64,000 nt of DNA from Bugula neritina (lineage: Eukaryota > Animalia > Bryozoa), in the NCBI GenBank assembly GCA_964035545.1, contig OZ037765.1:27527504-27591503 (forward strand). The letters are read 5' to 3'. The translations under genes and the position numbers were made by a program. Position 1 is the stretch's first letter. Each line of letters opens with the position of its first letter. Positions 1 to 64,000 of the stretch are shown here, piece by piece. The notes beneath the pieces were generated by a model, which had not been told where the DNA came from, made no database searches, and saw only the letters and a program-made list of their open reading frames with translations.

Positions 1-146
1 TTTGTTATAGCCTTTAAAGTTGATGGAATTTCAAATTCAAATTGAGATGACTCCCTCAACAAGGCAAGGAATCGTTTACCTACAACCTCCTCGCGAAATT
101 TCAAAGCCATAGGCATATGTGTACCATAGTGGACACCAATACCCAG
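1..146 (-). CDS. Possible internal exon of an unidentified gene running off the left edge
   Basis: Stop-free frame LGIGVHYGTHMPMALKFREEVVGKRFLALLRESSQFEFEIPSTLKAIT after a T-rich tract and AG on the minus strand; no family recognised. Confidence 0.3.
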   Translation of the reverse strand, partial: MGIGVHYGTHMPMALKFREEVVGKRFLALLRESSQFEFEIPSTLKAIT

Positions 147-974
147 CTATCTCAGTACAAAAAAATTAGCTTAATTATTCAAGACAACCTCTATTAATAA
201 CGTGTAAAATGTGAAGCAAAAACAAAACAAAAATACTGTACAGCTTTGTAGACGTAGTAACTACTTGGCACAGCGTAAACTGCAGGTATAATTACTATTA
301 CTACTAGTAGTATACGATACCGATAGTGATACAAACATGTAGCTTGTGAATTTACAAACAGCGCTATATTTTGCGGCGGAACTGCGCTCAAGACTCAAAA
401 TAGTGTTATTCATTTCTCAGGGTCATAGCTAAAATTATTCACAAATACTTCGTATATTATTTCGCGAAAGAGTTTCTTTTTTAGATATATGAATTTTGGT
501 GTCAATATTTTGCTTTTATTATGTAATATTTTAATTTAAAAATTAAATTAAATATAATTATTTATATGCTTTAGTTTTAATTGCAATAATTTCGTTTTGT
601 ATTAATTTATGTTGCGGGCTAACATCCGAATATTTATATTACTTTATCGAGAGTTTTTTTAGGATGTCAGCTTGTAATAGTTAGCCTGTTGTCAAAAGAC
701 AATAGCTTAAGGAGTGTGTTAATAAAACAGTTTCATTGGGTATGTTTCTAGGAGCGTCATAAGTCGACATACTGTTATAGTGCAAGCCCTTTGGGGATAG
801 TATTATATTATATTTTGTTGTGTGTTGAGTATTTTGTAGCTAGTACTAGTCACTATATAATAAGAGTGTGCTCCGGGCTACTGTGTAGTTACCATTAGTT
901 AATTTGAAATTAATAGTCATAACTTCGGATTGGAAAGCTCGTGAAGTTAATCCAAGGTTTTCTCCCTGGTTTTA

Positions 975-1900
975 TTATAATTATCATAATTGATAATTAT
1001 AATTATCATTATGATTATCATTTAATCAATTAATGATTTATCATTTATGGTTTAATTCTAGTACTAGTAGTAGTACACTGTACAGTATGAGTATGAGTAG
1101 TAGTAGTAGTAATCAGTAATGATTATTAAAATTAATGCCCGAGAGTGATACTGATTGTCAGTATCAGTGTGAGTATGATAGTGATACTGATACTGATAGT
1201 CATACTCATACTGTCATTATAGGTATCATAGTGATAATCATAACCACTTAATGATAATCATGATATGTGATACTATAACATAAACAAGTTATACTATAAG
1301 TATAAGTGTAAATATAATCATAGTAATACTACTACTAATAGTAATACTGGTAGTAAATGTAATTCACTAATACTAATAGTAATTGTATCAATGTTGCAAT
1401 ATAATGATTTAATATATAATAATAATGATAATCATTATGATTATCATTATGAATATTATTTTTAGTATTGTATAATTTTATCAATAGCATAATGATAATC
1501 ATAATTCAACCAATCAATGCGAATATTTACTTTTATATTAGACTAATATTTCAAATGAATTTTTTTGCCACACTGAGAAGTAATTTTGCTGCTAGTGCTA
1601 CTGAATGCTAAAAATACTAGTCACTAAGAGTGATGGCCATAATATTAATTTAAATAGATATTACTGCTACTAGTACCTGTACTATTACTACTAGTAGCAA
1701 TAGTAGCAGTGGTACTACTACTACTATGTCTTTTACTGCTAGTGCTAGTAGTACTAGTAAAAGTAATACTACTACTAATACTACTGCATTCGTTGCTTCA
1801 ACTACTACTAGTGCTACTCAGAGTAAGCGTGACTATAATGCAATCACAGTATACTCATGTTCATGCTGAACTGATGTTGATACTGATAGTTATAGTAAAA
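975..1900. repeat. Degenerate low-complexity (TAG/TAC/ATT/GAT)n tract
   Basis: Runs such as tagtagtagt, actactacta, gataatcat throughout. Confidence 0.7.
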
Positions 1901-3549
1901 ATAACTTAAAATTTAATATTTCTACAGAAGAACAGCACGCAATGAAGGTTAGCAATAATTACTACTATTATTAGTTAAGTATATCCAGGCATTCGGAACC
2001 AACTGGAAATATCTCCAGCAAGTGATCAGAAAGTCCAAATTAATTCAGGGCATGTTTGAACAAAAGTTATTTTAAATTAAAATTGAGCATAAAACTAGTT
2101 TGTCGATGATGATTTTAATACTGTATAGATCAAGTATGTTAGGGATTCTTTAACGTAGTATTTGCTGGTTTTTGCAAAATTAGTTGCTATCATGATCACC
2201 ATAGAGTAATAAATGGTAGAGTTCTTTCTCACCCAGAGTTTACTGACCCTATATCATGACTTTAATCGGAGTATGTAGTAAGTCAAGAGTTGTTAGCTAA
2301 AACATTAGTTGCTCCTTTCTTTCATGGAAAGTTTCAAGATGATAAGTACCTGCATGTGAGCATGGGTACAAACATTGAATTAAATTCAACTCTAGCAGAC
2401 AGCTATAGGTATAAGATGAACTTTGGTGAAACTGCTAAGATTAAAATTGCAATCGGTAGTGTTTAGTTATACTGCTATCAAAAGTGATTTATTTTCTAAA
2501 TGCTGGAACTTTGCACTGACAATGCTCTATTGCTGTTACTCCTATAATTTTTTTTTGTTTCTACTGCAATAAATATTCTAGTTTCAATCACAATAATTGT
2601 AGCAATCAATGTTATAAAAATATATTTATTGTTTTGCTTTATTAAACAAATGTGTTTTTACTACAACTCTAGAAAACACATGTTTCCACAAACGCTTCTC
2701 TTCATGAAAACTACATGTTTTGTATCTGCAATCTAAACGTATTTCACCTCCAACTAGCAATTCTGCTGTACTGTAGTTGTTACTACTATTGAGTTCGTTT
2801 CAAGACATTAGTTGCACTAATGATATTGTTTCAAGTTCTGTGAAAGTAACAATCCCAGCTGTGCTATAATAATCAAGAAGTCTTACCATATTGAAAATAT
2901 ATTTCAACTTGGTTGTAATTTCATTTAGTTGTAGAGAGTAAATGGTTTGATAGCAAGGTCGGGCCAAGACTTAGTGTAAATAAGGTAGGCAGTAAACAAC
3001 GGTCATGTCAACAAACCTTTAACTGAAAGATTCACTAGGCTCAAGTTGGGTGCAAGTTGCAGCAAAGCTATCTCTGACTTAATCTTGCGGGAGAACAGGT
3101 ATAATATATCTTAAGTTAGTCCAATGTCCTGTTAGACTCACAAATTCGTAGACTGCACTACTTGTGACCATATTGGTGAATATGCATTTTGAAATTGTGT
3201 TTTCAGGGGGAATGCTTTAACAATACTAAAAGTCATAATGTGGTTTGAAAACTGTGTAATTTCTATTAAATTGTTAACTAGTTTATCTCAAAGCATGCTT
3301 TGTAAATGCCAAATGTTAATTCTATAACAATTACATACAATAATATTGATTTTGTTTTTACTAAAAGTTGACTGGCAAAAATTACTGATTCGACCAATAG
3401 CATTACCATTACAAGATTAGACCTGCCGATGGTTGAACTAGTAGATTATCATTTAATATTTATTAGAGTTGATATAAATATTACTATTTTTTGTCTAGTT
3501 GACACAATCTACTCGCATGTTTGACAAGCTCTGCTGACAAGTCTGGGCA

Positions 3550-6500
3550 ATGGTTTCAGGAATCATATCTCGCGTCGTCATGTAAGTCCGTTGGTTGTAC
3601 CATCTAACTTCTAGTGGATAATATGATACTTATATGCTTCATGTACTAACAATTTTATTCATCAAATTTTGTAATGGTTGTAGATTAGTATTTGGCACAC
3701 TATATCCAGCCTATGCATCATACAAAGCTGTCAAAACTAAAAACGTGAAAGAGTATGTAAGTTGATTATGATGTGGAATATTGCAGGCATGTTCAGCCTG
3801 TCTTGATACGTTATACTTGTATGATTTTCGTCTATATTAACATATTTCACGCATGGTTGATGTGTGGGCAATGATGTTCTCAAATTTTCCACAAGTACAT
3901 AACATCTCAAGCCAAAGTATGCTTTGCTTTAGGTGAAATGGATGATGTATTGGATAGTATTTGCCCTGTTTACCACAGTGGAAACCTTTGCAGATGTGTT
4001 GATTTCATGGTGGGTATTGTACCTTTTTGTCTCCCATTTGTTAAATAGCTGATGGTTTCTTCACTCACTGGTAACTAAAGCTAAGAACAGGTCTATCTGA
4101 AACTTATTCTGTTATGTTTCAGGTTTCCTTTCTATTATGAGTTGAAGATAGTGTTTGTGATATGGCTGCTGTCTCCGGCTACCAAAGGCTCCAGTGTACT
4201 TTATAGAAAATTTGTGCATCCTGAGTTACTTAAACGGGAACAGGTGAGGTGTTTGCACTGCTCAGCAAATATACTTCTGCAATAATATAGTTACAAAGAG
4301 GCTGCAATGTCCTTCATACTCTGAAAAGGCATATAAGCTAATTTACTAGTGTAATTAGGTGTTATGTTTTAGTTATTCAAAAGAATAGATATAAGAATGG
4401 CTAAACACAAAGAGAGCCTATTTACTCAAAATATAACTACTGCATAATAAAACTAGAGTAGATGTATTTACACCTGAATTATTGCTACTAGCTTACCTTC
4501 TAGTTTCTAGCTTTCTGTTGAGTTAAAAAATTATAAAGACTTTGTATGGGCTTCCTATTTTATAGGAAATAGATACGACTTTAGACAAAGTTAAATCCCA
4601 AGGGTACTCAGCTTTAGTCAATGTAGGTCAACAGGGTCTCAACTTTGCTGTCCAGAGTGCTGTAACTGTGAGTATTACTTTAAAGTTGAGTATGTTCCTC
4701 GTTCTTGCTGAATTTGTCATGGGGTGTATTTTTATGCTTCAGTTGTACTGCTAGGTGGTTTCAAATTGCAAATCGTGATTCATGTTTTACTGAAAACAGT
4801 GGCTTACAGTTGAATGATGATGATTTGAAGGGGCAGAACAGAATGATGGATCATCTAATGAAGAAAAGCTTTAGTATGAGTGATATATCTAAGCAACAAG
4901 GCAACGCGGCTCCAGTGACTTACAAACCAATTGACCTCATAGAAGAGGTGGATGAACCAGGTGAATACATTCTTCCCTACTATACTTTCAAGTTCTATTT
5001 GTCAGCTGTTGCTACAGTTCAAGACACTGATTTGTACAATGTGAAAGCTGGTTTTAACCTTCCCTGGGGGTTGTTACATTTCAGCTTGACTTCTTACTGA
5101 AAACTTGTCACTCTACTGTAAGAGTTCTGCTAGTGTAAGTTGGCAGAATCCAAGAAGGCAATGCCTGTTTTGTTAATTTTGTTTTCCAATATAAAAAGTT
5201 TCACTTGTCCTGGAACTTTGTCCATTGCAACACCTTCACTTTTACACAGCAGTTGGCATTTTTTTATATTTGATTTGCAATAGTAGTTGTTGTGTTTGGA
5301 AATGCTTTAGATTTCACAAGCGTTGCACTGTGATATATCAACAGTCATGTTAAGGCAGCTGGTTTTTTGCAAACAGGTGCTGGATGTGTTGAAATGATAG
5401 AATTTCTATTAAAAAAACACCAGCCTTCACACTAGCATAATTTTACTAAGTCCCATTTTTATTTGTGAGGCCATGTTTTTAGAACTTCATCAAATATTGT
5501 TTGCATTGTTAGAGTGAGTTGCGAGCAATGCAGTTTCTCTTCAGTTTAGCAACACAATAACAATTTAGCCTACTGGATTTGCTTTTTTATTCATAGCAAC
5601 TGCAAATTTCCATGCATTATTAACTTCTCCACTTAGTTGATGTAATCCTACGGATGAATTCTGTAAAAGCTCTCAATTATATATTCATATTTGTGTGTTA
5701 TAGACTATGGCACTCAGTCACATGATGTTCAAGGCCCTAGTGATAATTACCAGCCCCTTCAAGAAGGTGGTGTGCCAGGAGCAGGTAAGAATTGTTTCAT
5801 TTTAAACCTCAATAAATGACCAGTAAACTGTGAAAATTTGCTCAGAAGGGCAACTCAATGCCATCTGATGACCTTTCTCTGTTTAGAAGAGCTTGTCATC
5901 GACACTGACCTATGAGGTCAAGTGGTTAATTGTGCTCTTTTTATTACACTATGAACCAGTACTGACTCTTTACATGTTTATAAACTCATGATATGTTCAT
6001 TTGTTCTGTATTGATCAGTGCCTTTTAATGTTCTCCTTAGCCATGTAATTGTGAGTAGAAATTTTACTTGTCAAATACTTGACTCAGTGCTGCTAGTTTA
6101 GCCTCTTAGAATTGTTTTCAAAGATTGCAACTTGCACTAGTTGAAATTTGCAGCTAATGTGTTGTGTATTGCTGTGCTACTTCTGTCTATATCTTATTTG
6201 GTGGTAGCTATACTTGCCGCTGCAGTGGTGTTGCTGTACCAAACTGCTCTAAGACACTCGTAAATATACTCCTAAGGCAGTATGAAGTCAATGTTCTATT
6301 TTTTGAAGCCAAATCTATGCAAGCACATCATCAGCACTAAATGTCTCGTTTGTTTTTGCACACTTGATTATTGGCAGGAAGGGTAAAACTTTTGGGTTTC
6401 GGTTTGTTCAATGTAATATAATGGGCATTGTGCTTGTCAGCGTAATGCAACTTTGCAATGTAGTAAGACAACTCCGTGCTCATAAACTATAACTGTGTAC

Positions 6501-8001
6501 TGTATAGAGATATCATGAGTCAGGCTGTCCTTGTTGTGATAATAGTTCCTACCTATAACACAAATAGCATTAGTTTATTTCATAGAAGAAATATAGAAGT
6601 TATTTTATATCCCGTGTTCAGATTATGGTCAGACCAGAGTATTTTGTATATTTTTGCTTTACTTGAGATAAATGCAGTTTTCTATTGCTTGTGTTTGTCC
6701 TGTTATTATAGGTATATAATGCACGCCAATATTTCATCTAAATTTCTTACAGTTTGCGATTTATCATTTCTTAATTTGAGCAGTTGGCCTATTCCACTTC
6801 AATAAAAGAGTTTTAATATTCATAAATTTATGCGTTGACCAAAGTTGAGGTTGATTAAAATATTCTGGTGTAATCTAGTTTATGATTGATATGTCTCTAT
6901 TTCTGTTAACGATTAGTTTTGTGCCCTGTTAGTGTTTGAATTCAGATTTTAAATATTTCAGGTGCTAATGTCAAGCCACACGAGTATCATGGAGAGATGA
7001 ATCCCATGCCTGGTACAAGATCTCGCCCTTACAACCACAACGAGGTATGCATTGTAATGGTGTGCTGTACAGTATCAAGCACCACTATACTATGTTTATT
7101 AGTTTTTTAATTGAAAATAGTTTTATGAATGTCACATGTGATTTAAAGATTATGATGAAAACTAAATTCAGTCATGGGATTGTGAGCTTGTAATTAAATA
7201 CTATTTTATGGTAACTTAGCAGATATTGTGATATTTTGTGTTCTGTAGGGATACCATTATGGCACACTGCCAAGACGGTCTGCTAGTTTACGAACGAAAG
7301 TAAACACTGCCTTGCCAACTCGTTGGCAGAAACGCTCCTAAACTCGTATAACTAGTTGTTAAAATGTAAATAGCTGAAGCGATTTTTCCTTTTCACAACT
7401 CCCTAATGTACAGCTTGAATTCCAAATCCAGCTTATGCTTTTATTGAATGATATTCACAATACATGCTTGTAGGAGGCAATTGTATGCTTTGGTAAGCAG
7501 CATATCAGTTGCTAAGTAGCTGCATGCTGGGGCACAGGAATGTCCAAGTTCACTGTTGATTTGTGTATGCTTGGTTTGCTATTGTCTGGTATAAGCACTT
7601 CTAACAGTGCTTATAAAATTACCCTGTGATCATTTCGTTTGCTAATGATATATTGTCTCTGTACTGTCTTTATAAATTGTAGATGTGACACGGGTGGTTA
7701 TTTGAAACTTGTCTATAATCCATCTTATATGTTTGATAAATTAGAATTATGCTTGCAATCACTAATGCATTGAGGATTACTGATTAGTATTTCATTATGT
7801 GGCAGCATGAGAATATTATTAATGTGTTACTAAAATACTCCGTATATATTGTAATGTATTTTATTTCTGTTTTACAAGGGAAAATTAGATCAAGTTAAAG
7901 AAACTAAAAAGCCAACTAGAAAACCAAGATCCAAGTCCTGTTCTAAAGCAAGACCTCGTTCTCGCTCTGCTGGGAGAAGACGAGTCACAAAGAAAGTCTA
8001 A
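3550..8001 (+). CDS. REEP: Receptor expression-enhancing protein (REEP1-4 / DP1-Yop1 family), multi-exon
   Basis: GT-AG exons 3550-3581, 3684-3756, 3933-4009, 4123-4243, 4566-4667, ~4831-4960, 5704-5784, 6962-7044, then 7249-7341 and/or 7879-8001. Translation [69 protein letters not shown]...[17 protein letters not shown] and KSFSMSDI are typical of REEP1-4; phases are consistent. The 3' exons are less certain than exons 1-5. Confidence 0.93.
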
Positions 8002-8519
8002 CTGATGTTAACAACTTCATTTATGTAAAGCAGTGTTAAATCACTTTAAAACCAAATTTTTTACATTGCAATGCAACATATTTATTATACTCAATTTTAT
8101 CTTTTTAACTGTTGTAGTATAATTTAGACTGTTGGTAATGTTCATGATAGCCTATTGGCACACATGTATGCAGAATCTTATTTTATGCCGATCATTTAAT
8201 GCTCAAAAATTATATGTACGATAAATGCCAATAGGCTATAAACTTGATTTTTGTGTTCCCTTTGCCTAAACTACAAAAATATGGCTACAAGATATTTTGC
8301 ATAAATACAATACACTATAAAATACATGAACAATGCAGCAAAAGATATAAAGTAAAAAAATCTTGAATAGTTTCAGTTAGTTCAATGTAGTCAAAAAATT
8401 GCTGGTGTAATTATATTATACTAACTGTACTATGTAATTAAAAGAAATGCTATTCGAAATAGATTGTTTTTGAGCAAATTATGTGAAGTACATAATATAT
8501 TAGATTGTCGCGAACCGTG

Positions 8520-31679
<23,160 letters not shown>

Positions 31680-34422
31680 GCTGCCTGCAAAATAAAGCAA
31701 ACCAAAGTTAATTTTTTATACTAAATAATTTAGTCCAGATCCTAATGATTTAAAAGATTGGTTGTTTGTTTGCTAAAATACGCATCAAATCAATAAATGT
31801 GAAGTAGTTTGAGGTATCAAAAAAGTAAAATCTTAAAATAGCCGGGAATAAACTAGAATACAATGTATGTTTTTCAAGTACATATCAATTATTTTAAAAA
31901 CCAGGCAGCTGTTCCTATGAAAAATTAATGACTGGACAGTGCCTAAACAACTATGTGAGCTGTGAGGTTAATAACAAATGAGCATTTAGAGTAGCTGCAG
32001 GTTTTACAAATACTAAAGAAATTCTCCACTTACACTCACAACTACTGCTAAGCCCAAAGGCAATCTAAATCTTACTCAAGGTCAATGACTCAGTTACTGA
32101 CTTTGATAAATGAAACTTGGATTACACATTTTATTTTAATAATAATGAATGAATGAATCAACTCAGCTAGCAAGTTAGGTTAAAATTAGTATACTTAACC
32201 ATAAATAGCTCAAGTTGACAACTATATTTCAACTAACTTAAATATCTATAGGAGCTACTTATATTTGCCTTATTGGTCACCTCTGGTCCTGCGAGGGTGG
32301 CGGGTTATATTGAAGGCAATTATATAAAGCTAAACAATTTTTTGCCAAAGCCAGTCTTGGAAAGTAATAAAATATCTTAGAGCTTAGATCAGGAGTGTTC
32401 AAGCTTTTCAGAGCAAGGTGTAAAGATGTAGAATATTCCACTGTGAAGGTCACAAATTGTAAAATTCAGTTTGAGCTCGTGGCTACAGCATCAGGTTTTT
32501 CAAGTTAATTTGCTCCAAATTCCTATTAATCATTACACAATGGCACCCCAATAACTATTGCAGGCTGCATGTTTCTTGGCATGTATAGAAATAAAGCATT
32601 TGCATTAAGTGCTTTTCCTTCTCCAATTCATATAAAGAGCAAAATATATAATATATAATATATAATATATATAATTTTATATATGTTGTGCGTTGGAGGC
32701 TTACATAAATTTTGAACCGCCCAGCTTAGACAGTCAAAGTGTTGTATGTGTACTTACATACAGTATAATCGTAGAATAGCATAATTTCAAAGGGAAAATT
32801 TGTCCAAAAATAACTCTTTGAATAATTTTAAAGCAATTTCTATTTTATTTGAGCTAATCACTGCTCTAAGTTACTGCTTCGTATTTAAATACTTTATTCT
32901 TAAAAGTATTATGTTCCTGTGGTTATTGCTGTATGATCCTACAATAGGTTTGAAACAACAAAAATTAGAAGTATTTTCTTACAATCTTATGTAATAGCAT
33001 TTCATTTGAGTAAATCTTCTGTAAACTAATCAACAATAACCTTTTGACAGGTTGCAGCCAAGTTTACATTTAAGATTAAATTTTCTTACACAGGTTCCCA
33101 CAAAAATTTGGTGGTAGTAAATATAAGTTCAACTATAAATATGGCCTACATAGCTGGTTCATACTTTTGGAACCAGTTCAATATGAATTTATTTTGATTT
33201 TTTGTGCTATGATTAGCAAATGGTTGGTTACAGACTTATGGCTGCATCGCACAGAATGAAGCTTAGAAGTTGTAACTAGTTTATGCTAAGTAATGAAGTA
33301 ATAAATGCAATATCTGAAATACACTATTCTCTATAGCTGCCTCGCGTCAGAAGCATCATGGTGGGTGTTGCAGGATTATGTTTGTTACAAGCTACCTACA
33401 TTTCACAAGGAAACTCCAGCTTGTATAAATTACTAAATATGCATAGTTATTTTACGTAATCAGCAAAAAAGCCATCATAGCTATTAGTAGAAAAGCATGC
33501 ATTAGAAGCTGGTTATTATACTTAGTACAAAAAAATCAACAGGCTATTAATAGAAAAGTACGCAATCATTAGGATAATGTAGGTTTACTGGGGGCGCGCA
33601 CAATTTTACCTAGATAGGCAGTTACCCATTGTACTGCAGATAGAAAGTGCTCAAAAATAAATACTTGGCTAGATAGTTTTAAAAATATTTTATGGCGTTT
33701 GAAAAAAACTGACCAGCTGAAAACATTAAGTTTTAATATATTACCCAAAATGGCTAAGAAATACAAAGAAAAACATGACTCGATCAACTTCAAAGTCACC
33801 AATCATTTGAGCTGTTTGAGTTTGTCGTCAAACTTCATTTTAACTTTTGACATTAGTGTTGTATTTTTTACTTGGTTACAAGGACTTTCAGCCATAATTA
33901 AATTAGTTAATGACATTTTTTCAGCATAAATTTGCTATTTTTAAAGTGAAAGGGGACCACAAATTCAGCTAGTCAAACCATTCGATATAGGTAGATCTTG
34001 CATAGCAGCTATTTAAAATCTAAAAACCCAAAATAAAATCATAAAACCTAGAAATATGTTGCTACTTGAACAGCTTTTGGTTTTTTTGCTGTACTTATGA
34101 ACCTAATAAAATCAACTAGCAGCTTGTAATTTAATAATAGTTTGTTGCATTTGAAGTTAGTGAAAATAACCAACTGCTAATTTTAGTATTTTGGCATTAA
34201 ATTAAAAAGCAAATAATTAGCTTGTCAGCTATTTATTTAAAAAGAGTTTTTACCTACAATTATCTGTAAACTGCTAACCTGCACTTTGAACACCACATAT
34301 AAAAATTTGAGCTATTTTATCTCAAGCTAAAAGTTTAAAGCAAACACTATTTTGTTTTGATAGTTTTAGGAACTCGCAAGCCCATCCACTCTGTGAATTT
34401 GCAAGGGGTAATTTAGCTTAAT

Positions 34423-35873
34423 GGGCATGACACACTACAGTCAAAACGCCATTTTGAACGAGTTTTCGAGGCTGAGCGTTGACCTCTGTGACGTCACAAC
34501 TGTCTGATTTCTGAACGCAACTGTCAGTTTTTAGCGATGCGATGAAAGTTCGACATGTCGAACTTTCATCGCTGAAGTTGAGCGATCAGCCAATCACTGA
34601 CTGGCCAGGTAAGCCCTGATTGGTTAAGTGCTTTTACTTTTTCCACGTGCTACTAGCGAGCATTATTATTTGGTTTGGTTCTTCGAAAATTATATTATTT
34701 TACTTTTAAAATAATTATGATGAAGTTATGTATGAAAGTCTCAATAAATTATGAAAATAAGTATTTATCAGATAAATTTTGCTGAATTTTATTTGCATAT
34801 TTAGTTGTTCTAACTTGGTTGAATTTTATTAGCGTACTATTTAGTCTTTTAGGCTAGTGAATGAGCTTGAATAAAGCTAGGTAATCTCATTAAATAAAGC
34901 TAGTAATTTTGAATAATTGAAGCTAGTAAATTAGAATAAAAATAACTAGTAAATCTTATTAAATTATGCTAGTAATTCTCAATAAATTGCGCTAAATTTG
35001 ATTGTTGGTTACTGTGGATACTGCAGAAACTGAGTTATGGCATTCCTATTGGTTAAAAGTTCACTGCGGGGCTAGAGACAGTTAGCTTTCATCGTTTGTA
35101 GTGAACTGTAGTGTGACCAGCAAAAATTAGGACATGACGTTGAAGGTATGCGCGAGCAGCTTCAAAATGGCCGCCACAGTTGAGTTTCGACTGTAGTGTG
35201 TCATGGGCATAACACTACAGTTCACTATAAACGATGAAAGCTAACTGTCTCTAGCCCCGCAGTAAACTTTTAACTAATAGGAATCTTGTAGCTTAGTTTC
35301 TGCTGTATCCACAGCAACCAAAAATCAAATTTAGCGCAATTTATTGAGATTTACTAGCATAATTCAATAACATTTGCTATTTATTTTTATCTTAATTTAC
35401 TAGCTTCACTTATTCAAAATTACTAGCTTCGTTTAATGAGATTTACTAGCTTTATTCCATCGCTTTCGCTAGCATAAAGAACTTAATATGCTAATAAAAC
35501 TCAGCTAAATTAGAATAACCAAATATGCTGATAAAATTTAGCCAAATTCATCTGCTAAATATTTATTTTCATGGCCAATCTTTATTAAGATGTGCATACA
35601 TAACTTCATCATAGTTGATGTTAAGTAAAATAATATAATTTTCGAAGAGTCAAATCAAATAATAATGCTCGCTAGTAGCACGTGGAATAAGTAAAAGCAC
35701 TTAACAATCAAGGCTTACCTAGCCAGTCAGTGATTGGCTGATCGCTGAACGCTGAAGTTCAGCGTTTGACATGTCAAACTTTCATCGCATCGTGAAAAAC
35801 TGACAGTTGCGTTCAGAAATCAGACAGTTGTGACGTCACAGAGGTCACGTTTCGACTGTAGTGTGGCAGCCCC
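34423..35873. mobile_element. Foldback/composite MITE: two opposed units forming a ~1.45-kb imperfect palindrome
   Basis: Outer ends gggcatgacacactacagtc / gactgtagtgtggcagccc with AT on both sides; ~34480-35110 is inverted at ~35215-35850; terminal motif repeated at the centre. Confidence 0.8.
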
Positions 35874-36268
35874 ATAAAAGTTAAGATTAAGATAAGAATC
35901 TAGCCGCCACAATTGTGATTATTCATTTATTGACTTCAGAAATATTGTTGGTTACATCTATACAAGATTGAGATTGAGATACGAATCTAGCTGCAACAAT
36001 TTTGGTAAAACTTGTTCACTCCCTAGATTGACACTTATGCATGAAGCATGACTAACTAAACCTAGGCACCAACCCATCATTATTTATTATTCTTCTTGGT
36101 GTCATTTCAGTTATTCAATCAGATTGATAAATGGGGTGAAACTTAGTAGTTTAAACCTAATACTAATAGACTGGCATATACTCAAATATTGCGACGTGTA
36201 CACAAATACTAATAAGTCAGAATCAGGCAAAAAACTAGGACAGTAATAGGGGTATGAGAGAGAATAAT

Positions 36269-37458
36269 CACCGGCTTTCCATGGATCAATCCATGGAAAG
36301 ACGTCAAAGATCGATCTCCATCAATCTGAGCTGGTCCTTCTGTAGAGCTCAAACTCAGATCGATCTCAAGGCAATAAGACCATGGAAAGACGAAAGCTCG
36401 ATCTGAGAAGTAGAAAAAGACTGTTCGCTAAAATGCTGTCTGCTAACAAAAATGATGACTGTTAATCACTAAGCAAATTACTTAATAATTACGATAGCTA
36501 CATTTTCAGATGCCAAGACTTTGACTTTCAGTACTATGATTAAAAAAACTCAATTATATAAAATTATAGAAGGTAGAAGGTACAAAAAGAGGAGCATTTA
36601 AATTGAATTTAAATGGCTAGTAAAACCTACTTTCATTAGCTATTTGCTGCGTAATTTCAAGCCTAACAGACCTGTAAGTTTGTGAATAATCTGCAAGACA
36701 GCTATTAATTTTATATAACCTGTCAAGCTAAAAAATTAAAGTTAACTATCATAAATCGTTTTTCCATGAAAGTGTCAGATCGATCGATAGTTGCCTCCTC
36801 TTGAGTGATTAATTTTTTTAAAGATAATTTGTTCACCCATCTGAGTGATTAAAGCTACTGCGGTTAAAAACAAGATTGTTGCAGTCTAGAAGTTAACAAT
36901 AGCTATAAACTCTACGCAGCAAAGCTTTTCGAGTAAAGTAATTTGGCCAATTTAAGATCACTTCTCTTAATTTCTTAGCTTGACAGCTTATATAAAATTA
37001 TTGGCTGTCTTGAAGACTATTCATAAACTTACAGAAGTGTTAGGCTTGAAATTACGCAGCAAATAACTAATGAAAGTAAGCTTTACTAGTCATTTAAATT
37101 CAATTTAAATGCTCCAATTTTTTGTACTTTTTATCGTCTATAACTTTATATAATTGAGTTTTCTTAATCATTGTACTGAAAGTCAAAGTTTTGGCATCTG
37201 AAAAAATGGCTGTCGTAATCATTAAGTACTTTGCTTAGCAATTAACAATAAATTATTACTTTTATTAGCAGACAACATTTTAGCGAGCAGACATTTTTCT
37301 ACTTCTTAGATCAATCTGGCGTCTTTCCATGGTCTTATTGCCTTGAGAACAATCTCAGTTCGATCACCACAGACCGACCAGAACAGATCGATGGAGATTA
37401 ATCTTTGACATCTTTCCATGGATCGATCTCGCTGAGATCTATCCATAGAAAGCCAGTA
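36269..37458. mobile_element. Foldback-type MITE with ~450-bp inverted arms
   Basis: ggctttccatggat / atccatagaaagcc ends; ~36290-36740 is inverted at ~36970-37425. Confidence 0.8.
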
Positions 37459-37544
37459 ATTATAGACCTATGAGAGGGTTTTTTGAACATATGAGAGAAA
37501 ATAATGGCTAGATACATTATTATAAGCATATGAGATGCAATAAT

Positions 37545-38290
37545 TTTTGACCATTTGGCACTCCATAATAATGGCACCGGCAATAAGGGCACCAATGGGA
37601 AAGTAGGAAAAAATGGGTGACACGGCATTTCGAAAATGACAATTGGAAAACACCTATTTGGAAAATGGACAATTAGAAAATAGAAAATTGGAAAATAGAC
37701 ATCTGGAAAATGACATTTGGAAAAAATGGAGAATATTCAACATGGCCTAGTCCAGAGGGGTTGTTCGGCATATGGTCAATTCCAAAATAGCTTTTAAAAT
37801 TTTATATAATGACAGAATCAGTTAGGCCATTATAGAAGTAGAATTGGTTACTGAGTAGATTTAAATTTAAATTGTTCGCATTTACAAAAAGCTAATTTGA
37901 ACTCAACCAGATACTAAGCGCCCCCATGTTGAATATTCTTCATTTTCCAATTGTCATTTTCCAAATGTCCATTTTCTAATTGTCCATTTTCCAAATAGGT
38001 GTTTTCCAATTGTCATTTTCGAAATGTCGCGTATTCGAAAAAATGGCACAGTGATGTTAAATTTTCACAAACCCCAAACTCAAACCTTAAACCCCAAGCC
38101 CAAACTCAAACCCCCATTCCCAAACCTAAACCCCCATCTCAAAGACCCAACCCCACCCCAAACCCTAATATTGAAAATGTGCCAGTTTTACCTACTTTGC
38201 CATCTGTGCCATTATTACCTGTGCCATTTTTACTGTACCATTTTCACCTGTGCCATTTTTACCGGTGCCATTTTTATCGGCTACCGAGTA
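37545..38290. mobile_element. Non-autonomous repeat with gtgccattttt sub-repeats, containing a palindromic insert at 37621-38030
   Basis: catttcgaaaatgacaattggaaaacacctatttgg and its reverse complement; tandem ggaaaatg and gtgccatttt motifs; no clear TSD. Confidence 0.55.
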
Positions 38291-41200
38291 TTATAATTAC
38301 CACTATCACTATGATTATAAAATTAAAAAAAATTATTTTAATAACAGGTTGAATTCAATTAAAAATTTCATAATTATAATAAATCAGTAACCGTAATTTT
38401 GTAAACTGTAAGTGTAGAAGTAGAAACAGCTTACAACAAATTCAAATTGAAAGGCAATGTTTATAGTTAATAAGTATTAGTATAAGTATAACTATCATTT
38501 TTGTAGTATAACAATAGTAAAGCTAAATCAGTAAATGTAATAGTTGTACTTATAGTTTAAATCTAAATTCAACAGTTTTGATAATCAATAAATCACAGAA
38601 TTAAACACTAATAGTAATATTTATTTAAAATCCAATATTATAATTTATTAATTAATATTATATTATAATTCTACTAGTATTTTTGTTTTAATATTTAAAA
38701 TTGTTATATGATTAATCACATGCTAATAGCAACACTAATAATTACCAAAGGCGAATAGTAATACGCCCCTTTATTTAATACTTGTCGATACCTGTCGATG
38801 TTATCTCCACACTGAACCTCCCTAGAGGAAAGAAGGGGTGTGCCGCATATAGAAAATAAGTTGTCAGTACTTGGGCAGTAATCTAAACAATGTTCACACC
38901 ATTGTGCAGATTAACTAGCCTGTCTGTGTGTAATTTACAGTTATGGACTGCTCTGGAAAAGTAATATCCATCAGTGCTGATCCTCATATCTCTTATCGTT
39001 CTTGGGAGAAAACTAGATCGACTCTGTACATCGCTTGTGGTTCGCTGATCCAAAAAATCATCATAGGCAGCACTCAGAGTTGGATGTTCTTTCTTAAACA
39101 ATATTTTCAGAAGGCTGATGCGTCGGTGTTTTCTTCTTAGATCAAGCGGGTCCAAATACAGCTTTTTCATTTCTACACTGTTATTAGTTTTTTTTTGTTA
39201 AGAGATAAAATGCACAGCATCTGTTTGTACATTCTCCGTCATATTTAAAAGGTTTTCGTTGGATGGGTTCGAGGCTGCGCTGGCATATTCCAAGTGTGGG
39301 AGACAGAGGGCTTTGTAGGCAATAAGCTTTGCTCTCTTGGGGGCCCAGTAGAGTGCACGTTTTATCATGCCTAATTGCTGTTTTGCAACAAGAACCTTCT
39401 TTAGGATGTGCTGGTCAAACTCACAGTCTGATTGCAGCTTTACACCAAGGTTTTTTGTTGAGTCAACATGATCCAACACTGATACAATAAGCTTGTATTG
39501 AGGAGTATCGATATTAAGATCGAAGCTGATTATCTTGCTCTTGGAGATGTTGGATGACATTCCCAATTTTCCGACTAAGTACTAAGAGAATCCAGGTTTT
39601 GTTGAAATCTCTTACAGTCTTCGAAAGAGGCAATTTCTTGATAAACGAGTGCATCATCGGCAAAGAGAGCACAAGAGCAGTTGTAACACTCAGGAAAATC
39701 ATTTATAAAGATTACGAAAAGTACCGGCCCTAACACTGATCCCTGTGGTACACCTGAGCAAACCAGCTTTAAATCCGAGCTGCAGTCTTGTAACACCGTT
39801 TGTTGCACTCTGTAAGAAATTTGTGAACCCAAAGTAGGAGATAATTGTCAACATCGGTAATTTTAGAAAGCTTTTGCAACAGAAGGGCATATGGGACCTG
39901 ATCAAATGCCTTGGTGAAGTCTAGCACAGCAGCATGGACAGTCTTTTGGTTGTAAATTGCATACAGAATGTCATACATAGTTGAACAGATCTGCGTCTCA
40001 CAGGAGAGGCCTCTTTTGCAACTATGCCGCCTGTTGCTAAGCTTTGTGTCAATCTGTTCGAGCAAATTTCTCAGGTCAGGGATATTGGACGGTAGTTATT
40101 GACACTGTCCGTAATCCCTCATTTGTGGAGTGGTGAGACATTAGCTGTTTTCCAATCTAACGAAAGCTGCTCAGTTTGAAGGGAGACTTGAAAAATCCTA
40201 CTTAAGCATGCAGCAGTAAGTTCAATATCTATGTTCAAATCAGCTTTCCGAAAACCATCAGGACCTGGAGCTTTGCCAAACTTCAAGTTTATTTGTCGAA
40301 CTACCCCCGAGGGAGATACATCGGGCACTTCATTGAATGCCCCGTAGCCGAGCATGGGTAGTTGATGAGATGTGGTAAATTGCTGGTAGAAGAAACTGTT
40401 AAGCATATTAGAACACTATTTTGGGTCTGATGTGAGATTACATCTGGCATAGCAAGCCTAATTCGATTACAGGATGTAGTGGAGCCCTTCAAATATTTGT
40501 AAAAGGGTTTACTGTTGCCCTCTAAAAGTGGCTTACAAACCCGAGATTCAATAATATACTGTTTTTTTAGTCTTTTGAAAGCTTTTTAGAGACTCTGCAG
40601 TGAGAAGCAGCTGCTTGTCAATGAAAGTCATTTCCGGGCTCCTCAAACCTGTTGTATAGTTTCCTTTGCTTAGATGCTAGTTTCCGCACTTCATTAGTAA
40701 AATACACAAGCTCATGTATATTAAGCTTGATCTCTCGTTTCAAGGTAGGCAAACAATCAAAAATAGCTCAGCGGAGGTTTTTAAAAAATAATACCCACAT
40801 AATGTCAACATCATTCATAACTGCAAGCTCATCCGCTACCAGACTGAGTACATCGCGGAAGAGAACGACATCAGCCTTGTGGTACTGTTCAACTTTTGTT
40901 ATCCTATTTGTATGCTCCGAACTACTTTTGATGGGTATGTCAACCAGAATCAGTGCATGATCACTCAATTCTGGAAAAATGACCTCATGATGGAGGGATT
41001 GTGGGGATGTGGTACACACGAGATTCAGAGTATTGCCATGAAAAGGTGTTGGCTAAGTTACCAATTGGTACACATTATGCTCAGCTAGAACATCTAAAAA
41101 CTCTTTCTGAAGTGACTGGTCTTGTGTTTGAGGTTTTGGTAGCATTTGATGCCAATCGATGCCCAGCATGTTCATATCTCCTACAAGAATGAGGCTGTTC

Positions 41201-41467
41201 TGAGGGAACTTTTCAGCAATAGTATGCAGTGATGATCGTACTGTTGATAAGTTTTTATGATTAGGTGGACAAAATAGCAGCCAATAACATACCCCTTAAC
41301 TCTGACAAATAGTAGTTCAGTGTCATCATTGTTTGGCACACTAATAATGGAGCTATTCAAGCTGTCATTTACTGCAATTAACACACCTTCAATATGAATA
41401 GTTCTACATTTTCTGTAAATTGATTTGTTATCAGTCATAAAACTGGTGGTTCGGTATGGTGTTATAA

Positions 41468-41767
41468 CCCCTATTCACACTTACCGTATCGTACGCCGTA
41501 ACAGCAAATATCAGCCATTTTTACAAATGTCTGAGCTTCCTGTGCGGCGTTGCGGTACGGTAGGATCAAACACTGCTTGATTCAAATAAGTTGCGGCGGA
41601 CTCCTATTGGACAGAAAAACTTTTGCATTAATTCATTGGATATAATTGTCCAATGAAGTGTCATAGATCGTACCTAATAGCGGACTTTGAAAACTTCAGC
41701 CCGGACACATTAAAAATGGCTGATATTTTACGTTACGACGTACATTACAGTAAGTGTGAATGAGGGG
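41468..41767. mobile_element. Harbinger-like MITE, copy 1, within the LINE
   Basis: TIR cccctattcacacttac / gtaagtgtgaatgagggg; flanks TAA/AAA. Confidence 0.8.
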
Positions 41768-41826
41768 AAAGTGTTAAGCAAACTATATCATAATCATATG
41801 TTTCAACGGACAATTGCTCTGTTTTA

Positions 41827-42127
41827 CCCCCTATTCACACTTACCGTATCGTACGCCGTAGCAGCAAATATCAGCCATTTTTAATGCGTCCGGGCTGAAG
41901 TTTTCAAAGTCCGCTATTAGGTACGATCTATGACACTTCATTGGACAATTATATCCAATGAATTAATGCAAAAGTTTTTCTGTCCAATAGGAGTCCGCCG
42001 CAACTTATTTGAATCAAGCAGTGCTTGATCCTACCGTACCTCAACACTGTACAGAAAGCTCAGACATTTGTAAAAATGGTTAATATTTGCTTTTACGGCG
42101 TACGATACGGTAAGTGTGAATAAGGGG
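41827..42127. mobile_element. Harbinger-like MITE, copy 2, opposite orientation
   Basis: Same family; TSD TTA; interior is the reverse complement of copy 1. Confidence 0.85.
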
Positions 42128-43486
42128 TTACCTTCAAGAGATCTTATGTTAGCTAAAAATAGTTTTATACTGTGGTCTGTGCGGTTTTTGATGCTAGGTT
42201 CACATACCTCCATTCCCCCCTCTATTCCTTTACTTTCGATTCTGTTCTTCCTAAGGCTTATACTTCAGTTATTCTAAAGTTAAGATCTGGTTTCTCGTCT
42301 TCCATCTCTTGACTCTTCTATAGCTTGTACTGCTCCTCTCAATTCCTTGCTTTCATCAAGTTTACAGAAGATATTTTGATTTTTAAGGGAAGCATTTGCT
42401 CCCTTCAAGAACTCCCACTTGCCATTGGTGACTTCATCTTCAAACTTTAGTTTTATTGACCAGTATCAATATGACTTATGAGTTATGAGTATGAATATAA
42501 ATATATATTTTAAGTTATGATCACATTCAAAATAAATTTTAATTTGAAATCCAGATTAAAATTGAAACTGTGACAAATAAATATGTTATTGTTAACCAGT
42601 AAATAAGTTGAGTTATTTTTTACTCTTTCAGCCTTTGCGCTAATCTAAGACTAAGGAGTAAACTTGGAGACTTTAGACTTTAGAGTTTAGACTTTAGAGA
42701 TTATCAGTATGGGGATCACGTGCATTTCCGTAGTCGATTATTTCTCAAGTTGTCGTATGTCGAATTCCGGAGGCTTAAGAAGTACAGCCGTAAATTTTCA
42801 GTATTGTGAATAATGTAAAATTATAAGCGCAATTTATATAGAAAACCACTTGAAACAGCACCTAATGCAGTACGTTTGCACAACGGTGTCTATACAAACT
42901 TTACACTCTATCACTCTCAACTTGGTGCTGTTTCTAGCGATTCTTAAAAAATAATTTATAGAGTCTAGTGACTATGCAGTCGTGCAGATATCCAATCATT
43001 CCAATGTGAATGTATATTTGCTTCTAGAAAAATGTGAAAAATTTCATTAAAATTTAGTTGGAAGAAGTGCTTAGAAGTTATATATAACTTAAGAATTACA
43101 CTTCTGCAGTACACTTTAACTTAGCGATCATAGTGATAGTTATATTACTGGCAGTGATTTTAAATAGTATAGAGGTGTCATCCCAGATAGACGATAGGCT
43201 AATTTCCCACTTAGACGCTCCCCAGTTAAACGTTATTTATTTATATTGGTACAATATATATTGTATGTGCATTTTATTAGAATATTATTTAAATATATAT
43301 TTCTGTTTAAATAAAGCACATATTGAGCACATAAATAAATATCTTTGATCTGCATGAACATATTAATTTTACATATTTTTTGTTTCTTGTTTCAACAGAT
43401 ATTTTGTTAATGAGCATTCATTAATTAAAGATAATGTTTATTATTAATATATTGTTGTAGTTTTGAGAATTACTACTACTTGTGAG

Positions 43487-45300
43487 CAGGGATGTAGTGG
43501 TACCCATACGGTCCCATACGCCGTATGGCCTAGAAGAAATTAGACTGTTCTAGGCCATACGCCCGTATGGGCATAATTATTTTTGAAAGATGATTAGTAC
43601 ACAGGATAGTTTGGGCATCCTCACTGAGAATATCATAAATTTCGCTCACAATCTAATTTAAGTTGTTGTTATGTTAATGCTATGTGGGTGGCATGCGTGT
43701 TGCCTACTTGTGATGGTTTAGCCTGAGATTACACTGGGAATAATAAGCAGCTATCAACATTCCATCTTCTTATCACTACGTGTTCACTGAAGCGCGAAGT
43801 GCTGTGCATTGGTGATTACTAAGGAGAAAATCTTTCATTTTCGGTGTATAAATCACTAACTTGTAGAAAATCTATGAAGGCTATTGAAAAGATCAAAAAA
43901 TTTGCCATACATAAATTTCTCAGGTTTCTGACAGTGTTTGTTCTATTTGAATACCATGCTTTCCTGCTGAGATATTTGGCAGGGATTGAAAAATAAACTT
44001 TTCAGCTAAAATTGGCCAAAAATGGGTAGATTTTTGTTTATAACTTTGCAAAAAAATATTGAAATCTCAAAAAGGCAGGTGCTCTGAGGAACAGGAAGCT
44101 CTAAAACCTGGTTTTTAAATTTTAATTCTAGCACAATTAAGTGAGGTTTTATTTGGCTGGACTGAATTCTTATAATATACCAATACCGTGGCTTCAGCAA
44201 GGCAGTGACAGCTAGAAGGTTGCCCTTATCTATCTTATGTGGACTTGCATTTTGTCGATAAGCAATGGAATTTGGAAAAAACCTACATGAAATCCAGAAA
44301 TAAAATCAAATTGTATTCAAGAAACAGTACCAGGTGTGTAGGAGAGGCTAATGAAAATTTATCACTGAGGTCTACAGGTACTATATCCACATTTTGGTCA
44401 AAAACCTAGCGTTATTGCATGTTAATTATCAATGCAATAAGGTTTTGCAAACTGTACACTACTATAAGTAACCTTTTATGTTTGATAGTACCAATGTCTG
44501 GCTTTACATTTAATCATCTTCTAGGTTAACACATATTAAACCTGTAAAATCTCTTCTTTTGGGGTATATTTCCTTGATGTATCTAGTGGAAGCTCAGGGG
44601 TTTTATTTTAAAACCAAGTTAACATACTCTTCTTGGGTGTGCGTTATTGTGTGTAAGGAGGTGTGGCGGTATCACCTTATGGATTAGACTAGTACCCTAT
44701 GAAACTCCAAACAGGTTTTCAACCAATTTCTGCTTGCCAATGAGTTATCAATTCAAATTCTTCTTTATAAATAACCAACACACATCTTTTGATTAGCAAT
44801 CTTCCTTTGTTCTGATCTATTATTCTTTTTTTGTGCAGTGTATTAGTGTGCAGTGTATTAGTTATTTGAAGTAATCAGGTTGCATTTGGAGAGCACTTGT
44901 TACCTGCCTCTATCCTTCCATCTTTTTGAGATATTTAGCAATTTTTCTGTACGGGTTGGACTTAGTGTCAGAACAAACTTAACTGCAGTTGAGTAAGACT
45001 ACATCACATTACAGTCAACAGGTATGGGACAATACTGAATATTTATATAGTTTGCAGCAATGCCCAGTCGTCATATAGCTGGTATGGTATGAAAATAATA
45101 GCGAGGTGCACATTTCAACACAGATTTTTTTCAGAAGAATTATAATTCACAATGGCTTTAAATTGCATAAATTTGCATCAGAAGTGCTCTGAAAGCTTCG
45201 GCGGCAGGGGCGCTGCCCCGAACCCCGCCGGGGGCCTGGGCGGCCCCTTGGACCCCGGCCTCAGAGTATGGCCTAGAATATTTTTGCCACTACATCCCTG
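43487..45300. mobile_element. Non-autonomous hAT-type DNA transposon
   Basis: TIR cagggatgtagtgg / ccactacatccctg; perfect 8-bp TSD CTTGTGAG; sub-terminal ccatac/gtatgg motifs. Confidence 0.9.
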
Positions 45301-45429
45301 CTTGTGAGTCTTGTTGTGTGTGATAGATTACTGCATCGTTTGTGAGCTCATAGCAGAAACCGAACGAGTTGATTATATACTGTTGTGAAACTGTGCATTC
45401 ACTCATTTCTTGGCAGAACTGCCAAGTTA

Positions 45430-45772
45430 GCCTAGGGCCACACGGTGCGTATTTTCGCATGCGAAAATTGAAATCACAAGTAGCAAAGGTGTCCACTGTG
45501 CGCGTTGAGAAAACCTTCGCACTTGTCGCTCAGCATTTTCAACGCAAGTGTGAATCGTCTCTGTCGTCGTCACCTAATTGGCTGGTAGTTATTCAGCGAG
45601 CCCAATTTCTTTATTTAGTGCTACATTCCAGTAAATTGCGTTTAATTGAAAGCGAGTGCGATTTAAAAATGAAAGCTTTATTTATCACGCATCACTGACG
45701 CTACAGTGGACACCTTTGCTACTTGTGATTTCAATTTTCGCATGCGAAAATACGCACCGTGTGGCCCTAGGC
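45430..45772. mobile_element. Young Harbinger-type MITE
   Basis: About 68-bp perfect TIR gcctagggccacacggtgcg...; TSD TTA. Confidence 0.9.
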
Positions 45773-47232
45773 TTAAAGTAGATTATTATGCGTTTATTTA
45801 ATGCAAAGGTACACGGGTAAAACTATACAGCAACTATAAACACGTTACATAATTACATACAGAGCGTACATAACTTCACCCTAACTACTCCACTGCCTGA
45901 CTGCCGGCTATCTAAGCGCGATAGCTATCAACTAATTAACTAGTCCTGCCTTTGTTCACAGCGTACGTTGGTAGCGTAGTAAGTACTGTCAAGCCGAGCA
46001 TAGGAGAGACGCTACGCTTTACAATAATAGAGTAGTAGCAGGAGAGTTATCCTTTCGATAATAAGATAACTCCTACACAAAATCCGTACCCTGCTCCGAC
46101 CTATCGAAAGGCACACTCCCTGCTATTAATTATCAAGACCAAACAAAGAGACAAAAATAAAAAAAAATACTTGCAAGATAAAAACAAAACAATTACAGTA
46201 CGAGTAATACAATAATAATCTGAGTTATTTACATCGAGTAACGCCCGCCACCGAATTAAAGTATAACATAATGTCACAGAGGGAGAACTAGCTAGTATGA
46301 AGAACACGAGAACAACAAATATAGAGTTCGACCCCAGTTACTTGCGTAGTCGATTCTCTAGTCGTTCCTGTAGTTTGTTTAACTCCGCAGCCGCCCTCTT
46401 CTTTTTCTTGCATAGGCGAGCCATACGCTTCTGCAACTTCAGCACGTCGCCCAGTATGGACTCATCTACCAGGGCCTCAGATGCCATCGTGCTATAGGCT
46501 CTCTTCCTCCTTTTCCTCCAAGTACTGGGTGAAAGGAATGTGGTCGTCGCTGGCGGCTGGGGAGTCTCTTCCACTGTCCGTCCGGGTTACCAGTACCCTG
46601 AAGGGGCGTGTGGGTATGTCGTCTGGTGGAAGAGTAGTTGATTCAGTATTGTTTTAATTTTCAGATTAGGGTTGATATGTTATCCAGAGAGTCTATTTAT
46701 CTAGTATAGAACTGCACCAGGCTAAGTCGAGTGAACGAGTATATTTTATTCACAACTATACATCATAAAAACACGATACATTATTTCTAACAAGTTACAC
46801 ATCTAATCTATTTCACACTCTAGCTTCGACTGAGTTAGCAGCGGGAAACTACAATTGCTGCTAACTATCAACTACGCTAATTGGCTATCCATTGTTCCGG
46901 GTCAATTACGCGACCCTACATGTTGTGCTGCTGGTAGTTCCACGAACCACCACACCGCCCCCACCAGCAGAAAGCCATCTTTCTGATATATATAAAAAAA
47001 ACATTCAATAGTAATTGCATACATCAGTGGACAAAAATAATACATAATATACAGGAAGAGACATAATAATACACAGAGTCGTTATAACGATCCGTTGCAT
47101 ACAATTGGCCAGCTGTAGATAGACGAGGAATACTAGCTAGCTGTGGTATTAGACAAGGAATAACCTGTCTAGCAGTTAAGCATTTGCACGAGTTTGGTTC
47201 TTCACCAAATGTGGAGTATTCTGGGTAGCATA

Positions 47233-48309
47233 CTAGAGTCCTTGTTGGGCACGCCGGTGCTTGGCTTGGCATGTACGCAGTTTCCGTTTCATACGGCATA
47301 CGGATCCCTTCAACTGGAAGAGTCCTGTGGTAGTGTTGAGTAGATCTGGCGCCAGCTGGGTGAACTCTTCTTGTAATCGTAGGAGGCGTTCTTCTACTGT
47401 AGCTAGTCGTACTGGGTCTGGGGACGGTGTCCGTCTGCGGCGTAATGGTGGACTGGGGGACCTGGTCCGTCTCTTCGCCGGGGTAGGGGAGATCTCTCCT
47501 TCTTCTGGATATGTAGTTTCCTCGGGGGTGTAGGTAATTGGAGGGCGGTCAGACACCAACGGGGATTGTTGGCGGGCGTTGTCTAACACACTTTGGAACC
47601 CCGAGGACAGAACGGCTAGCAGCATGGCCTTCTTTACCAGAGGTCGTATATATGTGAGGAACTCCGGGTACAGCTTAGCGTCGACCACATAGTTTTCTCC
47701 AGGGAAACAGCCCGCCGCTCTGTGTCTGGTGACGGGGTAGGGATACACATCATTGTACCCGCAGGGGCAGAAGGTCAGTAGGAGATGAGCATTGACGTGT
47801 AGTTTAAGGGAGCGGTGAGAGGCGCAATCTTCACCACAGATCTGGCATCTCGTCCGTCCTCTGGACCCCCAGGCTGTTTCTATTTCTTCTTCGGTTTGTG
47901 GAGACACCCACCGCCAACGGCGGCGTAGTGGCTCAGGCCGGTCACCACTAGCATAGTCCTCCGGATACGGAGCGGGAAGTGTTCTATCCCGTACCCTGGT
48001 TGTAGCGGGTCGAGTGTAATCTGAAAAAGTTTCAACAGTGTTAGTACATTACACTGCTGTGTTGTCAGCTTGAACAGCTTGGCAACTCCTAATTCAGTTA
48101 CCTCGTAGAGATTAATGATAGTGAATAGTCAGATAGAACTGTATTGCAATGAGATTATAAAAATCTCTAAGTCAAACTGAGTTCTTACTACGGTATTTCA
48201 CTAACCTATCTCCAGCTCGATTGACTCAGTGAGTCAGAGCTGAGCGATGCAATCTAGTTTCGTATTAAGATATAGTTAACTCACCCCACGATCTGTTGTC
48301 GTAAGACAT
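47233..48309 (-). CDS. Spliced accessory gene: C2H2 plus C2HC zinc fingers, RS/SP basic tract, coiled coil (about 270 aa)
   Basis: Exon 1 48309-48285 (MSYDNRSW G|gtgagt); 264-nt intron with TACTAAC and tttttcag; exon 2 48020-47233 in frame. Confidence 0.8.
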
Positions 48310-48333
48310 ACTGAATATGTGAAATGGTTTGAA

Positions 48334-51300
48334 CTACTGCTTAGAAACACGTCTACTCTTGACTGCATCAGCGTATGAAAAGATCGAGCAACGTGGTTGG
48401 GGTGCGTGATTAAGACTTTGTGCACCCGGCGGATGAATTTTGTTCCTACTTCCGCCGATACAAAAGTTGATATTTCCGTGGTGTTGACAACTCCCACATT
48501 TGCTCGATTCTTTTCTCGTACGGTTTTCCCCTAGACTTTCATGCGTGCCGCTTTTAACGCAGTCGCATACGAAGTCCTTCAAGTATGCGGGGGGTTGCCT
48601 CGTACGCTGTCCCCTTTCTAGGGGGGGTGACACGCTTGCCGGTTCGTTAGTAGGGGCCTCTACTGGCGTCTCTACTTCACCGTCAGCAGTCACCTCTTCT
48701 TGTTCTCCGGATGGAGCCCCTCCCTCTGTGGGGGTTTGCACTTCCGGAACCGGCTCGGTTTCTGGAAGTGGTGGAATTAGACTTGGCGGTGGCGGACACG
48801 CTTCTGTTGCCAGAAGCTGCCGCTCCTCTCTCACCAAGTTTTCTTCCCGCGGTATGACCACTTCGTATTCAGGTCCATGCCGCCGTCGCCCGCGCGTTGT
48901 TGTCTGCCTCCTGGGCTCTAACAACGGGGGGGCTTCTCCCACTCCGCCGGGGCTAGCCCAATACGGTTTCAAGCGAGACTCATTCTGGATAGACACCTGT
49001 CCTGAGCGCTCAATCTTGTACGTATGATTGGGCATAGCCTCGACGACCACGTAGGGGCCTACAAACTTAGGCTTCAGCTTATCAGCCTGTCCGCGGCGCC
49101 TACGGTAATTGACCATCCACACCTTATCTCCTCTTTGATAGAGGGGTGGTTCATCGGAATCTTCGTGCCGCACCTTCCACTGCTGTTGACGCAGTATCTC
49201 GTGTGCGGCCTTCATCCGTTCCACTAGTTCACTGGCATACTCGTGGACTGAGTTATCTTGCTCTGGAACGTGATAGGTGAGATGGTCAGGGACACGAGTC
49301 TCTCTCCCGAGCATCAAGAGGTTTGGGGTCTCACCAGTACTGGTGTGTGGGGTGCTACGGTATGCACGCATGACTTGTGGCAACACCGTATCCCATTCCT
49401 CTTGACCTCGTCCAAGGAGGAGACTCCGGAGCGCATCACCTAACATCCGGTTGTTGCGCTCCACCACCCCGTTACCTTGAGGGTGGTAGGGGGTGGTCCT
49501 GCTCTGATTTACTCCCCAGAGGTGGCAAAGGTCGCTCATCAGTTGAGACTGGAATTGAGCGCCTTGATCAGAGTGTATCTGTTCGGGAAGCCCAAAATAA
49601 CAGAATACGTGTTGGTCTAGTGCCCTGGCCACTGTTGGGGCTGATGCATCTGGGATAGCCAGAGCATCCGCCCACCTAGTAAAGTGGTCGGTTAATACTA
49701 GGATCCAATTATTGCCTCTGGGGGTCAGGGGCATGGGTCCGACCAGGTCTACAGCGACTACTTGCCAGGGCCTACCAGCATATAGCCTCCGCCGTCCTGC
49801 TTCACCAGGGGGGCGGCTATGCTTACTGGCCTGGCAGATCTCACACTGTTTGACTCTGAGCCGGACGTCACGCTCCATCTGCGGCCAATACCACCGGAGT
49901 CGTAATTTGGACATCACTCGCTTGACCCCTGCGTGGGCCTGCTTGTGAGTATCCCAAATCAACTCACGGCGGATGGCTGTGGGGCAGACTACCCTCTTCC
50001 TTTCCGGGTGTCTGCCGCTGGCAGCTAGAGAGATGGTTAGCAACCCATCCTGCCCGATCCGCAGCGAGTCCCAACGCTGACAGTATAGCCGGAATTCGGC
50101 GCATCCCTGTCTTATGCGTTCCTCGCTGGGTCGTCGCCCTTCCCTTTTGGCCCGGTAGATGTCTGCCACGACTCCAGGCAGCTCTTCTTGGAGCTTCTTC
50201 AGCTCTCGAACATTACCGGCCAGTACAGGGTTGGCGCGGAGGTTTTGTATATCCTCCGGGGCCTCATCAACTCTTTGCCTGAGTTGACCTTGATCCCAGT
50301 CAAACGGTGCTCCGTGATGAGCCAGCGTCTCCAACTCGCATCGAGGGGGACCTCCATCCCTCCTCTCGATGTTGAGACACTGTTTGCAACCTCCGTCAGG
50401 TCGGCGGCTCAACCCATCCGCATTGCTGTGTCTCTTGCCCGGTCGATGTTCGATCCGGTATGAGAATTCAGCTAGGATTTCGAGCCACCGGGCGACCTGA
50501 CTAGAGGGCTCTGCTCTCCTGCACAACCAGATCAGCGAGGCATGATCCGTACGCAGCCGGAACTTCCTGCCATATAGGTATGGTCTGAAGTGCTTCACTG
50601 ACTTGATTACTGCCAGCAGTTCCTTGCGGGTAGTGCAGTAATTTCGTTCAGCGGGGGAGAGAGACTTGCTGTAGTAGGCTACTACCACTTCTCGGCCTTC
50701 CTGCACTTGCGACAGCACAGCGCCAACATTCTGGTCACTGGCGTCTGTGTCTAGGATGTACTCCAGAGTGGGGTCTGGGTAGGCCAAGATGGGCGCCGTT
50801 AGGAGGCAGCCCTTGAGGCGGTCGAACGCGTCTTGTTCGACTGGAGTCCACTGCCACGTCACTCCCTTTGCGGTAAGCCGGTTTAACGGCTGGGCTATGC
50901 CCGCAAAGTCTGGTATGTATTGCCTGTAATACCCTACCAGCCCCAAGAAAGCCCGGAGTCCGGTCAAGTCTTGAGGGGTGACCCAGTCTTCTACTGCCCG
51001 TACCTTTTCGGGATCCGTTGCCACGCCGTTTCGACCGACAACGTGCCCCAGGTACTTGACCTCCGGCTGCAACAGAGCGCACTTGGAAGGTTTGAGCTTA
51101 AGACCGGCACCTCGGAGTCTCTCGAAAACCTCCTGCAGACGACTGACATGTGTCTCGAAGTCTGGAGAGATTACGATGACATCATCGAGGTAGACCAGCA
51201 GTGTCTTCCAATGGAGTCCGCTAAGGACTTGTTCCATCAGCCTCTGGAAGGTGGCTGGGGCGGAGGTTAACCCGAAGGGCAGCACCTTCCACTTCCACAA

Positions 51301-52965
51301 ACCGTCCCGTGTGATAAACGCCGCTTTCTCTTGGGCGTCGGGACTCAGAGGAACCTGCCAATAGCCGCTTAGCAAGTCTAACGTACTGAAGTACTTGCTG
51401 CCGGCTAGGGCGTCCAATGACTCGTCAATACGAGGTAGAGGGTAGGCGTCCTGTATGGTTACGCTATTGAGTTTGCGGTAGTCCACACAGAACCGCCAAC
51501 TGCCGTCTTTCTTCCGGACCAGTACGACTGGCGAGCTCCACGCACTATGGGCGGGCTCTATCAGTCCCCGGTCCAGAAGATCCCGTACTTGTCGGCTAAC
51601 CTCCTTCTCCTTCTCCGGCCCCAGCCTGCGTGTGGGCTGCCGGACAGGGACTGTCCCTGCAGTCAGCGGTATTTCGTGTCTGACAATTCCAGTCAGTCCC
51701 ACGTCATGCTCTCCGCTGCTGAACACATCACCGTAGTCGCGTAGTAACTTGGCCATAACTTGGCGCTCTCTGTTACTCGCGCAGCCACCACTGGCCGTCT
51801 CGTATAACTCCCGGAGATGTGTTGGGACTGCCCCTCGTCCCTGAATAGGGTGTCGAGGGGGTGCCTCTGTCGCATCACCCAGCGACGGGCCTACGTCTCC
51901 CTCTTGAACAGAGTGAAAACGGCCCAGCATCGACCCAGCCGGGAGCTTGATAGGCTCGGTAAAGGGGTTGACGCACTGCACTAAGATCTCCCCTTGCTCA
52001 GTCAGCTGATTCAGACTGCTGGCAAGTTGGATCTTTTCGTGCGCGCCTTCAACCACCCCGAGTCCAGAGATCCGGCTACTATTCACCCTGCAGTGAATGG
52101 TAGCCCGGGAGCGGCCTGGTATGGTACGGTTGCGTACCACTTGCACACCTCCCACTAAAGGGCAGCCGAACTTGTCGACGCAGGCGAGTTCCCGCCCGGA
52201 CATCATCATTGCAGATCTGCTAAAATCTATGTGACATCCGTGCCGTTTAAGGAACGGCATCCCGAGGATAGCATCCTCCTTGAGCTGACTGACGATGAAC
52301 GTCTCTTGGATCGTTTGATCGCGGACTCGTCCCGTCAGCTCAATTATACCATAGAAGGGAAGGCACGACCCGTCAGCTAGGGTGCCGTATTCCCCTTCGT
52401 ATGCTTCCATCTCGCCCCTGACCCTAGCACTGAGGGTGTCGAAGAGTTGGCGGCTTAAGAGGTTCGTGGTACAGCCCGAATCAATGAGAAAAGTAACAGC
52501 TTTGCCTTCCAGTTTACCGGGCAAGAAATAGCTGTTCCCATGGGGCTGCACCTGAACTCTCCCTTCAGGCCTTACTCTCGCAGGGAGTACCTCCCTCGCT
52601 TTGGGTCGCGAGGGAGGTCTCTTGGGGCGGTGATAGGTAGGCCTCGGGGGTGCCGAGGCTAGATTCTCAGCTACCTTTGTGTGCTCCCATCCAGATTCTT
52701 GGACTTGTAGCCCTGTGAATCTGTTGTGAAGGGGCATAGAAAAGGCAGCCGCGGGGCGAAGCCCCTTGCTGGTCCGTCGTGGCTGTTGCCACTGTTGGTT
52801 GCCAGTACGCGGTACCCGTCTGGGTGACCTGCGTTTCTTCTTCCCTAGAGGTTTCATCGTCGGCCCGCGGAAGGTGGGAACATCTGCGGGCCGCGGTAGT
52901 TTAACCCCTGATTTAGGAAGGGACAATATCGGCGGAAATGTCCTTGATTTCCGCACTCCCAGCAA
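48334..52965 (-). CDS. pol: Gypsy pol polyprotein (PR, RT, RNase H, IN), in the -1 frame relative to gag
   Basis: Uninterrupted 1543-codon ORF; LIDSG, PFGL, YLDD, DTDAS, HKQAH..CEIC, SDQG, VERNN, GPY motifs. Confidence 0.97.
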   Translation of the reverse strand: MLGVRKSRTFPPILSLPKSGVKLPRPADVPTFRGPTMKPLGKKKRRSPRRVPRTGNQQWQQPRRTSKGLRPAAAFSMPLHNRFTGLQVQESGWEHTKVAENLASAPPRPTYHRPKRPPSRPKAREVLPARVRPEGRVQVQPHGNSYFLPGKLEGKAVTFLIDSGCTTNLLSRQLFDTLSARVRGEMEAYEGEYGTLADGSCLPFYGIIELTGRVRDQTIQETFIVSQLKEDAILGMPFLKRHGCHIDFSRSAMMMSGRELACVDKFGCPLVGGVQVVRNRTIPGRSRATIHCRVNSSRISGLGVVEGAHEKIQLASSLNQLTEQGEILVQCVNPFTEPIKLPAGSMLGRFHSVQEGDVGPSLGDATEAPPRHPIQGRGAVPTHLRELYETASGGCASNRERQVMAKLLRDYGDVFSSGEHDVGLTGIVRHEIPLTAGTVPVRQPTRRLGPEKEKEVSRQVRDLLDRGLIEPAHSAWSSPVVLVRKKDGSWRFCVDYRKLNSVTIQDAYPLPRIDESLDALAGSKYFSTLDLLSGYWQVPLSPDAQEKAAFITRDGLWKWKVLPFGLTSAPATFQRLMEQVLSGLHWKTLLVYLDDVIVISPDFETHVSRLQEVFERLRGAGLKLKPSKCALLQPEVKYLGHVVGRNGVATDPEKVRAVEDWVTPQDLTGLRAFLGLVGYYRQYIPDFAGIAQPLNRLTAKGVTWQWTPVEQDAFDRLKGCLLTAPILAYPDPTLEYILDTDASDQNVGAVLSQVQEGREVVVAYYSKSLSPAERNYCTTRKELLAVIKSVKHFRPYLYGRKFRLRTDHASLIWLCRRAEPSSQVARWLEILAEFSYRIEHRPGKRHSNADGLSRRPDGGCKQCLNIERRDGGPPRCELETLAHHGAPFDWDQGQLRQRVDEAPEDIQNLRANPVLAGNVRELKKLQEELPGVVADIYRAKREGRRPSEERIRQGCAEFRLYCQRWDSLRIGQDGLLTISLAASGRHPERKRVVCPTAIRRELIWDTHKQAHAGVKRVMSKLRLRWYWPQMERDVRLRVKQCEICQASKHSRPPGEAGRRRLYAGRPWQVVAVDLVGPMPLTPRGNNWILVLTDHFTRWADALAIPDASAPTVARALDQHVFCYFGLPEQIHSDQGAQFQSQLMSDLCHLWGVNQSRTTPYHPQGNGVVERNNRMLGDALRSLLLGRGQEEWDTVLPQVMRAYRSTPHTSTGETPNLLMLGRETRVPDHLTYHVPEQDNSVHEYASELVERMKAAHEILRQQQWKVRHEDSDEPPLYQRGDKVWMVNYRRRRGQADKLKPKFVGPYVVVEAMPNHTYKIERSGQVSIQNESRLKPYWASPGGVGEAPPLLEPRRQTTTRGRRRHGPEYEVVIPREENLVREERQLLATEACPPPPSLIPPLPETEPVPEVQTPTEGGAPSGEQEEVTADGEVETPVEAPTNEPASVSPPLERGQRTRQPPAYLKDFVCDCVKSGTHESLGENRTRKESSKCGSCQHHGNINFCIGGSRNKIHPPGAQSLNHAPQPRCSIFSYADAVKSRRVSKQ

Positions 52966-53807
52966 AAACTGACTGTTTCTCCCTGTGGCGGCGCCGATGG
53001 CCGCATGGGCTCAGGGGCGGTACTCACTGGGTTTTGTGGTGTCAGTGTTGCTATCAGCTTGGCTAGCATGTCCGTCAGTTGAGTGACTTTTGATGCCGTC
53101 GCCAACTGGGACATGGCAGCCGCGGCGGGGGTTTCCTCCCCTTGTCCCGCGGCCGTGTCTGCGCGGTCTATCTCCACTTGGCGGGAGCTTCCGCGACTTT
53201 TATGCATTTGGTTAGCTAGGAGGTAAGCTTCCCCCTCAGTCAAAGCATCTTCAACGGTGGTGACTCCTCTAGCTAGAAACTGGTGGTGGAGACCCAGATC
53301 GTCGACAGATGCTATGAAAGCGTCGAGGGTGTACCTCTCGCGGTTGACTGGGGGCAAGTCGCTGTACGCGATCTGTGCCAGCTTCATGACCGCGGTGGCA
53401 TGCTCCCGCAGCGGGGTGCGGGGATCACGCCGCAACCTCTGCAATCGGGCCCTGGCATCTGTAGCAGAGAGGCCAAAGCGGGCCCGCAGAGAAGCAAAGA
53501 TATTATCAATGTCTACGCCCAGCCCATAGGGCTTGGCTTTGTCCATCAATGCCATTCTAAGCTTCAGCAGGGCCACCCTAGGGGGCCACTGAGCGACGTC
53601 CATTACGTCGCTAAACTCTTGGATAAATTGTTCCACCTCCTCTTCACCCGTGAAGGTGGGCGCCTTTAACCTGTAGCGGTCTTCAGCTAGTTTTCGCGGA
53701 ACCCTTCGCTCTTCTACTACATGGTTAACAGGCATTGTCTCTACAGCATTGTCTCTACGCTCACCTTCGATTGCCGGTGGTTGAATTTCAGCATTGTCAG
53801 TCTCCAT
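52854..53807 (-). CDS. gag: Gypsy gag, copy B (317 aa)
   Basis: CX2CX4HX4C knuckle; overlaps pol. Confidence 0.95.
   Translation of the reverse strand: METDNAEIQPPAIEGERRDNAVETMPVNHVVEERRVPRKLAEDRYRLKAPTFTGEEEVEQFIQEFSDVMDVAQWPPRVALLKLRMALMDKAKPYGLGVDIDNIFASLRARFGLSATDARARLQRLRRDPRTPLREHATAVMKLAQIAYSDLPPVNRERYTLDAFIASVDDLGLHHQFLARGVTTVEDALTEGEAYLLANQMHKSRGSSRQVEIDRADTAAGQGEETPAAAAMSQLATASKVTQLTDMLAKLIATLTPQNPVSTAPEPMRPSAPPQGETVSFCWECGNQGHFRRYCPFLNQGLNYRGPQMFPPSAGRR
52861..52905 (-). promoter_or_regulatory. Putative -1 ribosomal frameshift signal
   Basis: G_UUA_AAC in the gag frame, 5-nt spacer, CGGCCCGC/GCGGGCCG stem. Confidence 0.7.
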
Positions 53808-53819
53808 CTTGGATGCACT

Positions 53820-53837
53820 ATCCCACCGCTGCCACCA
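53820..53837 (-). promoter_or_regulatory. Primer binding site (tRNA-Leu), copy B
   Basis: TGGTGGCAGCGGTGGGAT, complementary to the eukaryotic tRNA-Leu 3' end ...AUCCCACCGCUGCCACCA as I recall it. Confidence 0.85.
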
Positions 53838-56003
53838 CTGTTATAATTTTCAGATTAGGGTTGATATGCTATCCAGAGAGTCTATTTATCTAGTATAGAA
53901 CTGCACCAGGCTAAGTCGAGTGAACGAGTATATTTTATTCACAACTATACATCATAAAAACACGATACATTATTTCTAACAAGTTACACATCTAATCTAT
54001 TTCACACTCTAGCTTCGACTGAGTTAGCAGCGGGAAACTACAATTGCTGCTAACTATCAACTACGCTAATTGGCTATCCATTGTTCCGGGTCAATTACGC
54101 GACCCTACATGTTGTGCTGCTGGTAGTTCCACGAACCACCACAGTATTACATACGTCGGCGTCAGAGTCACTTTCTACAGTCGGTCTAGTAGAGAGAAAG
54201 TTCAGTAAAAGGGCCTGTCAACGGTTCGTCGACGTCACGTGGGGCAGTATAAGGTCTCGAAACTCCGGGTATGAGTCGGCATCCTCTTCATATAGATGGC
54301 CCACATAGCTGTGTTGAGTACGTTGATGGCGTTTTTATAAAAGTGGTGTACCCACTGGGGCAAAAAGCCACAGTAAAATATTGGGGGACGTGTATTCGTA
54401 GGCGTTTGAGTGTTGAGAATGTGCGTCAACACTCGCTACATTTCCTGTTGGTATCCTGTCCAATAATAGCCTGTATCAGAGTTCATGTTTGTCTGGTTGT
54501 CCAAGTCGTCCGTGGTAGTAATGCTAGAGGTAATTCGAGTTTGTCGGTCGTGTCCAGTTGCATAGCGTAGTCATCAGGGGTGGTTGTCGGCTGTTCCGTC
54601 GGCGTCGTCAGGTGTGTGTCAGATAGCATGTGTCAAGTCTAGCTTCAGATATGTTGTCCCACTGTGTGGTGGGAGTGTCGAGTAGAGCCTGTATCTCAGG
54701 AGATACAGGTACAATCCTGCCTGCAACAGAGTATTCAAATTCACACATAATGTTCTCGAATCACACTCCCTGCGGGGGACTCCACCCAGTCAGTACGACA
54801 CTGTGACTGAGTTGACAACCAACAACCTCCTGGTTTTCATAAACCATCCGGGTGACCGCTCAACTCGAAGTCGCAGGTGAAATCATCTGACGTCAGGAGT
54901 CCAACTTTAGCATTATGATAAAGTGAGACTGAAGTCGACTACCAGAATAAATTCTAATTAATATAAATAGAATCATATCTAGTAGACTTACCCTCCAAAA
55001 CAGGTGCTGTATCAGCCATGCTGCTTACTAATCTGTTTTTATAGGGCCCGTAGTAGCCAAATTTGAGAGACGTGCTGCCTCTCTGTTGTTTACAATTGAA
55101 AAAGGCGCTCTACACAGCTATAAGGATGATTACATAACACCCTTGTCGCTAGTGAGTTGGCTTCGCCCTGCTGACCCGCTTCCCCCCTCCCCGGTCGACC
55201 TGGCTAACTGGCCTAGTCTGTACGCCACTGGCAAGCACAACTCTCAATTGCTGTCCCCCAGACTTCTTTTGTGCTGGTTGACAAGTTATAGTATACTATG
55301 CATGTCGACCAAGTCACACAAGAAGTCTTTCAAATAAGATGGTGGCGCCCTAGTACGTTGACTACGTTCCAACTGTACTGGGGTGAAGGAGGGGCTGCTG
55401 CCACTGGTGACTCTACCACTATGGGTGGGGTCTCCAGTGTGGGGGGTCCACCGGTACGAGTGGCTCCTCCCTAGCTATCTCCTCCTCATGAATTTGAGGA
55501 GTTTCCATCTCATCAGGGGACGACAGGTGTGTCGGCCGGCTCCACTGGTGGTGAGGCCGGTCTTCCGGTGTGTTGGTCGCCTCTTCCGAAGGTGGGGGCG
55601 GCCGATAACACAAATAACATTAGTTTATTTCATAGAAGAAATATAGAAGTTATTTTATTCTAGATTATGATCAGACCAGAGTACTTTGTATATTTTTGCT
55701 TTACTTATGATAAATGCAGTTTTCTATTGTTTGTGTTTGTCCTGTAATATATGTTTATAATGCACGCCAGTCTTTCATCCAACTTTCTTACAGTTTGCGA
55801 TTTATCATTTCTTAATTTGAGCAGTTGGCCTATTCCACCTCAATAGAAGAGTTTTAATATTCATAAATTTATGCGTTGACCAAAGTTGAGGTTGATTAAA
55901 AAATAGAGACATATTAATCTAGTTTATGATTAATGTCTCTATTTTTGTTAATGATTAGTTTTATGCCCAGTTAGTGTTTGAATTCAGATTTTAAATATTT
56001 CAG

Positions 56004-57046
56004 GTGCTAATGTCAAGCCACACGAGTATCATGGAGAGATGAATCCTATGCCTGGTACAAGATCTCGCCCTTACAACCACAACGAGGTATGCATTGTAAT
56101 GGTGTGCTGTACAGTATCAAGCACCACTATACTATGTTTATTAGTTTTTTAATTGAAAATAGTTTTATAAATGTCACATGTGATTTAAAGATTATGATGA
56201 AAACTAAATTCAGTCATGGGATTGTGAGTTTGTAATTAAATACTATTTTATGGTAACTTAGCAGATATTGTGATATTTTGTGTTCTGTAGGGATACCATT
56301 ATGGCACACTGCCAAGACGGTCTGCTAGTTTACGAACGAAAGTAAACACTGCCTTGCCAACTCGTTGGCAGAAACGCTCCTAAACTCGTATAACTAGTTG
56401 TTAAAATGTAAATAGCTGAAGCGATTTTTCCTTTTCACAACTCCCTAATGTACAGCTTGAATTCCAAATGCAGCTTATGCTTTTATTTAATGATATTCAC
56501 AATACATGCTTGTAGGAGGCAATTGTATGCTTTGGTAAGCAGCATATCAGTTGCTAAGTAGCTGCATGCTGGGGCACAGGAATGTCCAAGTTCACTGTTG
56601 ATTTGTGTATGCTTGGTTTGCTATTGTCTGGTATAAGCACTTCTAACAGTGCTTATGAAGTTACTCTGTGATCATTTCGTTTGCTAATGATAATATATTG
56701 TCTCTGTACTGTCTTTATAAATTGTAGATGTGACACGGGTGGTTATTTGAAACTTGTCTATAGTCCATCTTATATGTTTGATAAATTAGAATTATGCTTG
56801 CAATCACTAATGCATTGAGGATTACTGATTAGTATTTCATTATGTGGCAGCATGAGCATATTATTAATATGTTACTAAAATACTCCGTATATATTGTAAT
56901 GTATTTTATTTCTATTTTACAAGGGAAAATTAGATCAAGTTAAAGAAACTAAGAAGCCAACTAGAAAACTAAGATCTAAGTCCTGTTCTAAAGCAAGACC
57001 TCGTTCTCGCTCTGCTGGGAGAAGACGAGTCACAAAGAAAGTCTAA
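56004..57046 (+). pseudogene. REEP: Orphan duplicate of REEP 3' exons (56004-56086, 56291-56383, 56924-57046)
   Basis: Near-identical to 6962-8001 with splice sites intact; upstream exons absent from the duplicate. Confidence 0.85.
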
Positions 57047-57537
57047 CTAATGTTAACAACTTCATTTATGTAAAGCAGTGTTAAATCACTTTAAAACCAA
57101 ATTTTTTACATTGCAATGCAACATATTTATTATACTCAATTTTATCTCTTTAACTGTAGTATAATTTAGACTATTGGTAATGTTCATGATAGCCTATTGG
57201 CACACATGTATGCAGAATCTTATTTAATGCTCAAAAATTATATATACAATAAATGCCAATAGGCTATAAACTTGGTTTATGTGCTACCTTTGCTTAAACT
57301 ACAAAAATATGGCTACAAGATATTGTGCAAAAATACAATACACTATAAAATACTTGAACAATGCAGCAAAAGATATAAAGTAAGAAAATCTTAAACAGTT
57401 TCGGTTAGTTCAATGTTGTCACAAAATTGCTGGTGTAATTATATAATACTAACTGAGCTATGTAATTAAAAGAAATGCTATTCGAAATAGATTGTTTTTG
57501 AGCAAATTAAGTGAAGTACATAATATATTAGATTGTG

Positions 57538-60500
57538 CTAAAATACTGGTATTTCTGTCCTTGGAGTGTCTTTCAAATCGTCATCAATGAAAAGTATGGC
57601 CTGAAAAATAAAGGTTGAACATGTGTACAGTGAAATTGGAATCTATGCCAATTGCTATCACCTGCCACAACCATTCTGATACTTACTAAAAATGAGCAGG
57701 ACATGGCTCCTGCAGACAAGAAATGCCAAATATCATGACCGTCAAAAAAGTCGAGAACAATACAAGGAGCATTCAAATTTCTTGATTGTGCAGGTGTTTT
57801 CTAAAACAAATTAACACATTTGCAACATGTGCAACTTATATATGCAAGATTAGATTGACTGCTGATACATATTAGCTGGAACTGCAAGAATTAACGTAGC
57901 CAAGTATTTGACACTTGAAAGTATTAAATCATATAGCAGTACGTACTTGCCAGTCTGTTAAGTTGTGTATAAAATACCATAATGCAGGAACCCACAAAGC
58001 AATAGAAAGCAGCCCAAATATATATGTCTGAGGAACAAGTCTCTCTTTATGCACAATCTAGAAAAAAAAAAATTTTGCAACTAAGTAAGATGTCACTGAA
58101 AACACGATAAAAAACATGAATTACTAACCTGAAACTTCTAGTACTATGTGCACCCAGTTACACAACTATAAACATCAGCTTACATAACAATAGTACTTAT
58201 GAATGTATTAGTCAAGGTATACGCTATATGGTGCTATATAATAGCACACTAATATCCAGCACAAACAGTTAGAATAATTTCATTTATTCTACATGAAATT
58301 TACAGACTTATTTTTTTAAAGATGCACCACATAGTCATGGCTTTAGTATTTCCAACAAATGCACTTTAGGTATAACGATATAGCATATTATGTAGGTATC
58401 TGGATCATTGAACAGCAGTTTTGGGCCGATCTCTTACAATATTTCTTTAAATGGCCATAATATTTACAAGTGTTAATGATTTTTCATTATACTGTGCAAG
58501 TTGAATACCACAGCTGAAAAAATTGTTTCATCTAATAAATAAAAAGTTCACACTTTGATAGTTAATTTTTCATCAATATTTTTTAAATCATGTTATTCAC
58601 AGAACAATATTATAATGTACATACCCTCTTCATTGCAATGTAGAACATAAAATACAGCGCAAGGTTCATAATCGTTATTTCCAGCATAAAAGTGGCAAAA
58701 TCGGCGGGTTTTGTTATCACTCCGTAAAGACCCCTATAAAATATTGGTGAATAACTAAATAAACTGAATAATTACAATTCACTCGAAAAGAAGCTTAAAG
58801 AATAGTGTTTCCAGTTTTATATAAAAATTTCCTTTACGTTTATAGTCGATACTCACATGCCCCAGTTGCAGGCATTCATAAACAGTAGAAAGCCAAACTT
58901 TACCTACAAAAACATTTAGCTTTTAGCATTTAACATATGCAATGAAATTTTCTCAAACAGATGAATATTATACATTATGAATAATCTATTAGGAAATAAA
59001 ATTTAAGACACAAAACAGCATTGAATGCTAGTAACCATGTTGAAGCAAAAAAATATAAAATATATCTTTGAAAATGTATGAGGAAAATAAAAGATATTAA
59101 AAAGAGTATATCTCACATGAAACAGAGTTGTGGCTTATCATACAAGACTTACAGGGTAAGTGGGTGCTGAACACTTTTTCTCATCACTTCTAACTGATAC
59201 AATGTGATATTTTATGCTCTGCATCAATGCTTTGTCTAAAACAAGTGTATTATGATCTGTGCCCATCCATGTATTACAGGAGGAAAATCAAACATATAGA
59301 AAATTAAAACAAAGATCTAAAGTATTGATAATTATAGGCAATCTATATAATATATATACTATATTACAGTAATATATCATAGTATCCATAGCTTTTACTG
59401 CTTTTATGTAGTATTGACATTAATTTGGTATGAAAAGTGGAAGTTGCCTTCTGATAAAAGTCATGCTTTAGACTGTTTGTAATGCTATGCTAATCACTAA
59501 CATAACAGCTTGATGTTTTAGGTTTGAGTTTAAAAATTAAAAAGTATTTCGGACTATTTAATTGCAGATAAAAGAAGAAAATAAAGCTACTGTATCACGT
59601 ATAAATTCCTGGCTAACTATCTATAGAGAAATATGTACGGCATATTAAAAGAATTGTAAAATATATGGAAAACATAAGATAAAAGAAAAGCAAATATAAC
59701 TGTGTATAACCTTACCAAACTTGAATCGCCCCACATAGTAAACTTTGATGCTCAAATAAATGACGGAAAGAAGATAGAAGAAGGTGAACACATACCAGAA
59801 TACTGGAGAGTTGAATAACTACAAGACACAATAGAGCTTAACAGTGCTTGATGAAAAAGAGAAAAAATATTTGGTTTCACACATGAAATAAAAATACATG
59901 AAATAATCTGCTATTGTCATGAAAATGCCAATTTTTGTACAATTTCATCTTTTAACATGCATTCTAATAAACATAGTGCTGCATTATTTGCATTATAGTT
60001 GTGACATTAAATCAGGAAAATGACAAGTAATTTGCTTACCACACCAACAACTGCAATGATGATGATAATGGCGAGCGATATGAAGGCTGTATGTGCATTA
60101 GCATTGATATCAGGGTGTCTGGATTGGAATAGTCTAAGAATCAGTAAACCTCCAAGTATGTACATGAAAGCTGTGTCTAAATAATACAGAAACAAAGACT
60201 AGACAGTTTGAATAGCAGACAAACTTAATACTAAACACCACTAAACTCCATACACTGCAATCTGCATATATTGGCAAATAATATTCGCTGTACATACCAA
60301 ATTGGAAGTTGTTGTAACTTGGACAGACGTGGTAACACCCACTCATTATTCCCTCTACAAACAAAGCTAATCCCATAGCATAAAAGATACCCACGTGTTG
60401 GGGAATTCCTAGACGCTCCCGTTCTTCTTCGGGTTTGTTCATAGAGTCTCGAAACCTAACAACAATATTATAGTTAATCAACTCTCGTTGAATAGTGTAA

Positions 60501-63500
60501 CTCAATTTCAAACATGATAATTCAAAACTTATATAACTAGAGTGAGTTGAATTAACCAGCCACCCAATTAGGACATGGCGGTGAATAGTGAGAAATTGGA
60601 GTGAGTTGAAGCGTGAAATACCTGAAATGAGTAATAATAATAAAGAGAATCCCAAGCACCATGTAACCAATATTACTAATCACACTATTGAAGCTGTGTA
60701 AACCCCCCAGATGTCTTGAGCAGAGGAAGTTGTAGTAGCAAGTGTCTTCGTTGCCAGATAAATTTAAATACTAAAAAATTAAATACAAAAAAGTGTATGG
60801 TGAGTTACCGTGAGTGCTATATATACAAAACAGAATAAACAAAAACACACAGAACAACACTAGAAAACTATTAGAGAAGAAATACAATGTGTCCGGAGGA
60901 TTCATAATACAACATTATGTCCCTGTATGTCACTGCATAGATATAAACATGTAAGGTTAATGGGTTTTATTCTATCTTATTAAACCATCAACAAGAGAAT
61001 ACTACTTGAGAAGCCTGGGGATCACACAGGTCATGTTTGTGTGGCAGAAAAACCTTCCCTGCCCAGGATAACCATGATGTATAGATTAAAACATTCTCCT
61101 TTGGAAGTTATTAATTTGAGTATATATTATAATACTGGCCAGTTGATTCATATAGTTTGTAAGGTGTCTGTGAAAGATAAAGAATGTATTAAAAAATTTA
61201 TAAAATAATATATCTGAATAAAAATTTGTTCATGTTGTAGTTATGCAAGTAGAGTATCATGTAAATTATACCTTCTGATATGCCAACACCAACTGGATAA
61301 CAGGAAGAGCGTAGAAAATTGAAATGCTAATGAGGTTTCTAAAACAAAATGGTTACACAGACATTACAGTCTAGATCACAATAGGTCACCTTGGTGAGAG
61401 AAAGTGGGGACAACTCCCACATTAGCTTGATTAAATTGATTAAATAAAATTGCTCAATGACTTATGAACACGCATTACAATGACCAACTGGAATGAAATC
61501 CTCCACAACTGAAGGCTGAAACAGTAAACTCTACTATAAACTACAAACTCTATAAACCATAAAGTGCAAGGTTGAAAGTTCTAACATTGTAAAGGCTAAA
61601 TCCCAAATTTGAAATTTGAAAATTATGCTTATATTTATAAGTACAACATGAGCAAACATGAACAATAAAACACTAACCTCACGTATAACATATATTTCTT
61701 CCGAAGATGGGTGGATGGTTTTCTAGCCATGTCAGCCACCATAAGGTTTTTCTGAAAAAGTATGTATTAATTGTTCTGTAGTATATATTAATTGTTCTGT
61801 AGTATGTATTAGTTGTTCTGTAGTATGTATTAATTGTTCTGTAGTATGTATTAGTTGTTCTGTAGTATGTATTAGTTGTTCTGTAGTATGTATTAATTGT
61901 TCTGTAGCATGTATTAGTTGTTCTGTAGTATGTATTAGTTGTTCTGTAGTATGTATTAGTTGTTCTGTAGTATGTATTAGTTGTTCTGTAGTATGTATTA
62001 GTTGTTCTGTAGTATGTATTAGTTGTTCTGTAGTATGTATTAGTTGTTCTGTAGTATGTATTAATTGTTCTGTAGTATGTATTAGTTGTTCTGTAGTATG
62101 TATTAGTTGTTCTGTAGTATGTATTAGTTGTTCTGTAGTATGTATTAGTTGTTCTGTAGTATGTATTAGTTGTTCTGTAGTATGTATTAGTTGTTCTGTA
62201 GTATGTATTAGTTGTTATGTAGTATGTATTAGTTGTTCTGTAGTATGTATTAGTTGTTCTGTAGTATGTATTAGTTGTTCTGTAGTATGTATTAGTTGTT
62301 CTGTAGTATGTATTAGTTGTTCTGTAGTATGTATTAGTTGTTCTGTAGTATGTATTAGTTGTTCTGTAGTATGTATTAGTTGTTCTGTAGTATGTATTAG
62401 TTGTTCTGTAGTATGTATTAGTTGTTCAGTAGTATGTATTAGTTGTTCTGTAGTATTTATCAATTAATGTAGTCTTCACTTTTCAAAACTGTAGTCTAAT
62501 AGCCATGTTAAAATATAACAAAACACAATTAATCCTGGCTGTGAGATATAAATTCTATACCACGAAAAAATATTTGTGAGAGAACAAACCTTCAGCCTAT
62601 AAACATCTTTTATCTCATCCTGGTCAGTCAGTGTGTCAGCATCTAACAGCAGACTGTCATCATAATTAATATCATTAACAGACGTGTTACCAGCACTAGC
62701 AGATGCTTCTGTGTTCCCATCACTGATAGTAGGCACTGTGCAGCAACAAACAACACACGTTATTCTATAAATAGGCAATCAACAAATTTCAATCCTTTTA
62801 TTTTTGAAATTGTATGAAATTATGTTGAAAGTTTGGAAAGCCCCCTTTAGAAAGGATTTTATTTGCTCAATCCTTATCTTAATGGCCGACTCACGATTTT
62901 ATGACCTGTTTTATTACTAATGAACACACTAGGCCTTCATATATTGTACTGGGGTTTACGTAGGCAAGGACGTATAACAAGTGTGGAAAGAGGAGGAGAA
63001 AGTGGGATGGTATAATGCTGGTATAACTGAACATTACAATGACTTTATACTAGTGAAATATACACTTTATATAGCCTGTCTAGTTGGCATATCGTGTCTA
63101 TGTAAGTAAGTCTAGCAAAAAGGCATGAGCAATGCAATTGAAAGGAATATATTTTATAGGCCGGCACATTGAATGCTAATGAATGAATTATATACATTCA
63201 TTGACTAAGAAATACTTAACAATATACCCAACAATAGCCCAACTGTCATGTGACATACTTGCAGCTGATAGAATTGAATATTAGTTCAACTACAAGGACA
63301 AAATGTATAAACTTGTACTAACTGAACCTACCTGGAGAAGTCATTTCAATTTCTTGAGCTTTTCTTCTTCTTTCCCTACAAATAATCAACTTTAAAGTCT
63401 CAACAAAAAATAAACAGGTTATTTGTTGAAAAAGTATTACAGAGAGAAAATATTAGCAGCCAACAAAAACCAACACGAAGCAGCAAAACTTTGGACTCAC

Positions 63501-63851
63501 CAAAGTTTGATTATGAGAAGATAAAGAACGGCAGCCAAGCAGTATGCAGAGCAGTAGCCAACTGCAGCCAGCAGAGCAAATATGTACACAGTCTCTGTGA
63601 AAGGAGAGATAGATTAGTATAGTATGGTTCTACTAACACAAGTCAACCATCATCAGAATGCTGATGAGAAATGCTAGTTGATAGTGTAAGTACAGCATGA
63701 TTAGCTTTATCACCCTTATATGTAACATTGGAGGAGCATGAGAATTACTTTAGCTTTATTAAGATTATAAAATAAAATTCATATTAGACACTTACACACT
63801 TACCTTCTATATGGTCTTCAATCCAAAACTCCATATCTTTCACTTTAGGAT
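57538..63851 (-). CDS. SIDT: SID-1 family protein, copy 2 (3' exons; 5' part beyond the window)
   Basis: Paralogous exons e.g. 57538-57600, 57687-57800, 57947-58057, 58625-58733, 63804-63851; SGCYH and HDIWH retained; no stop seen in the exons checked. Confidence 0.9.
61759..62460. repeat. 21-bp intronic minisatellite, about 33 units
   Basis: Highly homogeneous tagtatgtattagttgttctg array. Confidence 0.95.
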
Positions 63852-63955
63852 CTGCTCAAATGCATTAACAAGATAGAAATACAATATCATATTAATACAA
63901 ATAGAGTGAGTAGAGAGAGGATTTAATAACCTGTCCTTGAAATACTCTTGAAATG

Positions 63956-63962
<7 letters not shown>

Positions 63963-64000
<38 letters not shown>
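63963..64000. repeat. (TA)n microsatellite, paralogous to 15226
   Basis: Direct sequence. Confidence 0.9.

Follow-up and report, generated by a model that had tools for sequence, protein, structure and literature searches.

Spliceosomal introns are rarely kept in LTR retrotransposons, because spliced RNA that is copied back loses them. Plant Ogre LTR retrotransposons, the subject of work by Steinbauerova et al., reportedly maintain a spliceosomal intron. The Ogre intron separates pol domains and must stay in the RNA that is reverse transcribed. In chromoviruses, the chromodomain forms a C-terminal extension of the integrase, which is the position of known targeting domains.

Accessory proteins have also been described in such elements. 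CERV, the accessory protein of the Caenorhabditis elegans Ty3/Gypsy element Cer1, is made from a spliced element mRNA and is of nuclear type; it contains a leucine zipper, a basic patch resembling an NLS and a putative zinc finger rich in Cys (PMC10309623). It acts on unspliced genomic RNA, has an N-terminus in common with Gag, is encoded by five exons and contains a G-domain (PMC10309623). The ORF3/env genes of LTR retrotransposons, including those of errantiviruses and of the bdelloid elements Vesta and Juno, are separate units expressed from spliced messages (PMC5408684).

The locus described here lies in a 64,000-nt stretch of Bugula neritina DNA (the window), located at C1:27.53-27.59 Mb of a 216-Mb assembly (G000). 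In all likelihood it contains a dead, older Gypsy copy that carried a spliced accessory gene for a two-finger protein, with an intron older than the split of the families that share it. As in the case of CERV, a Gypsy-type element would produce its accessory protein from a spliced message, but the bryozoan gene lies after pol, has two exons and encodes two C2H2-like fingers, and no sequence similarity between the two was found. The gene resembles ORF3/env genes in its position as a third ORF, after pol and before the 3' LTR, and differs from them in encoding no transmembrane segment, in showing no similarity to fusion proteins and in having its intron within the coding sequence of ORF3, just past the start codon. 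An intron is maintained inside an LTR retrotransposon, as in Ogre, although here it is found in an accessory gene or in frame in a Pol tail. In one family the module is a C-terminal extension of an integrase-bearing Pol, as is the chromodomain; unlike the chromodomain, it has another fold, with two zinc fingers and a coiled coil, it can also be a separate gene, and its role in targeting is putative.

Introns maintained in plant Ogre elements were already known. ORF3s expressed from spliced messages (PMC5408684) had been reported as well, as had a Gypsy element whose regulatory gene is spliced (PMC10309623). What is new is the module itself, the intron right after its start codon, the survival of this intron in both split and fused forms, and a set of intron-less copies that would record its splicing.

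An old element split by a young one

The window is AT-rich eukaryotic DNA with a GC content of about 30-35%, within which the retroelements are GC-rich. The minus strand holds two near-identical young Ty3/Gypsy elements, copy A (about 21896-29403) and copy B (46650-54143), the second of which contains the following features:

46650-54143, minus strand: nested young Gypsy copy B, interrupting the old gene; LTR pair 99.3% identical, Pfam order PR-RT-RH-IN
54143-53839 and 46954-46650, minus strand: LTRs of copy B, 305 bp each, TGTGG..AACA
54147-54144 and 46649-46646: target duplication of copy B, ATAC, 4 bp
47233-48309, minus strand: accessory gene of young copy B, an intact comparator, with ATG, donor and acceptor kept in 31/31 copies
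48309-48285, minus strand: young micro-exon, 25 nt
48284-48021, minus strand: young phase-1 GT..AG intron, 264 nt
48020-47233, minus strand: young exon 2

Copy B encodes gag and a 1543-aa Pol, in which Pfam places Asp_protease at residues 149-238, RVT_1 at 483-642, RNase H at 706-834 and integrase at 995-1162. It is a Ty3/Gypsy (Metaviridae) element by this PR-RT-RNaseH-IN order and by its LTRs with a target duplication. Copy B entered exon 2 of the old element as a clean insertion, with nearly identical LTRs flanked by the ATAC duplication. The relative L032 runs through the insertion site, aligning to 55587-54156 and then directly to 46646-45773, with 70% identity in the latter part. This confirmed that 55620-54148 and 46646 to about 45773 (minus strand) are a single decayed, 5'-truncated Ty3/Gypsy fragment that was later split by copy B. 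The features of this fragment are:

55287-55620, minus strand: 3' end of the old pol (tblastn of young Pol; relatives have the integrase upstream)
55399-55307, minus strand: pol tail motif QRTRxPPxYLKDFxCD (young Pol residues 1440-1470, 18/31 identical, E 6e-6)
55289-55287, minus strand: old pol stop TAA, read directly
55020-55286, minus strand: non-coding spacer from pol stop to micro-exon, conserved among old-lineage subfamilies (alignment, identity profile)
54992-55019, minus strand: old micro-exon of 28 nt, with ATG, 8 codons and 1 base, A at -3, ending G/GTAAGT
54721-54991, minus strand: old phase-1 GT..AG intron of 271 nt, ending TTGCAG and exactly absent in L058, L059 and L065
54924-54904, minus strand: palindrome inside the old intron
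54895-54888, minus strand: TGACGTCA inside the old intron
54148-54720, minus strand: first part of old exon 2, decayed (L050 exon 2 residues 4-198, tblastn E 1e-31 and 4e-29)
46338-46645, minus strand: second part of old exon 2, with basic patch and coiled-coil tail (L050 exon 2 residues 202-305, tblastn E 1e-19)
46340-46338, minus strand: stop TAA of old exon 2
45773-46337, minus strand: 3' untranslated region and LTR remnant of the old element (L032 alignment)

The DNA past about 55620 is unrelated to the old element, which is therefore 5'-truncated; in the window its pol domains are reduced to the tail, and the LTR evidence is limited to the 3' remnant. Direct reading bears out each coordinate originally predicted for the start of the gene, namely the micro-exon at 55019-54992, its GTAAGT donor and the 271-nt intron reaching to 54721. 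The first part of exon 2 encodes, in order, an acidic N-terminus, a W..T motif, a C2H2 finger, a CxC..H finger, YxVDxxxYxEF and SDSDAD. The exon 2 protein of the relative L050 (306 aa) was mapped separately onto either side of copy B, with residues 4-198 falling at 54709-54155 and residues 202-305 at 46647-46341 (E 1e-19 for the latter), and the tail at 46338-46574 does belong to the old gene, as had been proposed. The gene is disabled by at least 4 in-frame stops and 3 frameshifts, and in the window it is a relic. A TATA-like box 24 nt upstream of the old ATG was rejected as a promoter element, as it is too near to serve that ATG and is not conserved.

A likeness between the old and young zinc fingers was also part of the original prediction, and a tblastn search of the masked window with young exon 2 does match 54590-54321 (E 0.002 with composition correction, 7e-7 without). 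The correspondence drawn between PDDYA in the old gene and PEDYA in the young one probably arose by chance; intact old-lineage relatives do not conserve either form, and it was dropped as a shared motif.

Relatives of the old element and selection on its gene

A DNA search of the genome with the old fragment gave 57 matches, the nearest being L032 and L033 (81-82% identity), followed by a bigger group near 70%. Fifteen loci span the region, and in all of them a GT[A/G]AGT donor and a TTGCAG acceptor are present, while 12/15 have an intact 28-nt ATG exon. The same micro-exon length is found in two JGI contigs, L061 and L062 (metagenome sample 3300002729), which share the layout of micro-exon, intron and exon 2. 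L061 is a full-length element, with LTRs at about 3768 and 11066 (7298 nt apart), a Pol with RVT_1, RT_RNaseH and rve in that order, and the gene between pol and the 3' LTR. The introns measure 225-269 nt in the 15 loci, and up to 271 nt when the window copy and L062 are included; their lengths are not multiples of 3. Intact relatives lacking the donor or the acceptor would have spoken against the original prediction, and both sites are kept in 18/18 intron-bearing old-lineage copies examined. The genome-wide look for intact copies that it had called for yielded four with open main exons (L050, L053, L037 and L052, open over 301-306 codons), and a protein search of the genome added at least 20 further intact copies.

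The old-lineage subfamilies are mosaic. Between L050 and L037, the stretch running from pol to the end of the intron is about 94% alike; exon 2 drops to 76-86%, and the LTRs have diverged far more than the pol-to-intron stretch. The evolution of these families is reticulate, so that tree-based statements need care, and simple mapping on an RT tree, as had been suggested, would blur. For the same reason, strong conservation of the intron relative to synonymous sites was rejected as a measure of constraint.

Several comparisons show purifying selection on the accessory coding sequence. The dN/dS of exon 2 is mostly 0.08-0.21 between old-lineage subfamilies, and in the young family (31 copies) diversity at codon positions 1/2/3 is 0.009/0.004/0.033. 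In the old lineage, the 22 codons ahead of the first exon 2 Met have a pN of 0.04-0.3 versus a pS of 0.3-0.8 in nearly all pairs. Since this stretch is under selection, it is translated in that frame and its start must be upstream; the micro-exon, joined via the splice, offers the sole conserved ATG able to reach it. The internal Met of old-lineage exon 2, at codon 23, could serve as the start of a shorter finger-containing protein without splicing.

Homology of the old and young accessory genes

In the young gene, exon 2 is without any ATG ahead of the fingers. The protein alignment that had been asked for gave a BLASTP E of 6e-15 between young exon 2 and L050 exon 2 (37% identity over 84 residues), a significant match; the old and young accessory proteins are homologous. 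An alignment of 11 sequences has a common order: a variable N-terminus, W..T, CX2CX12HX3H, CxCG..H..C and YxVDxxxYxEF, then one acidic and one basic patch, with a helix at the C-terminus.

The earlier view that old and young elements share one intron stands as to phase, position and size, whereas the intron sequences are alike solely in a short donor-proximal motif. An nhmmer search with the old-lineage intron profile found no match in the young intron. As the intron bodies have no detectable similarity, the case for intron homology rests on position, phase and size together with this motif. The broader claim, that of an old, selected feature of a whole lineage, has gained from the dN/dS values, the kept splice signals, the intron-less copies described below and the homologous proteins.

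The protein module

Against Pfam, the window proteins gave zinc-finger matches below threshold solely, while zf-C2H2 was found in 8-9 of 49 family members, with an E of 5e-5 in some. A core alignment of the 49 sequences has W, T, C, C, H, H, C, C and H as invariant or near-invariant positions. An AlphaFold model of the 141-aa domain based on this alignment has a pLDDT of 90.7 and a pTM of 0.81. The full-length model (11 sequences) is poor (pLDDT 44) and is confident just in the C-terminal helix, residues 263-305. A Foldseek search of the domain model against the PDB returned nothing at E <= 0.001, and an atlas structure search gave TM values below 0.5. Exhaustive structural alignment placed residues 36-87 onto the tandem C2H2 DNA-binding fingers of Kaiso, SALL4, ZNF524, ZBTB20 and CTCF, with a Z of 3.1-3.4 and an rmsd of 2.3-2.8 A over 50-57 residues; the motif is small and these scores are weak. 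The helices around the fingers had no structural match, and searches of Pfam and the PDB found no match of the module other than zinc fingers. The classical C2H2 type is indicated by the invariance of the motif in all 49 members and by the superposition of the model on C2H2 pairs. As in the tandem domains of Kaiso, SALL4, CTCF and ZBTB20, there are two beta-beta-alpha fingers, the first of the form CX2CX12HX3H; the module differs in having just two fingers within a larger helical domain, a second finger of the form CxC..H..C/H, and a low Z.

Modelling of the tail (residues 250-306) as two copies supports its dimerisation. The score was 0.44 compared with 0.02 for the best of three controls, the partner pLDDT was at least 76, and contacts agreed 100% between runs. 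The mark used for calling a dimer is reached by 21/30 solved one-chain pairs and 0/23 solved single chains from microbes, and by 17/29 pairs and 0/30 singles from eukaryotes.

The module proteins contain no transmembrane segment (maximum hydropathy 0.74 and 1.36 in 19-mers, none above 1.4) and have no env match in Pfam. An env gene was ruled out as the identity of the accessory gene on these grounds and by the lack of similarity to fusion proteins.

When 1.84 billion representatives were searched with a profile, 304 clusters came up, almost all of them unnamed metagenome ORFs, and the module accounts for hundreds of unnamed ORFs in bryozoan genomes and bryozoan-associated metagenomes, which should help their annotation. 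Among 10 clusters checked, the only named source is the bryozoan Watersipora subatra, home of the nearest named relative of the module; one of its chromosomes bears two whole modules in tandem (fingers and coiled-coil tail; XP_067940963/4), each single-exon. No pol was found within 8 kb of this pair, an arrangement that would suit a module that began as, or became, a bryozoan host gene and was captured with its own intron, so that the common layout would go back to one capture. The fact that the module belongs to no Pfam family and occurs in about 300 clusters worldwide, mostly metagenome contigs, fits such a history too. However, the single-exon Watersipora units could be remnants of elements, and purifying selection on the gene is clear within Bugula-type elements. 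A host origin is possible though rather doubtful, and it is compatible with, not opposed to, the main explanation of an accessory gene carried and spliced by the old Gypsy lineage.

A third family with the module fused to Pol

A third family, of which JGI contig L067 is the representative, carries the module as an in-frame extension of the Pol end. The Bugula assembly contains at least 10 copies of this family at 97-99% identity, with open frames of 1981-1983 aa. The fused frame keeps a donor, CCTG/GTAAGTCCACTAGA, in which 14/15 bases are the same as in the old-lineage donor; the 15-nt motif detected by blastn, GGTAAGTC(C/T)ACTAGA, is thus common to both at 14/15 bases. It also has a pyrimidine-rich acceptor, TTCTGTTGTAG/AC. 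The intron between these sites is 327 nt long, in frame, stop-free and of phase 1. When the old-lineage intron profile was compared with the fused-family tail, no match was found besides the 15-nt donor motif. The layout of a spliced separate gene, as originally described, therefore holds for the old and young families but does not extend to the fused family, which carries the module within Pol.

An integrase-region tree joins the fused and young families as sisters (100/100), and both lie among old-lineage split families. The intron common to all three families, taken with this tree, dates from before the split of the old, young and fused families, and the module has alternated between the states of 'own gene' and 'Pol tail'. 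One intron has outlasted the divergence of at least three families, whose identity to the young family in the integrase region is 50-75%, in separate-gene and in in-frame Pol forms, and a domain can be seen moving between the two states.

The true fusion in this sister family also raises the question of whether the protein is made solely as a Pol fusion, through read-through of the pol stop followed by splicing, with the micro-exon ATG being incidental. The young pol stop TAG (48336-48334) shares its frame with the micro-exon ATG that follows after 8 codons, which would allow such a product. In the old lineage, though, the micro-exon frame differs from that of pol, and the extension of the pol frame runs into a stop codon that overlaps the ATG. 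Every family retains an ATG with A at -3, and the last 38 young pol codons are without codon-position bias. A protein made only by fusion is therefore improbable, and the micro-exon ATG remains the preferred start in the split families.

Intron-less copies and splicing

Copies without the intron were found in two of the families. The metagenome protein P0012, which is L050-like, has the micro-exon peptide running straight into exon 2, and its JGI contig, L065, is without an intron, the micro-exon being joined to exon 2. L065 matches the Bugula assembly contiguously at five paralogous places (C1:32.83-33.09 Mb) and in two pieces in intron-bearing copies. L058 and L059, which belong to these paralogs, have the junction of micro-exon and exon 2 exactly as splicing predicts, with the pol tail upstream. 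The intron-less old-lineage copies make up a single clade (99/96), placed between groups that bear the intron. The intron-less copy of the fused family, at C4:18654028-18655101, is matched by query positions 1-428 and 755-1401, the two pieces abutting at a single base. Match coordinates and open-frame lengths agree that it is without exactly the 327 nt between CCTG/GTAAGT and TTGTAG/AC, its open frame being 1874 aa, that is, 1983 minus 109. In the young family, five copies (C2:14376816, C6:6204748, C2:11657371, C4:17701001 and C1:35329536) have an open frame of 278 aa, as long as an intron-less copy would be expected to be (8+8+1+261), and are candidates for further losses.

Losses that are exact at GT..AG are the trace expected from reverse transcription of spliced RNA, and two such independent losses are strong indirect evidence that the intron is spliced. 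With GT..AG retained across diverged copies and precise removal in others, the conserved segment would qualify as a U2-type spliceosomal intron. Splicing of the accessory gene in vivo is presumed from these patterns.

A sceptical reading would be that the shared layout reflects convergence or chance, that the 'intron' is not spliced, and that the intron-less copies are microhomology deletions. The boundaries of the old-lineage loss do share microhomology (GGT.AG, 5/6), and taken alone this loss could have arisen by slippage, whereas the loss in the fused family has 1 nt of microhomology. About 3.7 consensus donors are expected per 7.5-kb element and 3 are seen. A read check over window positions 46300-49800 with two runs found no joint at 48284/48021, where the RNA-labelled run (X1, a symbiont metagenome labelled RNA-Seq, share 0.05) was sparse and barely covered the gene, and the other (X2) was DNA-like. 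However, the two base-exact GT..AG losses occurred independently in different families, phase 1 is common to all three families, and the donor motif reaches beyond the generic consensus. In addition, the frame before the first Met is selected, and the splice signals are kept in 31/31 young and 18/18 old-lineage copies. Chance is thus a very improbable explanation, and a spliced intron is preferred.

A start from the intron-less state, with an intron-generating insertion arriving in each family on its own, is hardly credible, although the root of the old-lineage tree is unfixed. Three gains would be needed at one site, all of the same phase and with a common donor motif; copies lacking the intron amount to a small clade of segmental duplicates plus one single copy; and in the integrase tree the fused family falls within families that have the intron.

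Proposed mechanism and function

In the model preferred here, the accessory gene of the old element would lie between pol and the 3' LTR, as in intact relatives. A start exon of 8-9 codons would be spliced across a phase-1 GT-AG intron of about 225-271 nt onto a main exon of about 300 codons. Unspliced RNA would retain the intron, which would be inherited by new copies, while spliced RNA would give rise to the protein. This protein is predicted to have an acidic N-terminus, a tandem C2H2-like two-finger domain, a basic patch and, at its C-terminus, a helix for which the model gives a dimer.

The function of the module can be proposed by analogy. Since the sister family bears it as a C-terminal extension of an integrase-bearing Pol, a tentative first guess, given somewhat less than an even chance, is that it is a dimeric nucleic-acid binder acting with the integrase or pre-integration complex as a tether or targeting device. 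The next guess is a regulator of the element's unspliced RNA, the role that CERV has in Cer1 (PMC10309623), or of LTR transcription. A more far-reaching and correspondingly more speculative idea is that the conserved, perhaps alternatively spliced, intron might be a clade-wide switch. Its retention would yield new copies, and its removal would yield a dimeric two-zinc-finger factor, as a free protein or a Pol tail, that might steer integration or, like Rev or CERV, control unspliced RNA; the module would have been exchanged with a bryozoan host gene family. These elements offer a natural system for studying how a retroelement balances splicing against packaging and what a putative zinc-finger/coiled-coil partner of the integrase does.

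In the split families, gag and pol precede the gene and set it about 5.8 kb away from the 5' end, so that a sub-genomic mRNA would be needed. The 5' leader of copy B has no consensus donor, and the accessory mRNA may come from an internal start or from a weak upstream splice. In the old lineage, the spacer of about 270 nt before the ATG is conserved as strongly as the coding sequence.

Mosaic structure and intron loss in the old lineage

Two relatives of the decayed Ty3/Gypsy relic in the window (the old fragment), the old-lineage loci L050 and L037, are ~94% identical from pol through the intron of the accessory gene, whereas exon 2 is only 76-86% identical and their LTRs are far more diverged. 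The subfamilies are mosaics, and this suggests that the 3' module (two zinc fingers and a coiled-coil tail) has been swapped between them by recombination. Loci L055 and L043 have the final ~400 nt of pol and the spacer in common with the old fragment (~80% identity), and their integrase region is merely ~50% identical to that of the young family. The 1.5 kb downstream of either locus contained no detectable module.

Five truncated paralogous copies of the old-lineage gene without the intron were found at 32.83-33.09 Mb of Bugula neritina (assembly G000) C1 (L058, L059; contig L065). The 3' flank common to all five points to a single intron-loss event, which would have been followed by segmental duplication. 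One of these copies, in L059, carries two frameshifts that compensate each other, and its open frame still spans 320 aa.

Reading frame and introns of the young family

The pol stop codon of the young family (TAG, window 48334-48336) is in frame with the micro-exon ATG (48307-48309) eight codons downstream. Read-through of this stop, together with splicing, would result in a Pol-module fusion resembling that of the sister family. The open frame of most young-family copies is 286 or 271 aa; in five others (C2:14376816, C6:6204748, C2:11657371, C4:17701001 and C1:35329536) it is exactly 278 aa, as would be expected of a copy without the intron (8+8+1+261). Palindromes are present in the introns of both the old copy and the young family:

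Palindromes in the introns (window coordinates)
54888-54895, old-copy intron: TGACGTCA, CRE-like
54904-54924, old-copy intron: 21-nt near-palindrome, kept across the old lineage
48222-48236, young intron: TGACTCA-C-TGAGTCA, two AP-1-like half sites

The module outside typical elements

In Watersipora subatra (OY755163.1:43535837-43564824), the whole module occurs twice in tandem as a stand-alone unit, with no pol within 8 kb. The annotation merges both modules into a single gene model of 644 aa, whose first intron is 9.8 kb long. An ENA contig (L068; proteins P0147 and P0181) encodes an ORF of 1145-1208 aa that begins with an aspartyl protease domain and has the zinc-finger module at around residue 900; neither RT nor integrase was detected between the two.

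Separately, the flank of the L037 locus matches window 43487-44549 (plus strand) at 93% identity. This segment is a further dispersed repeat, unconnected with the old Gypsy accessory gene.
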